From Candidatus Bathyarchaeota archaeon (GTDB lineage Archaea; Thermoproteota; Bathyarchaeia; Bathyarchaeales; Bathycorpusculaceae): a stretch of DNA of 64,000 nucleotides. Under the pieces are notes generated by a model. The model ran no database searches and had not been told where the DNA came from. It saw only the letters and a list, made by a program, of their open reading frames with translations. The translations under genes and the position numbers were made by a program. Positions 1 to 64,000 of the stretch are shown piece after piece; position 1 is the first letter of the stretch, and each line of letters starts with the position of its first letter. The DNA lies in contig OY969706.1 in assembly GCA_963702095.1 (NCBI GenBank), positions 1,728,001 to 1,792,000 on the forward strand, written 5' to 3'.

Positions 1-969
1 TTAGTATGTGGGGCGGTCCTCTTTTAGGATGGCGGCAACAGTAGCGGCGGTTCTGCGCCTACGCTTAACAACCACCACAACAGCCACAACCACGACTAGT
101 ACGACAATCACCGCGATGGCTGCAATGGCTGTCCAAGGCGTCGAATCCGACGTCAACGCCTGCCCAAACGGAATCTGCAAGACAAAAGCGTGTTCGCTCT
201 GAGTGTACACGAGGGATATAACCCAAACGCCGTCTTGGTCTTCACTGGAAAACGCGATTGGCTGCTCATCCATTTTCACCTGCAACGCCGAAACGTCGCT
301 TACAAGGGCTTTTGGAAGGGAAGCGTAGAGGTATCCTGTTGTGGCTGAGGTGCCGTTTGTGGTAAAACTGAGTATTTGAGTTGTGGAGTCGTAGTTTAAG
401 TCGGATAGGGTCGAGTTTGACGCAACCGAATACAGGTTACCCGACGCATCAAGCGTTAACGTGAGGTTTACTTTTGCATCCAGCCAATGCAGCGTGTCAT
501 TCCCGCTCCAATGTGCATCCAACACGTAGTTGCCTGTTGCGTTAGGAGCAAACCACACCGCGGCAAAAGTGCCGTCACTACGAGTTGGCACCAACGTGGT
601 GTTTTCCCAGTTGCCCCCAAAGTCAGCGCTAAAGCCAATGTAAATTGGGGCATTTGGAATGCCTGTTTTGTTGTAGCTCAACGTGCCTGAGACTTGGACT
701 TTGGGGTTGCTTGAGTCTGCGCCAGTTGTGCATCTCAGGTCCAATGTGGGCCAAACGGTGGGTTCGGGTTTAGGCGTTGGAGTGGGTGTAGGTTCGGGAG
801 GGACGGTGGGTGTGGGCGTGGGGGTTTCAAATGGAAAAGGGGAATCGTTGGCTAACGGCGTGTATAAAGCGCTCCCAGCACTTGCCAAGGGAAATGCAAA
901 GGATATAGAGACACAGCTTGAAAGTAGAAAAACTATCGCAAGAGAAGTGAGGAGTTTTGTTTTGATCAT
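1..969 (-). CDS. Secreted, C-terminally membrane-anchored surface protein (Pro/Thr linker, Ig-like beta domains)
   Basis: N-terminal signal peptide, PTPTPT linker, beta-rich body, C-terminal hydrophobic helix followed by KRRRR. Confidence 0.75.
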   Translation of the reverse strand: MIKTKLLTSLAIVFLLSSCVSISFAFPLASAGSALYTPLANDSPFPFETPTPTPTVPPEPTPTPTPKPEPTVWPTLDLRCTTGADSSNPKVQVSGTLSYNKTGIPNAPIYIGFSADFGGNWENTTLVPTRSDGTFAAVWFAPNATGNYVLDAHWSGNDTLHWLDAKVNLTLTLDASGNLYSVASNSTLSDLNYDSTTQILSFTTNGTSATTGYLYASLPKALVSDVSALQVKMDEQPIAFSSEDQDGVWVISLVYTQSEHAFVLQIPFGQALTSDSTPWTAIAAIAVIVVLVVVVAVVVVVKRRRRTAATVAAILKEDRPTY

Positions 970-1068
970 GGTAACACCCAAGTTATTGCTTGTTCTATCG
1001 TAACTATATGGTGATCGATGGTATGCTTTTAAGTTTTTGAAAAATGGAGGGAAAGGAAAAGTGTCTAA

Positions 1069-1310
1069 TTAATGGACACTACGTCGTCTGAGAGCAACCA
1101 CTGCCACGACTGCAACAATGACTGCGATGGGCACTATGTAGATGAGGTATTGCATTATGTCTGAGGTGCCAGTTGGGATTGGCTGTAATGCGTTATCGCC
1201 GAGTTCCAGGGTAATGTGGTGTTGGCTATGCGAGTATGAGAACATTATCAGCCATGAATCTGCCAGGGATTGACTGTTAAAGGTCACTTGATTGTTGTCG
1301 ATATAGGCTG
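1069..1310 (-). pseudogene. 5'-truncated remnant of a paralog of the 1..969 surface protein
   Basis: YIDNNQVTFNSQSLADSWLIMFSYSHSQH aligns by eye with KMDEQPIAFSSEDQDGVWVISLVYTQSEH, then TM and RRR; no signal peptide or N-terminal part upstream. Confidence 0.6.
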
Positions 1311-1370
1311 ATCAACAAACAAAAAACATGTGGACACTTGTTTACTACTGGAACGAAACATAGCTTTCTC

Positions 1371-1511
1371 TTATTCGTACCGGGTTAGGAAGAGGGGTTT
1401 TTCGGCTTCTTGCCGCCTAACGTCGAGAGGCACATCTTTGAGGGAGACGGGATCGTTTTTGAGGTGGGCTCTTTTTTGGGATAAGCCAGATTTTGCGGTT
1501 GAGTAATCCAT
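1371..1511 (-). CDS. Possible small hypothetical protein (46 aa)
   Basis: ATG preceded by GGGTGG; no recognisable motif. Confidence 0.25.
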   Translation of the reverse strand: MDYSTAKSGLSQKRAHLKNDPVSLKDVPLDVRRQEAEKPLFLTRYE

Positions 1512-1673
1512 TATGCCACCCTTTAGATAGCACTTTGCAATCAACGGATATATGGACTTGTGACTGTAAACGCACAACAACAATCAAAAAGAAAAAGGCG
1601 AAGACGAACCTATCCAAAAAAACACAATTTCTATAAACAGAACTTAACGACAAAAAATAAAATGGAAGGGTGT

Positions 1674-2981
1674 TTATGGACCCTTTTTGGTGACTTCTTT
1701 AATCGCGCCTGCCGCGACGGTGGTACCCATGTCTCGGATTGCGAATCTGCCGAGTTCAGGGAAGTCAATGAATGCTTCAACTGCGATTGGATGCAATGGT
1801 TCCATGCGTACCCAAGCTGCGTCTCCTGTCTTTAGGAAACTTGGGTGCTCTTCTGACACTTGTCCTGTGCGCGGGTCGATTTTCTTGATGAGTTCAACAA
1901 AGCGGACTGCGATTTGACCTGTGTGGTAGTGGAGAACTGGGGTGTATCCTGCTGCGATTGCGGTCGGGTGGTAGATAACGATGATTTGTCCGATGAATTC
2001 TTTTGCGACTGTCGGGGGGTTGTCTGCTGGGCCTGCTACGTCTCCGCGGTGGACATCGTTCTTGGCGATGCCTCTGACGTTCATGCCGATGTTGTCGCCG
2101 GGTTCTGCCACTGGAATTGATGTGTGGTGCATTTCGATGGATTTGACTTCAGCGGTTTTGTTGGATGGCATGAAGACCAAGGTTTGACCTGGTTTGAGGA
2201 TGCCTGTTTCTACTCTGCCGACTGGGACAGTGCCGATGCCTGTGATGGTGTATACGTCTTGAATTGGAACACGGAGTGGTTTGTTGGTTGGTTTTGCTGG
2301 GAGCTCTAATAGGTCGAAGGCTTCCATTAGGGTTGGACCAGTATACCAGGGCATCTTCTCGCTCTTCTTGAGCAAGTTGTCGCCTGTCCAGCCTGAAACT
2401 GGGACGAAGTTAATTTTCTCGATCTTGTAGCCGACCATTTTGAGCATTCTTGTAATTTCGTTCTTCATTTCATCGTAGCGTTCTTTGCTCCAGTTAACTG
2501 AGGCGTCGTCCATCTTGTTGATGGCAACGATCAGTTGGCGTATGCCCAAAGTGAAGGCTAAGAATGCGTGTTCACGTGTTTGACCGCCTGCGCCGATGCC
2601 TGCTTCGAACTCGCCTTTCTTGGCTGAGCTGAAGAGGACTGCAGCGTCGGCTTGGCTTGCTCCGGTAATCATGTTTTTAATGAAGTCTCTGTGGCCTGGT
2701 GCGTCGATGACGGTCATGTTGTATTTCTTGGTTGGGAACTGGAGGAATCGAAGGTCAATGGTGACACCGCGTTCACGTTCTTCTTTGAGGTTGTCTAGAA
2801 CCCATGCGAAATGGAAAGTTGATTTGCCCATTTGTTCGGCTTCTGCTTTGTAGGCATCGATTGTTCTCTGGTCGATTACGCCTGCTAGGTATAGTAAGTG
2901 TCCTGTGGTGGTTGATTTGCCGTTGTCAACGTGCCCCATGATGATGATGTTTAGGTGGGGTTTTCCTTCTTGTTTGCTCAT
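1674..2981 (-). CDS. tuf: Translation elongation factor EF-1 alpha
   Basis: GHVDNGKST, ERERGVTID, DAPGHRDF, NKMD, TVPVGRVETG and GRFAIRDMG motifs; ATG at 2981 (MSKQEGKPHLN). Confidence 0.98.
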   Translation of the reverse strand: MSKQEGKPHLNIIIMGHVDNGKSTTTGHLLYLAGVIDQRTIDAYKAEAEQMGKSTFHFAWVLDNLKEERERGVTIDLRFLQFPTKKYNMTVIDAPGHRDFIKNMITGASQADAAVLFSSAKKGEFEAGIGAGGQTREHAFLAFTLGIRQLIVAINKMDDASVNWSKERYDEMKNEITRMLKMVGYKIEKINFVPVSGWTGDNLLKKSEKMPWYTGPTLMEAFDLLELPAKPTNKPLRVPIQDVYTITGIGTVPVGRVETGILKPGQTLVFMPSNKTAEVKSIEMHHTSIPVAEPGDNIGMNVRGIAKNDVHRGDVAGPADNPPTVAKEFIGQIIVIYHPTAIAAGYTPVLHYHTGQIAVRFVELIKKIDPRTGQVSEEHPSFLKTGDAAWVRMEPLHPIAVEAFIDFPELGRFAIRDMGTTVAAGAIKEVTKKGP

Positions 2982-3170
2982 ATTCTTATCCTCTATTAAT
3001 CTAACCTGATTTTGTGAAATCGTTAACACATCAGTTCTTCCGATTATTTTAGGTTTATGGTAACCGTTAAGCGTGAAATATGACCTACAAAAGGGTGACC
3101 CCCCAAGAAAACCGCGGCAATCATCTCTTAGGCGATAGGACTTTTAAGCCCTGACCATTAATAGCCAACT

Positions 3171-3830
3171 ATGAGCAGCATCAGCGAACCGCAGGGCATA
3201 TCGGTAGTTACAACAACATGGAATGAAGCAGAAAATATTGAAGAGCTGCTACGCCGTATCAAAACCACGCTTAAAGCGACATTACATGAAATTATTGTGA
3301 TCGATGACAGCTCAACAGACGGAACCCTAGATCTGGCTAAACCGTTGGCGGATGTTGCGTTGCCGAAGCTCAGGGAGGGACAAACCACGGGGCTGCTGTT
3401 CGGAGCTAAACTCGCCAAGTTCCCCGTCATAGTTACCATAGATTCCGATTTGGAGAACAACCCCGAACTGATACCTGCCCTAGTCGAGAAATTGGATAGC
3501 TATGATTTGGTGGTGGCTTCTCGGAGGAATCTGCCAAGGTTGTCTGAGCGTTGGGCAGCTAAAACCTTGGGTAAAACCGTGGGCGTCTCGGATTTTTACT
3601 CGAACTTTCGAGCCTACAAAAAAGTAACCATTGGGGAGGTTGAATTGACTGGAGGGGAAACCTTTGGCGGCGAGTTACTGGTCAGGGCTAAAAAGCGTGG
3701 CTTTAGGATCGGCGAGTTACTGTATGATGCACCGGCTAGGCGCAGGCAACCCCGAATCGGCGGCTCATTTAGGGCGAACATGCGGATAACGTTTGCATCT
3801 ATAAAATGCTGGTTCATACTTCATTTTTGA
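3171..3830 (+). CDS. Glycosyltransferase family 2 (DPM1-like)
   Basis: SVVTTTWNEAENI, IIVIDDSSTDGT and TIDSDL (DxD) motifs. Confidence 0.88.
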   Translation: MSSISEPQGISVVTTTWNEAENIEELLRRIKTTLKATLHEIIVIDDSSTDGTLDLAKPLADVALPKLREGQTTGLLFGAKLAKFPVIVTIDSDLENNPELIPALVEKLDSYDLVVASRRNLPRLSERWAAKTLGKTVGVSDFYSNFRAYKKVTIGEVELTGGETFGGELLVRAKKRGFRIGELLYDAPARRRQPRIGGSFRANMRITFASIKCWFILHF

Positions 3831-3949
3831 TTACAAACAAATTAGCGGTAAATTGGCATCATCTAATAACTATTTGGAAATATTTTCGCATTCTATGGTT
3901 AAGATTATTAGTTGCGGCATTTATGGAATGACAAGGGAAAATAACACCC

Positions 3950-6458
3950 ATGCTTAAAGAGGTAATCTTAGGCGGTCTGTGGAGATTCAAAGGCTTCCGC
4001 GGATGCGACGGAGAAGAACAAGGAGCCTACCGAACAGACATCAACATCGACGATTGGTTGCTGGCAGAGGCACCCCTGACTGCCCACACCAATTTGTTAG
4101 CTAACAAGATTATCCCCGACCCGTTCATGGGCGTCAACGAGCGCGATGTGCAGTGGGTTAACGAGAGCGAGTGGTGGTACCGCAAAGAAGTAGAGTTGAC
4201 CCCCGAATTAATCGGCAAAGACATTGTAGAGTTGGCTTTTGAAAGCTTAGACACCTTCGCAACCATCTGGGTAAACGATGTCAAAGTGGGCGAAGCAAAC
4301 AACATGTTCACGCCCTGGCGTTTTAGCATAAAACAAGCCGTTAAAACAGGAAAAAACCTCATCGTAATCCGATTCAAACCCATCAACAAAGTCGCCGCTG
4401 AACTCGAAAAGCAGCACCAGCACAAATACGTGAGTTTGAGCGCAGACAACTTTTCTGCCCGACCCTACGTGCGGAAGGCTCAGTACTCGTTTGGCTGGGA
4501 TTGGGGGCCAACGTTGCCGACAGCTGGGATTTGGCGGAAAGCCAAAGTCGTCGCATATGACACTGCAAGGATAGGGTATTTGGCTGGGTTGCCTGAGGAA
4601 GTATCCAGTGATAGGGCAAAGGTGAAGCTAAGCGTGGAAGTTTATGCTGCAAAAGATGTCGTGCTCCAAGTAAAGTTTGTGCTTGCTGGGTTTGGGCAGA
4701 AAAGTGAACAGGATATGGAACTCGAAAACCAGGGTTGGCAGAAACTTTGCTGACTGCACCCTAGAAGTTGAGAGTCCAAGGCTTTGGTGGCCCCAAGGAT
4801 ACGGCGAACCCAACTTATACATGGCAACCGTCCAAGTGCTCGACAAAGAAGAACTGCTCGATGAATCCACAGTTAAAGTCGGCGTAAGAAGCATCCGTCT
4901 TGTACAGGAGCCCGACGAAGAAGGAAAAACCTTTATCTTCCAAATCAACGATCAAAACGTCTTCTGCAGGGGCGCAAACTGGATACCCGCCGATTCGTTT
5001 CTGCCCAAAGTCAACTATGAACGCTACGCTAAACTCCTCGATTACGCGGCAGAAGCCAACTTTAACATGCTCCGTGTCTGGGGCGGAGGAGTATACGAAG
5101 CCGACGAATTCTACGACCTCTGTGACGTATTGGGAATTATGGTTTGGCAGGATTTCATGTATGTCTGCGCAGGCTACCCTGAAGAGGAATGGTTCCTAAA
5201 AGAAGCAGAACGGGAAGCCATGGAAGCCGTGCTGCGGTTGCGGGGGCACCCCTCCATTGTGTTGTGGTGTGGCAACAACGAGAACCAATGGTTACACTCT
5301 GTACTATGGCGGGTACGCGACAAAGTCGAGCGCCTGTATGGCTCACAAATCTATGAGTCGCTGCTGCTTAGGGTCTGCCAGTTTCTGGACCCCACCAGAC
5401 CTTACAGGCCAAGCACACCCTTTGGGGGAGAAGACGCCAGTGGGCGACATGAAGGCGACAGGCATAACTGGGAGGTTTGGAGCCAAGGCATCGATTACCC
5501 CGCTTACTTGGAGGATAATGGGCGGTTCATTTCAGAGTTCGGTTGGCAAGCTCCGCCTACGATGAAGCTGCTGCGCTCTTACATTGAAAAGCAGGATTTG
5601 AACCCTGATTCCTTTGCGTTTCGGGCACATGAAAAACAAGTTGGCGGCTTAGAACTGCTAAAGGCTCTGTTATCGATACATTACCCTGTTCCTCCGGATA
5701 TGGAGCGGTTTGTGCTCTACAGTCAACTTAACCAAGCTGAAGCCCTAAAAACAGGAGTAACCCACTGGCGCAGCCGCATGTTCAAAACCAGCGGATGCCT
5801 CATTTGGCAACTTAACGATTGCTGGCCAGTTATCAGCTGGAGCCTCATCGACTACGGTTTAAACCCTAAACCAGCCTACTATGCTGTTAAACGGGCATAC
5901 CAACCCGTTATTGCACCGTTTATTGTTAAGGGCGACAGTTTGGAATGCTACATCATAAACGAGACAACCGCAGAATTAGATACAAAGTTAAGGTTTGAAG
6001 TGATGAGTTTTAGCGGAGAGGCACTGTTTAACCAGGTAATTGAGAACACCGTGCCGTCGTTCTCCTCAAAACTTGCGCTGGAAAAACCGTTGGGTGGTCT
6101 GCCAGCCAGAGACGATTGCATTTTGGTGGCGATGTTGGAAAGCGCCGGCAAAGAAATCGCCGTAGACACCAAAACCATAGCTGAACCCAAAAACCTAAAA
6201 CTCCCCGCCGCACCAATCCACGTCACTCCAAAAAAAGTAGGCTCCAAAACCTTTGAAGTCACCCTTCAATCATCCGTCTACGCCAAAGCCGTTGCGTTGG
6301 ATACAAGCGATTTAGGCTGCAAGTTCAGCGACAACTTTTTTGACTTAGTCCCGAACAGACCAAAAAACGTTCTGTGCCATCTAGAAAAAGAGTTAAGCCC
6401 AGAACAATTTAACAACGCATTAAGCTGCCAATCATATCCTTATCGTCAACAGACCTAA
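3950..6458 (+). CDS. Beta-mannosidase, glycoside hydrolase family 2 (one +1 frameshift near 4725-4735)
   Basis: RKAQYSFGWDWGP in 3950..4753; GANWIPAD, NMLRVWGGG, WCGNNE, FISEFG and WQLNDCWP in 4677..6458; the halves join if one base is removed near CTCGAAAACC. Confidence 0.92.
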
Positions 6459-6462
6459 AGGC

Positions 6463-7554
6463 TTAATTTTTTAATTCAGTAGGCAGGATCGGTACTGGGG
6501 CTTTTATAATGACTGGGGGTTTTATGCCGCCTTTTAGCAATGATTTGATACCCATCCACTCGATTATGGGGTAACCGACGATTATTTGGCACCAGTAAGT
6601 CAACAATCTAACGATGGTGGTAGCGGCGCCTGCTACAGCCAACGGAACACCGTAGAGCGCAAACATGTTAACCATCGTCACCTCCACGGCGCCCACAGGG
6701 ATACCTGCAGTCACGGTTTCCACGGTTGTGACTATGCAGTAAACAGTTGCTAAGTCAAGCAGGGAGATAGAGGTAAAGTTGAGGGCATAGAAAATCAGCA
6801 GGTACACTATGAGACTAAACATCCAAGCTGCGACTGCGAAGAGGGCTGGTTTTATGAGTTTGCGGGGTTGATTTTTGAGGGTTTTGAAGACTTCGACAAA
6901 GGACAGTAAGCCATCATGGATTCTTTGTATGTAGGAAACCTGTTTTTCAGGGTTTCTTATTACGTGCTTGATGACTTTGGCTATGAGCCGAGTGATTGTA
7001 TCGACTGCGCCTGCTTTAAAGGCAATTACAAATATACCCGTTAGAACGGTTGCGGTTCCCAGAACCACCAGTATAACGGGGGTTACGAGGAAAACAGGTA
7101 GTTGATGAGTGCACAGAAGCAACGCAAAAGCCACCAGTAACCCGCCCGAATACACAAAAGTGCTGATGATGCGTGAACCGATAACTGTTGCGGCTGCGAT
7201 GCCTGTGTCATGGTTAGTTTCTTTCTGCGCTAGGGCTATGCGCACGACTTCGCCGCCGACTGTGGCGCTGGGAATGATTAATTCAATAAAGTTTCCGATC
7301 CAGTTGTAGAGGATTAGCTTGCGGAGTTTAACTTTAACTGACAGTGAATCTAGGAGGCTATGCCAGATTAGAGAGTCAAAAATGACGGAGACAACAAATG
7401 CGCCGATCGCTAAAGCCAGAAACAGGGAGTACTGGTACATGTTGAGTCTACTTAGCAGGGTGAAGAGACCGTCGAAGCCGACGAAAAACCACAAGTATAG
7501 AATAAAAGCTACTAAACCCAAAGCCATAAACGCAAAGGTTTTTCGGTCACCCAA
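6463..7554 (-). CDS. Lysylphosphatidylglycerol synthase TM-domain / flippase-like protein (AglD2/UPF0104 type)
   Basis: Multi-TM protein with IPSATVGGEVVRI, GIPVGAVE and RLLTYW motifs. Confidence 0.82.
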   Translation of the reverse strand: MGDRKTFAFMALGLVAFILYLWFFVGFDGLFTLLSRLNMYQYSLFLALAIGAFVVSVIFDSLIWHSLLDSLSVKVKLRKLILYNWIGNFIELIIPSATVGGEVVRIALAQKETNHDTGIAAATVIGSRIISTFVYSGGLLVAFALLLCTHQLPVFLVTPVILVVLGTATVLTGIFVIAFKAGAVDTITRLIAKVIKHVIRNPEKQVSYIQRIHDGLLSFVEVFKTLKNQPRKLIKPALFAVAAWMFSLIVYLLIFYALNFTSISLLDLATVYCIVTTVETVTAGIPVGAVEVTMVNMFALYGVPLAVAGAATTIVRLLTYWCQIIVGYPIIEWMGIKSLLKGGIKPPVIIKAPVPILPTELKN

Positions 7555-7827
7555 ACCCAGTTCAAACTCTCTCCTATTGATTCATCTGATATTCGCCGTA
7601 GGCCTCAGCGTGCACTGCCCGATGCGTTTGCTGAGCTTTTCGACTCGGGCTAAAAGGTATTGCTACCCTAGTTTGCCATTCAGTTTACACCCAAAAAGGG
7701 TTTTTAACATATATTAATCAAATGGCGAGTTAACAGCATTTTCTCCAAGCATCATAACAAGCAGAAAAGCAATAACTCAAACAAACGTTCAATCGAAAGG
7801 TGGACGGTTGAAAGAAAAATTGGGCGG

Positions 7828-8283
7828 TTACGCCCGTTTTATGGGTGCAAATGTTATTTCGATTTCGCCCCATCCTGATGCCGCAGTGGATTCCGCTGTT
7901 TCTGCGCTGGTTGATTGTTTTGCAGTTGCCTCCTCCTGTGGGTTGAAAGCTACTCGTACCTTGCTGTAGACGCTGAAGTTCTTGGGTAAATCACGTTCAA
8001 TGACAAAGCCCACACGTGTAATAAGCGCTTGACGTATCTGATCGGTTGTCAACGGCGTTGTTGGTAGAGGTTGAAGCTTCTTTTTGCCTGCTTCAATACT
8101 GATTTTTATTGGCAATTTAACCCTGAGATTCTGGATACTTAGCAACGCACTGCTTTTACCTAAGTCTGTCCCCTCCGTGTCTGCAACTGTGCTGATATAG
8201 TCAAGGGCGCTTTGGACTTCATTGTGGATGGCAAGTATCGCTTCTGTCAGGTAGGATGCGTTTTTTTCAGTTGCTTGTGTCAT
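7828..8283 (-). CDS. Hypothetical protein, third gene of unknown three-gene operon (helix plus beta-strand architecture)
   Basis: 4-bp overlap with the upstream gene; C-terminal GEIEITF echoes SEVQITF/GRVQIDF of its neighbours. Confidence 0.75.
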   Translation of the reverse strand: MTQATEKNASYLTEAILAIHNEVQSALDYISTVADTEGTDLGKSSALLSIQNLRVKLPIKISIEAGKKKLQPLPTTPLTTDQIRQALITRVGFVIERDLPKNFSVYSKVRVAFNPQEEATAKQSTSAETAESTAASGWGEIEITFAPIKRA

Positions 8284-8984
8284 AGAACCACCGTTTTAAA
8301 GGTTATTTGTACTTCACTTAGTACGTCGGCTTTGAGGGACAGGAATTCTGGGCGGTTAGTGTTTACTGGTTGGGCAACGATTTTGCGGATACCTATACCC
8401 GCGATTTTTGAACCAGTCGTGGAAGTAGACGACGCAGTTGAGTCCACTTCAAACCTCAAGGTAAGTTTTGAAGTTATTTGCCCATTATCCACGTAAACTC
8501 GGGGGATGCCACGTGAAACGACTGTTCGGATGACGGCTAAATGCTGCATAGCCAAAGCCAAGCGTGCCGCAGCTAAAATGTTGTTATAGCCAGCGGTGCT
8601 GATTACGGTTTTTCCTCGGTTTACGCGATCTACAGTTAAGTCGCTTTTTGTTATCTTGTAGCCGGTTTTGCTATAGATTGGGGGTGATTCGCCTGTTTCC
8701 TTGTTGCTTGTGTATGGTTCGCCTGCATCTGCCGCGCTTTTGTCTGGGGTGCCTGTGCTCGAGGGAAAAAGCCTTAGAATTTCCGCTCGGAGTATGTCGT
8801 CGGTTAGGTTTTCTTTGGCATACTCCTCCGCTGAAAGTTGAGCTTGCTGTGCTAGCTGTGCAACCTGTTTTTCCTGTGTCAGTATTGAGGTAACTACTGC
8901 GTTGAGGGTTTCGGAAATAAGTGTGGAGGCGAACTCAGCAAAGCCCATCTCTGCCGATTTCGCTGTGCTGACTGCCATATTCAT
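8280..8984 (-). CDS. Hypothetical protein, paralog of 8989..9774
   Basis: Shares F.EF...LI, G(I/V).R..V..G.I...LT and VQI.FKT motifs with the adjacent gene. Confidence 0.8.
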   Translation of the reverse strand: MNMAVSTAKSAEMGFAEFASTLISETLNAVVTSILTQEKQVAQLAQQAQLSAEEYAKENLTDDILRAEILRLFPSSTGTPDKSAADAGEPYTSNKETGESPPIYSKTGYKITKSDLTVDRVNRGKTVISTAGYNNILAAARLALAMQHLAVIRTVVSRGIPRVYVDNGQITSKLTLRFEVDSTASSTSTTGSKIAGIGIRKIVAQPVNTNRPEFLSLKADVLSEVQITFKTVVL

Positions 8985-8988
8985 GCAT

Positions 8989-9774
8989 CTAGGTGGTCAT
9001 GGGTTGATAGTCAGTCTTGAAGTCGATTTGAACGCGTCCGTAGATTTGCACTTGGCTGCCTGAGATGTCGCGGTTGGTTTCTCTGGCGGTTGAGATGTTT
9101 AGGGTGTTGAAGCTTGTGGAGGCTGAGGCTTTTACCCAGAGGCTGGTTAATCCTCCGGTGCCTGCGGATGCCCGTGCAGAGAAAGACGAGGTGTTGTAGT
9201 TGTTTTTTGTGTTTTCGTAGAAGGTGTTGGCGTAAGTGTTGAAAGTTAGGCGTGTTTCTATGACTCCGTGTTCAACGACTAATCTGAGTACGCCCATCTT
9301 TACCATTTCCTTTAGCAAGGTGTATTTGTCTGCAGCGATTCTTTTGGCGACTGCTTCAAGTATCGCATCTAAGGCGGTTTGGTTGGCTATCGATGTTGCT
9401 GTAATTCCGGGGTTATCCTGTACATCGGGAACTACAAGGGCGCTGTTTAATCTGTCTGCATCCGCGGTTGTTAAGGTTGCGCCCACTCGGATCTTGGTGC
9501 CGCTTGTATCTGAGGTGTCTGGAAGGAGCCGAGCCAAAAACTGCAGGATCATTTCGCCGCTGATGTCATCTTTGGTGTCGTTGATGTAGGTAACTAAGGA
9601 TTTGGATACTGCCTGCATAAGGTCGACGTATGCCTCGGTCTGGCGGATGTTCGCAGAAATCAAGGCGTCGAAGACGTCGGTTATGAGTTTAGCTGTGAAC
9701 TCGGGGAAACGGATTTCTCCCAGAGGCGATTGAGCGCCTGCTGCCGAAAGTTTCTGTGCGGCAACTAGGGACAA
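8989..9774 (-). CDS. Hypothetical protein with long Ser/Thr-rich beta-hairpin-like C-terminus
   Basis: 261-aa ORF, TTG start behind GGAGG; no signal peptide. Confidence 0.8.
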   Translation of the reverse strand: MSLVAAQKLSAAGAQSPLGEIRFPEFTAKLITDVFDALISANIRQTEAYVDLMQAVSKSLVTYINDTKDDISGEMILQFLARLLPDTSDTSGTKIRVGATLTTADADRLNSALVVPDVQDNPGITATSIANQTALDAILEAVAKRIAADKYTLLKEMVKMGVLRLVVEHGVIETRLTFNTYANTFYENTKNNYNTSSFSARASAGTGGLTSLWVKASASTSFNTLNISTARETNRDISGSQVQIYGRVQIDFKTDYQPMTT

Positions 9775-10014
9775 ATTAGTTCGCCTCCAGTTGACCGAAC
9801 ACTATTGTGTGGGGATTGGTTTGTTCCTTGTTGGGGGTTGCTTGTTTTTGCATATGGGTCACAAGCGGTCACTAGCCTGCTTTCATTAATAAGACTTGCT
9901 AAAGAATTTGTGTCTAAACTTTCTGTTGCACAAGTAAGAAAGCCCAAGGATATAGACAGGATTATCAAAAAACTCTTATGTACTTGAATGGGACATACAG
10001 AGAAGCGATGCAGC

Positions 10015-10398
10015 ATGCAAACTGATACAGAAGCAAAAATAAAAGCGGACCTCCTAGCAGAAACCCAAACCCTTGAACAGAACTACAAAATCTTAGCTGG
10101 ATTCACTTCAGGAAAAGATTACGACCCCGCAACCGTGGGCAACAGCATCCAAGCCTTCAAAGACAGCCTCAGCCGCGCCAGCGCCTACGTATTAGCCCTC
10201 TACAACCTCAAGGGCCAACGGGTCAACATCCCCTGGGAACAACTCTTTACAAGCCTCGATTACGCGTTGGCGACGCTTTCAACTTCTGCTTCCACCAAGG
10301 GCAGGGATGCGGTTAGGGCGGTTTTGGCTATGTCGCAGGAGCAGATGGGGCAGGTCATGTCCTATTTTGCTGCGCTCAAAGAATCACTTACCCAGTGA
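10015..10398 (+). CDS. Hypothetical alpha-helical protein
   Basis: Amphipathic-helix pattern; divergent from the three-gene operon. Confidence 0.7.
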   Translation: MQTDTEAKIKADLLAETQTLEQNYKILAGFTSGKDYDPATVGNSIQAFKDSLSRASAYVLALYNLKGQRVNIPWEQLFTSLDYALATLSTSASTKGRDAVRAVLAMSQEQMGQVMSYFAALKESLTQ

Positions 10399-10610
10399 AC
10401 CCATGCCAAGTGAAGGCTGCTATTTAGGCAGAGCATCTCCTTTGGGCAGCGGACGCCTCTATGTTGCCATGTAATTTGGCGCTGGCTCAACGATTTTCAG
10501 CAGATCGGATTGTTTGTTTGGTTTGATGGTGTTAAGCCTGTTTTTTGGGTTGCTAGAGGCGGATTGATGTGCCTTTTTTGCTATTCAATGGTTTTTATGG
10601 AGAAAAGCAT

Positions 10611-10795
10611 TCGATACATGCACCCCATCCACACCCTGGCCCATCCAACATGCTCCATGCAACGCATGTGGAGGAAAATACGTATGCCACACTCTAACAG
10701 GCGTTGAAAACCATTACAACCGCAAAACGCAACACAATCCTCAAGCAGTCTTGTGGCACCCCACAAACCGCCACACCCACATAAAGAGAGAAAAC
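10611..10795 (+). repeat. Dispersed ~180-bp intergenic repeat, copy 1
   Basis: Colinear with the reverse complement of 16492..16676 and with 51981..52155; ends in CCACACCCACATAAAGAGAG. Confidence 0.9.
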
Positions 10796-10870
10796 TAATC
10801 AGTAAAACCTCGACTTACTGACAAAACAATACTATTCGTTTCCAAAGGCTTTTAGGCGTTCACACCCATA

Positions 10871-11791
10871 ATGCACAACGGTGCCCTCTTGGATAAGACA
10901 GACATTATCCTCTGCCAACTTCTCCTAGGCAACTCAAGGATTTCCTACCGTGAACTGGGACAAAAACTGGACCTCTCCGTAACCGCAGTGCATAACCGCA
11001 TTCAAACCCTAATAGAATTAGGCATAATACGCAAGTTTAACACAAGCCTAAGTGTTTTCGCCCAAAACGCCATACACGTGTTGATGTTTGGGCTTTCAAA
11101 AGCCACCTCTGTCTTAGATGTGAAAAACCGCGTTGAGAATCAAGGGTCGATTTACTGGTTGGCAGCCGGCGGCGGAAACATACTATATTTAGGCGCGTAT
11201 TTGAGAAACATCGGGGATTTGGAATTGCTGGTTCGCTTTGTAAAAGAAAAAGCCGAGATCCCCGAGTTAACTGTGGGTTTAATGGGTTCACCTATGCCGC
11301 CCATTCTAAGAAACATTAACTTCAAAAAAATCGATACCAAACTCTGCGACTTAGACTACAAAATCATTCGAGCCCTAAAAGATAACTCACGTAAACCCAC
11401 CTCCGAGATAGCTGAGGAAATCGGTGTATCCACAAAAACCGTTAGACGCCGCCTCGGCATGATGGAGAAGAATTTTCTGGTTCAGTTCTCCATAGAATGG
11501 TACCCGGATGCCTCTAACGATTTACTGAGTGTATTCCACGTTAACATAAAAGACGACGCTAACCCCAATGTTGTAAACGCCATTTTGCAGCAACATTACC
11601 CCAACACATTATTCTACTGGAGCTTCAGCAATATACCGGACAGCTACATCTTTATGATTTGGACGCCGACCAGTAAAGAAGTCCGTGAAGTCCGAGAAGA
11701 CATTGAAAGGAACCCTGCCGTCAAATCAGTCGCCCCCAACGTCATATACACAGGCTACATTTTTTCAACTTGGCGCGACCAAACCCCCTAG
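10871..11791 (+). CDS. Lrp/AsnC-family transcriptional regulator with two HTH-RAM modules
   Basis: LDKTDIIL...NSRISYRELG and LDYKIIRALKDNSRKPTSEIAEEIGVSTKTVRRRL. Confidence 0.88.
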   Translation: MHNGALLDKTDIILCQLLLGNSRISYRELGQKLDLSVTAVHNRIQTLIELGIIRKFNTSLSVFAQNAIHVLMFGLSKATSVLDVKNRVENQGSIYWLAAGGGNILYLGAYLRNIGDLELLVRFVKEKAEIPELTVGLMGSPMPPILRNINFKKIDTKLCDLDYKIIRALKDNSRKPTSEIAEEIGVSTKTVRRRLGMMEKNFLVQFSIEWYPDASNDLLSVFHVNIKDDANPNVVNAILQQHYPNTLFYWSFSNIPDSYIFMIWTPTSKEVREVREDIERNPAVKSVAPNVIYTGYIFSTWRDQTP

Positions 11792-11810
11792 CTCTTAACG
11801 CCAGATGCAA

Positions 11811-12548
11811 CTATGGGGTTGAGTATTCTATTGCAATGTTGCCGTTGCCAGAGTTAAGCGACAAACTGAGGTTTCCCTCCCCACCCGAAGTAGCGCCCTT
11901 AAGACGGGTTGCCGAATCAGGGCTTGCATCCAAAGTGATTCCCTGATGGGTTATCTTGCCGTTTCCAACGCTGGCGGCAACTTGAAAGAGCGTACCTTGC
12001 GTTAAATCGATTTTGACGTTGCCATTCACTGACATGGCGTCGATTTCGGTGGCGCCGCCGTCTTTGAGGTCTATGTTGCCGTTGCTGGTGGTAGCCACTA
12101 CTTTGGTGTCGTTTAGTTGGGGTTTGATTATGTTGCCGTTTGCGGTGTTTAGGGTCAAGTTGTATGAGCTGGTATTGGGCAAATTGAGGATAAGGTCTGC
12201 CTTATAGTTGCTGGCTTGGTTAATCTGGAGATTGGCGCTGGTTGTTATGGTCGTTGTATTGTCGGTTTTGGTTTCGTTTGTGTATGTCTGTATGTCATTT
12301 AGGTACCCTTCCTGTGCTGTTACGTTGTAGATGACTTCGATTTGGCTGCCGGTTGTCGATTGGATCACTATGTCGCCGTTGAATGTTCCAGCTTGAATTA
12401 CAACGTTTGGCTTGGGCGTGTACTGTGTTTTGTCTTGTCTCTGCGCCAACGGAGCCGTAGCGTGGTATAAAACTGCATAGACACAGACTGACAGAATGGC
12501 GGCTATCACGATGACTGCAAATATGATGCTTCGGGTGGATCGCTTCAC
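11811..12548 (-). CDS. Membrane-anchored DUF4097-like beta-strand repeat protein
   Basis: N-terminal TM; repeated T.NG.I / S.NG.V motifs. Confidence 0.8.
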   Translation of the reverse strand: MKRSTRSIIFAVIVIAAILSVCVYAVLYHATAPLAQRQDKTQYTPKPNVVIQAGTFNGDIVIQSTTGSQIEVIYNVTAQEGYLNDIQTYTNETKTDNTTTITTSANLQINQASNYKADLILNLPNTSSYNLTLNTANGNIIKPQLNDTKVVATTSNGNIDLKDGGATEIDAMSVNGNVKIDLTQGTLFQVAASVGNGKITHQGITLDASPDSATRLKGATSGGEGNLSLSLNSGNGNIAIEYSTP

Positions 12549-12823
12549 TGTTTTTCTATCCAGGAGGTTCTGTTTAGGTCTCTGAACGACTCCGCGGTTT
12601 TAAACCTTCTCCCATAACCGCCCGCATATGTCCCGTTTATTAATCTGGTGTAGGTGAAAGGGGAACTTTTCGGTCTTCACAGTGCACTTTTGTTAACTGA
12701 ACCGTAAACATGAAACTAAATTCCCAAACGACCACTACCAGTTCAGGTACGTAACTATGTTTCGTGGTTACTTAAATCTAAAATCAACCCTAACTAAAAT
12801 CCAGCAAACAAGGAGAACCAAAC

Positions 12824-13570
12824 ATGAATGAATCAGCAATAACAATCAGCAACCTAACCAAAAAATATGAAGACAAAACAGCCCTTGAAAACCTAACCCT
12901 TGAAATCCAAAAAGGCGAACTCTTCGGATTACTTGGACCCAACGGCGCAGGCAAAACCACCGCAATCAGCGTCCTCTGCGGACTTATTAAACCAACCAGC
13001 GGCACAGCGAAAATCTGCGGCTACGACATAGAGAAAGACACCCGGAAAATCAAGGAATTACTCGGCGTCTGCATACAGGAAACCGCCATCTACCCCTATT
13101 TAAGCGGCAAAGAAAACCTTGAACTCTTTGGCAACCTCTACAACATGGACAAAAAAAGCATCCGTGAAAGAAGCAAACTCCTTCTAAACAAAGTCGGCTT
13201 AAGCGAAGATGCCAAACGGGTAACAGCCAAGTACAGCGGCGGCATGAAACGACGCCTAAGCCTTGCACTCGCCCTAATCCATGACCCTGAAATCGCTTTT
13301 CTCGATGAACCCACCGTTGCCATGGACCCGCAGTCTCGGCATGCAGTCTGGGACTTCATAAAAGAACAGAAAGCCAAAGGCAAAACCATCATCTTAACCA
13401 CCCACTACATGGAAGAAGCCGAAGAACTCTGCGACCGCGTGGGCATCATCGACCATGGCAAACTCATCGCCTTGGGTACCCCCAAAGAACTCGTCGCTAA
13501 AGGCAGCGTCAAAAACCTCGAAGACCTCTTCATACAGTTAACGGGCAGAGACATCCGGGGGGACGTGTAA
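12824..13570 (+). CDS. ABC-2 type exporter ATP-binding subunit
   Basis: GPNGAGKTT, YSGGMKRRL, FLDEPT and LTTHYMEEA. Confidence 0.95.
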   Translation: MNESAITISNLTKKYEDKTALENLTLEIQKGELFGLLGPNGAGKTTAISVLCGLIKPTSGTAKICGYDIEKDTRKIKELLGVCIQETAIYPYLSGKENLELFGNLYNMDKKSIRERSKLLLNKVGLSEDAKRVTAKYSGGMKRRLSLALALIHDPEIAFLDEPTVAMDPQSRHAVWDFIKEQKAKGKTIILTTHYMEEAEELCDRVGIIDHGKLIALGTPKELVAKGSVKNLEDLFIQLTGRDIRGDV

Positions 13571-14725
13571 ATGAAGGTTCAACGTGTCTTAGCCATGAGT
13601 AAGAAGGAACTCAAAAAAACCATCCGTGAACCCGCTGTCCTATTCATGATCTTTCTGTTCCCAGTCATCTTCGTCTTCGCTTTCGGCGCATCGTTTGGCG
13701 GCTTCGGAGGGAGCACATCTACAACTTACCAAGTGGGTGTGGTGAATTTTGACCCCAGCGGCCACCAGTCGCAGGTGTTCATCAATGACTTGTTAGCTAC
13801 AAAAATCGTTAACGTCAACGTTTACAGCGACAACACAACGGCTCAGACGGATTTGAGCCAAGGAAAAATGCAGGCTTTAATCCTAATTCCCAGCAGCTTC
13901 ACAAGCAGCATCGACACCTACAACGTTGCCCCCAAAGATGGCAGCCAATGGACCAACACCACTGTCTCGCTGTATCTCGATAAGGGCTCTCTGGTGGCTA
14001 CACAGGCGATTCCACCCATCATCGGGCAAGTAATGAGCGCCATGGTCAACCAGAACCAGCCCTCTCCACAAAGCCCCATCCAACTCCAAACCGCGTCGCT
14101 AATCGAAGTCAAACAAACCTCCGCATTGGACTTCATTGCGCCAGGCATGTTCACGTTCGCCTCAATATTCCTCATCATGATGGTCGCCCAATCCTTCACA
14201 CAAGACCGCGAGAACGGCATGATGAAACGCATACGCATCTCCCCCATCACATCCACCGAATTCATGGGTAGCCTAGTCCTCTCCTACATGGTCATCGCAC
14301 TAATACAGGCAGCAATCCTGTTCGGCATCACCTATGCCTTGGGCTTCCGACCCACAGTTGACACCGCGGTATACGCATTCACCTTCGTTATGGTGCTGAT
14401 ATTTAGCGTCTCAAACATCGGGTTTGGCTTAATCACCGCCACCATCGCAAAATCCTCCAGCGCAGCCACAGGACTAAGCTTCCTCTTTGTGCTACCCCAG
14501 CTGTTCCTTGGCACGTTTGTGAGTGCATCGCTCTCAGGCGGAGCCCAAGTCGCAAGCAACATCGTCCCCAGCCACTACGTCACCGACGCGTTGACATCCC
14601 TGTTCCTCCGAGGTGCAAGCATCGCCAGTCCCAGTGTGCTCCTTGACTTCACAGTCGTCACTGCTTCATGCATAGGCATCCTCGCAGTTGGCATAGTGCT
14701 CTACTCAAAATATTACAAAATCTAA
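13571..14725 (+). CDS. ABC-2 type exporter permease
   Basis: TM1, large extracellular loop and five further TMs; FIAPG and DRENG motifs; abuts the ATPase gene. Confidence 0.92.
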   Translation: MKVQRVLAMSKKELKKTIREPAVLFMIFLFPVIFVFAFGASFGGFGGSTSTTYQVGVVNFDPSGHQSQVFINDLLATKIVNVNVYSDNTTAQTDLSQGKMQALILIPSSFTSSIDTYNVAPKDGSQWTNTTVSLYLDKGSLVATQAIPPIIGQVMSAMVNQNQPSPQSPIQLQTASLIEVKQTSALDFIAPGMFTFASIFLIMMVAQSFTQDRENGMMKRIRISPITSTEFMGSLVLSYMVIALIQAAILFGITYALGFRPTVDTAVYAFTFVMVLIFSVSNIGFGLITATIAKSSSAATGLSFLFVLPQLFLGTFVSASLSGGAQVASNIVPSHYVTDALTSLFLRGASIASPSVLLDFTVVTASCIGILAVGIVLYSKYYKI

Positions 14726-14849
14726 AACACCCTCTTCTTTTTTGTTACTCTGTTGACGACAAAACTGCTTTTCAGAAGTGAGCAGTGGTTTTCATCCTGT
14801 TTTTGGGTACCTTTAAAGCCTCCTTCTTAACCTTTAGTATTGACTGTTT

Positions 14850-15527
14850 ATGGAGAGGCTTAAACGATACAAGATGGCCATTGTTGCTCTTCTTATTCTC
14901 TTAGCTTTAATGGCAATTTTTTTAGTAGCCCTCAACTACCTTGAGAACCCGCCCAAAGCACCCCAAAACCTCTACCCCGGCGAAGTCCAAAACTACGAAG
15001 GAGAAAACCTCGCTTCCATAGGCGATGTCTATGAAAACGCCGTAAAAGGCACCCAGTACCTCAACAACTCCGACTACCGCCTAACCATCACTGGGTTAGT
15101 TAACCAGAACCTTTCCTTAACCTATGACGAGGTAGTCAATGGCTCGCAGAGTTACCAAAAAGTAGTCAACCTCTACTGCGTAGAAGGCTGGAACGCGACA
15201 ATTCTCTGGGAAGGAGTTCTCGTCGATGACCTGCTTAACGAGGCAGGTGTGAACCCCAGCGCGGTAGCTGTCATCTTTTATGCTTCCGACGGCTACTCTA
15301 CCTCGCTGCCGCTGGACTACATCAGAAACAACCACATACTCCTAGCTTACAAAATGAACGGACTTACGATTCCCCCTGAACGGGGCTACCCCTTCCAGTT
15401 GGTCGCGGAAAGCCAATACGGCTACAAATGGATAAAATGGGTAACCCACATCGAAGTAACCGCTAATCCTGACTACCGGGGTTACTGGGAAAGCCGCGGC
15501 TACCCCAACAACGCCACCCTCCGCTAG
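14850..15527 (+). CDS. Molybdopterin-dependent oxidoreductase (sulfite oxidase/MsrP-like Moco domain) with N-terminal anchor
   Basis: LYCVEGW, DGYSTSLPL, GYPFQLV, YGYKWIKWV and GYWESRGY. Confidence 0.9.
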   Translation: MERLKRYKMAIVALLILLALMAIFLVALNYLENPPKAPQNLYPGEVQNYEGENLASIGDVYENAVKGTQYLNNSDYRLTITGLVNQNLSLTYDEVVNGSQSYQKVVNLYCVEGWNATILWEGVLVDDLLNEAGVNPSAVAVIFYASDGYSTSLPLDYIRNNHILLAYKMNGLTIPPERGYPFQLVAESQYGYKWIKWVTHIEVTANPDYRGYWESRGYPNNATLR

Positions 15528-15931
15528 CAGGGGGATCCAAGAACTTTTTCCTAACGCCTGATTGCAAAAGGTACCCGACAACTATTGCACTGTAAATTAT
15601 CTCTGCTGGCGCTGCAGACTTTGGGATACCTGGTACGCTGGTTAACTCTAGAAGTGTCAGCGAATCAGTGGCGATAACGAAAAAAGATACAGCCACGGTG
15701 CCAACCCAACCTGTCCTCTTACCCTGCCAAAGATAAACTGCAAACACCAAAGTTAACACCCCATAAGCCACAGTGTAAACATCGTAGATAGCGGTTGTGG
15801 GAAGAAACGCAAAGTTCTCGTATGCAAGCAATAGGGCTCCGAAAAAGGCGTGGATTACGCCGATCAGCAACTAAGATGGCTACGTCGATGCTTCTGTCCC
15901 GAATCGTTGCTGGCGGTCCTTTAACGCTCAC
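15463..15931 (-). CDS. Four-TM membrane protein, apparently frameshifted near 15870
   Basis: 15719..15931 begins ...IDVAILV and 15463..15870 continues LLIGVIHAFF in another frame; the 3' end is uncertain (overlaps the opposing gene). Confidence 0.55.
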
Positions 15932-16022
15932 TTACACCACGCTCTTAGCTATTGTAGCCGAAAGCAAAATAGCTTCGCAAATACGACCAAGCGAATCATA
16001 TCAAGCATTTGCCAGTGTCAGC

Positions 16023-16403
16023 TTAGACTTTCCGGTTGCCCTTTTTAGAGGCTGGTTTCATCTCGATTATTTTAGATAAAATGTCGATGAAAAGTTCAAT
16101 ACGGTCTCTTGTCCGCCCCAAATCCGCCATAGCCGTGATGGTTGTTACAGGCGTTTCCCCTTTTATCATCATGCGGCTGGTTTTTGGGTCCTCTACTTTA
16201 ACCTCGACAAGGAGCGTGGAGCCGTAAGATAGGAAGCCTCCTTTGGTTTTGATTTTTAGCGTGTGTGCCTCTTCATTTTTCTCCTCGATTTTCCACTTTA
16301 GAGCCTCAGTTGCTGTGGGGATGGCTGCCCAAACCTTTTCTATGGGATAGTCGATTTCGAATTTTTCGTTTTCTTCACGCAGGTAAGCCATGGTCGTCAC
16401 CAT
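16023..16403 (-). CDS. Hypothetical alpha/beta protein
   Basis: Clean 126-aa ORF with globular composition. Confidence 0.75.
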   Translation of the reverse strand: MVTTMAYLREENEKFEIDYPIEKVWAAIPTATEALKWKIEEKNEEAHTLKIKTKGGFLSYGSTLLVEVKVEDPKTSRMMIKGETPVTTITAMADLGRTRDRIELFIDILSKIIEMKPASKKGNRKV

Positions 16404-16491
16404 TACTGTTTAGTGTACATGCAGTGCCCCTAATTAAATATCAAAATTGCGTTTAGAACAAAGTTGGGTCGATTTGTTTTGCAGGGTTTTT

Positions 16492-16676
16492 GTTTTTTCT
16501 CTTTATGTGGGTGTGGCGTTTTATGGGATGCCACAAGACTGCAAGTGTGGGCGGCTGCTTTTTTGGGTTGCAACGTTTTTCTATGCCTGTTTCGGTGTGG
16601 GATACTTGTTTTTCTTCACATGTGTTGCATGGTTCCATATAAAGCCGCAACGGTGTGGATGTGAATGCATGTATCG
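16492..16676 (-). repeat. Dispersed ~180-bp intergenic repeat, copy 2 (inverted)
   Basis: Reverse complement CGATACATGC...CAGTCTTGTGGCATCCCATAAAACGCCACACCCACATAAAGAGA matches copy 1. Confidence 0.9.
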
Positions 16677-16874
16677 TTTGTTTTTTAGGCGTAAGTCAGC
16701 GAACAGCAATGGGCAGTAGCATACCGGCAATAACCGCACAAAAAAAACCCGCCACCCACTTCCATGCTTGCCTATCCCCACTTTTGCCACTGTTTTCTTA
16801 ACCGCTAAAGTTAAAGCCAACCCAACAAATAACATAGAACGCACCCAAGCCGAAAAATAGAAAATTGGCGTAGT

Positions 16875-16952
16875 GGGGCCCTCGGCTAGCTTGGTTCAGG
16901 CTTGTAGCCTCGGGCGCTATAGACCCCGGTTCAAATCCGGGGGGCCCCACCA
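16875..16952 (+). tRNA. tRNA-Pro (CGG), intronless, CCA encoded
   Basis: Acceptor stem GGGGCCC/GGGCCCC, D stem GGCT/GGCT, anticodon arm GTAGC-CTCGGGC-GCTAT, T arm CCCGG-TTCAAAT-CCGGG, ends ACCA. Confidence 0.95.
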
Positions 16953-17038
16953 TTTGGTTCTTGATTTCCTGCGAAACATGCTCTGACGACGGTTTTCGTC
17001 AAAAAAACCTAAATCTAAAGATTACTAAGACTTCCCTT

Positions 17039-17779
17039 ATGAGCGCAGGCATCGAAGCTCTCTCTAAAATCTTAAAGGACCAAACCAGAAGACAAGCCAT
17101 TACTCTGCTCAAAGAACACGGAGGCTTAACATACACTGACATGATGGATGCCCTCAACATAGTCAGCACGGGAACACTGAATTATCACCTAAAAGTGTTA
17201 GGCGATTTACTAACAAAAAATGACAGCGGACGGTACATGCTCTCAGAGAAGGGGGAGCTTGCCTTCAGAATGATGCAGTTGTTTCCGGCTGAAAACGATG
17301 TCCAACTTAGAAAAAGAAGGCAAAAGCAGTTCTGGGCCGCTGCGGCAGTCAGTCAAGTCATCTATTTTGTCAGCGTCTTAGCTCTCTACACACGGGGATA
17401 TTTCGATGTTGGCAATTTGGTTATGTATACTGTGTGGTTTTTCGGCGGTCTGGTTTTAGCTTATTTAGGTTTCCGAATGCAGGATAAGCCGCTTGTACTT
17501 GGCTCGGAAGAAGAGAGAAGGCGATTTAGGATTGTTTATCCCATGGCTGGTGCCACAGCGGGTTTAATAGTGGGTTTCCTTGGACCGGTCGTCGTAAGCG
17601 TCATTTCGTTCAGTACAGGTGGACCCAACCTTATAGCAAATGCAGATACTGAAGACGCCCTTTTAATCATTACAGTGGCAGTGGCTTTGGGAGTTGTTTT
17701 AGGGTATTGGCTGGGTAAAAGAAAAGATTTTCGAAAGCCAAAATGGATGATAAAGAGCGATGAGAAATTTGGGTTTTAG
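17039..17779 (+). CDS. ArsR-like winged-helix protein fused to four TM helices
   Basis: LKDQTRRQAITLL...STGTLNYHLKVL...GRYMLSEKG followed by hydrophobic helices. Confidence 0.85.
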   Translation: MSAGIEALSKILKDQTRRQAITLLKEHGGLTYTDMMDALNIVSTGTLNYHLKVLGDLLTKNDSGRYMLSEKGELAFRMMQLFPAENDVQLRKRRQKQFWAAAAVSQVIYFVSVLALYTRGYFDVGNLVMYTVWFFGGLVLAYLGFRMQDKPLVLGSEEERRRFRIVYPMAGATAGLIVGFLGPVVVSVISFSTGGPNLIANADTEDALLIITVAVALGVVLGYWLGKRKDFRKPKWMIKSDEKFGF

Positions 17780-17908
17780 GTCGTGCTCCTCACAAAGTCT
17801 CTGATGAGTCAATTTAACGTGTTTTCTTTGAAAAAGCCTTTGCATTTTTATTCTGTTCACATTTGGAGAGCACCTGCATGAATTAGACGTTTTTTTGTGA
17901 CCTGACCC

Positions 17909-17941
17909 ATAGACCCCGGTTCAAATCCGGGAAGCCCGCCA
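17909..17941 (+). repeat. Degenerate copy of the tRNA-Pro 3' end (att-like site 1)
   Basis: 23-nt identity ATAGACCCCGGTTCAAATCCGGG with 16919..16941, followed by AAGCCCGCCA. Confidence 0.9.
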
Positions 17942-18011
17942 TGCATTTTCTAGTTTTTTTAAGCGGCAACCCTTAAGTATTCATTTGCTTCATTTTAATA
18001 TAGTGAAGATA

Positions 18012-18830
18012 TTGCCCACAACCTTAACAACCAGAGTCGAAGATGATCTCGCCAAACTCATCGACAAGGTTTCCGAAGAGGAAGGAATGGACAGGTCAAC
18101 CGTTATACGAAGGTTTCTTATGAAAGCAGCCAAGGACTGGCTGATCGAAAAGAGCTTGGATGAATACGAAGAAGGCAGAATAACGCTGTGGCAGGCAGCT
18201 AGAAAATGTGGCTTGTCGGTTTGGGAAATGATGGATGAGGCAAAAAGAAGAGAAGTGCATGTTCCTTATACTCTGGCTGAACTTAGGGAAGATTTGAAAG
18301 GCTTACAGAACGGCCGCCTAGTGCCAAGTGTCGTCTCAAACTCAACGCCTCTTATTTATTTAGCTAAAATAGGCAAACTTGATCTTCTAAGAGTACTTTT
18401 CGGAGAAATCCTTATCCCAAAAGAAGTATGGATTGAGGTAGTGGAAAAGGGGAAATCGCTTGGACGAAAAGACGCTTATGCCGTGGAAAACGCGGTAGCG
18501 CAAGGCTGGATAAAAGTTGCAGACGCTGACCCCATTGAGATGCCGATAGAGTTAGATAAGGGCGAAGAAGAGGCACTCTCCCTTGCAAAGCAGTTGAGTT
18601 TGGAGACGGTACTAATCGATGAGGTGTCGGCTCGTTCTGCCGCACGATTGCTGGGTTTAACGCCTCGGGGAACTGTTTTCGTTTTGCTTATGGCTCTTAA
18701 GGAGAGAAAAATCGTGTTTGATGAGTTTCTGCAAGCGCTTGATCGGTTGATAGATGAAGGCTTTAGGCTCAAAGAAGAAGTGTACGTTCAAGCAATCAGA
18801 GAAGCAACAAAATTAACGAAGGAAAAATAG
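18012..18830 (+). CDS. UPF0175-type antitoxin (RHH/HTH) in frame with a DUF3368/PIN-type (VapC-like) toxin
   Basis: N-half TTRVEDDL...DRSTVIRRFL...ITLWQAARKCGLS...ELREDL; C-half from GTG 18321 VVSNSTPLIYL...LDKGEEEAL...LIDE..AR; no stop between them. Confidence 0.88.
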   Translation: MPTTLTTRVEDDLAKLIDKVSEEEGMDRSTVIRRFLMKAAKDWLIEKSLDEYEEGRITLWQAARKCGLSVWEMMDEAKRREVHVPYTLAELREDLKGLQNGRLVPSVVSNSTPLIYLAKIGKLDLLRVLFGEILIPKEVWIEVVEKGKSLGRKDAYAVENAVAQGWIKVADADPIEMPIELDKGEEEALSLAKQLSLETVLIDEVSARSAARLLGLTPRGTVFVLLMALKERKIVFDEFLQALDRLIDEGFRLKEEVYVQAIREATKLTKEK

Positions 18831-18929
18831 CCTAACCTTTCCTTAGCGCTTAATTTTTTCTTACCTCTTTCCAACTGCTTAGACAAATGTAGATCCGAAA
18901 ATTTACGCATTTCTATCAATTGATGATGT

Positions 18930-18988
18930 CTTGATTAGGCTTGTAGCCTGTCGCCATGGCACTGATTCAAATCCGGGAAGCCCCACCA
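18930..18988 (+). repeat. Degenerate copy of the tRNA-Pro 3' two-thirds (att-like site 2)
   Basis: AGGCTTGTAGCCT (18937..18949) equals tRNA 16898..16910; TTCAAATCCGGGAAGCCCCACCA (18966..18988) matches the tRNA 3' end with GG>AA. Confidence 0.85.
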
Positions 18989-19244
18989 ATTGCCTTGGCA
19001 TTAGCTTTAAGGTTTAAGCGTTTTTTTAGAATACATCGTATAGGCTACGGAGTGGTAAGTGTTGTTTCTTTCGGTAGCCAAGCTCAGTTCAAAGCAGAGT
19101 TTGTGAAAAGCAGAAGCGTTCCTTTAGAATACAGGCGGTAAGCAACATTAAGTAATAGCGTGCCGTTTATAGTAGATATAGACGAAAGTTTCCTTGCCAT
19201 AGCGTAAAGGCGGGCAGCATCTATTTCCGATTAAGGGGATTAAC

Positions 19245-19727
19245 TTGAAAACAGACGACATTTTACTTGAACTCAACAGAGCAGCCGCCGATTATATGCG
19301 GCATATTCCTCCATTCAAGTATAGGAACAAATCGTACCATTTACTTGACAATTACGTCGCAACACCCCCAATGAAGTGCGATTTATGCGGTAACTATCCA
19401 GAATTAGAGATTTCAATCATCGAAAGCCATAATGGCCATACCCTACACTTAGGGAACGCTTGCATTGATCGTTTGACGGGACAGAACGTTTCAGAATGGA
19501 TGAGCAATTTTAGGAAAAAACGAGAAAACATTATGGCAAACAGAAAATGCATCGAGCGATTAACAACAATTTTAGAGGCGAGCACCAGAAATTCTCAAAT
19601 GCAAATAACTAAGGAAGATTCTAAAAGAATCCAATTACTCCTTGAACAGATGACTAAAGGTGAAAATCTCACGGTGAACCAGCAGGAAACAGCAGACGCC
19701 TATTTGACCCTAACAGTCACGGCATAG
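19245..19727 (+). CDS. Hypothetical protein with possible zinc-binding motif
   Basis: CDLC...HLGNAC; TTG start behind AAGGGG. Confidence 0.7.
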   Translation: MKTDDILLELNRAAADYMRHIPPFKYRNKSYHLLDNYVATPPMKCDLCGNYPELEISIIESHNGHTLHLGNACIDRLTGQNVSEWMSNFRKKRENIMANRKCIERLTTILEASTRNSQMQITKEDSKRIQLLLEQMTKGENLTVNQQETADAYLTLTVTA

Positions 19728-19746
19728 AGCGCTTGGAATTTAAGGT

Positions 19747-20711
19747 TTAAATGTTGACGTGAAATGCCCAATGTATGTATGAGGTTATGTCTCTTGAAAG
19801 CACCAGAGAAGGTTCAACGTAGCAGTGCAGGCTGCATTTTTGGCAGTTTTCTATTTTTTTCCAGTCAAACCCCGAAAGTGCACTTTTAATTTCGCTCTCA
19901 AAAACAGATAAGCTACTCGCATAGTCATTGTGGACATAACAAGGCAAAACCAGGTTTCCATGGGGGTCAATGTTTATCATAGTCCAGGGTTTGCATTGCC
20001 AGTTTTTCTCTTTAGCATCACTTTGAGGTAACCACTCAAGTTGGCAAGGGGGTAACCGCGCCGTTTCATTTCAACGAGACGATGCGCGACTTTCGGTATT
20101 TTACCGTTAACATCAGAGGAGGTGCTTGCATTACAGGATTCATGGGCTACCGCGACGGATATTTTTGTTCCCAACTCTTTAGCCAACTCAACTAAGCTTT
20201 CGATTTCGTCAACGTTTTCAGCCATCACCGTTGTGTTAATTGTTACAGGAACTCTTTTTTTCGCCGCACATATGCACTCTACTGCTTTCCTAAAGCTTCC
20301 CCCGACCCCCCGAATGTAATCATGTGTTTTTTCTAACCCATCCAACGAAACGTAAACCACACCATTAATGTAGGGAGCTATCTCGTCTATTCTGGATTTA
20401 AGCAGAGTACCATTTGTTATTAGGCTGGTATGCAGGGGCAGAGAACGGGAAAAAGCAAGAATATCTGCTAAGTCTTTTCTGAGTAGCGGTTCACCCCCTT
20501 CAAAGGCGACTCCGCAAGCCCCAGAATTGTAGATCTGCTTTAGAATTGCTTTTTCCTGCTCTAAACTGGAATCGGGGCTGGGGCGCTTCCAAAAGGGACA
20601 CATTTTACATTTTAAATTACAGTTGTAAGTTAATTTATGCCCACAGAAAAATGGGGCTCTAACCCCGCAAAAGTTCGAGATTAATGCACAGTAAATTCTT
20701 AACCCTAACAA
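19747..20711 (-). CDS. Radical SAM/SPASM-type protein (PTO1314-like), single frameshift near 20015
   Basis: CNLKCKMC and GGEPLL; adding one base gives ...KVMAKEKNWQCKPWTMINIDPHG...PCY...CQKCSLHC joining 19747..19980. Confidence 0.85.
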
Positions 20712-20840
20712 AACAGGCGATATGTACTGGCGAAAAGTTTTTCTTTATGGATTTCAGGCATGTAACAATGTTTTTCCTTGAATGATTACTATAAAACACT
20801 TCATGGGAAATCTTGGAATTTCGGCCTTTTTTAGGCTTTT

Positions 20841-21149
20841 TCAAGGCTTTAATTCGCGGTCTTCACTGTAGTCTCTATCCTCATGGACTTCTTCTTCGAC
20901 TTCATCTTGCCGTGCTTCTTCACGCAAGCTTGCGGCTTCACCTTTAGCTCTGGCTCTATCTTCAGCTTGCCCTTTCAACGGATAAACTGTACCCAACCAA
21001 ACTTCAAATTGCCTCTTGTATTGAGGGCTAGAAAAAACCCAATCGCATAATCCACCAATGACCATACTAACGTCAACATCATGATCATTAGCTAGATCTT
21101 TCAGAAAATCAATCCATTTTGAGGGTAAAGACACCAAAGAACTGCTCAT
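20841..21149 (-). CDS. Hypothetical protein, RHH-like N-terminus with acidic tail
   Basis: VSLPSKWIDFLKDLANDHDVDVSMVI pattern. Confidence 0.6.
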   Translation of the reverse strand: MSSSLVSLPSKWIDFLKDLANDHDVDVSMVIGGLCDWVFSSPQYKRQFEVWLGTVYPLKGQAEDRARAKGEAASLREEARQDEVEEEVHEDRDYSEDRELKP

Positions 21150-21299
21150 AACTAAGTCTCCACTAACATGGTTACTGTAACGGCGTATTTAAGCTTCTTT
21201 GGCGCAAGCAAAAAAAGAGACTTTTTTCTTGGCTTTTCAATTGTAGACGCGTGGGTAAATACACGCACTAAATCTACGCGGAAGGTGGTTTAGGCGGTA

Positions 21300-22475
21300 T
21301 TATGTCAACGGGAATCTCCGCCTCAAATAGCCCTTTAGAAATTCGTGGTCATTTGCTAATTCAGTGCTTTTTACGATTTGACCCTCAAGCCTATCTAATG
21401 CAATCTTAAACGTCTGTTCAACCCCATAGCCTTCGCCTGAACTGAAAAACGCACCCTTCTTTGTTCTAAATTGCAGTCGGCAGTGAATTAACTGGTCGCC
21501 CTTGAAGTTTGTGCCATGCGTTTTCATGTAGACAAATAATGTGCCAGCCTCTAGGGTTCCTCCGTATCTGTGGGTGAAAGATTCGAAGTCGTCCATAACT
21601 GCGCCTCGTTGGATTTCGTCAAATTCCACGTCTTTTACTGAAAACTGCACGGTAAGTCTTTCCATTGGTTTTTCCATTTGCGCTAGAGGTTCAAGAAAAT
21701 CTCGCTTAGTTATGATGCCGACAGGTCTTCCTTTGTCAACGATTACCAAAGAGGAAATGTTGAATTTGTGCATTTGCTCTTCAGCATCTCGCAATTTGGA
21801 TTTAGGCAAAATAGTAATCACAGGCTGAACCATGATTCCCTTTGCTGGAATACTGAGCAGAGAGACTTTCTGGCCTACCCTTTCGCCAAACCTTTGTACA
21901 TGTTTAGGCTGAAAGATATTATCAATAATGTCGGAAATGCCTACCATCCCAACGAGTTTTCCATCTTTGACTATGGGAACATGCGAGATTCCTTCGTTTC
22001 TTAACAGGCTTAGCACCGCCCCCAGTGATTCGTCTTCTTCGATGACAAATGGCTTCTTGGTCATTATTTCTTCAACAGGTGTGTTACCCCATTGCTCCAT
22101 TATAGCGCCATGGATAACATCCTCATCTGTTACAAAGCCTAAGAGGTCATTTTCACTGTAGACGGGAAGTTGCCTGATTTCGCTTTCAATCATTAATTTA
22201 GCGACTTTGCTGAGCGTATCCTGCAAGGTAACGGCGGGGGCTGGCTGAGTTAAAGTTTTAACTTTGCTTCCAGATGCATCAAAACTGGACCGCTTTATTG
22301 ATTTTCGGGAAATAACCCCTTTGTAACTACCTTTGCTGTCAAAGACCGCTAAAACAGGCGGCATACCTTCTTTGAAACGTGATAGACAAGAAGAAACAGT
22401 GTCATTCTCCTGTACTTCTATAAAACCCTTTGAAAAAACATCTTTTACAATTTTAACCGTGAAAAACACATCCAT
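21300..22475 (-). CDS. Four-CBS-domain protein with C-terminal HPF/RaiA-like domain (putative ribosome hibernation factor)
   Basis: Four CBS repeats (e.g. IRQLPV...LLGFVTDED, ISHVPIV...LVGMV); C-terminus beta-alpha-beta-beta-beta-alpha ending FKIALDRLEGQI. Confidence 0.8.
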   Translation of the reverse strand: MDVFFTVKIVKDVFSKGFIEVQENDTVSSCLSRFKEGMPPVLAVFDSKGSYKGVISRKSIKRSSFDASGSKVKTLTQPAPAVTLQDTLSKVAKLMIESEIRQLPVYSENDLLGFVTDEDVIHGAIMEQWGNTPVEEIMTKKPFVIEEDESLGAVLSLLRNEGISHVPIVKDGKLVGMVGISDIIDNIFQPKHVQRFGERVGQKVSLLSIPAKGIMVQPVITILPKSKLRDAEEQMHKFNISSLVIVDKGRPVGIITKRDFLEPLAQMEKPMERLTVQFSVKDVEFDEIQRGAVMDDFESFTHRYGGTLEAGTLFVYMKTHGTNFKGDQLIHCRLQFRTKKGAFFSSGEGYGVEQTFKIALDRLEGQIVKSTELANDHEFLKGYLRRRFPLT

Positions 22476-22696
22476 GTACTATCTATTGCTTCTTGATTGA
22501 TTTAAGCCTTGGTGTGCCCTACCAACTGGGCGCATAGTACGTTGCGCTTCTTTAATATTAGTCTCATCTCGGATGCTTAAGAATTGATTCGCATTTTTGC
22601 ACGATCTATTTACCGGAGTATTATTTGGGCGTTCCTTTTTTCTTATAACTCAAACCTTTAATACCATCAGCGCCTATCCTTATAGGGGGCAACCAG

Positions 22697-23047
22697 TTGC
22701 TATTTAGGCGTAAAAACGAAAATGAACCCCGAAACAAGCTCCAAGTTGACCTCGGGGACTTACAAACCGAAAAAGAAAACCTCACAAAATATCTTGAATC
22801 AAGACTCAAAGTTGAGGTTTTCGAAGTAAAAGACAAGTTGGCTGTTGATTCAGAAAAAGTAACGATTTCGGGGCTGCATCAAGCAGTGAAAAAGTTTCTC
22901 TACAGTCGAGGCCGCAACATGACTCACTGGATATCGCTTGAGGGTTCAACCGTTAAAATCAACCGGTTTGGGACTCATAATAAGAAAAAAGAGAAGCATG
23001 AAAAGCAGTCATCGCACCAAACGGTTGCACAGAGCTGGGGGCTTTAG
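22697..23047 (+). CDS. Ribosomal protein eL22-like protein
   Basis: LQVDLGDL...LTKYLESRLKV...LHQAVKKFLY resembles the eL22 L..FL..R.KV...KKFL pattern. Confidence 0.55.
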   Translation: MLFRRKNENEPRNKLQVDLGDLQTEKENLTKYLESRLKVEVFEVKDKLAVDSEKVTISGLHQAVKKFLYSRGRNMTHWISLEGSTVKINRFGTHNKKKEKHEKQSSHQTVAQSWGL

Positions 23048-23173
23048 CGGTCTTCTCTCCGGTTGGCTTGGCTCAGATAAGCAACCTTCTCTTTTTTCGT
23101 GTAGTTTGTGTACATATCACGGGTACCCAACGCTTAAAAGAACTCTTTCCTTGAAGCTTAAACGACACTCGGC

Positions 23174-23731
23174 ATGAACAAATCCAAGATAATCAAGATA
23201 GCGTTGAGCGCCCTAACTATTGTTCTCACAGTTGGCCCATTGCTCGGCGTTGTTTGCCTCTACCGAGATAATCTTCTGGGATTAGTGCTTCCATCCCAAA
23301 CCACAGGCGAAAGCAGCGTAACCAACAGTGACATCAGCAACTTAGATTTCACAGCGTTAGAATCAATGCAACCAATCAAACCATTAGGGGAGCCAACTTA
23401 CAATCAATCCACAGGCGACTTCTCGTACCCGCTCAACTTTACCAATCCGCTGCCACAGGAGCTCTCACTTGACAACCTGTCCGCAGACATAAAAGCGGGT
23501 AACGGAGAACTGTTGGGAACCATAAGCATCCCAGATGCAATACATGTTAGCCCTGGTCAATCAGCTGTTATCGACTTAAACGGTAACATCAATCAAGCGG
23601 CTTTAGATGCCTATAAGGCGCACTTCGGTGAAAACGCATATGTTTCTGTAGAAAATCTAGTCGTCACCGTTGGAGGCATCAGTTTGCATTTGGATGAAAT
23701 ACCTGGTGTGGGGTCAATTCAGTTAGGGTGA
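23174..23731 (+). CDS. Membrane-anchored beta-sandwich (LEA-2-like) hypothetical protein
   Basis: N-terminal TM; NFTNP...VSPGQSAVI pattern. Confidence 0.7.
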   Translation: MNKSKIIKIALSALTIVLTVGPLLGVVCLYRDNLLGLVLPSQTTGESSVTNSDISNLDFTALESMQPIKPLGEPTYNQSTGDFSYPLNFTNPLPQELSLDNLSADIKAGNGELLGTISIPDAIHVSPGQSAVIDLNGNINQAALDAYKAHFGENAYVSVENLVVTVGGISLHLDEIPGVGSIQLG

Positions 23732-23737
23732 GAATGT

Positions 23738-24337
23738 TTGGAGCGAACGATTAGCTGGTTTGGTTTAGCTGCTGGGATAGTAACGCTTGTGCTGGTATTA
23801 GTATCGGTGTTTGTGCCTTGGTGGCAGCTTACAGTCGGCAACAACTTTGTTAGCGTCTATGCTTCGCCTATTGTTACAAACTTTGGGTTCTACGGCGCCC
23901 AGTTTACCCTTCCTCTGCTTTGGGCATGGAACCTCTCAAACATCCTCCTGTTCACTGCCGGTGGCATAATCATGCTCATCTATTCAGTGTTTCCCACAAA
24001 GTCCTACTCTAAAGACCTACTCTGCTTCTCCTACAAAAAGCCGCTATACGGATTGATTAGTTTCGTGGTGGGCTTGGCTGTAGTCGTTTTAGGTGCAGGC
24101 TTCTTTGACCTGGGCATTCCACTGGTGGGTTCGGCAAACGTAGATTTCTCTTTACCCTCATTCATACCTTTGAGCGCCAGCATTAGCTCTACGGTAACTG
24201 CGATGTTTCTGTTTCCTTTCTACCTTGCAATAGCGGCTGTGGCGCTGTGTATAGCTGCACGGGTTTACCATGGACGGTTAACAAACGCTGTCCAACCAAC
24301 GCAGACCTCATCGCCAACTAACCCTGTGATGCAGTAA
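23738..24337 (+). CDS. Hypothetical four-TM membrane protein
   Basis: FVPWW after the first TM; four hydrophobic segments. Confidence 0.75.
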   Translation: MERTISWFGLAAGIVTLVLVLVSVFVPWWQLTVGNNFVSVYASPIVTNFGFYGAQFTLPLLWAWNLSNILLFTAGGIIMLIYSVFPTKSYSKDLLCFSYKKPLYGLISFVVGLAVVVLGAGFFDLGIPLVGSANVDFSLPSFIPLSASISSTVTAMFLFPFYLAIAAVALCIAARVYHGRLTNAVQPTQTSSPTNPVMQ

Positions 24338-25667
24338 CGATGATATCGAAGCTGTAGGTGAACCCAAACGTCGGTGTACCGCTGGGAACATTGGTGGATT
24401 GTGCTATAACCAAAGTTAACCCCAGCCACATGCACTGCCCCGGCGCAACTGTGTTGCCTGTTGCCAAGTTGTCGTATCCCATCCATTGCGTGCCAATAGG
24501 CGCCCATGAAGAACCCAGCGTTTCTTTATGCATCGAAATCTCGATGTTTGCGGGGTTGTTTACGTTTTCCAGTGCGGTGTTGACTGTTATGGGTGTGTTG
24601 CCGTCGTTGCGGAGCACTATGAGGTTGGTTTCAGGCATAAATTGGCTGCCGTAAGCGCTGGGTGACACCATGATGCCGCCGATGTTTAGTTGTGGGTTTC
24701 CATATTGGAAGGTGCCGCTGTTTATGGTGAGAGGGAAAGCTGTGCCGTTAACAAACCACAAAGAATAGCTAACCGGTTGGGAACTTGGCTGTTGAGCCTC
24801 CGCTGGCAGAGTGATTGATAGGTTAACGAACAACGCCGCCAAAACCAATGCCAATACCAAAGCAGCCGCAACTACCCTAGACGCCCCCGCCTTTGATTTC
24901 GCGTATCTTCTAAGCATTATTGCAGTTGCGGGTAGAAAAATAAGCAACGCCAAAACGACTGCTACCCAGCTGAATTCGGGGATTGTCCCTGTGTCTGATG
25001 GCGAGGGAGATGCGGATGAGTTAGCTGTTGGCGAATCGGTTGGGTTAGTTGTAGGTATGGGTGAGGTGTTGGGTCTGGTGGTTGGGGTTGCGGTTGCTTG
25101 CGGCGTAGACGTTGGAGAAGATGTGGGTGAAGGCGCCGTGGGATACTGGGCAACTCCGTAAACGCCAAAGATGCTGCCGAAACTGCTTGCGTTGGATTCT
25201 ACTGTGACTTGAATAGCATAGTTGAAACTGGCGCCCGAAGTGTATTGGCCATTGGTGTGGAAGTCCCCGCTTAACTGAAGTGTTTGTCTGCCTCCTGCTG
25301 CGATGGTGGTGGAGGTTTGGTTGTTGGCTGTTTTGCATGTGAAGGTGGAGGCTATGTTTTGGGGTAACTCAACCGTGTTGGTTGTGGTTGCTGTGATGGT
25401 TATTGGGGTGTTTTGGTCGTTTGTTACTATGAAGCTAAAGGTCCACTGCGTCGGGGTTGCGCTGTCGCTTACGGGGATTTGGAACCCGTTTATGTGGTTA
25501 GATAGGATTGTGCCGTTGGTGAACCAGAGCGTGAAGCCTCTGTTGGGTGAATAAGTGAAGGCTCCGTTTACATGGATGCGTTCATCGCCCGATGCAGCAG
25601 CGGCTATGGTGGGGACAGAAATCAGTATAATCAAAGTAAGGGCTAAAAGCAAAAGCTTCTCTCGCAT
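24318..25667 (-). CDS. Surface protein with two related extracellular domains separated by an internal PEF-CTERM-like anchor and a second signal-like helix
   Basis: Signal peptide; FTLWFTNGT and YSLWFVNGT repeats; PT linker; IPEFS-TM-RRYAKSK; second hydrophobic segment ending AEA. Confidence 0.75.
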   Translation of the reverse strand: MREKLLLLALTLIILISVPTIAAAASGDERIHVNGAFTYSPNRGFTLWFTNGTILSNHINGFQIPVSDSATPTQWTFSFIVTNDQNTPITITATTTNTVELPQNIASTFTCKTANNQTSTTIAAGGRQTLQLSGDFHTNGQYTSGASFNYAIQVTVESNASSFGSIFGVYGVAQYPTAPSPTSSPTSTPQATATPTTRPNTSPIPTTNPTDSPTANSSASPSPSDTGTIPEFSWVAVVLALLIFLPATAIMLRRYAKSKAGASRVVAAALVLALVLAALFVNLSITLPAEAQQPSSQPVSYSLWFVNGTAFPLTINSGTFQYGNPQLNIGGIMVSPSAYGSQFMPETNLIVLRNDGNTPITVNTALENVNNPANIEISMHKETLGSSWAPIGTQWMGYDNLATGNTVAPGQCMWLGLTLVIAQSTNVPSGTPTFGFTYSFDIIVTASQG

Positions 25668-25771
25668 ACGATTCACCCACAAAAATATGCAACAAAGTAG
25701 AAGTCGGCAAGGAATTTAAGGCAAATGTCAAGCTGCCTTTTGTCTCATCTCAGCCCCAAACCCATGACTGA

Positions 25772-26161
25772 TTAAGCGTCAGCTTTATCCAAGGTCGGGG
25801 GCGCTCGCCTAGCATCCCACGCGTGATGCAACGCTAAACCCGGGTGATACAGGAGCAGTCGGGGACCAGAATACCGCATAACCTGCCTAACTTGCTCTTT
25901 CATGTCGGGTTTGTAACAGTGGATTTTGCATTTGCCGCAGGTGCTTTTTTTCTCTTGGAAGGGGCATTTGCTTAACCGCAGAAAAGCGTATTCTTTGAAT
26001 TGGCTGCATTGGGGGCATAATTCGCCGTGGGTTCCATGGTGTCCTCTGCAGTAGATGTCAACCATGTATTCTATGGTTTTTCTTTCCCTCTTCATTCTTT
26101 TGTGTTCTGGGTTTGGTGGTTGAGGTTTCATATTCGTCGGCTTAATGGAGAAGGCGGTCAT
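25772..26161 (-). CDS. YgbA / nitrous oxide-stimulated promoter family Cys-rich protein
   Basis: RERKTI...YCRGHH...LCPQC...RLSKCP...TCGKCKIHCYKP...VMRYSGPR. Confidence 0.9.
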   Translation of the reverse strand: MTAFSIKPTNMKPQPPNPEHKRMKRERKTIEYMVDIYCRGHHGTHGELCPQCSQFKEYAFLRLSKCPFQEKKSTCGKCKIHCYKPDMKEQVRQVMRYSGPRLLLYHPGLALHHAWDARRAPPTLDKADA

Positions 26162-26343
26162 TTCACATAAGGTTTTACCCTTACAATTAAGGGAATTTTG
26201 CAGAACGCTTTAGGCAATCGATGCCTTCTGCTTTCTATCCCACCAAAAATTTGTAGAGTTACCGACCTTGAACGGCACAGACAAAAAACAGAAAACAGGC
26301 TATCCTGAACTAATAACTAATCTCCCAGAAGCACACCACAGAG

Positions 26344-26682
26344 TTAGAAGACACCAAGCAGCTTTGCCAATGTAATACCGATGGAGATTGCTGCAACCAA
26401 AAATATGATTTTCCCCTTCGATAAACCGCCTTTGGAGGAACTTTCACCTTCTTGGAACTCGTACTCCCGTATCTCCTTGGTTTTAGAGTTAATCTGCACT
26501 TTAGCATTTAACTTCTGAAACATCATTTCCACAATGTAGAGTTCCCCATCCATTGAGACTTTCATAGGTAACCAGCTTCCCTTGTAGCCTAGACGCTTCA
26601 GAAAGTCCGCTGTCAAAGCGGTTGCGTTTTCGGCGTCAAACCTTGAAATCTCCGGTGAAATTTCGGGGGTACCTGTAGACAT
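26344..26682 (-). CDS. Hypothetical protein, PepSY-like domain with C-terminal TM
   Basis: Helix, then YIVEM...AKVQINSKTKEI strands; terminal hydrophobic helix. Confidence 0.65.
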   Translation of the reverse strand: MSTGTPEISPEISRFDAENATALTADFLKRLGYKGSWLPMKVSMDGELYIVEMMFQKLNAKVQINSKTKEIREYEFQEGESSSKGGLSKGKIIFLVAAISIGITLAKLLGVF

Positions 26683-26795
26683 TAATCCTCAACCAGAAAA
26701 GGATAATTAAAACCTTATAGGGCTTATGAATCCGAGAACTGAATTACCAATCAACATGCCCAGCTAAGCATAAACAATTGGAAAACATGTCCAGA

Positions 26796-27044
26796 TTACG
26801 GCACTGGTGTAGGCGTCGCCATAGGCAATTCGGGCATTGTGCCGTTGAAAGGGGATGTCTGGTTTAGGAGGCTGTTCTGTATTTGGTTCATCAACTGCAT
26901 CTGAGGGCTTGTTTCACTGAAAGATTGCTGCAGCATGTCCACGGCGTAAACCACCACTATGCAGGATAAAACCACGGTTGAAGTAACTAAAAGTAGCGCA
27001 GCTACTGTTGACTCCAAATCTTCTCCTCCTTCTCCGTTCTCCAA
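26796..27044 (-). CDS. Small protein with archaeal pilin/archaellin-like N-terminal helix
   Basis: LESTVAALLLVTSTVVLSCIVVVYA resembles the hydrophobic segment that follows a class III signal peptide. Confidence 0.5.
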   Translation of the reverse strand: MENGEGGEDLESTVAALLLVTSTVVLSCIVVVYAVDMLQQSFSETSPQMQLMNQIQNSLLNQTSPFNGTMPELPMATPTPVP

Positions 27045-27135
27045 GCATCCAATACGTTGAAAAATATATTATAGGTTAATTCCAATGGACAAAATATGTC
27101 GATTTTAGGAATATGTCCTGGAAAATACTGCTTAT

Positions 27136-27700
27136 TTACGGTTTCTTTTCAGGTTCTGGCTGTGTCTGAGCCGCGGCAGGAGCGCTTGATGCAGCAGGAG
27201 TTTCTTCTGATGCAGGCGATGCCTCGGTTTTTTCGGATGCTGCTTGGCTCTGTGGTGGTGTGCTGGGGAGAATCTGTATTTTTTCAGCCATCGGATGCAG
27301 TAGGTCCGGCGGCGGATAGGGCGTGTTGAGGTTGCTGGAGAGTATGTAGATGGAGTTGAAAACATGCTGGTAGATGGTGAAGAGAATCTGGGGAATCCGG
27401 GTTTTGGGGTTGACTTCCAACTTCTTTTTTATGTCCTCGGCTTTTCCCGTCAACGTCACCGTTCCCGCAGTTGCATATTTAACAACGTTTGGTTTTGTGG
27501 AGATTGACAGTTGAAAACCTAAGGTCACTTGGTTGTTTTCTTTTTTTTGCTCTTCAATCTTGGCGTTCACGTCAAAAAACAGTTCTTCCGCCCCAGAATA
27601 GACGCCGCTTCGTTCAGCCTGTAAACTACTTAGACTTATCGAAACGGTGACTCCAGAGACAGAATACTGTGGGTTTACGGTTGATTCCTCTCTACTTCAT
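27136..27700 (-). CDS. Hypothetical protein (SecB-like beta/alpha pattern, Ala/Pro-rich tail); 5' end unresolved
   Basis: The frame stays open upstream of GTG 27570 to about 27696 (SREESTVNPQYSVSGVTVSISLSSLQAER); the ATG at 27700 is one base out of frame. Confidence 0.65.
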
Positions 27701-27771
27701 TGCTTGCTCTTTCATATTTAACTTTTATACTCTTCAGATAAGTGATTCCCCTGTAAGGCGTCGTAGGGGTT

Positions 27772-28341
27772 CTATGGCGGCGGGGTTTCTGTGAGGCTGT
27801 AGTATGCAGGCACCATCAGTTCAGTGTCGAATTTAAACAAGTCGTCTCCTTTAGCGGTAGCTTTCTGTTTTAGCACTATTTTTTTAGGCATGTCTTCTTC
27901 GAGGTAAACGATGTAGTTAACGGTTTGACCCAGCCCCAAGCGGGTAAGCTGCTGTATGGTGCCCTTGAACTTTTCGTACTCCTGTATTTTCACTGAGATT
28001 TTCTCGATTGCTTCAAAGAGCAGTTCTGATTGACCCTGCTCAGTAAACGCGATTGATATATCGCCAGTTTGAATCCAAGGCGACTCTTCTTCTTTACCTT
28101 TGACGCCTTTTTTTGATTTGTCGGGTTCCGGAGGCTTCTTTGCTTGGGATTTTAGGGTTTTTTGTAGAGCAGTGGATTTTTGGAACCATTCCTCGCTTTT
28201 ATGCTTGCCTTCTGCATCCCTCAACACGGTGCCGAGCCATTGGCTGTAGTCTTCAAACAACGCTTTGTACTGGCTTGTTTGGTTAGCTACGTACTCTGAG
28301 ATGTCTTTGAGCGAGGTAAACGTGCGTAATTCAACTCCCAA
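27772..28341 (-). CDS. Hypothetical coiled-coil protein
   Basis: 189-aa ORF, TTG start behind GGTGGAG; long helices bracketed by short beta strands. Confidence 0.75.
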   Translation of the reverse strand: MGVELRTFTSLKDISEYVANQTSQYKALFEDYSQWLGTVLRDAEGKHKSEEWFQKSTALQKTLKSQAKKPPEPDKSKKGVKGKEEESPWIQTGDISIAFTEQGQSELLFEAIEKISVKIQEYEKFKGTIQQLTRLGLGQTVNYIVYLEEDMPKKIVLKQKATAKGDDLFKFDTELMVPAYYSLTETPPP

Positions 28342-28465
28342 TTTTCACTCCACCAGTAACTTGTCAATGGTTCAATTATTAGTGTGAACGATACTGAATG
28401 CTGGTTTATGGCATAATAGGATTTGTCTATTTCAGAAGTGACATACCTTTTGTTTGATACAGTGT

Positions 28466-29536
28466 TTAGCGGTTCTTGGCTTTTTCATAGGAGTTTGAGA
28501 TGGCTTCGCTTGTTAAGACGCCGACGACTTTGGTTGGCGTTTGCTTATCCACCACAGGAATTAAATCGATTTTCTCTCGAATCATAATTTTGTTTGCTTC
28601 AAGTATCGATTCATCCTCATGCACTGAAATGTTCTGAGTCGGCATCTGCCCAACCCTCAAAGTTTCTCTCTGGTCAGCATTGACTTTCATAAGCTCCATC
28701 CAAGTGACAACCCCCAATAAAACGCCGTCTTTTTCAACCAAAGCGTCGTGGTAACGGTTCTTAAACATGACTTCAAGGGCTTCAGTTAGGGTTTGATCAG
28801 GGTTTACGCTGCCTATCTCTGACTGCATAACGTCTCTGACGCGAACGTCTGCAAGTTTGGTTGAGACGATGGTTTGTTCGCCTTCTTCGCTGGCGCCGAT
28901 GTAAACGAACAATCCCACCAAGATCAGCAGGAAATATTCGGGGAAAATGAAACCGACGATAACCATAGCAATGCCCAGGATTTTGCCGACTAAAACGGCG
29001 TATTTGGTGGCATCAGAGTATTTCATGCGTTCGGCTAAAAGCGCCCTAAAGACTCTGCCGCCGTCCATGGGGAAAGCTGGGATCAAATTGAATATGCCTA
29101 GGAAAATGTTGAGGATTGCAAGGTCAAAGATGAGGTTGCCTGTTGTGGTGAAAGTTAGGATTTTCGGTGCAAGTTGGGGCGAGAGGGCGAGGCTGACGGC
29201 TAAAAGCGCAAGACCCAACAGTAGGCTTGTGAGGGGACCCGCGAAAGCCATGCGCCATTCCTGTGAGGGATTGTCTGGGATTTCTTCGATTTCTGAGACG
29301 CCGCCGATGGGGTATAGCACGATTTTGCGCACTGTAATGCCGTAGCGGCGAGCGACTACGGAGTGTGCAAGCTCATGGAAAACCACGAATACAAACAGGA
29401 ACAACACAATCAAGAAGGTGTAGAACTGCATCCCCAGTACAGACAAAATCAAAACGGCTATGATTAGAAGGATGAATGTGAAGTGCAACTCAATTGGGAT
29501 GCCCCACGCGGAGCCTATTTTCAGAGAAGACTTCAT
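28466..29536 (-). CDS. Site-2 protease (M50) with C-terminal CBS pair
   Basis: HELAH, AFAGP and FNLIPAFPMDGGR; two CBS domains. Confidence 0.95.
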   Translation of the reverse strand: MKSSLKIGSAWGIPIELHFTFILLIIAVLILSVLGMQFYTFLIVLFLFVFVVFHELAHSVVARRYGITVRKIVLYPIGGVSEIEEIPDNPSQEWRMAFAGPLTSLLLGLALLAVSLALSPQLAPKILTFTTTGNLIFDLAILNIFLGIFNLIPAFPMDGGRVFRALLAERMKYSDATKYAVLVGKILGIAMVIVGFIFPEYFLLILVGLFVYIGASEEGEQTIVSTKLADVRVRDVMQSEIGSVNPDQTLTEALEVMFKNRYHDALVEKDGVLLGVVTWMELMKVNADQRETLRVGQMPTQNISVHEDESILEANKIMIREKIDLIPVVDKQTPTKVVGVLTSEAISNSYEKAKNR

Positions 29537-29636
29537 AGGTTAAGATGCCTGATTAGGGGCTTTTTAAATTTTCGATAGCCACGATTTCGCCTCGGATCTA
29601 TGTTGGCTAAAGTTTTTTATAATTGCCAGTGGTAGA

Positions 29637-30035
29637 GTGTTTGAGGCATGTTTCTTGTCGGAAAATGTTTGGAAGAAACCTGTAATCTGCATCTTCAAAG
29701 AACGATCAGCGGGTAACTGGCAATCTGACCCCTTTGTCGTGATCAAAGCTAAACAGGTAACCCTCAATGACACTGGAGAAGACCCCAAGTATACAGGAAA
29801 GCTTGAGGATTTCTTTACGCTGATGGGTGATACCGATTATCTGTCTTCAGCTGAAGGCAAAGCTGACCACTATGTAATGTGCTGGTTTGACGACGCTGAA
29901 CCTGATGAAACCAAGGATCTTCGGCGCCTGCGAGGCGTGCGGATAACAGGCGAGGTTTTCTGCAGTTTAAACGAGAAAACCCACAAAAGAACATACAATG
30001 CGTCTTTCTCTGCTGATCAAGCAAAAATAGAATAG
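29637..30035 (+). CDS. Hypothetical protein
   Basis: 132-aa ORF with globular composition. Confidence 0.65.
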   Translation: MFEACFLSENVWKKPVICIFKERSAGNWQSDPFVVIKAKQVTLNDTGEDPKYTGKLEDFFTLMGDTDYLSSAEGKADHYVMCWFDDAEPDETKDLRRLRGVRITGEVFCSLNEKTHKRTYNASFSADQAKIE

Positions 30036-30095
30036 GAAAACTTTTCAAGAGACATTGCGGAAACTTTTTATCACAAACGATTGCTAAACGTAATT

Positions 30096-31231
30096 ATGGG
30101 AAATGTCCGTAAGACTTTTGTTTATTTTCTCGCGATTTTCTTCTTGACTTCTCAATTTATAATACCCACCGTATTCGCGAAAGGGCAAACCATTGAAGGT
30201 GCTATCGTTATTAATGCCGATGGCTCAATAAGTCCCAACAATAATTCTATTCCCATCGAGAAGGTTAACAATACTTACTTATTTACGGGTGATATTTATG
30301 GCTCAATAGGCGTAGAATGCAATAATGTAGTGATTGATGGGAATGGATTTAGTATTAATCTTGAAACATCTACTTTAACAGATCAATTGAACTGGAGGTG
30401 GAATGGGTCAATTGGCTTGCATTTATGTCATGTCAATAATGTAACAATTACTAATTTAGTTATAAAAAATTTTCATGATGTCCCTTATGATGGTCTTGGG
30501 TTTGAAGGATATGGTATCTTTCTTGATAGCTCTACAAACGTAAGTATTTACGATAATACCATAACTGGTAATGACATAGGTGTTAAGATTAGGGGATCAA
30601 ACAACAACAATATTTACTGCAATTGTATTTCCAACAATTCGGGGATTAAAGGCGCGGGAATTTGGATAGGGGATTCGAGCAATTCCAATAGTGTTTTCAA
30701 TAATAGTTTATCTTCGAATGAAAATGGCGTTTTCATCATTAATTCAAACAATAACATCGTTTACTTTGATGACATAAGAAGCAATACACAAGTTGGTATT
30801 TGGGCCAATTCTGATGCAGAGCACAACATTTTTTACCTCAATAATTTTATGGGAAATTTGAAAAGTGCGCTAGTTTTAGGAACTACCGCTAATTCTTGGG
30901 ATAACGGTACGTTTGGCAATTACTGGAGTGATTATCAAATAAAATACCCTAAGGCCTGTCAAGCGACGGAAATGGAATAGCAGACATTCCTTATGAGATA
31001 GCGCTTGATGACATGGAACGTTCTCATGCAATAGCAAACTATAATGTCGACCATTACCCTTTGGCACAATCGATTAATATTAGCACTTCACCAATCACTA
31101 TTCCTGAGTTTCCAATACTGGCAATTCCGTTATTGCTTTTAGTTTTGTTACTCACCGGTATTGCGTTTAAGCATCGAATTTACGAGAAAAATAAAAGCAA
31201 GAAGCATCGTGAAAACTTTGATGCGTTTTAA
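30096..31231 (+). CDS. NosD/CASH right-handed beta-helix surface protein with PEF-CTERM-like anchor, frameshift near 30960
   Basis: N-x-I-x-x-N repeats and WDNGTFGNYWSDY; the shifted frame continues DGNGIADIPYEI...DHYPL...IPEFP-TM-KHR. Confidence 0.85.
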
Positions 31232-31301
31232 TCGGAAGAAGAAAAAAGTGAATTTTTGAATGCCCTCGGAAAAGATTACTTCATAAAGAAAAAAGGGGGT
31301 G

Positions 31302-32562
31302 TTAATGTTTTCTTTTTTTAAGCGTAATCGTTAATCCTGCTAAAACTGCTGATGTTATGGTTATTCCTATGACGACTAGCGCAAGGTTTGCGTTTATTAC
31401 TTGAGGCTCTTGGTGCGGTAGTGATAGATTTGAAACTGCACTTGGTTGAATAGTTGTATTGGGCAGAATTTGTCCACTAGGTGTTTGACCAACGAAATTC
31501 CAGTAAGCAACTTGGCCGTTGTCTGCCCAGACGCCGATTTCAATGCCATCTGTGGAGTAGTATTCTTTGTCTGTTAGAAACTTTATATCATAAAGTGCAT
31601 AAGCTGTCATGTTGCCCCTTACCGAACCGATCAGAGTAACTAAAGGGTACTTCATGAATTGAATAGCAACATTTCCAACGCCTACTATCGATACAGAGGT
31701 TATATTCGTTGCTTGATTCCAAGCAGTATTTATTGCTTCATCTTTGTTGACCTTAAGTCTTGTATCGCCAACTTTGTAAAGGTTCGAGGTGTCTGAGAAA
31801 GCAGCCAAATCACCCGCTTTGTTAAACGAGATTATTAATCGATTGGGGTAATCAACACCGTTATAACTTGGTATAAAGAAAACATCTGTAGTCGGGTTGT
31901 TAATCTGAAGGTCTATTTTTAAGTTGTTTTTAGTGACTGAGAGTGAATTAGTGCCATTGTTATAGCTATTTACAGTATCTAACATTTCGTCCAATGAGGA
32001 GGTGCCAAGTGAATCCAGCATATGTTGAACGTTCGATGTGAGTAGATTATGAGCGTTTCTTAAGTTAAGGTATCTGGTTAGTACAAGGGCAGTTTTTTGG
32101 GACAGAGATGTCGGCATGGGTTGAACATAGTAGGGACTACTTGTATTGCCGGGCGAGTTCTTATAGTATGATAAATGGCAGTAAATGGAATCTCCTAATG
32201 AATTGTTCGCCTAAAATAACTGTGTTTCCGTCTTTTGAAGTTAGATTGTAATTGACGCACTCCGGAGATAATCCGTCATAGGCTTGTGCAAATTGTGGTG
32301 AAACCAAAAAGTCACTGGCCAGTGTTATGTTGTATTCTGAGGTATCGAATCCTAGTAAGCTTGTCATGGAATCGACGGCTTGAGCCCTTATTTTTAGTTG
32401 CGCTGCATCTGTTGAGTTCATCACTGAGGTAAAAGGCGGCGTTGAAGTTGCCGAACTGCTTTGTGTGATTGCTGAGCAGTTACCGACATACATAGAAACC
32501 AACAGCAATCCTATGACAAACATACATCCCAACGCAATAGATCGTTTTTTCGATAGTTCCAT
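31302..32562 (-). CDS. Secreted, C-terminally anchored hypothetical protein, frameshift near 32195
   Basis: Signal peptide in 32161..32562; the shifted frame GDSIYCHLSYYKNSPGNTSSPYYVQP runs into MPTS of 31302..32117; terminal TM and KKRKH. Confidence 0.75.
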
Positions 32563-32568
32563 GTTTTA

Positions 32569-33540
32569 TCACCAACGGGGTAAAACCAAGCTTCCATCAC
32601 CGTACACTCGCATCTGACCAGGTTGGGACCATGTCGATGTAGAGCTGTCCCAGCCGTCTGAGTAGCCATTGCAAAGCGAAAGCTGCGAGAAAGAAGAAGC
32701 GGCGCCTCCAGTAGAATAATAAGTTGCATAATCAAGACATGAGTTCACAGGATATCCGCAGCACAGATAAATGTAGAAGTAGTCAACGAACGTTTTGTAG
32801 GTAACATCTCCGCCCCAAGCTTCATATTCAAATCTTTGGCTGAGGTCCCGATCTCGCCCTTGAAAACTGATATAACAATAGCCCGAATAATCAGGGCTTG
32901 CATAGCCATTGGTGCTATAAGATTGTCCGCGTAGCCAAGCATATGCCATTCCGACCCAACCCGTACCATTTTGCCAGTCTGTATACCCATACAAATTAGC
33001 GTTTGCGGGGTCTGTAATTACATTTCCATATTGATCGTAACGCCAGAATAGATTAGCATCTGCGCAAGTGTAAATGAATGTAAAAATGCATTTCGACCAC
33101 CCTGGATAAATATTTAGAGCTTCGTGAATACCGTTAGAAGGCCCATCATAACCACAGTAATTATAGTGAACCGTTCCGCTTGTTGTTGAGGGATAATAAT
33201 TCCCTACGTGAAATGTCGCTACATAATCATAGCTAGGGTTCCCTTGAATATTCCCATAGTCGTTGTAAACATTTGTTCCACTAGTGCCAGGATATCCATA
33301 ACCGTTCATAGGTTGCCAACTCCAAAAATCATAGGTTGCAAAATAACTGTTTATGTCAGCACACGTTTGCTGTTCATAGCCTGCTTCCATATCACTTTGC
33401 CAATACCCCGAGCCCCAAATCATTGATGCACGAGTTGCGCTCGCAGAAGGAAAACATAGAGAAGCAAATGTAAAGCATAAGACACAAATCAATGCTATCA
33501 ACGCTTTTGTCGAATGTTTTATCTTTAGCAAAAGAATCAC
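32569..33540 (-). CDS. Secreted Tyr/Gly/Cys-rich hypothetical protein
   Basis: Signal peptide ending ASA; ATFHVG and FTFIYTC motifs; abuts the downstream gene. Confidence 0.72.
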   Translation of the reverse strand: MILLLKIKHSTKALIALICVLCFTFASLCFPSASATRASMIWGSGYWQSDMEAGYEQQTCADINSYFATYDFWSWQPMNGYGYPGTSGTNVYNDYGNIQGNPSYDYVATFHVGNYYPSTTSGTVHYNYCGYDGPSNGIHEALNIYPGWSKCIFTFIYTCADANLFWRYDQYGNVITDPANANLYGYTDWQNGTGWVGMAYAWLRGQSYSTNGYASPDYSGYCYISFQGRDRDLSQRFEYEAWGGDVTYKTFVDYFYIYLCCGYPVNSCLDYATYYSTGGAASSFSQLSLCNGYSDGWDSSTSTWSQPGQMRVYGDGSLVLPRW

Positions 33541-34196
33541 TTCTTTTTTCCTTTTATTTACTTGAAACCAGACGTAGAACCCTTAGCTGGGTTCAAAGTC
33601 TAGCCTCAGCAAGCCTAGTTAGATATTAATTGCCTATTAGTTTTTGTATGACTTCAAAAAGTGAATATATCATTTGTCTGAACACTTAACTGTAAATATT
33701 CAATTAGAAAAGGGCAATATTGTTACGCTTTGTTACCTAACCTGAATTTTATAAGGCATAACTTAAAAAAAGAATCTTTTTTTAGACAAAAATGCTAGAG
33801 ATAACTAAATTCCTGTTAAATGGCTAAAGTGAAAAAGAGAGTATCGGGAGAGAAGTAATTAAGTGAGAACGTTTTTGAGGATAACAGTGGGAAAACGGTT
33901 TTTTTGACAGATCTGCTTGTGGTTTACTCCACAACCCGTCTGCAATGTGCTTCAACCGCAGAACCGAGAAAGCACATCACAGCATAGCCCGCGGGTAGAT
34001 GATGAGTAAGGGCGGCGCTCTCTTCTTCTTAACACTAGAAAAACAATCCGCTGTTTATCGCCAAAACGTCTCTGTTGCCCTTCTTATCCATGCAAAACAG
34101 CATTATAATCTATAGAGTTAATTGGAATTTTGAGGTAATTTTGAACTTACTCTTAAATATATGTGCATAAATTTCTATTGTTAAAGGTTGTAGAGA

Positions 34197-34607
34197 ATGG
34201 TAGAGCAAAAACTACACGCAACTCTAATTACCGGTAGAACTATCGAACAGGGCGTTGCAAAGGAGCTGGGAAAAGGCTCCATAGAGTACTATGACAGCTG
34301 CGCCGTTTGCTTCTTCGACAAATCTGACATGGTGAAGCTGGGCATAAAAAAAGGTTCAACCATCCGAGTCACCTCGAAGTTCGGCTCAGTCATAGTTAAA
34401 GCCCAAAGATATCCCTGGGGAACAATGCAGGGGATGGTTTTTATTCCATGCGGTTCATGGGCAAACGCCATCACTGGCGACGACACCTACAGCATGGGTA
34501 TGCCTCTCTTCAAAGGGTTCCCTGTTGAAGTTGAGATTGCTCTAAACGAACCCGTCTTAACCTTAGATGAGCTCTTACTCAAAGAGTTTGGGAGGAACAG
34601 TCAATGA
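34197..34607 (+). CDS. fwdD: Formylmethanofuran dehydrogenase subunit D
   Basis: LITGRTIEQG, VFIPCGSWAN and GMPLFKG. Confidence 0.93.
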   Translation: MVEQKLHATLITGRTIEQGVAKELGKGSIEYYDSCAVCFFDKSDMVKLGIKKGSTIRVTSKFGSVIVKAQRYPWGTMQGMVFIPCGSWANAITGDDTYSMGMPLFKGFPVEVEIALNEPVLTLDELLLKEFGRNSQ

Positions 34608-36170
34608 GTAAAGTTGTGGAAAACGTAGTTTGTCCAATCTGCGGTTGCCTCTGCGACGACTTAGAAGTAACGGTGGAAAACAACGAAATCGTAAAGATGA
34701 AGAATGGCTGCTCAGTATGCGAAGCAAAGATGGTTCACGGCTACAAAAGCGAAGAACGCATCCTCAAACCACATATTCGCAAGGACGGCAAACTTGTACC
34801 TGTCTCCATGGATGAAGCAATCAAAAAAGCCGCCCAAATCTTAACAGACGCCAAATACCCGCTTCTCTTCGGTTGGAGCAGCACCGTCGGCGAAGCCCAA
34901 CGCATCGGCGTCGAGTTAGCTGAAGAACTCGGTTCAACACTGGACAACTGCTGCAGTGTCTGCCATGGTCCCTCAGTGATGGCGACACAGGAAATCGGCA
35001 TACCAGCCGCAACCTTAGGCCAAATCCGTCACCGCGCAGACCTAATCGTTTACTGGGCATGCAACCCATGGACTAGTCACCCACGCCACGTTGAACGCTA
35101 CACAGCATTCACTGACTGGCCGCTTCGAAGGAAGCGAATGGAAAGATTACATGCAGAAACTCAAAGCCGGCGCAAGCCGCAAAAAAATGGAAGTAGCTTC
35201 AAAACGCATCGCACGCGCCGAGCCACCCATCCATCCCGCCGTATGCTTCACAGGTCCCCCGCCTCAGACACTGCAAAAGCATGGGCGCAAAATGATTGTA
35301 GTTGATGTGCGCAAAACCATGACTGCGGAAGCCGCAGACTATTTCATGCAAATTGAACCCAACCGTGACTACGATGTAATCGAGGCGTTGCGGTGTTTAG
35401 TTCAGGACCAAGAAATCGACGTTGACAAAGTAGGCGGAGTTCCCGTTGACTACCTCCGTGACGTCGCTGACGCCATGATGAACTGTGAATTCGGCGTTAT
35501 CTTCTTCGGCTTAGGCATGACTCAGAGCCTGGGCAGATTCCGAAACATCGAAATCGCCATTGCACTCGCCCGTGACCTCAACAGAAAAACCAAGTTCATC
35601 ATTTCACCCATGAGAGGGCACTTTAATGTTACAGGCGCCAACATTGTTTTCGCTTGGCAAACCGGTTACCCCTATGCAATCGACTTCTCACAGGGTTACC
35701 CACAGTATAACCCCGGAGAAAACACCGTTATTGACCTGCTAAAACGCGGTGACAACGACGCAACCATGGTTATCTCCGCTGACCCCGGCGCTCACTTCCC
35801 CAAAGTCGCCATGCAAAACATGGTAAAGTACCCCTTAATCACCATCAACCCCGACTGGAACGCCATTTCAAGAATAGGCGACGTAGTGTTTCCGACGCAG
35901 TGGTGCGGCATTGAATATGCAGGCACCGCCTACCGCATGGATTCAGTTCCGATTACACTCAGAAAAGTTGTTAATGCACCCAAGGGCGTGTTTACTGACC
36001 AGGAACTTTTAACCCGCATTCTTGATGAAGTCCGCGCTATTAAAGTAAAAAGAGGCGACATGGTCGAACAAGCTGAGGTAAAACCCATTCACCAAGAAGT
36101 TAAAGTCAAGGCTGAGAAACCTTGTCCTGAACCAAAAAAAACAGTGAAAAAGAAGGTGGTTGCTAAATGA
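34604..36170 (+). CDS. fwdB: Formylmethanofuran dehydrogenase subunit B (frameshift near 35117)
   Basis: CPICGCLCDD, SVCHGP (Cys ligand), HPRH, PMRGHFNV and GTAYRMD; removing one base in ACTGACTGGCCGC joins the two ORFs. Confidence 0.93.
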
Positions 36171-37867
36171 CTGAAATACTCATAAAAAACGGTTTCGTAG
36201 TAGACCCCTTACACAAGATTAACTGTGAAAAGATGGATATAGCCATCAAAGACGGCAAAATCGTTAGGGATGTTAACGAGAAAACAGCCCAAGTCATCGA
36301 CGCATCAGGCATGACAGTTATGGCTGGCGGAGTAGACATTCACAGTCACATAGCCGGCGCAGAAGTTAACATGGGCAGAATGATTCGCCCCGAAGATCAC
36401 TACAAAGACGTCGTGGCAAAAACCGCTATTACCCGCGCAGGCACAGGCTACTCGATTCCCTCCACCTTCGTTACAGGCTACCGCTACTCAGAGATGGGTT
36501 ACACATCCGTCTTCAATGGTTCCATAGCGCCGCTGAAAGCCAAACACTGCCATGAAGAACTAAACGACATACCCCTCATGGATAAAGCAACTTACGTTTT
36601 AACAGGCGACTGGTGGTTTGTACTTGAAAACCTCGCCAAAGGCGACATAGACGAATGCGCTCGCCTAGTCGCTTGGCTACTGCAAGCCTCACGTGGATAC
36701 GCCATCAAAGTCGTGAACCCCGGCGGCTTAGAATCCTGGGGTTTCGGACACAACGTACACAGCATCGACGACCAAGTGCCCAACTTCTGCATCACACCCA
36801 GAGAAATCATGCGCGGCTTAGTCAAAGTTAACAAGAAACTCAACTTGCCCCACACCATCCACCTCCACACTAACAATCTCGGAGTCCCCGGCAACTACCA
36901 AACCACACTGGACACCATGAAGGCGCTGGAGGACCTCTCAACAGACGGCAAACCAGTTTGCCACATTACCCATGTTCAATTCGCAGCTTTCAAAGGCGAA
37001 AACTGGGGCAAATTCAAATCAGGCGCAGAAGAAATCGCCAACTACATGAACGCCCACACCCACATAACCTTAGACATGGGGCAAGTGACATTCAAAGACA
37101 CTACAACCATGACTGCCGATGGCCCCTTCGAGTTCAGCCTCTATGAACTGGGCGGCCACAACAAATGGGTTAACAGCGATATCGAAACCGAGAGCAGCGG
37201 CGGCATCATACCTTTCCACTACAAGAAAAACAGCCCCGTCAACGCGTTGCAGTGGTCTATTGGCTTAGAAATAGCGTTGCTAATTAAGGACCCATGGAAA
37301 ATCTTCATGACCACCGACCACCCCAACGGCGGACCCTTCTACGATTACCCCAAAGTACTTTCTTGGCTATACAGCAAAAAAGCACGTGAAGCCACCCTTG
37401 CGAAGTGCCACAAGAGCGCCAGGAGAAAGAGCTTGCTGCCTTCGATTGACCGCGAGTTGAGCCTCTACGAAATTGCTATCATGACCCGCGCAGGCACTGC
37501 TAAAGCGCTGGGGTTACCCAATAAGGGTCACCTCGGCGTTGGTGCAGATGCAGACGTAGCCATCTTCAACATTAACCCTGAAACCTTAGACATCACACAG
37601 AAGTTCCGAACTGCCCGCAAAGCCTTCGCAAATTCAGCTTACACCATCAAAGATGGCGTAATAGTTGTTAAAGACGGTCAAGTGGTTAACAGCCAAGTTC
37701 CGGGCAGAACCATATGGGTTGACTCGCAAACCAAGGATCCCTGCAGAATCGATGATGATATGAAACGCAAATTCCGAGAGTACTGGACCATCGAATACGA
37801 AAACTACGCAGTTACCGACCACTACGTAAAGGTTCCAGATAAACTAACCATAAAGGCAAGTGTGTAA
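36167..37867 (+). CDS. fwdA: Formylmethanofuran dehydrogenase subunit A
   Basis: GGVDIHSHIAG, KVVNPGG, HLHTNNLGVPGN and TTDHPNGG. Confidence 0.97.
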   Translation: MTEILIKNGFVVDPLHKINCEKMDIAIKDGKIVRDVNEKTAQVIDASGMTVMAGGVDIHSHIAGAEVNMGRMIRPEDHYKDVVAKTAITRAGTGYSIPSTFVTGYRYSEMGYTSVFNGSIAPLKAKHCHEELNDIPLMDKATYVLTGDWWFVLENLAKGDIDECARLVAWLLQASRGYAIKVVNPGGLESWGFGHNVHSIDDQVPNFCITPREIMRGLVKVNKKLNLPHTIHLHTNNLGVPGNYQTTLDTMKALEDLSTDGKPVCHITHVQFAAFKGENWGKFKSGAEEIANYMNAHTHITLDMGQVTFKDTTTMTADGPFEFSLYELGGHNKWVNSDIETESSGGIIPFHYKKNSPVNALQWSIGLEIALLIKDPWKIFMTTDHPNGGPFYDYPKVLSWLYSKKAREATLAKCHKSARRKSLLPSIDRELSLYEIAIMTRAGTAKALGLPNKGHLGVGADADVAIFNINPETLDITQKFRTARKAFANSAYTIKDGVIVVKDGQVVNSQVPGRTIWVDSQTKDPCRIDDDMKRKFREYWTIEYENYAVTDHYVKVPDKLTIKASV

Positions 37868-37869
37868 CC

Positions 37870-38679
37870 ATGATAACCCTCACACCTCTTAGAACCTTCG
37901 AAGTCCCCCTCCAAGCACCCTGCATCACACCCGACAACTTTGCAGGCAAAACAAAAGCTGAAATCGCAAAGCTCCCCCTAACCGAAGGCAACCGCAACCT
38001 TACAATCGGTGACCTCTTCAAAATTGAAGAATCCCCCGAAGCCACACCCAACATCACCTTAAACGGAGACTTTGGCAAAGTCAAACGTGTCGGCCAACGC
38101 ATGCAAACCGGCGAAATCGTATGCAACGGCAACATCGGCATGCATACAGGCGAAATGATGGCAGGCGGCAAAATCACGATTAACGGCAATGCAGGCGGCT
38201 GGACAGGCAGCGAAATGAAGAAAGGCACCATTGAAATCCACGGCAACGGCGGCGACTACCTTGCATCGCCCTCCAGAGGCAACGACGCCGGAATGAAAGG
38301 CGGCTTAATCACCGTTGACGGCAACGTAGGCACCGACGTAGGCTGCTACCTCAAAGGCGGCGTAATCAAAGTCAAAGGCTCAGCCGGCAAATTCCTCGGT
38401 TACCACATGAGCGACGGAGCCATCTACGTTGAGAAAGAGTGCGATGTCCGAGCAGGCGCATGTATGCATGGCGGAAAAATCATTGTCGGGGGCGCCTTGG
38501 AAATCTTGCCGTCATTCACGATAGACAACACTAAACCCAAAGTCAAAGTCGACGACACCCAAAGCGTGGCGGGACCCTTCTATGTGTTCCTAGGCGACCT
38601 TTCTGAGCACGGCACAGGCAAAATCTTTGCAAACAAAGCCGCAAACACTGCATTGAAATTCTACGAAAAATACCTCTAA
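37870..38679 (+). CDS. fwdC: Formylmethanofuran dehydrogenase subunit C
   Basis: G..M.GG.I.(I/V).G repeats and GDLSEHG. Confidence 0.95.
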   Translation: MITLTPLRTFEVPLQAPCITPDNFAGKTKAEIAKLPLTEGNRNLTIGDLFKIEESPEATPNITLNGDFGKVKRVGQRMQTGEIVCNGNIGMHTGEMMAGGKITINGNAGGWTGSEMKKGTIEIHGNGGDYLASPSRGNDAGMKGGLITVDGNVGTDVGCYLKGGVIKVKGSAGKFLGYHMSDGAIYVEKECDVRAGACMHGGKIIVGGALEILPSFTIDNTKPKVKVDDTQSVAGPFYVFLGDLSEHGTGKIFANKAANTALKFYEKYL

Positions 38680-38794
38680 TTGGGCACTTTTTACCCTCAT
38701 TACTTTCGTTTTTTTTGTTCGTAAAGCTATGCTTTTGTAGCCGAATGACTTATCAGCGCCATTTAATTTTTAGAAGCATGCGGATTGAATTGTT

Positions 38795-39580
38795 ATGCGC
38801 CAAGTTGACATGACAAGGCTTGACCTTTCAGCGGGTACAGCCACCAAAATGATGGATTGGGTCGCGGAGGAGGTTCCGCTTAAAATAACCGTTAACAGCG
38901 AATACACTTTTGTCATCTGGTGCTCGCCCATGCAGTTCAAAGAGTTAGCTGTGGGGCACCTCTACGCCGAAGGCATCCTGCACTCGGTGGATGAAATCGA
39001 CGGGGTAACTGCGGGCGAGGTAAAAAACTTCTGCTATGTGCAATTCAAACCTGAAATCGACATTGGCGAACGCATGGAGAACCGACGCCAAGGAGCCCGA
39101 ATCGTGCCTTTGCTCAAAGCCAGCACCGCAGCCTACCAAAAAGACGCTAAACTATCCGTTGTACAATCGGATTTTACTGTTAAAGCGCAGGTTATCTTAG
39201 ACGCCATCGCCCAGATGAACGAAAAAGCCTGTGGCTTCCGCGAAACAGGCGGGCTCCACGACAGCGGCATATTTAGAGCCGACGGCACCATGGTTGCCTT
39301 CTCCGAGGATGTGGGCAGACACAACACCGTAGACAAAGTCATCGGCGAAGCCCTGCTTAACCGCTTAAACTTTGGCGAATGCTTCATGGTCATAACGGGC
39401 AGGGTGCCAGGCGACATGATTTACAAGGCGGCGAAAGTTGGTTTGCCTGTTTTGGCTTCGGTGGCGGCGGTGCTAAACTCTGGTGTAGCTTCAGCCGAGA
39501 AAGCCCACGTCACTGTTGTGGGGTTTGTGCGGGGTAAACGTATGAACGTCTACACTTGTCCAGGGCGGATCCAGCTTTAA
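38795..39580 (+). CDS. fdhD: Formate dehydrogenase accessory sulfurtransferase FdhD
   Basis: AEEVPL, TGGLH, EDVGRHNTVDKVIG, TGR and GFVRG. Confidence 0.93.
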   Translation: MRQVDMTRLDLSAGTATKMMDWVAEEVPLKITVNSEYTFVIWCSPMQFKELAVGHLYAEGILHSVDEIDGVTAGEVKNFCYVQFKPEIDIGERMENRRQGARIVPLLKASTAAYQKDAKLSVVQSDFTVKAQVILDAIAQMNEKACGFRETGGLHDSGIFRADGTMVAFSEDVGRHNTVDKVIGEALLNRLNFGECFMVITGRVPGDMIYKAAKVGLPVLASVAAVLNSGVASAEKAHVTVVGFVRGKRMNVYTCPGRIQL

Positions 39581-40116
39581 TCTTTGATTTCTTTTTTTAG
39601 TATCCCAATCAGTTTGACGCCTTCCTCAGGCAACTTAACCAGCGGTATCCCATCAAAACTGGTTTCAGGTGTGCCCTTTGTGTACAAGCCTGTAATCGCC
39701 AGCACTGGTCCAGAAGTGCCCTGCAGGGTTCGCTCCAAATCTTCTTTCTCTTTGGCAGTAACGATTTTTATGATGTCTTGGCGTTTAGAAATCAAACCGT
39801 GGAAGCCCTCTATGAAAACTATGTCGAGCCGTTCGTTCCGAATAAGCCCCAGTATTCTGTCGAGGTCTTTTAGTTCCTGCTCAGTCTTTTTTATGATGTC
39901 GATTTCATGGGGAGAGACGCCGACGACGACTTTGGCGCCTGCCTGAGCATAACGCCAAGTGTTGGTCCCTTCCCTGTCGATGGAAAAGTTTTCGTGGTGA
40001 ATGTGCTTAACTGCGCCGACGCAGTAGCCTTCCCCTGAGAAATGGGAAATGAGGTATTCGAGGACGGTGGTTTTTCCCGAGCCACTGATTCCAACTGATG
40101 CGATGATTAAAACCGT
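39577..40116 (-). CDS. mobB: Molybdopterin-guanine dinucleotide biosynthesis protein B (apparent ACG start)
   Basis: One continuous frame VLIIASVGISGSGKTT...AVKHIHH...DREGTNT...DIVFIEGF into the 39577..39795 ORF; no ATG/GTG/TTG upstream of the P-loop; ACG at 40116 behind GGAGAG. Confidence 0.88.
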   Translation of the reverse strand, partial: TVLIIASVGISGSGKTTVLEYLISHFSGEGYCVGAVKHIHHENFSIDREGTNTWRYAQAGAKVVVGVSPHEIDIIKKTEQELKDLDRILGLIRNERLDIVFIEGFHGLISKRQDIIKIVTAKEKEDLERTLQGTSGPVLAITGLYTKGTPETSFDGIPLVKLPEEGVKLIGILKKEIKD

Positions 40117-40308
40117 TGTTTTTTCTCTCCGTTGGATGTGATGGACTTGGCTTGTAATAAATAATGTCTCTGCCTACCTATAGCATGCCGACTATTCAAC
40201 GGTGCTAATTCCTGTGGCTAACAATACAGGATTTTGTTTGCGCTGATGGCGAACTTGCGGGTTTTCATTGGGCAGAATAAAGAGGTTAATGCAGAGTCCA
40301 AAACGCGT

Positions 40309-41988
40309 TTAGAGGTAGGCTTCTGTTACGTATCTGCGCATCATGCGGTGGCTGTTGAAGTAATACGCGATTTTTCCAATCGAGTTCTTCATAAGCCCGA
40401 TCCATTCGTCTCTGCGGTCATAATAGGTTGGGGTGATGACGTATTCGAGTTTGTTGTAGAGGTCCTCGAATTCTTTCTGGAAGCAAACGGGGTCGTCGAT
40501 GTTTTCGTTGGGGTGTGGTCCAATAGCCCAGCCGGTGAGGTTTTCTATCCAGCCCTCAATCCACCAGCCGTCGAGCACGCTGAAATTGAGGACGCCGTTG
40601 TGGGCTGCTTTCATGCCGCTGGTTCCAGACGCCTCCATCGGACGCAGTGGAGTATTTAACCACACATCCACGCCGCCCACCATTTTAGCAGCAATAGACA
40701 TGTCATAATTTTCTAAATACACGATTTCTAGGTCGCCCTTGAGTTGTTTGGCGTAGCTAAAGATTTGCTCGATTAAGCGTTTGCCGCCGCCGTCTCTTGG
40801 ATGTGCTTTGCCGGCGAATACTGCTTGGATTTTGGTTTTGTGGCTAATTGTGCGTAGCCGCTCAAGGTTAGAGAATAACAGCGTGGCACGTTTGTATTCG
40901 GTGGCTCGCCTAGCAAACCCCAATGTGAAGACATCGGGGTCAAGTTGGGCGTTGGCGGTTTGATTTGCGTAGTCAATAAGTGTCTGTTTTTGTTCTTGGT
41001 GTGCCTGCCAGATTTCGCCGTCGGGAATCAAATCCACTTTGGCGAGCAGTTCAGGCTCATTTGCCCAGCTGGGGAGGTATTCGTCGAATAGTTTGCGGTA
41101 GCTCTCTCCTGTCCAAGTGTAGGAGTGGACGCCGTTGGTTATGGCATGGATTTCGTAGCCTGTGAACATTTTGGAAGAGATTTCTTGGTGCCGTTTGGCG
41201 ACGCCGTTAACGTAGTTGCTGAGGTTGAGTGCGAGGCGCGTCATGTTGAGGCGTTCTTCGCCGCCGTAATCCTTGAGCAACGACAAATCGACTGTTTCGA
41301 GGACTTCGCGCACCAAGCCATAGTTGAAACGGTCATGTCCCGCTTCCACCGGCGTGTGAGTGGTAAAAACACAGAGTTCCTTGACTTTTTCCTCGGCCAT
41401 CGCGTATTTACGCATGAGTTCAACCGCTAAGAAGCTTGAGTGTCCCTCGTTCATGTGGTACTTGCGCACGTGGAAACCTAACGCGTCAAGCATGCGTACG
41501 CCGCCGAAACCCAAGATGGCTTCTTGTTTTAGGCGGTAGCGTTCGTCGCCGCCGTAGAGGTAATAGGTTATTTCACGATCCTGCGTTGCGTTGGCGTCGA
41601 AATCGGTGTCTAGGAACAACACTGGGACCACGCCACCTGGGATGCTTCTGTACTTGTAGAGCCAAGCCTTAACTTTGACTGTGCGTCCCTCGATCTGCAC
41701 GAAAACCTCGTTGGGCAGAAGCTTCATGAATTTTTCGGGGAACCATTCGTTAGGCTGTTCGGTTTGGCGGCCGTTTGCATCGAGTTTCTGCTTGAAATAG
41801 TTGCGGTGACTGATCAGGGTGACTCCGACGAGAGGCAGTTTCAAATCGGCGCTTGATCGTATGGCGTCGCCTGCTAGGGTGCCTAAGCCGCCTGCGTAAG
41901 TGGGAATCTCATTGGTTAAGCCTATTTCCATGGAGAAATAAGCGATTTTCTGCCCCTTTAGCACACCCTGTAAGTCATCGATTTGCAA
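40309..41988 (-). CDS. glgP: Alpha-glucan (glycogen/maltodextrin) phosphorylase
   Basis: AYFSMEIG, YAGGLG, HMNEGH, GFARRATEYKR and EASGTSGMK. Confidence 0.96.
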   Translation of the reverse strand: MQIDDLQGVLKGQKIAYFSMEIGLTNEIPTYAGGLGTLAGDAIRSSADLKLPLVGVTLISHRNYFKQKLDANGRQTEQPNEWFPEKFMKLLPNEVFVQIEGRTVKVKAWLYKYRSIPGGVVPVLFLDTDFDANATQDREITYYLYGGDERYRLKQEAILGFGGVRMLDALGFHVRKYHMNEGHSSFLAVELMRKYAMAEEKVKELCVFTTHTPVEAGHDRFNYGLVREVLETVDLSLLKDYGGEERLNMTRLALNLSNYVNGVAKRHQEISSKMFTGYEIHAITNGVHSYTWTGESYRKLFDEYLPSWANEPELLAKVDLIPDGEIWQAHQEQKQTLIDYANQTANAQLDPDVFTLGFARRATEYKRATLLFSNLERLRTISHKTKIQAVFAGKAHPRDGGGKRLIEQIFSYAKQLKGDLEIVYLENYDMSIAAKMVGGVDVWLNTPLRPMEASGTSGMKAAHNGVLNFSVLDGWWIEGWIENLTGWAIGPHPNENIDDPVCFQKEFEDLYNKLEYVITPTYYDRRDEWIGLMKNSIGKIAYYFNSHRMMRRYVTEAYL

Positions 41989-42358
41989 TTATGTTATGCC
42001 CCCTCTCTTGCGCTTAGAATCTGCCCTGTACTATTCTAAACGTAACTTATGCATTGGGTTGCGTTTAATATCTACCTTTCCGTAAAATACGTGTTTTCAT
42101 CGAGTGGTGTACAATAGAACATTTTTTTCATGAAATCGATTCAGGGCACTCTATTTTGCCGTCGAAGGCTCTGGGCTTTGATTGATTTTGTTTTTCTATT
42201 GTTAGATGAAGGCGGAGCGTCTCTTACTCTTCTTCTTCCTGTGGGCTTTGCTGGCGGCTGTTTTTTTGCTTCTGCGTTTGGCTTGGGTTGCTGGCTGGTT
42301 GTGGAGCAAGCCTCAATCAGAACACCAAACCTTTAGTCCACTGATTTAAAAAGGGAGA

Positions 42359-43513
42359 CTAAGTAGAGGGTGCTGGACGAGTGCCTAAAGGCACATGGAC
42401 AATTATTGTATCTGCGCCTCTCACGATGCGTAAGTCAACGTTTTGTCCAGGTAAAGTGTTCTCTTCAAGGTAGCTTGCTAAGTCATCGTTGTTGCGTATT
42501 GTCTGATTTACCTTGCCGTTATCCATGCCTACTAAAATGTCGTCAACTGTTAATTTGCCGTCACAGGGCCCGCCTCTTACAACCGAGGCGATTTTCCAGC
42601 CATAGGTAACCTTAGAGTTGCTTTCCTGCGCTAAGGGGTAACTCATGTCGGTTCCTGTGACGCCTAAATAGGAGTGCCCATTGTAGCCGCCCGTAGTAAT
42701 CAAAGACGGGATCTCCCGAAGAATAGTGTTGGAGGGAATAGCGAAGCCTAAACCCTGCGAATCGCTAACGATGGCAGTGGTTATGCCTACTACGTTGCCC
42801 ATGGAGTTAAGCAGTAATCCGCCCGAGTTGCCGGGGTTAATTGGTGTGCTGGTTTGGATAACGTTGGCTATGGCGTATTTATCGGCGGTGTCTTCGGTGA
42901 TGCTGCGTCCAGTTGCGCTGACGACGCCAGTGGTTAAGGAACCGACGAGACCATAGGGGTTTCCGATGGCTATTACGGGTTCGCCGACGCGCAGGGGAGA
43001 AGAACTAACGATTGTCACTGGTTTAAACTGGGATGAGTCTGCCCCGCTAACTGTGACTACGGCTAAGTCAGCGTAGGGGTCTTTACCTATGACGCTGGCG
43101 GGGTATCCTTTGCCACTGTTGAAGGTGACGCTTAACGAGGTTGTGTCTTCAACAACATGGTAGTTGGTTATGACAACGTATTGACCACCGTAATTGTAGA
43201 CAAAACCCGAACCCTGTACGCCGCCACCGTCACTTGTTTCCCCTTGAATCAGAACCACAGAGTCCTTCACGTTAGCGTACAGGTCAACCAGTGAAGTGCC
43301 ATTCTGCAGTATGGTGATGTTTTGGTACGTAACATTCTGGAAACCCTGAAGCCCCAAAAAGTCAGTCTGCAAGTTCGCCATCTGCCCAGTTAGGTTCTTG
43401 ACTTCTTGGTAGTTAACATAGAACATGAGTAATCCGCCGACGAGTAACCCTGCAACGAAGAGCAGTATGAATAGGCTGGCGGAGGCTTTAGTGGCACTCT
43501 TAGACGTTAACAC
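42359..43513 (-). CDS. Membrane-anchored HtrA/DegP-like serine protease with PDZ domain
   Basis: GSGF, TNYHVV, DLAV and INPGNSGG; C-terminal PDZ. Confidence 0.93.
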   Translation of the reverse strand: MLTSKSATKASASLFILLFVAGLLVGGLLMFYVNYQEVKNLTGQMANLQTDFLGLQGFQNVTYQNITILQNGTSLVDLYANVKDSVVLIQGETSDGGGVQGSGFVYNYGGQYVVITNYHVVEDTTSLSVTFNSGKGYPASVIGKDPYADLAVVTVSGADSSQFKPVTIVSSSPLRVGEPVIAIGNPYGLVGSLTTGVVSATGRSITEDTADKYAIANVIQTSTPINPGNSGGLLLNSMGNVVGITTAIVSDSQGLGFAIPSNTILREIPSLITTGGYNGHSYLGVTGTDMSYPLAQESNSKVTYGWKIASVVRGGPCDGKLTVDDILVGMDNGKVNQTIRNNDDLASYLEENTLPGQNVDLRIVRGADTIIVHVPLGTRPAPST

Positions 43514-43557
43514 TTAGGTACACCTCGAAACAGAATTACAGAATAAGAACATAAAAG

Positions 43558-44565
43558 TTACTGTACTCTGCGATCGATTAAGTCAAGTGCTTCAGGACCA
43601 GTACCGATCAAAGTGATGGGTATGCCTGTTCTGTTTTCAACCTCTTTTATGAAACCCTTGGCTTCCACGGGTAAATCATCAAACTCTCGGGCACTCCTAC
43701 AGGACGGGTAGAGCACATCGAGTTTAGTCATAGCACCCATCGTGGCTCCGTTGATCTTGGCAGTTTTCTTAGCTAACTCGAAATCGAAGGGTGCTGCCCT
43801 ACGGTCGCGTCCTGTTCCAGCGGCAACCTCAAACCAGCCCCGCTTCTGCGCTTCCTCCTTGCTGATTTCGCCGGGCAACGGTCCAGCGCCAACTCGGGTT
43901 ATGAATGATTTGTAGACTATGATGACGTCGTCGACTCTTGTGGGTCCAACGCCGGCTTCGGAGGCAATGGCGGATGCACCGGTATCTCTGCTGGTCACGT
44001 AGGGGTAGCCGCCGCTTAAGAAAAGGGACAACATAAAACCTTGAGTACCTTCCAGAAGCACCTTTTTGCCTTGGTCTAAGCCGTCGTTGACTTCGGCGAT
44101 TCCATCGCAGAGGTACGGTTGCAACTCAGGCATGTCTTTGGCAAGTTTTGCTGTGCGCCTCATGCGTTCTTCGATGGCTGGTCCGACACCCCAGCCGGTG
44201 GTGCCGATGCCCTTGTTCACGGCAGATGCCTTGTCTTGGTCGCTGTGCTTTTGCTCGATGATGGAGGCGTTTTTGTCTATGCCTACCCGTTTGGGGTCAA
44301 CTTGGGTTAACTCCATTTCCTTGAAGAACTGGCCGATGTGAACGTTTGAGCCTGCAGCGATTAGGAGCCGTGTTTTTGGGTTAATGAAAGCGGCTGGAAT
44401 CATGTGGAGAGCAAATTTTTTGTTTTCGTACCATACAGTGTGGGCTGCATTCACTGATCCTGTTCGAACGCAAAAGTCAAGGTTATCTTTTAGGGCTAAA
44501 TATGAGATTATTTTTCCTTTGCCTTCGTCTCCCCAGAAGGCGCCGACAATCACTTGGCATGGCAT
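43558..44565 (-). CDS. purA: Adenylosuccinate synthetase (short archaeal form)
   Basis: WGDEGKGK, LEGTQG, YPYVTS, TRVGAGP and TKLD. Confidence 0.96.
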   Translation of the reverse strand: MPCQVIVGAFWGDEGKGKIISYLALKDNLDFCVRTGSVNAAHTVWYENKKFALHMIPAAFINPKTRLLIAAGSNVHIGQFFKEMELTQVDPKRVGIDKNASIIEQKHSDQDKASAVNKGIGTTGWGVGPAIEERMRRTAKLAKDMPELQPYLCDGIAEVNDGLDQGKKVLLEGTQGFMLSLFLSGGYPYVTSRDTGASAIASEAGVGPTRVDDVIIVYKSFITRVGAGPLPGEISKEEAQKRGWFEVAAGTGRDRRAAPFDFELAKKTAKINGATMGAMTKLDVLYPSCRSAREFDDLPVEAKGFIKEVENRTGIPITLIGTGPEALDLIDRRVQ

Positions 44566-44615
44566 AACGTTTACCCTCTGAGAATTCAGCATAGCGCTTA
44601 TTTAAAGTTGTATGG

Positions 44616-44807
44616 TTAGCCGGATAGCTTTTCGGAGGATTTTTTGTCCTCGGTTATTAGTTCTGCTAATCGGTAGGTGACGTAGGCTGAGAAGCTTCGG
44701 ATGCCTTTTTTTATGGTATACTCTTCTTTCACTTTGAGCCATTCATTGAAAAAATAATCGTAAACTTCAGTCTTCACAGTGATGGTTTTGTAGCCCTTTT
44801 TCGGCGT
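44616..44807 (-). CDS. Small RHH-like protein (apparent ACG start), not in the ORF track
   Basis: (T/M)PKKGYKTITVKTEVYDYFFNEWLKVKEEY...SFSAYVTYRL; ACG behind GAGGGG; in-frame TAA five codons upstream. Confidence 0.72.
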   Translation of the reverse strand, partial: TPKKGYKTITVKTEVYDYFFNEWLKVKEEYTIKKGIRSFSAYVTYRLAELITEDKKSSEKLSG

Positions 44808-44826
44808 TGTGTTCCCCTCTTAGCAT

Positions 44827-44945
44827 AGTAACCGAACGTACATTTATATAAGGTTTAATGATACATGCGGTACTTCACCGTTAATTATATATTGTCAAAC
44901 GTACCGTAAAGTACGGAGACAAGTAGTTAGAGAGGAGTATCGGTT
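44827..44945. promoter_or_regulatory. Divergent promoter region with repeated GTAC boxes and short palindromes
   Basis: AACGTAC twice, CGGT-ACTTC-ACCG, CCGTA-AAG-TACGG, and TATA-like TTTATATAA and TTATATA. Confidence 0.5.
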
Positions 44946-45092
44946 TTGCCCAGAAAAGGTTACAAATGCATAACAGTGACAACAAAAATCCACGAGGACA
45001 TCAAAAAAAGAGCCAAAGAAACAAACCAAACAATCAAAGAATACATCGAATACCTACTCCAACAAGAGAAAGCCGCTAAAAAAGGAAAGTAG
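44946..45092 (+). CDS. Small RHH-like protein, paralog of 44616..44807
   Basis: MPRKGYKCITVTTKIHEDIKKRAKETNQTIKEYIEYLL; TTG behind GAGGAG. Confidence 0.72.
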   Translation: MPRKGYKCITVTTKIHEDIKKRAKETNQTIKEYIEYLLQQEKAAKKGK

Positions 45093-45095
45093 CCC

Positions 45096-45263
45096 TTGCC
45101 AGCCAAAATCATCCAGAGCAACGAACGCGTAGCCGAAGTACAATTCGTATGCGACGCATGCGGCAAATTGGTTAGAACAAGCATCATCCCAAAAAGCCAA
45201 GCAGACGCACTCTCAAACGATAAAATACTCTGCTGCCAATGCAAACACCATACCCGAAAATAA
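45096..45263 (+). CDS. Small zinc-ribbon protein
   Basis: MPAKIIQ...CDACGK...LCCQCK; starts 3 bp after the preceding stop. Confidence 0.65.
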   Translation: MPAKIIQSNERVAEVQFVCDACGKLVRTSIIPKSQADALSNDKILCCQCKHHTRK

Positions 45264-45272
45264 TTTTCTGCC

Positions 45273-45653
45273 TCAAGAGCGGCGTTTGAGCGCTTCAGAA
45301 TCGATAACTTCAAGCAGCTTAACTACGCGTTTACCCTTCAACTGCTTCTCAACCTCAGACACCGTGTTTCTAGCTTCACAAATTGTGTCAAGAACGATGC
45401 CTTTTTCTTCGTCAACAATGACAGGGTAAACCTGGCAGCCAGAGGGCCGATTTGAGTACACACTGCATCGCCGATTCGTCAGGTCGTAGAAGAAGCAGTA
45501 GCCTTCAAGGTTTTTTAGGGTAGCGTAGCCTTGCTTATCGAAGCGCACAAACTGGTTTCTGCGGTATCCCAATACTTCGAGGCGCTGAATATCTTTTTTT
45601 GAGAGCAGCATCTCTGTTTCGGTGCAGCATACTCCACAGTTTGAGCAACGCAT
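45273..45653 (-). CDS. YkgJ/CxxCxxCC family putative Fe-S or Zn cluster protein
   Basis: CSNCGVCC...CFFY...CSVYSNRPSGCQVYP. Confidence 0.9.
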   Translation of the reverse strand: MRCSNCGVCCTETEMLLSKKDIQRLEVLGYRRNQFVRFDKQGYATLKNLEGYCFFYDLTNRRCSVYSNRPSGCQVYPVIVDEEKGIVLDTICEARNTVSEVEKQLKGKRVVKLLEVIDSEALKRRS

Positions 45654-45704
45654 AACGGTGAATTAATGCGGCGGTATTTGTGCCTTTACCCGACGCGCGG
45701 TTGT

Positions 45705-45950
45705 TTATGCTGGGTTATTCATGAGGTTAACATTAATCATTTCTGCGTAGGCAATGGTTCGTAGTGGTATGCGTGTGTTTTTTCGGTTAGCTAGGTGGTA
45801 TTCGATTTGGTTGTTGTTTTTGCCTAAGCCCTTGTGGAGTCGTGTGAGTTGAACGTTGATGATTACTGCGCCGTCTTTTAGGTGTAGGTTCACGTTTCTT
45901 CCGATGTAGGATCTGGCGCTGTTTGCGCTGAAACTCTCCATGTTCACCAT
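45705..45950 (-). CDS. Small hypothetical protein, possibly Sm/LSm-like fold
   Basis: YIGRNVNLHLKDG...IPLRTI pattern. Confidence 0.6.
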   Translation of the reverse strand: MVNMESFSANSARSYIGRNVNLHLKDGAVIINVQLTRLHKGLGKNNNQIEYHLANRKNTRIPLRTIAYAEMINVNLMNNPA

Positions 45951-46215
45951 TCCTCTTCAGCATCGGCGATTTTGCTCCAGCACTGCTGGCAAATGGGCAG
46001 GTTTTCGCCTTTTATTTGGATATATAGTTTGATGTTTTCGCTTTTGCAGGTATCTTTCCAGGGGTTTCTACAATGCTCCATGTTTTTGCCTCAAAGTAGC
46101 GTTTGGCGTTTTTTGCTTATAAGGCACAGGTTTATGCGACTATTGCGTGGTGGGGAGGGGCAACTGAAAGTGAAAACTTAATACCCAGCGTCCACATTGG
46201 GCTAGTGAGAACTTT

Positions 46216-46662
46216 ATGGCGTTAACTGACCCAGTTGTGCTTATTGCCACAGTCACGGCTGTTATCCAAGTCATAGTCCTCTTTTTACTCATCTACGGCT
46301 ATACCTTAAAAGCCAAACTAGAGTATGCCCAACATGGAAAAGTCATGGCTTCAGCAGTCATAATCCATGCAGTAACGATAGTTTTGGTTATGCTTCCCTC
46401 CCTTGTCATAATAACATCGCCAAACTATGTCCTGCCTGAACCTGGAACACTATTCTATACAACCAGCATTGTTCATGTCGCTGCAGGCGCAATCGCATTC
46501 GCCTTAGGCATCGGGTTAGTTTTGGCTTGGCGGTTCAAAGACGTCAAAGGATGCTTTAAACGCAAAAGAATCATGGACCTTACAATAAGCCTATGGATTA
46601 TTGCATTGGTTTTAGGTGTTTCCCTCTATGTCGTCACTTACGGAACCCAACTGTTAATTTAA
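46216..46662 (+). CDS. DUF420-like four-TM membrane protein
   Basis: Four TMs with conserved-looking His residues (QHGKVM, IVHV). Confidence 0.72.
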   Translation: MALTDPVVLIATVTAVIQVIVLFLLIYGYTLKAKLEYAQHGKVMASAVIIHAVTIVLVMLPSLVIITSPNYVLPEPGTLFYTTSIVHVAAGAIAFALGIGLVLAWRFKDVKGCFKRKRIMDLTISLWIIALVLGVSLYVVTYGTQLLI

Positions 46663-47219
46663 AGATCAACGATCTCTGGGGTAATGGTTTCCTTTGTGAT
46701 TTTCAATAATCCCACCGAAAGTTGCCCCATAGACGTAGCTGGAACAGTGGGGCTGCCGGGGTTAATGAAGAGCGTTTTGTCCTCCCATTTAACGTTTGCA
46801 ACATGCGTGTGCCCATAAACAAAAACGTCGAAGCCATGCTCTTTTATGAGTTCCCTCATCTTGTTAAATCCGAAGGCGATGTCGGGGTCATGCATCACGC
46901 CGATTTTCCAGTCAAATACATGCAGCGTGTTTAGTCTAGGCAGGGCGCCGGCTACGTCCATACCATCCATGTTGCCGTGAACCGCTAAAACAGGCGCCAA
47001 CTGCTCCAACTCGTCCACAACCGCTAACTCCACTAAATCGCCTGCGTGTATGATGTAGTCTACTTTTTGGAAGATTTCGAGGACTCTTTGGGGTAGGATG
47101 TGGGCGTGTTTGGGGATGTGGGTGTCTGAGATTAAGCCGACGGTTTTGGCGGCTTTGAGTATGGGCGGTTCTTTACTTACGAGTGCTGTTCCACTTATCA
47201 TTATGTGGGTGCCTCCCAA
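46659..47219 (-). CDS. YfcE/MJ0936-family metallophosphoesterase
   Basis: ISDTH, HAGD, GNMD, GHTH and INPGS. Confidence 0.93.
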   Translation of the reverse strand: MGGTHIMISGTALVSKEPPILKAAKTVGLISDTHIPKHAHILPQRVLEIFQKVDYIIHAGDLVELAVVDELEQLAPVLAVHGNMDGMDVAGALPRLNTLHVFDWKIGVMHDPDIAFGFNKMRELIKEHGFDVFVYGHTHVANVKWEDKTLFINPGSPTVPATSMGQLSVGLLKITKETITPEIVDL

Positions 47220-47287
47220 ACAGGCGTACCAAGCTATCTATGGAATGCTATCAATAAAAAGGCATTCATGAAAAAAGAGGGAAGGCT

Positions 47288-48645
47288 CTAAGTCATGAAG
47301 CGCACCACGGTTTCATAGAAGACGCTTGTGCCCCAAACAAGGTTTTCTATGGTTAAGCGTTCGTCGATGCCGTGCATGCGTTTCTCGTATTCGTCGTTGG
47401 GTTCATCAGGCCGCACTGGGTGGAAGCCGTAGCAGACGCTGCCTGTTTCTCTGAAAAACCGTGAGTCGGTTCCGCCTGTGGTAAGAGTGGGGGTTAGGCG
47501 CAGTTCGGTTCAAGCTCTTTTAGTACGCTGGTTATGGCGCTGTAGAGGGAGGTTTGTGTGGTGGATTCTGAGCCGTCATGCATCTGGATTATTTCGTAGC
47601 TTAATTTGTCGTCCCCGACTTCTTTTAGCATGGTTTTGAATAGGTTAAGGGTTTGGTTTACGCTCTGTCCGGGTAAGACGCGGCAGTCGAAGGTGACCTC
47701 GCATTCGGAGGGGATTATGTTTTCTTTGCAGCCGCCCCGAATTATGGTTGGGGTGATGGTGGTTTTGGTTCGAGGTCTGATTTCCTCTGATAGGGCTTTG
47801 TCTTTTTTTGCGAGTTCATCGAGTATTTCCTCGCTTTGCCCCGGATTAGCCAGCAACCGATTGAATGTTTCTTGGTGCAGGGGGTTGCTTTTAGCAACTT
47901 CGGCTATGAACTCTTTTAGAGTTGAAACATACATTGTCGGCGGCTTATAGGCTGCCAGTTTCTCTATGACTTTGTTTATGCGTAGGATGGCGTTGTCAGC
48001 CATGTTCGGAGTTGACCCATGCCCCGGAGTGCCCTTCGCCTTAATCTTGAACCACAAAATGCCCTTCTCTGCCGTCTGAATGGGATACACGTTTCTGCCG
48101 TTCTGGGGAAACGCTGTTCCGCCTCCCTCGTTTAACACGTAGGGACACCAGACTTTTTCTTTGTGGCTACGCAACAGGTATCCTGCGCCTTCTTCACCGC
48201 CTGCTTCTTCGCCTGCAGTCGCAGCTAAAACGACGTCGCCTTTGAGGGCAACATTGTTTTTCTTAAGCAGCTTTAGCGTTAAAACTTCGACGGCGGTCAT
48301 ACCCTTCATGTCGATAGCGCCTCTGCCATAGACGTAGCCGTCTTTTACTGTGCCGGCAAACGGGTCCACGGTCCATTCGGCGGGATTCGCTGCAACCACG
48401 TCTAAGTGTGAGAGCAGTAGCAAGTTGGGTTTTTGGCCTGTTCCTTTGAGGCGGGTTACTACGCTGCCTCTGCCGGGGTCGGATTCGAAGATTTCGGATT
48501 CGAAGCCGTCTTTGGCAAGGTAGTCTGCGAGGAAGTGGGCTGCTTTGGTTTCGTTGCCAGGGGGGTTGGTGGTGTCTATTTGGATTAACTGTGAGAGGAA
48601 GCTTGTGATTTCCTCTTCGATTTCTTTTTGGATTTTTATGGGCAT
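47288..48645 (-). CDS. M20/M25/M40 family metallopeptidase/deacylase (frameshift near 47497)
   Basis: SHLDVV, GRGAIDMKG, NEGG and GHGS; the shifted frame continues LTPTLTTGGTDSRFF...MHGIDER to a stop at 47288. Confidence 0.9.
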
Positions 48646-48804
48646 AAACCGGGCTCCTGTCATGGTTTAGGCGGTTTTTTCTCTTAAGTATTCTGTTTCT
48701 GAGCTTTGAGGTTTTTTTGAAAAAATTTTAGTTATTCAACAACGATGTTTATATACTATGTCAAAAAATGCTTATTGAACCATAAAAATTACGAGTTGAG
48801 CGCA

Positions 48805-49317
48805 ATGAAAGAGCTAAAACCAATAGATTACAAAATTCTGTTTGAGCTAATGAAGGACTCACACAGAAGCGACCGACAATTAGCTAAAGCCCTGGGTGTT
48901 TCCCAGCCTACCGTGACCCGAAGACGAGCCATGTTAGAAGAAAACTTTATTGAAGGATACACTGTTATACCCAAATTCGGCCAAATCGGGTTTGAGATCG
49001 CAGCCATAACCTTCTTGAAGAGCAAACTAAAATACGAAACAGGCGACCAAAAAACCGCTGCTCTACAAAAAATGAAAGAATGGTACATGAAAAAGACCAA
49101 TGTCATTTTGGTTTTAGACGGCAGAGGCATGGGTTGGGATACAGTTTGCATTTCACTGCATGAAAATTTTGCAAATTTCGCCGAGTTCATCCGAGCTCAT
49201 GATTCGGAGTTGTCGGATTGGGTGGTTGAAAGCCAAACTTTCAATGCTGACCTCAAAGGCGGAATCGTCATCAAACCATTCCACCTCAAATACCTTGCTT
49301 CTCTGAAGCAACAATAA
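48805..49317 (+). CDS. Lrp/AsnC-family transcriptional regulator
   Basis: IDYKILFELMKDSHRSDRQLAKALGVSQPTVTRRR. Confidence 0.9.
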   Translation: MKELKPIDYKILFELMKDSHRSDRQLAKALGVSQPTVTRRRAMLEENFIEGYTVIPKFGQIGFEIAAITFLKSKLKYETGDQKTAALQKMKEWYMKKTNVILVLDGRGMGWDTVCISLHENFANFAEFIRAHDSELSDWVVESQTFNADLKGGIVIKPFHLKYLASLKQQ

Positions 49318-49622
49318 ACTTCTTTTTAGCCCTCCATTCTTATCCTTATTTATTTTTAAAAAAAACATGACTAAACCAGAACACCTTGCCGTTGCTAAGA
49401 AATAACACTATAATATATGTGAACCCTTGGAAAGGATTTAGTGGGGTTTAACTTTTTTGAGGAACCGTTTCTTGGGCAATTTGGGTTTTTTGACCCGTTC
49501 TGCATCAGCAGTCAAACCGATCAACCAATAGAATATTGGTTTGAAGCAAATATAAAATGAATGCATTTCCCTCGGAATATGGGTCATTGTCAATGTACCT
49601 ATAATGGGAGGGTGTCGGCGGT

Positions 49623-50915
49623 TTATTCGACAACGGGTTTCTTGTTTTTGTTGCCGAACCGCAGTTTTGCTGTGAGGATTTTCTCGGTTGCAAACAGCCG
49701 TGAAGCAATGTACATTATAACGACTGTGAAGGCGGCAACATAGATTATGCCTAAGATGACGGTTAAGTAGTTGCCTGCGACGACTTCTTTGGCGGCGATT
49801 ATGGGTTGACTGTAGGGAATGGCGTATAAGACTGCTTGCAAGGGGAGTGGCAGCGAGTTGATGTCGAGGTAGATCAATGCCATGGCTGGTAGGAAGATCA
49901 AAGGGTAGATGTAGCCGACAAGTGCCTGTGCGCCGCGGACGTTTTCGCTAAACGCTGACATTACCACTGCCAGTGCCAACGCAGAGAGCAACGTAAAGAA
50001 CAAGCTTATACCCAAGAGAACATAGCCGCCGAAGCTGGGAACAAGCCCCAACGCGACGAGATTTATACCTGCACCTCCAGTAGTGCTCGTGATGCCCATT
50101 GAAATCGAACCGAGCATGTAGTTGTAGCCTATTAGCACAGTGACTGCGGCGACGCCTGCGACGATGATTGTGCTTGAGACTTTTCCCATCAAAATCGCGA
50201 AGCGATCAACTGGTGTTGTTAGGAGGGTTTCGAGGGTTTTTTCTTCTTTTTCCATGGCAACGCTGGTTGCAGCAATCTGCATCGCATACGTCAACATAAT
50301 CATAATGGTAATTGGCAACGCAATGGATTGGGAAAGCATCAATCCGCCTAAAACGCTGGCGTCTACGCCTTCTTGGATTTGACCTTTGATAATGCTTGAC
50401 TGGGAAACCACAACTAAGTCGGGTGCGACGGCGCGGTTGAAACCTTCTACCAGTAGCGATACGCTTGAGCCGCCGATGCCGCTAAAGATACTGCCGCCGC
50501 CGTTGAACACGCCGTAAACTGCAACGGTGCCTGTGACGTCATAGTTGCCTGCGGCATGTTGCGTCAAATTAGCACTGAAATCCCGCGGTATAACCACAAA
50601 CAGGGAGCTATTGTACTGCGTAAGCAGGGCTTGGTCTACGATTTGCTGCGGTTGTGTGTCGTTTATGACGGAGACGTTCATGCTGGCGTTCATGTATCTC
50701 ACAAACGTACTGCTCCAGTTGCCGTTGTCGTTATCCACAATCAGCAATGTTGAACGGAGCGCTTCGTTCTGCGCGGTCTCCACTGCATAACCCAACACTA
50801 GCCCCAAAACCGGGAACATAATCAGGGGCAAAACAATCATGCCTATGAGGATTTTGGGGTCGCGCCCTAGCTCTTTTAGTTCCTTAAGCAGAATTGTTGT
50901 GAAGCCCTTAAGCAT
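49623..50915 (-). CDS. ABC-2 (NatB-like) exporter permease
   Basis: KELKEL.RD and EKEEKTLETLLTTPV...GK. Confidence 0.92.
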   Translation of the reverse strand: MLKGFTTILLKELKELGRDPKILIGMIVLPLIMFPVLGLVLGYAVETAQNEALRSTLLIVDNDNGNWSSTFVRYMNASMNVSVINDTQPQQIVDQALLTQYNSSLFVVIPRDFSANLTQHAAGNYDVTGTVAVYGVFNGGGSIFSGIGGSSVSLLVEGFNRAVAPDLVVVSQSSIIKGQIQEGVDASVLGGLMLSQSIALPITIMIMLTYAMQIAATSVAMEKEEKTLETLLTTPVDRFAILMGKVSSTIIVAGVAAVTVLIGYNYMLGSISMGITSTTGGAGINLVALGLVPSFGGYVLLGISLFFTLLSALALAVVMSAFSENVRGAQALVGYIYPLIFLPAMALIYLDINSLPLPLQAVLYAIPYSQPIIAAKEVVAGNYLTVILGIIYVAAFTVVIMYIASRLFATEKILTAKLRFGNKNKKPVVE

Positions 50916-51639
50916 AGCCGACCACCTTCATGAAAACCTCTTCGAGATTCTCAGCCCTATACTGCCCTTTGAGCGCTTGAGGTTCGCCTTCAACAACCAG
51001 TTTGCCCTTGTTAACAAGTGCCACTCGGTTGCAGAGGTGTTCCACTTCAAGCATGTTGTGGCTGCTCAACAGAACGGTTACGCCGTGTTCTTTGACGTAG
51101 CGCTTAACGATTTCTCGGATATGATAAGCGTACATGACATCAAGGCCGCTTGCGGGTTCATCGAGTACAGCCAACTTGGGCTTAGTCATCAGCGCCCGCG
51201 CAACCAGCAACCGCCGTTTCATGCCTTTGCTGTAGGTTTTGGCTTTGTCTTTTAAGCGGTCACCTAACCCGCAAATTATCGCTGCCTCCGCCACAACCTC
51301 TTTAATGTTCGTGCCCGGCGCGGCTTGGAGTTTAGCCATGAAGTTGAGGTATTCCCACCCTGTGAGGTTGGGGTATGCACCGGATTCTTCGGGGAGATAA
51401 CTGAGGATTTGACGGGTTTTCTCTGGTTGTTTGGTGGCGTCTTGACCGAAAATGTTGATGACGCCGCCTGTGGGCTTGATTAAGGTGCAGACCATGCGGA
51501 TGGTTGTGGTTTTGCCTGCGCCGTTTGGACCGATTAAACCGAAAATTTCGCCTGGTTTGATGTTAAAGTTGATGCCGTCAACTGCTCTTATCTGGCCAAA
51601 CTGCTTTGTTAACGAAACCGCTTCTACTGCATACGGCAA
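50908..51639 (-). CDS. ABC exporter ATP-binding subunit
   Basis: GPNGAGKTT, YSKGMKRR, LDEP and SSH. Confidence 0.95.
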   Translation of the reverse strand: MPYAVEAVSLTKQFGQIRAVDGINFNIKPGEIFGLIGPNGAGKTTTIRMVCTLIKPTGGVINIFGQDATKQPEKTRQILSYLPEESGAYPNLTGWEYLNFMAKLQAAPGTNIKEVVAEAAIICGLGDRLKDKAKTYSKGMKRRLLVARALMTKPKLAVLDEPASGLDVMYAYHIREIVKRYVKEHGVTVLLSSHNMLEVEHLCNRVALVNKGKLVVEGEPQALKGQYRAENLEEVFMKVVGYA

Positions 51640-51980
51640 AGTTGTGCCCTCTTTCCTCTCCAATAAGCAGGTAGGATTTTAAGGCTTTTTGGTACAGCGC
51701 TTAGATAAGGATTGCAGTTTTGCGTTTGTATTTCTTAGCCAGTTTAACTCGGTGCCTGTAAGCTAAGTAGGAACTGAACCAGAGCAGGCTCCGAAACCAG
51801 CTATTTGAAGTAACATCCAAGGATCTAACATATTCCTCTCTCCTCGCCCATGTTGTATCCATGGCTTATTTAATTTTCCATATTTTTCTATAAAAAAGCC
51901 CCGTCTACTATGGTAGGAGCTCAAAAATTGCCTTTATCTGCAAAATAGCTGCTTAGTAGCGAGCGTTATGGCAACCCGTT

Positions 51981-52155
51981 TGATACATATCGCCACATCC
52001 ACAGGGCGGCGACTCCAACATAGAGCCATGCAGGGCGTGTGGAGAAAAACCCATATCCCACACCGAAACAGACGCCAAAAAACGTTGCAACCGCAAAAAG
52101 CAACCGCCCTCTTTTGGCATCTTGTGGCACCCTGCAAACCCGCATAAAGAGAGAG
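51981..52155 (+). repeat. Dispersed ~180-bp intergenic repeat, copy 3
   Basis: GATACAT...CATCCACA...TATCCCACACCGAAACAG...AACGTTGCAACC...CTTGTGGCACCC...CATAAAGAGAG. Confidence 0.9.
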
Positions 52156-52354
52156 ACCTAATTTGCTTGCGAATCAAAGCTACAACATGCATCTAGAACC
52201 CCACTAACATTCCAATTCATCGCTTTGGCAGAATAGACACCTTGTTTATGCATCAATTTAATAAACAGAAAGTCCTAAACATAGATGAGCCATGAACAGC
52301 CAAGACTACCAACCTAAACCATATACTTACACGCCCATTATTACAACCGTAGTT

Positions 52355-53329
52355 ATGCCGCTTCTGATTTTTGGACGAGGCAAAAAGAAGGACGCAGCCC
52401 AAGCCCAAGCGCAGCAACCCGACGCTGAGCAGGCGCCCCCGCCGAAGCCTAAACCCAAAAAACACACAGGACTCACCGTACAAAAATACGAAATCACCGA
52501 AGACAAACTCGAATTTTCGGCGTTGAAAGGGCTTTTCAAAAAAAGCTGGGGTGTAATCAAAGAATTCCCCTTAAACGAAATCTCTGCGGTTGAGTTTGAG
52601 GGCAACTGGCTGAGCCTAACATGGAAAGATGAAAACCAACAGTTTATGCTAAAAAAGAAAACTGACTCCTTCGCCAAACTCAACGAGGAGCTACAGGCGA
52701 AAATCGAGGAGCAACACCAAAACCAACTCAAAGCTGAACGTGCTGCCCTGCAAAGGAGCGAGCTCTTAGCCGCTGTGAACACGTTTTTGCCGGCGGTGGA
52801 TGCTTCGTTTGATGTTTTGATGGGGTTGCATGAGAAAAGAGTAAACTGGACCCTGCTTGAAAGCTATGTCCAGCCTTTAGGTGGCACTTTGAGTTTCAAA
52901 GCGCAAACGCTCCTCCCGCTGGAGCTGGATTTCACAAAAGTAGCGGCTGCCATAAAAACCGAGGCACCCAACGTCGCCTCCAAAGAAGCATTCGCAGTGC
53001 TTAAGGCGATTCACAGCTATTTTATAGCGCAAAAACCCGAGGAGGATTCGGCGGATGCCGTAGCCAATTTTGAGCAGGTTAAAGAGTTGATTTTGGCTTA
53101 TTATACACTCAATGATTTGATGTTTGCGCAGGTCATTGAAGAAAAGGATAATGCAAAAGAATCAGCGGCGTTTGAGACTGTGTTAGCGGATTTGGCAGCT
53201 CAAACCAACTTTAAACTTGCCGCAGATGGGTTCAAGGAGAGTTTCGAGGCGTTGGGTGTTAATGAGGAGCGGGGCGAGGCTGTTTTGGATGCTCGGTTGC
53301 TGTTTAGGACCCAGTTGAAGCAGCTTTAG
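52355..53329 (+). CDS. Hypothetical protein (PH-like beta domain followed by helical bundle)
   Basis: Long ORF with protein-like composition; fold call is by eye. Confidence 0.75.
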   Translation: MPLLIFGRGKKKDAAQAQAQQPDAEQAPPPKPKPKKHTGLTVQKYEITEDKLEFSALKGLFKKSWGVIKEFPLNEISAVEFEGNWLSLTWKDENQQFMLKKKTDSFAKLNEELQAKIEEQHQNQLKAERAALQRSELLAAVNTFLPAVDASFDVLMGLHEKRVNWTLLESYVQPLGGTLSFKAQTLLPLELDFTKVAAAIKTEAPNVASKEAFAVLKAIHSYFIAQKPEEDSADAVANFEQVKELILAYYTLNDLMFAQVIEEKDNAKESAAFETVLADLAAQTNFKLAADGFKESFEALGVNEERGEAVLDARLLFRTQLKQL

Positions 53330-53441
53330 GCTTGTGGTTTTTGCTTTTGTGCGGTGAGGGCTTTTTTTGTTGTTTTCTGGGTAACCTTTAAGAGTATGCC
53401 GCGTGGCATATACTAGTTGTCCCCTAACAGGAGGACCAAAA

Positions 53442-54218
53442 ACGAAAAACAAAACAATCATAACAACCCTCATTCTAACAATCCTACCCCTCCTCCTAAT
53501 AACCACCCCCCAAACCGCATCTGCCACACCCTGGGATATTCAACTAACCGACGCCACTGGAGCAACAACCATAACCCTCACCTACGCCAACCTCACTGCC
53601 CTGCCCCAAACCACCGTCTTCGCAGACCTCCGATGCTACGGCTCTCCCGTAACCAGCGGAAACTGGGTCGGCGTCCAACTCTCACAAATCCTAAACCAAG
53701 TGGGATATGACTCCAATGTGGGTTCAGTTGATTTTAAAGCCCAAGATGGCTATAAAGTCAGTTTGTCACTCGACACTGCCCTGCTACCAGATGTGATTAT
53801 CGCTTACGAAAAAGACGGGGCGTTACTAGGCGAGACCTACCGATTGGTTGTTCCAATGGCAAACGGCAACGTCTGGATATCGATGATCACAAGCATTAGT
53901 TTAAGCAATACTGTAATAACGTCAAGTTTATCCTCAAACTCTATGCCTCCGACAGAGCCCTCATGGATAACGGGGCAAACCGATCAACCTACGCCGACAC
54001 CACAAGCCTCCACTCCCAGCCCCAGCGCCGCCCCCACAGAGACTCCCCAATCAACTCCTTTGCCCTCAAATGACGTTACTCAAACCCCACCGTCTCAGCC
54101 TAACGATCCAGCTACATTGAGTTTTCCCTATGCAACCGTCATTGCAGTAGTGTTGGTTTTTGTGTTTGCTGCAGCTGCGGGTTTTGTGGTTTATCATCGC
54201 AGAAGAAGCACCGCTTAA
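53442..54218 (+). CDS. Secreted, C-terminally anchored sulfite-oxidase-like Moco-domain protein (apparent ACG start)
   Basis: LRCYG, WVGVQL, AQDGY, IIAYEKDG and RLVVP; AGGAGG precedes ACG-AAA-AAC-AAA, giving a canonical signal peptide; alternative GTG at 53403. Confidence 0.8.
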   Translation, partial: TKNKTIITTLILTILPLLLITTPQTASATPWDIQLTDATGATTITLTYANLTALPQTTVFADLRCYGSPVTSGNWVGVQLSQILNQVGYDSNVGSVDFKAQDGYKVSLSLDTALLPDVIIAYEKDGALLGETYRLVVPMANGNVWISMITSISLSNTVITSSLSSNSMPPTEPSWITGQTDQPTPTPQASTPSPSAAPTETPQSTPLPSNDVTQTPPSQPNDPATLSFPYATVIAVVLVFVFAAAAGFVVYHRRRSTA

Positions 54219-54368
54219 TCACTTTCATTCCCCCTTTTCTGTTGTTTTTTTGTTGTACAGAATTTTCAATAAATATGTAAACGCTGTTGCTTTGATACTG
54301 CTTGGGGATTCGCTAACATTATATACATAACCGCCCAATTGGGTAGTCAGACAGTGGGGGATTAATAA

Positions 54369-54929
54369 ACGTCAAAGAATCCGCAACAAAAAGATGAAGC
54401 ACTGGAAGCCTTAGACTTCATCGTTAATGTTTTAAAAGAGCATGAACGGGACTTAGACAAGCTTATCAGCGAGTTAGCCACTGTTACTGAACAGATGGGT
54501 GACACCGGCGAGTTAACCGGCAAAGTGGAGAAGGTTGAAGAAAAAATCGGCAATCTCCAAAAAGAAGTTACGAATCTGGTCGGTTACATGTCAGGCATGC
54601 CTAAAGAAGCCGCAGCCATTGCAGTTAAAGAACAGTCAGCACAGGCTCAGGTAGCAACTGCACCTGCGGTTGCACATGGGGGACCATCGGTGGTTGTTAG
54701 GTGTCAGCAATGGCAGGACTTCCAATCTATGGCAATGGGGGCTCAGACAATTTCGTTTAGCTACAAAGAAGAAGAAAAGTTGTTCCAAGCAGACGCGCTT
54801 AGGGGCAACCAAATCATAACTTACAAGGGTCCCTTGCCCAACTTGACATTGGTTCTTAAAGCGTTTTTGTCTAAGGAACTCGGCGTTTCTGAACGCAGCA
54901 TTCTCGAAGGCGCCTTAGCCATCAGCTAA
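54369..54929 (+). CDS. Hypothetical protein with N-terminal coiled coil (apparent ACG start)
   Basis: Frame open 42 codons upstream of the ATG at 54495 (SKNPQQKDEALEALDFIVNVLKEHERDLDKLI); ACG directly follows an in-frame TAA and lies behind GTGGGGG. Confidence 0.75.
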   Translation, partial: TSKNPQQKDEALEALDFIVNVLKEHERDLDKLISELATVTEQMGDTGELTGKVEKVEEKIGNLQKEVTNLVGYMSGMPKEAAAIAVKEQSAQAQVATAPAVAHGGPSVVVRCQQWQDFQSMAMGAQTISFSYKEEEKLFQADALRGNQIITYKGPLPNLTLVLKAFLSKELGVSERSILEGALAIS

Positions 54930-55019
54930 TCTTGTTGCTGAGGCTAAATCCACATTTTTAATATTGATTACGATTTCATAAGCCATATAACCCTTTTGCG
55001 ACATCTTTAGTATCAGTGA

Positions 55020-55152
55020 TTGGAGGGATTGGTTAAGGTTGAAGGCTAAGCCAATAGCCAACTCAAACCTTTTCCGTTTTCGAAGCCTTCTCCTTTCTCC
55101 TCGAACGACGGATGGCTAAGTGGCCCAACCAACACACTTAACCACCCTCCAA
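55020..55152 (+). ncRNA. Candidate structured non-coding RNA (long nested hairpin)
   Basis: Nested stems TTGGAGGG/CCCTCCAA, TGGTTAAG/CTTAACCA, GTTG/CAAC, GCCA/TGGC, TAGCCA/TGGCTA, TCCGTT/GACGGA and TTCGA/TCGAA; TATA-like CATATAA at 54984. Confidence 0.55.
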
Positions 55153-55191
55153 AACACCTACTTCCTTAATCAAGTTTTACTTAGATATCCC

Positions 55192-55257
55192 TTCTCTCTT
55201 TATGTGGGTGTGGCGGTTTATGGGGTGCCACAAGATGCCAAAAGAGGGCGGTTGCTT
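55192..55257 (-). repeat. Partial copy 4 of the dispersed repeat (conserved end only)
   Basis: Reverse complement AAGCAACCGCCCTCTTTTGGCATCTTGTGGCACCC is identical to copy 3; the terminal part matches copy 1. Confidence 0.88.
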
Positions 55258-55444
55258 CTTTAATTTCAATAACGGAGATTTTTGGACAAAATTGCCTATG
55301 CTTTTACTGTAGGTGCATGCCGATTTCCACCATGAGTTCTGGTGTCAGCATGCCCTGTGCGAGCATGATTCCGCCTGCCGAGTTGAGTACAATTGTTTTG
55401 TCTGGAAAAGGTTTATCTCATTGCATGTCGTTTTCTTGGGAACT

Positions 55445-55497
55445 GCAGGCGGATACACTCGTCCGCTGGGATGTGGTCCCCTCGGGGACTGAACCGC
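55445..55497 (+). promoter_or_regulatory. Structured 5' leader of rpl15e (candidate r-protein leader)
   Basis: Hairpins GCGGA/TCCGC and GTCCC-CTCG-GGGAC flanked by GATG...CTGA; downstream of BRE/TATA-like GAAAAGGTTTATC. Confidence 0.45.
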
Positions 55498-55524
55498 AAA
55501 CAAAACAGTCAAAAGTGAAAAGCA

Positions 55525-56151
55525 ATGGCATACAAATACATGGCCGACGAATGGGCTCAGCCCGAAAAAAGCTTCGTCGAAGAACTTAATCGCCAACGCC
55601 TAGTGCAATGGCGTAAACAACCAAGCACCCTTAGAGTAGAAGGCCCAACCCGGCTTGACCGAGCGCGTAAACTGGGCTACAAAGCCAAACAGGGCTTCGT
55701 AGTTGCACGCACAAAGGTCCGCAGAGGCGGATTGCGTAAGCTCAGACCAAGATCCGGTAGACGCCCCAAACGTATGGGTGTTGCTAAATTCAAACCTGGA
55801 AAATCAATCCGCTTAATTGCGGAAGAACGAACCGCCAAACATTTCCCCAATCTAGAAGTCCTAAACAGTTACTGGGTCGGAGAAGACGGCAGACACAAGT
55901 GGTTCGAAGTTATCCTCGTTGACCCCAACGCGCCAACCATCAAAACAGACAAAGACATCGGTTGGATCACCGAGAAACAGCATACAAACCGCGTTTTCCG
56001 CAGCATGACCAGTGCGGGCAAAAACGTGCGTGGCTTACATCACCGCGGCGCAGGCGCAGAGAAAGCGCGTCCAAGTCACCGCAGAGGAGCCAAAAAACAC
56101 AGCGGCGTAAAACGTCAACGCAAAGGAGATGGACCATATGCACCAAGTTAA
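55525..56151 (+). CDS. rpl15e: 50S ribosomal protein L15e
   Basis: PTRLDRARKLGYKAKQG and LEVLNSYWVGEDG..KWFEVILVDP. Confidence 0.97.
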   Translation: MAYKYMADEWAQPEKSFVEELNRQRLVQWRKQPSTLRVEGPTRLDRARKLGYKAKQGFVVARTKVRRGGLRKLRPRSGRRPKRMGVAKFKPGKSIRLIAEERTAKHFPNLEVLNSYWVGEDGRHKWFEVILVDPNAPTIKTDKDIGWITEKQHTNRVFRSMTSAGKNVRGLHHRGAGAEKARPSHRRGAKKHSGVKRQRKGDGPYAPS

Positions 56152-56338
56152 ACCCACCGTATATCGCCCGAGAGGTAAAGAGAAACGGGGCAAGGGTTTT
56201 AGCCCCAATGAACTCAAAGCAGCAGGCATAAGCAGACAACAAGCACGCCAAGCAGGATTGCCGGTTGATGTGCGCCGTAAAACCAGCCACGACGAAAACG
56301 TGGAAGCAATTAAAGCGCATACCAAACCAAAAGCCTAA
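56138..56338 (+). CDS. rpl13e: 50S ribosomal protein L13e (short archaeal form)
   Basis: RGKGFSPNELKAAGI...GLPVDVRRKT...NV. Confidence 0.92.
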   Translation: MHQVKPTVYRPRGKEKRGKGFSPNELKAAGISRQQARQAGLPVDVRRKTSHDENVEAIKAHTKPKA

Positions 56339-56371
56339 AAACACTGGACGCATAAGACACAATCGACAACT

Positions 56372-56818
56372 ATGTCTTCCAACTTTCCAATAGGCTACAT
56401 CGATGTCCGCGTATTCGCTCATGCAACTGAGGATATGCAGAAGGTCGAGGCAGCCACCAAAAATCTTTTTCCTCTTTCTCTTTCAGAAACCCTGGTTTTC
56501 CAAAAAACCGCGTTATCGGGACACCATTCGAACCCTATCATTCTCCTCACAACCCAGTTAACTGACCGCAAACTTTTACTCTCTGCGTTACAGAAACTCG
56601 GCACAGACCTCTCCGTATTAGACAAGGAACAGCTTGACGCGGACATAAAATTGCATCTTGAAAAGGGTAACCTTTACCTGCGTTTCGATAAGCAAGCCGC
56701 CTATTTGGGCACAGTCAAACTCACACAGAACGACCCAATCCACGTCAAAATCCACTTCAAAAACAAAAACGCTCAGGAAATAGTTGATTTGGCTAAACAG
56801 TCTGGGTTACTGCCATGA
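56372..56818 (+). CDS. DUF54 family putative RNA-binding protein (exosome superoperon type)
   Basis: FAHATED..KV, GHHSNPI and LYLRFDKQAA; conserved position between rpl15e and rnp3. Confidence 0.88.
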   Translation: MSSNFPIGYIDVRVFAHATEDMQKVEAATKNLFPLSLSETLVFQKTALSGHHSNPIILLTTQLTDRKLLLSALQKLGTDLSVLDKEQLDADIKLHLEKGNLYLRFDKQAAYLGTVKLTQNDPIHVKIHFKNKNAQEIVDLAKQSGLLP

Positions 56819-57549
56819 AACGCGTCTTTGCAGACCTTCACCTTAAATTTAACCCCAAGGATACAGCGGCAACACAGCAAGCCATCGAGAAGGCAGCACG
56901 GTTCGGATACGAACGGGTTGGTTTTGCGTTTTCTTTTGGGCTGCAAGACGCTGAAGTAGCGGCGCTCAAAGCTGCCTGCGCCAATTTGGGGCTTGACTTG
57001 GTTTTGCGTGCGGATTTTAAGCCTCGCAATCAAGAAGACCTCATGCGTTTCTTGCGCAAATACCGGCGCAAACTCGAAGTCATCTGTATCCTCTGCGACG
57101 ACAAAGAAATCAGCCGCCAAGCCGCCAAAGACCGCCGCGTTGACCTACTCGACTTCACCTCATTGGATTATCATAAACGCTTCTTTGACCGCGCGGAAGC
57201 CGAACTTGCCAGTTGCAGCCAAACCGCTTTGGAAATTGATGTTAAACCGCTTCTTGTCCTTGAAGGTCCAAGCCGCGTCCGTCTGCTCACAAGTCTGCGC
57301 CGTGAGGTTACATTGGCTAAAGAGTTTCATGTGCCCATTGTCCTATCCAGCGGCGTCGCTGAGAACCGCTTAATGCGTATGCCTCATGACTTGGCAAGTT
57401 TGGGGTTACTTTTGGGTTTGAACGAGGCTGAAACGTTGGATGCAGTTTCAACTAATCCCTCGTCGATGGTTATGCGTAACCGCCTAAAATTAGGCTCAGC
57501 TTTTGTTGCCCCGGGCATTACTGTAATCAAGGAGGGCAAGGCACAGTGA
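56815..57549 (+). CDS. rnp3: Ribonuclease P protein component 3 (Rpp30)
   Basis: FADLHL, RQAAKDRRVDLL, ALEI and PIVLSSG; gene context. Confidence 0.9.
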   Translation: MKRVFADLHLKFNPKDTAATQQAIEKAARFGYERVGFAFSFGLQDAEVAALKAACANLGLDLVLRADFKPRNQEDLMRFLRKYRRKLEVICILCDDKEISRQAAKDRRVDLLDFTSLDYHKRFFDRAEAELASCSQTALEIDVKPLLVLEGPSRVRLLTSLRREVTLAKEFHVPIVLSSGVAENRLMRMPHDLASLGLLLGLNEAETLDAVSTNPSSMVMRNRLKLGSAFVAPGITVIKEGKAQ

Positions 57550-57857
57550 AGCGTGTTAAGAGGCGTTATTTGGCGGTGCAGCTGGAACGTGACCGTTTGC
57601 CAAGCGAACGGGAGTTGATGGATGCCATCTGGGGTTCTCTTTCACGGTTGTTTGGTGAGGTGGGGGCAAGTCAGGCGAGTTTGGCGTTGATTAGTTTTGA
57701 TGTTGAACGTAAGGTTGCTGTGGTGCGGACTTCGCTTGTGTGTTTGCCGTCTTTTAGGGCGTCTTTGGCTGCGGTTACGTCTGTTGGTGGGGTGGAGGCT
57801 TCGCTGCATGTTTTGGCTGTTTCGGGAACGTTGAAGGCTCTGTTTTCAAATTTCTAA
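57546..57857 (+). CDS. rnp2: Ribonuclease P protein component 2 (Pop5/Rpp14)
   Basis: KRRYL, LFGEVG and VSGTLK. Confidence 0.9.
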   Translation: MKRVKRRYLAVQLERDRLPSERELMDAIWGSLSRLFGEVGASQASLALISFDVERKVAVVRTSLVCLPSFRASLAAVTSVGGVEASLHVLAVSGTLKALFSNF

Positions 57858-58028
57858 TGTAAAGTTTTTCTTTACTTTGTGACAAAACAAACGGGAGTTA
57901 AGTCAGTGTATTATTGGACAAACTATTAGAAGTTATGCAGAAATATTTATCAACCCGTAGATAAGCGTTAATTAACGTTACAAATATGCGTTGGGAGAAA
58001 CGCAAAACCAGACCGAGAAGAGCGTAAA

Positions 58029-59261
58029 ATGGACATAAAAGATTACTTCTTCAAAATGCCCTCCCTAAAAACGGAGCCAATAATAGACGACACCACCCTC
58101 CGAGACGGCATCCAAATGCCCGGCCTAGCCGCAAGCTCAAAAGACGCCCAAAAAATCGCCCAGCTACTCTGCGACATAGGCGTAGAACGCATCGAAATGT
58201 TCCACTATCAAGAACCAGACAAACGAGCCGCCAAACTCATCTTAAACAACAAACTAGACATGCGCATCGCCGGATGGTGCCGAGCCGTCAAAGAAGACAT
58301 CGACAGCGCCGTAGCATGCGGGTTCAAAGAAGTCGGCATCTCACACCCAGTTTCATTCATCCATTTCAAGGCTAAATGGCCTGAAAAAACAAACGAGCAA
58401 ATCCTCGTCAACGTCGTCGAAGTCACAGAGTACGCAGCTAAAAACTGCGGCTTACGCACATTTGTGCACGGCGAAGACAGCACACGCGCCGACTGGGAGT
58501 TCGAACGCAAATTCATCAACGCCATCGCAGACGCAGGCGCAGAATGCTACCGAATATGCGACACCGTCGGCATCGGTTTACCAGACATAAATGCGCCACT
58601 GCCCAACGGCATCCCCGCCAAAGTCTTGGCAATCAAAAAAGAAACCAAAATCCCCTCCATCGAAATCCACGCGCATGACGACTTCGGCAACGCAGTCGGC
58701 AACACCATGGCGGCGATACAGGCAGCTGACGGCTTATACGACAAAGTCTACGCCAGCACAACACTTTTAGGCATCGGTGAACGCGCAGGCAACGCGGAGA
58801 CAGAAAAAATCATGCTCAACCTGTATTTGCAGCGGGGCGTCAAAAAGTTTGAGGGCAAAACCGAAAAACTCAAAGCCACCGCAGACTTCATTGGCAAAGC
58901 CACCGGTTTCGTGGTGCCGCCTAACAAAGCCATCGTCGGCGACTACGGGTTTGCGCATGAAAGCGGCATTCACACCCACGGCGTCCTAAACGACCCCTGG
59001 ACCTACGAACCCTACCCGCCTGAACTGGTCGGCAACACACGGCGCCTAACCGTTGGCAAACAATCGGGCAAAGGCATCATTAAACATAAAATCAAAGAAC
59101 TCAGCGGCAACGTACCAGACGACGCCACGGTCGCCACTGTTTTGGAAACTGTTAAAGACATCTATGCAGGCGGACGCAGAGCATCGCTTAAAGAGGACGA
59201 ATTCAGGAAAATCCTGCGTATACTAAAAATATTGCCTGAAAACGCCAACGGACACTGCTAA
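58029..59261 (+). CDS. DRE-TIM acyltransferase (homocitrate synthase / Re-citrate synthase-like; no LeuA regulatory domain)
   Basis: DTTLRDG.Q, EDSTRAD, CDTVG, HAHDDFG, GIGERAGN and FAHESGIH. Confidence 0.88.
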   Translation: MDIKDYFFKMPSLKTEPIIDDTTLRDGIQMPGLAASSKDAQKIAQLLCDIGVERIEMFHYQEPDKRAAKLILNNKLDMRIAGWCRAVKEDIDSAVACGFKEVGISHPVSFIHFKAKWPEKTNEQILVNVVEVTEYAAKNCGLRTFVHGEDSTRADWEFERKFINAIADAGAECYRICDTVGIGLPDINAPLPNGIPAKVLAIKKETKIPSIEIHAHDDFGNAVGNTMAAIQAADGLYDKVYASTTLLGIGERAGNAETEKIMLNLYLQRGVKKFEGKTEKLKATADFIGKATGFVVPPNKAIVGDYGFAHESGIHTHGVLNDPWTYEPYPPELVGNTRRLTVGKQSGKGIIKHKIKELSGNVPDDATVATVLETVKDIYAGGRRASLKEDEFRKILRILKILPENANGHC

Positions 59262-59366
59262 AACCAATCTTGTGCCCCGTCGCTACTCTTTTTCCTTATT
59301 AGAAGGAAATTTTTTTTCTCTAAGTTCGAAGGCTTTTCTTTTTACTTCTTAGCAGCTTGGGGGGCT

Positions 59367-59660
59367 CTAAACGCTTCGTGGGTTCCAAATACATTTTATC
59401 GCTTTTGAGTCGCAGGCTAAGACGCAGGGGGTTTGGTTGGTTTCGGGTTTGCATGCTTGGCAGGTGTAGCATATTTTTTTGCGGTGTTCCTCTTTGATGG
59501 CTGCGACGGTTTTGTCTTCTAAATCGATGAATTCGGTTTGAAGGTCGAAGGCATTTTGGGGGCATTCCTCAACGCATTTACCGCAGCCGCTGCAGCGGTC
59601 AGAGTCGACTACGATGTAGTATTCGCCTGAACCGTCACAGTAGCCATAATGCGTGATCAT
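59367..59660 (-). CDS. Ferredoxin, BzdM-like
   Basis: HYGYCDGSGEYYI N-terminus, CSGCGKCVEECP and C..C...PCV.AC. Confidence 0.82.
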   Translation of the reverse strand: MITHYGYCDGSGEYYIVVDSDRCSGCGKCVEECPQNAFDLQTEFIDLEDKTVAAIKEEHRKKICYTCQACKPETNQTPCVLACDSKAIKCIWNPRSV

Positions 59661-59668
59661 GCCTTTCG

Positions 59669-60562
59669 CTATCCTTTCTGGGCTTTCTCGTAGAGTGCTT
59701 TACCGAATGCTGCTGCGCCCAGTGCGCCGGCAACCATGGGGTCTAAGCCGCCTTCACGCCATCTCGGCGAGGGCAGGGTTTTGACGCCTAGGATTACTTC
59801 GATGCGGCTGACGATGCCGATGTTTTTGGATTGCCCGCCAGTGATAACCAATTCTTTTTCGAGTCCGACGCGGTTTATGAGGTTAGCCATGCGTACCGCC
59901 ATAGCCCGTGTGTAGGCGGCGAGGACTTTCTCTTTTGTCCAGCCCTTACGCAAGAGTCCCATGGCTTCGGTTTTGGCGAAAGCGACGCAGGTGCAGCTGA
60001 CTGGGTCAGGTTCTTTCTCGACTTTAAGCGAGATATCGCCGATGTCCTCAATTGGAATTTGGAGTAAGTCGGCGAAGACTTCCATGCCTCTGCCTGTGCC
60101 AGCGGCGCATTTGTCGTTCATAAGGAAACTGACGACTCTGCCTGTTTCATCGATTTTTATGGCTTTAATGTCTTGTCCCCCTACGTCGAGGACTGTGCGG
60201 ACGCTGGGTCCCCATATGTAGTTGGCACCTTTTGCGTGGCAGGCGATTTCGGTGATGGCTTTGTTCGCCATAGGCACATTTACGCGTCCGTAGCCTGTGC
60301 CAACGATGAATTTGAGGTCGCTTACTTTGAGTCCTGTGTCCTGCAATGCGAAGCTGAGTGCTTTGTTAGCGCTTTCAGGGCTGTTGCTGCCTGTGCGGGT
60401 GATGCCCCAAGCGTAGGCTTGCCCGTTGACCATGATGGCTGCTTTGGAACCCACGGAGCCCACGTCAACGCCTGCAGTGATGAGGTCTTTGCCAGTCGGT
60501 TTGATGTTGGGCATTACTCGGTGGTACTCATTCCAACGCCAAAACTCATTTCCGTTGCTCAT
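59669..60562 (-). CDS. ATP-dependent electron-transfer activator subunit, BzdQ-like (BcrA/BadF/HgdC family)
   Basis: N-terminal FWRW.E extension, GVDVGS, TGYGR, EIACH, DVGGQD, NDKCAAGTG and C..FA. Confidence 0.85.
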   Translation of the reverse strand: MSNGNEFWRWNEYHRVMPNIKPTGKDLITAGVDVGSVGSKAAIMVNGQAYAWGITRTGSNSPESANKALSFALQDTGLKVSDLKFIVGTGYGRVNVPMANKAITEIACHAKGANYIWGPSVRTVLDVGGQDIKAIKIDETGRVVSFLMNDKCAAGTGRGMEVFADLLQIPIEDIGDISLKVEKEPDPVSCTCVAFAKTEAMGLLRKGWTKEKVLAAYTRAMAVRMANLINRVGLEKELVITGGQSKNIGIVSRIEVILGVKTLPSPRWREGGLDPMVAGALGAAAFGKALYEKAQKG

Positions 60563-61345
60563 TTAGCTGCCTCCTTTGACGCGAGAAACTGCAATCAACG
60601 CAGCACCTAAAGCCCCAACATAGTCGGGGTATTCGGGGATAACGACGTTTAAGCCTATTTTGCGGTTGAGCGATGCCACGAAGCCGGGGTCTTTGGCGAC
60701 TCCTCCGACCAGCACCACTTCTGGGTTAATGCCTAAGCGGTGGATCATCGAGGAGACGCGGTCTGCCATGGCGTCGAAGACTGCGCGTGCGATTTCAGGT
60801 TTGCTTTCTTGTCGGTGAATAAGTGAGACCACATCGGATTCGCCGAAGATTACGCAGGACGCGTTGATTGGGCTTGCCCGCTCGGCTTTGAGCGACAAGG
60901 GACCCATGTCTTCCAATTTAACCTCAAGCGCCCTCGCCATGGCTTCAATGAAAGCGCCTGCACCCGCGGCACAGCGTTCGTTGACGACGAAGTCCATCAT
61001 GACTCCTCGCTCGCCAGTTTTTACTGCGCGGGCTTCCTCAGCGCCTATGTCTACGATTGTGCGTGCTTTGGGAACTAGAAAAACGGCTGCTTTAGCGTCT
61101 GCGCCCATCATGCTTACTGTGCTGTGTTCGTAGGGTGCCATTTCCATGGCGGAGCCTGTGGCGGCGAATTGGTTGACGTCTGATTGTTTGAGGTTTGCTG
61201 CGGCGAGGGCTTCGTTGACGGATTGCTCTGCTGCTTTGGTAGGGTCGAACCCTGAGAAGGCTTGTGCACGGGCGGCGACTGCACCGTCTTTTAACACGAC
61301 AACTTTGACTCTCTGAGTGCCCAAATCCATTCCAACGGTTATCAC
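60563..61345 (-). CDS. ATP-dependent electron-transfer activator subunit, BzdP-like (BcrD/BadG/HgdC family)
   Basis: GMDLG, DIGAEEARA, NERCAAGAG, CVIFGES and GGVAK. Confidence 0.85.
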   Translation of the reverse strand: MITVGMDLGTQRVKVVVLKDGAVAARAQAFSGFDPTKAAEQSVNEALAAANLKQSDVNQFAATGSAMEMAPYEHSTVSMMGADAKAAVFLVPKARTIVDIGAEEARAVKTGERGVMMDFVVNERCAAGAGAFIEAMARALEVKLEDMGPLSLKAERASPINASCVIFGESDVVSLIHRQESKPEIARAVFDAMADRVSSMIHRLGINPEVVLVGGVAKDPGFVASLNRKIGLNVVIPEYPDYVGALGAALIAVSRVKGGS

Positions 61346-61359
61346 TACTTCATTTCACC

Positions 61360-62706
61360 TTATAGGTCGATTCTTGCGTTGAGCATCTCAAGGAACGCTT
61401 CCACACGAGTCTTCATTTGCCCAACGTCTTCACGTGTGTATTCCGTATCCAAATAGTAAACAGGCACATTAATTTTGTCCAAAGCCTTCTTCACACGGGT
61501 GTATTCCATGGCGTAGAGCATGCAGCCTCGGACCACATAGTAGATGACGCCTTGTATTTTCCATTCTTTGACTTTGTTGAGGAGCCAGTTGATGCGGTCT
61601 TGGTTGCCGTCTTGGCTGGTAAAACATGGGCACGTCGAAGCCATCAAGTAGCGGTCGCTTATCGCTTTTAACATGTCATCCATAGACCATTCATCGATGC
61701 CTATGGGATCGTTTAAGATGCGTTCGCCACTGCACTGTTCGTCAGCGACGATGATGCCAGGCGGATTGCCCTCTTCAACCAGTGTAGGCAGCTTCCAATT
61801 GTCAGGCCAAAACATCGGCGTCCCCGTAACCATAACCCGAGGCGTATCGGGAGAAACCACCCAGTCCTTGTTTGCCACCCGCTTGTCAAGTTCGTCGCAG
61901 AGAGCTTCGGTTTTTTCTGTCCACCGTTTCTTATCATCCCAGCTGTAGGCTTGGTTAACAAGCATAGCGTCTCTGCCCATGATGACTGAGTTGCCTTTGC
62001 GCAAGTCCTGTAGCCGCCGGAAAGCTTTGGTTGCACGGTGACTGGTTTCGATGGCTTCTTTGAGGCTTTTACGGTCAATCTTGTTGCCGGTGAACTTTTC
62101 AATCTGGGTTTTCATTTGCCTGATTTCGTCGCTCCAGAAGCGCAGGGAATGCTCGGAGTCTTTTATGCGGGGAACATTCATGCCCCAAACCTGTTTTTGG
62201 TCGCTTAAAATTTCGCTGAGTTTAGTCATGCCATCGCAGGTTAAAACGCTGATTAAGGCGTCGCTTTGTTCGAGGAAGGGGGAGAGCTCAATCATTTTGG
62301 CGCCGATGGTTGAGCGGATGACTGGGCAAACCTCCACTGGCACCACGCGGTCACCCAACTTGCTGGTGTCGTACCAGCCTGAGTTAACGCGCACTGGGAT
62401 AGCATCTGCAGCCGAAATCAGCTCTGTGGGGGCAAAGAGGCACATGTAACCGATGACTTTTTTGCCCTTGGCTTTTTCAGCTTGGATTTCTTTTTGGCGT
62501 TGACCAAACAAGTCGGCGATGTTGTCGAAGTACTTCATGGCTTCGGGGCGGTGGGGGTCAGCTTTCTTCATGCGTTCGATGTTGTCAGCTATAATTTTTT
62601 GTGAAGCGGCTTTCACGGTGTTTCTTAGTTCTTCACTTTCTTTTTGAGATACTTCAGGCATGTATTTTCTTTCATTGGTTTGACTTTTCATTTTTTTCTT
62701 CCTCAT
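61360..62706 (-). CDS. HGD-D family protein with double-cubane-cluster-type cysteine pattern
   Basis: GYMC, VCP, TCDG..K, EQCSG, CPC and GC..Y (seven Cys); TRVEAFLEM; true start may be a downstream ATG. Confidence 0.82.
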   Translation of the reverse strand: MRKKKMKSQTNERKYMPEVSQKESEELRNTVKAASQKIIADNIERMKKADPHRPEAMKYFDNIADLFGQRQKEIQAEKAKGKKVIGYMCLFAPTELISAADAIPVRVNSGWYDTSKLGDRVVPVEVCPVIRSTIGAKMIELSPFLEQSDALISVLTCDGMTKLSEILSDQKQVWGMNVPRIKDSEHSLRFWSDEIRQMKTQIEKFTGNKIDRKSLKEAIETSHRATKAFRRLQDLRKGNSVIMGRDAMLVNQAYSWDDKKRWTEKTEALCDELDKRVANKDWVVSPDTPRVMVTGTPMFWPDNWKLPTLVEEGNPPGIIVADEQCSGERILNDPIGIDEWSMDDMLKAISDRYLMASTCPCFTSQDGNQDRINWLLNKVKEWKIQGVIYYVVRGCMLYAMEYTRVKKALDKINVPVYYLDTEYTREDVGQMKTRVEAFLEMLNARIDL

Positions 62707-63686
62707 TCACTACTTGATGGTTCTAACCAGTTTCTCGACCTAAACAGGGTCTTACTACCCAACTTTAACTTGAGTGTATCCTCATAGGGACACATTTCTA
62801 CGCATCTTGTACACAGCATACATTGTGAGGTCCCGATTTTTCCGCCTTTCTGCTCGTATACCTCGTTGACTTGGACGGGGCAGACTCTTTTGCAGACGCC
62901 GCATTTGGTGCATTTCTCCTCGTCTTTCTCTATGTAGAGCGGGGGGAGGGCTTTGAAGCCTTTGAATTGGTTGAGGGCTCCAAAAGAGGCGCCTGCGGGG
63001 CAGAAGCGGCACCAGATTCGGCGGACAAAGAAGGCGCCTACCAACGTGACCGCGACGAATGCGATGGCTAAGATTTGTCCGAGGTTGGCTCCGACGAAGG
63101 CTATTATGTCTGCGGCGTAGGGGTAGCTTAAGTTGACGTTTGCTACAACCAACTGGCCGGTCCATGGAACAACAAACGGAATCAAAGGGTCTATGATGAC
63201 GCTGTAGGGGCGGAAGGGACCTGCCAAGAGTTGCCCCATCATGACTGCGAAGTTGATGTTCTGCGGCGGACTTAGAAGCCACAGCGGTATGGGCAGGAGC
63301 AGGAAAACAGCCAGGATGACGTATCTGCCTTTGTGGAGGGCTATGTTTAGTTTGTCGGGGACAAGGCGGTACCGAATTTTAAGTGCCCGTCTGAGGTAAC
63401 TTTCAACGTCCATGATGAAGGCGAAGGGGCATACCCAGCCACAGAAGAATCTGCCGATGAAGAGTGTTGCGACGAACCAGCCGATTAGGACGTATAGAAG
63501 CGGTACGGCTGGGTCTTCTAAGGAGAAAATGTAGAAAAGCGTTACAAGAGAAACAAGCTGCACAATTACGCGTAGAAAACTTACGCGGGTAGACTTGTTT
63601 TTTTTCCAAATCAAGATTGCCAGTACGCCTGCTGCGCCGAGCCCGGCTAACACTATCAACCTTAGTACGTCGCCGATTATTTCCAC
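62703..63686 (-). CDS. NapH/MauN-like membrane polyferredoxin
   Basis: GRFFCGWVCP, WCRFCP and two CxxCxxCxxxCP motifs. Confidence 0.9.
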   Translation of the reverse strand: MEIIGDVLRLIVLAGLGAAGVLAILIWKKNKSTRVSFLRVIVQLVSLVTLFYIFSLEDPAVPLLYVLIGWFVATLFIGRFFCGWVCPFAFIMDVESYLRRALKIRYRLVPDKLNIALHKGRYVILAVFLLLPIPLWLLSPPQNINFAVMMGQLLAGPFRPYSVIIDPLIPFVVPWTGQLVVANVNLSYPYAADIIAFVGANLGQILAIAFVAVTLVGAFFVRRIWCRFCPAGASFGALNQFKGFKALPPLYIEKDEEKCTKCGVCKRVCPVQVNEVYEQKGGKIGTSQCMLCTRCVEMCPYEDTLKLKLGSKTLFRSRNWLEPSSSE

Positions 63687-63706
63687 TGCTTCTCCATTTC
63701 TCCCTT

Positions 63707-64000
63707 TTAAGTTAACATGAATAAGGAACTAACGATTGTGTAAGCGCCTAACAGTATTAGGATTACTCCGCCGCCGATAGCTAGCCACTTGCGGAACAGC
63801 GGCGCCTTGTTTAGCAGCCACCCCGTAACCCCTGCTAAGAGCAGCATGGGCGAGAGGGCAGTTCCGAGCCCGAACAACACCGCGATTCCGACGCTACCCA
63901 GCGCGTTTGAAAACGGAAGCGAATAAGCCAGTAACGCAATGAGTGGGGGACAGATGATTAATCCACGGGTCAACCCCAGTGAGAACGCCCCAAAATCCAC
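63707..64000 (-). CDS. DsbD_2 / TauE-SafE-like membrane protein (5' part outside the window)
   Basis: G...GL..CPP and FGLGT motifs; TM helices. Confidence 0.72.
   Translation of the reverse strand: MDFGAFSLGLTRGLIICPPLIALLAYSLPFSNALGSVGIAVLFGLGTALSPMLLLAGVTGWLLNKAPLFRKWLAIGGGVILILLGAYTIVSSLFMLT

Follow-up and report, generated by a model that had tools for sequence, protein, structure and literature searches.

In Bathyarchaeia, ACG sits at homolog-defined start positions, where ATG, TTG, and GTG are its only alternatives, and in some genes (the small gene b and dnaG) it has been retained over long evolutionary times. The most likely reading of these comparisons is that ACG is a real start codon in this class, at which the ordinary initiator tRNA, under Shine-Dalgarno (SD) guidance, accepts a near-cognate triplet. 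Prokaryotic starts are taken as ATG, GTG, and TTG plus a few rare others. To our knowledge NCBI table 11 does not list ACG as a start, and for this reason gene callers ignore it. A listing of open reading frames made with default start codons opened none of the four genes discussed below at its ACG, and no earlier account of archaeal ACG starts was found in the literature searched.

Candidate ACG starts in the window

The window is a 64,000-nt stretch of Candidatus Bathyarchaeota archaeon (GCA_963702095.1, contig OY969706.1, positions 1,728,001-1,792,000, forward strand). The Bathyarchaeia in which genes seem to start at ACG are uncultured archaea of soil and peat. The initial annotation had described four candidate starts here, in mobB and in genes b, c, and d, and the sequence matches that description [Table 1]. 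An SD motif lies 6-10 nt 5′ of the ACG at each site. The A-ACG context, also part of that description, is present at all four sites but does not extend to the gene b orthologs, in which any of the four bases can precede the ACG.

Table 1 Coordinates of the candidate ACG-initiated genes and associated features in the window
Feature	Positions	Strand	Basis or remark
mobB (MobB P-loop protein), 179 codons from ACG (40116..40114)	39577..40116	-	Pfam PF03205, E = 1.4e-27
SD GGAGAG, 8 nt 5′ of mobB ACG	40125..40130	-	GGAG kept there in 12/12 orthologs
Small gene b, 63 codons, ACG at 44807..44805	44616..44807	-	no Pfam family
SD GAGGGG, 6 nt 5′ of gene b ACG	44814..44819	-	GAGGG/GAGGGG conserved in orthologs
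Gene b paralog, TTG start, TTG-PRKGYKCITV, divergent	44946..45092	+	sequence read
In-frame GTG, alternative gene c start in this genome, 13 codons 5′ of ACG	53403..53405	+	present in G000 and close relative G007
SD AGGAGG, 7 nt 5′ of gene c ACG	53429..53434	+	sequence read
Gene c: signal peptide, molybdopterin-binding oxidoreductase domain, C-terminal membrane anchor; probable start ACG at 53442	53442..54218	+	PF00174, E = 2.9e-17
SD-like GTGGGGG, 8 nt 5′ of gene d ACG	54354..54360	+	GGGGG/GGGG run conserved upstream in orthologs
Gene d, 186 codons, coiled-coil-like N-terminus, ACG at 54369	54369..54929	+	no significant Pfam family

As claimed, mobB has no ATG, GTG, or TTG ahead of its P-loop; the nearest in-frame one is found 107 codons 3′ of the ACG, beyond the P-loop. 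Gene b reads ACG-PKKGYKTITV with GAGGGG in front and an in-frame TAA five codons 5′, and the proposed TTG-initiated paralog is indeed present in the divergent orientation. In gene d, the ACG directly follows TAA TAA behind GTGGGGG, and 42 codons precede the first canonical start. For gene c, AGGAGG is followed by ACG-K-N-K-T-I-I as described, but the in-frame GTG upstream had been overlooked.

Codons at the aligned start position

Whether the ACG sites exceed chance was judged by means of orthologs, not from the window alone. The codon opposite ACG in the orthologs of the four genes is ACG again or ATG, TTG, or GTG; among the Thr codons, ACG alone occurs there. ACG, a one-base departure from AUG, also aligns with ATG, TTG, and GTG starts of orthologs in dnaG and in an HtpX-like gene. 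In mobB, ACG (6 loci) and ATG (5) are about equally frequent, with a single TTG (n = 12). Gene d has TTG in 14 of 20 loci, ATG in three, and ACG in three (its own genome, G007, and G010), while the HtpX-like gene has TTG 15, ATG 8, GTG 3, ACG 2, and CTG 1, with one of the 30 loci misaligned.

Gene b is far more uniform. Within the genus ACG is found in 28/30 loci and ATG in 2/30, and across the wider set of genome contigs the counts are 60/69 and 9/69, with ACA, ACC, and ACT absent from all 69 loci. The second codon (Pro) varies freely (CCG 42, CCA 16, CCC 9, CCT 2). Internal Met columns are paired with all four Thr codons (ACA 22, ACC 16, ACG 11, ACT 5), and the ACG-only usage is therefore specific to start positions. 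Primase-like dnaG is stricter still, with ACG in 30/30 genus loci and in 6/6 other genera of the same family; beyond that family, ACG recurs at the dnaG start of further families and of a single genome from a different order.

These data bear on the simplest alternative, that ACG is an ordinary Thr codon and that the true start is a downstream GTG or TTG or another upstream codon, or that the genes are decaying. At an ordinary Thr position ACA, ACC, ACG, and ACT should replace one another, and none of the 60 gene b ACG loci shows this. Canonical in-frame codons do occur upstream in some orthologs, in gene b at 9 of the 60 ACG loci, whereas the other 51 have no upstream in-frame ATG, GTG, or TTG. 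At several loci, of gene b and of other genes, a stop codon is immediately 5′ of the ACG. Some dnaG loci of other families likewise carry an in-frame ATG or GTG 2-3 codons 5′ of the ACG, within the SD. A GTG stands 11 codons downstream in gene b; it is not conserved, as the same position is GTT, GTA, or GTC in other loci. Moreover, downstream initiation would remove the P-loop strand of MobB, 42 conserved codons of gene d, and 12-149 conserved codons of dnaG, the distance to its next canonical codon in the genus loci. Decay does not apply, because conservation of the proteins extends throughout the genus. The upstream GTG of gene c speaks for this alternative. ACG is present in 4/20 of its ortholog loci. 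The orthologs and paralogs mostly begin ATG-AAA-AAG-AAA, aligning on ACG-AAA-AAC-AAA, and in G050 and G010 the gene has ACG, while the stretch from the upstream stop to the hydrophobic core of the signal peptide contains no canonical start. Gene c probably starts at its ACG, and the Thr-codon alternative as a whole appears improbable.

A sequencing or assembly artefact, i.e., a systematic T-to-C miscall at ATG, is more improbable still. The assembly does seem to have homopolymer frameshifts (e.g., near G000 1608093, where an out-of-frame ATG precedes a seven-A run). However, the same C recurs in dozens of assemblies, which excludes an error in a single one, and the record titles name many different projects with as many naming schemes; the artefact reading is already contradicted by this recurrence.

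How common are ACG starts? ACG is the top non-canonical codon at homolog-defined starts (4/22), and its share of such starts is ~0.7%, a rough lower bound. The routine use suggested in the initial annotation amounts to roughly one per 100-150 starts, a small share. Single-genome statistics are weak: GGAGG is no commoner 5′ of ACG than 5′ of other NCG codons, and an enrichment test gave p = 0.005 at one threshold (7/139 vs 176/12026) and p = 0.22 at another. The ortholog codons support the pair of readings offered in the initial annotation, SD-guided initiation at ACG or editing of ACG to AUG.

Initiation machinery and a possible mechanism

The upstream-context scores of the four ACG sites fall at the 96th (mobB), 86th, 82nd, and 68th percentile relative to 2065 predicted canonical starts, only 46% of which have an SD 4-mer. 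The 3′ end of the 16S rRNA, GGATCACCTCCT, confirms the anti-SD. The genome has a single standard initiator tRNA (A1-U72, GGG/CCC anticodon stem, anticodon CAT) and encodes aIF1. None of its tRNAs combines initiator-like features with a CGT anticodon; the sole CGT tRNA is of the elongator type.

In the most likely model, the small ribosomal subunit would be positioned through SD pairing 6-10 nt 5′ of the ACG. The ordinary initiator Met-tRNA (CAU) would then pair with the unedited, near-cognate ACG despite a C·A mismatch in the middle of the codon, and the protein would for that reason start with Met. Initiation at ACG is presumably weaker than at AUG, and conserved ACG starts may persist where a low or regulated level of expression is of use. 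That dnaG and gene b conserve ACG so strictly points to such regulation through a weak start codon.

C-to-U editing as an alternative

Alternatively, the mRNA could be deaminated from ACG to AUG, in which case the genomic ACG is a silent placeholder. We consider this unlikely, and several observations have to be weighed. In all families examined, ACG and ATG replace each other at the same position, and CTG, which editing would convert to UUG, is present at some homolog-defined starts. By the same logic TCG and GCG would yield UUG and GUG, and neither occurs at the starts examined, despite the TTG majority in gene d and the HtpX-like gene. The bases flanking ACG in gene b orthologs are unconserved except for the SD.

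The tRNA genes provide a lead for editing. tRNA-Thr(CGU) has a C4·A69 mismatch in 20/30 genus loci and T4-A69 in 10/30, and two tRNA-Arg genes have A6·C67; all of these mismatches could be repaired by C-to-U editing. Position 4 of tRNA-Thr(CGU) shows the same C/T alternation as the ACG/ATG starts, with U as the working base. On the other hand, tRNA stems can simply tolerate A·C mismatches.

Coding sequences bear no organelle-like editing signature (TGG/CGG 1 vs TGG/TGG 696). Nonsynonymous C/T differences are not overrepresented across 73317 columns whose flanks are conserved, nor are C/T differences at conserved Trp, Phe, and Tyr codons. The tRNA mismatches are a possible exception to this lack of further edited sites. 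A search for the CDA fold (PF00383) returned one match only, a 163-aa dCMP-deaminase-like ORF. The DYW domain (PF14432) had no match, which says little, as the control for that search also matched in no genome. The fuller proposal, that Bathyarchaeia edit RNA C-to-U site-specifically, restoring AUG at ACG starts including that of dnaG and repairing the C·A mismatches in tRNA-Thr(CGU) and the two tRNA-Arg, is rather doubtful. If editing were true, archaea would possess a novel type of RNA processing, and it would be the first archaeal mRNA editing known.

Implications and relation to known systems

Bathyarchaeia form an entire class of archaea that are abundant but uncultured. If ACG works as a start class-wide, every automatic annotation of their genomes truncates or misses genes such as dnaG, mobB, and a small gene family that is widespread, and marker-gene completeness estimates may also suffer. 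Archaeal initiation, with its eukaryote-type factors, would then share tolerance of ACG with eukaryotes, which bears on the evolution of start-codon stringency.

Two known editing systems invite comparison. Plant chloroplasts and mitochondria edit ACG start codons to AUG and, as here, the genomic ACG is the first codon of conserved genes where relatives have ATG. In the present case, however, the host is an archaeon, the wider C-to-U signature in coding sequence is lacking, and a PPR-DYW type factor was not found in a search whose control also had no match. In Methanopyrus kandleri, CDAT8 edits tRNA C8 to U8, an archaeal C-to-U RNA change of the type that would account for the C4·A69 conserved in tRNA-Thr(CGU). 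The position here is 4 rather than 8, no fusion of a deaminase with an RNA-binding domain was found, and the sole CDA-fold ORF has 163 aa; we also know of no link between CDAT8 editing and mRNA.

Closer to the reading that we favor, initiation at an unedited ACG, are the other non-AUG starts. Rare AUU and CUG starts are known, e.g., in bacterial infC. Archaea permit AUG, GUG, and UUG starts, according to PMC4705826. Like ACG, the GUG, UUG, AUU, and CUG starts are one base from AUG, SD-led, and interchange with ATG among orthologs; they differ in that their mismatch affects the first or third base of the codon, whereas that of ACG affects the middle one.

Near-cognate initiation at ACG itself occurs in eukaryotes and their viruses, e.g., AAV VP2 and plant AGAMOUS. 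The codon is the same, and presumably so is the mechanism, in which the CAU Met-tRNA tolerates a middle mismatch in an apparatus with e/aIF2- and e/aIF1-type factors; in Bathyarchaeia too, ACG may be used where low or regulated output is wanted. In contrast to eukaryotes, where scanning and Kozak context select the site, the site in Bathyarchaeia would be chosen by SD pairing. Moreover, while eukaryotic ACG starts yield alternative isoforms, ACG in Bathyarchaeia would be the sole start of housekeeping genes such as dnaG and is conserved across an archaeal family.

ACG codons at gene starts in the window

The genome of the window (G000) consists of one contig of 2.94 Mb with a G+C content of 46.8%. 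Within the window, the initial annotation had proposed that four genes start at ACG, through either initiation guided by the Shine-Dalgarno (SD) motif or C-to-U editing of the mRNA. All four sites were re-read and have exactly the sequence described there (see the table), and the ACG codons align with the starts of orthologs. In mobB (Pfam match MobB, E = 1.4e-27), the next ATG, GTG or TTG comes only 107 codons after the ACG, beyond the P-loop, while the first canonical start (ATG, GTG or TTG) in gene d lies 42 codons after its ACG. Gene c, which encodes a Pfam molybdopterin-binding oxidoreductase domain (E = 2.9e-17), also has a GTG at 53403, in frame and 13 codons before the ACG, that was absent from the initial annotation. 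The Pfam search returned no significant family for genes b and d. The gene b paralog with the start TTG-PRKGYKCITV is indeed present, at 44946 and in divergent orientation; the two neighbours (window 44616..45092) are separated by a gap of ~140 nt, and gene b itself is followed, 24 nt downstream, by a short adenylosuccinate-synthetase-like gene (43558..44592, minus strand). The gene b family has several copies per genome, e.g., four in the genome G016.

Positions and start sequences of the genes with proposed ACG starts
Feature	Numbering	Coordinates	Strand	Start
mobB (gene a)	window	39577..40116	minus	ACG at 40116..40114 behind GGAGAG
small gene b	window	44616..44807	minus	ACG-PKKGYKTITV behind GAGGGG; TAA five codons upstream
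gene c start	window	53442	plus	AGGAGG, 7 nt, then ACG-KNKTII
gene d start	window	54369	plus	ACG right after TAA TAA, behind GTGGGGG
dnaG (presumed)	G000	1330784..1331977	minus	ACG-GGA

Codons at the orthologous starts

The genus has many sequenced species, and the start regions of the loci returned by the search were aligned. Among the best 12 mobB loci of 37 matching genomes, the position of the ACG is occupied by ACG in six, ATG in five and TTG in one, with GGAG retained 9-10 nt upstream. Gene d orthologs (20 loci) retain the upstream G-run and have TTG (14), ATG (3) or ACG (3), the ACG loci being those of G000, its close relative G007 and, separately, G010. Orthologs and paralogs of gene c (20 loci) mostly read ATG-AAA-AAG-AAA, aligned on ACG-AAA-AAC-AAA; four have ACG (G000, G007, G050 and G010), and in G050 and G010 the stretch from the upstream stop to the hydrophobic core contains no canonical codon. 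In another gene c ortholog (L042, genome G002), an ACG stands one base out of frame and is followed by a run of eight A; removal of one A gives ACG-AAA-AAA-ATC-TTG, a normal signal-peptide start, and the run may reflect a homopolymer error or slippage.

Gene b has ACG in 28 and ATG in two of 30 genus loci. In an overlapping set of 69 loci on one-genome-per-species contigs, the counts are ACG 60 and ATG 9, with no other codon, and the codon that follows varies (CCG 42, CCA 16, CCC 9, CCT 2). Threonine codons found opposite internal Met columns of orthologous genes are ACA (22), ACC (16), ACG (11) and ACT (5). The third base is thus frozen in the gene b ACG and varies in internal Thr codons, which argues that the former is not an ordinary in-frame Thr codon. 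An upstream in-frame canonical codon is absent in 51 of the 60 ACG loci, and the ACG follows directly on a stop codon in five of them. That the real starts lie elsewhere than at the ACG we regard as very unlikely.

The relatives are MAGs (Candidatus Bathyarchaeota/Bathyarchaeia) with many naming schemes, from peat, wetland, soil and sediment projects. Since the same ACG codons occur in dozens of independent assemblies, base-call error is excluded, and it is extremely improbable that the ACG starts are an artefact of sequencing or assembly. Small shares of three public DNA runs, all from one sample, gave short assembled contigs that are mostly 90-95% alike and yielded no usable sequence for any of the four sites. 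The G000 assembly itself seems to have homopolymer frameshifts: genes near 1608093, 1620497, 2383839 and 2331112 have an ATG with an SD out of frame and a short distance before the coding frame, in one case beside seven consecutive A. Indel errors of the single-contig assembly are the likely cause, and such errors may account for its 90% completeness estimate.

dnaG and an HtpX-like gene

Two screens, one for coding potential that extends upstream of any canonical start and one an ortholog tally, gave further cases. From a reading of their translations, we take one to be dnaG and another to encode an HtpX-like protease. The dnaG start is ACG-GGA in 30 of 30 genus loci (29 aligned directly, one with a two-codon insertion), with AGGAG 10 nt upstream of the ACG; the next canonical codon lies 12-149 codons downstream, and an upstream in-frame canonical codon is absent in 26 of the 30. 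In one additional genome of this genus the codon is ATG; in each of six other genera from the family it is ACG. The starts of the HtpX-like gene are more varied, with TTG 15, ATG 8, GTG 3, ACG 2 and CTG 1 (L274 in G024), one locus being misaligned.

Beyond the family, 13 dnaG loci from other families of the order have ACG (5) or a canonical codon (8). Three of these five carry an ATG in frame two codons before the ACG, within the SD GGAGGTGATG, and G032 has a GTG in frame three codons before its ACG, again within the SD. In G040, a stop codon three codons upstream of the ACG means that no canonical start is available. After the SD GGAGGTG, ACG and ATG trade places in other-family dnaG (L276 and L278 versus L277, L281 and L286), some genomes having ACG-CTT-ATG-GG and others ATG-CTT-ACG-GG. 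Elsewhere in the order there is one more ACG (G136) and one probable CTG (L307 in G096). Outside the order but within the class, 40 loci read by eye and unscored gave one ACG (G127), which aligns with the ATG of G107 from the same family, and otherwise canonical codons. The comparative data support the either-or interpretation, an SD-guided ACG start or editing, put forward initially.

Frequency of ACG starts and of other non-canonical codons

The ortholog tally set G000 against 1.2 Mb of sequence sampled from three relatives; a first, loose version was full of shadow ORFs, and a filtered version was retained. It comprises 276 gene pairs with mutually aligned first canonical starts and 22 pairs with a non-canonical codon opposite the partner's start: ACG 4, ACA 2, TTA 2, ATA 2 and the remainder single cases, many of the non-ACG cases looking like shadow ORFs. 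When only ATG partners are considered, the codons are ACG 3, ATA 2, ATC 1 and AGG 1; a stricter variant with few cases has ACG 2 and AGG 3. The tally puts the ACG share of starts at ~0.7%, which is a lower bound, since gene pairs in which both members have ACG (e.g., dnaG and gene b) go uncounted. A further test, which looked for codons shared by both genomes, was discarded, having caught conserved SD motifs read in frame. Three ACG candidates were also set aside: the one at 2331112 is probably a frameshifted fragment of what, from its translation, is presumably a topoisomerase VI B-like gene, and those at 1168199 and 1577108, whose upstream context is poor, may belong to shadow ORFs.

Other codons were encountered in single cases. 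CTG stands opposite GTG, with GGAGG upstream, in a G003 gene (L152), and at G000 117874 CTG is opposite ATG; in L162 (G003), ATC is opposite ATG and the next canonical start is 54 codons on. From G000 1944826 (plus strand) onward, a long conserved ORF (LQWGIAFG...), also found in G014, directly follows a stop codon, and in both genomes its first ~110 codons include no ATG, GTG or TTG. It is closely preceded by out-of-frame ATGs, and a gene c paralog is located upstream; frameshifting, readthrough or another odd start is possible.

Within G000 alone, GGAGG is found ≤16 nt upstream of 1.06% of ATG, 1.13% of TTG and 0.84% of ACG codons, the last value being similar to those of other NCG codons; this test is uninformative because SD use in the genome is too weak. 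When all 61 codons were left free, an EM start model moved to AAA and GAA, i.e., to the second-codon position, and counting "winners" against the best canonical start yielded mostly noise. The best start candidates in 55 genes with coding potential upstream of the first canonical start showed no preferred codon. Near the onset of coding potential, ACG reached 7/31 versus 5-11% for other codons; a cleaner test gave 7/139 versus 176/12026 (p = 0.005), but p rose to 0.024 and 0.22 under other thresholds, so that the enrichment is suggestive only. These single-genome statistics are weak, and the case is carried by the comparative data.

Probable near-cognate initiation and possible C-to-U editing

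Aragorn identifies three tRNAs with anticodon CAT in G000. One has initiator marks (A1-U72 and three G-C pairs in the anticodon stem) and, in its gene at 2619773-2619876, a 25-nt intron immediately after the anticodon loop. The sole tRNA with anticodon CGT is of the elongator type; hence, no special initiator reads ACG. The genome also encodes aIF1. An SD 4-mer is present at only 46% of 2065 predicted canonical starts. The upstream context of the ACG sites is above the median, at the 96th, 86th, 82nd and 68th percentiles for mobB and genes b, c and d, the 74th for dnaG and the 97th for the HtpX-like gene. Together with the 16S 3′ end, GGATCACCTCCT, this context fits SD-guided placement. In such a mechanism, SD pairing would position the ribosome and the ordinary initiator Met-tRNA (CAU) would accept ACG with its single middle-position mismatch. 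We consider near-cognate initiation of this kind the probable explanation of the starts.

The other possibility, that C-to-U editing converts ACG to AUG, is distinctly less probable. TCG and GCG, from which editing would make UUG and GUG, do not occur at those starts where TTG is the prevailing codon, and the bases flanking ACG vary. Moreover, the coding sequence has no organelle-like signature (TGG/CGG in one case versus 696 conserved TGG), and nonsynonymous C/T differences are rarer than A/G ones. The only CDA-fold gene is a 163-aa ORF resembling dCMP deaminase; in the stretch L351 13..1965 (G000 about 2752217-2754169), a gap of 51 nt separates it from an upstream 469-aa ORF with a C-terminal half that is methyltransferase-like by appearance. 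A DYW search gave no match, but the control search was equally silent. Some tRNAs, however, point the other way. The decoder of ACG, tRNA-Thr(CGU), has C4 mismatched with A69 in its acceptor stem (G000 440628-440704; loci L352-L381), position 4 being C in 20 and T in 10 of 30 genus loci and the partner A in all but one. Both tRNA-Arg(UCU) (2104629-2104706) and tRNA-Arg(CCU) (2255255-2255332) have A6·C67 in the acceptor stem. The mismatches of tRNA-Thr and tRNA-Arg may be tolerated pairs or edited sites. By a crude parser applied to all Aragorn calls, doubtful ones included, 15 of 37 tRNA stem mismatches are A·C or C·A.

Relation to known start codons

An excerpt of one paper states that archaea permit AUG, GUG and UUG starts and that Sulfolobus aIF1 rejects AUU (PMC4705826). 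In an excerpt of another, a viral tRNA-Thr(CGU) is treated and start codons are not (10.64898/2026.09.13.751334). Among the papers listed by a literature search, none deals with ACG starts in archaea or bacteria, though most subscription journals were outside its reach; the ACG starts among its matches are from eukaryotes, their viruses and plant organelles. The principle of an ACG start is known already from eukaryotes. What appears to be new is that housekeeping genes throughout an archaeal family would have a conserved, SD-guided ACG for their only start.
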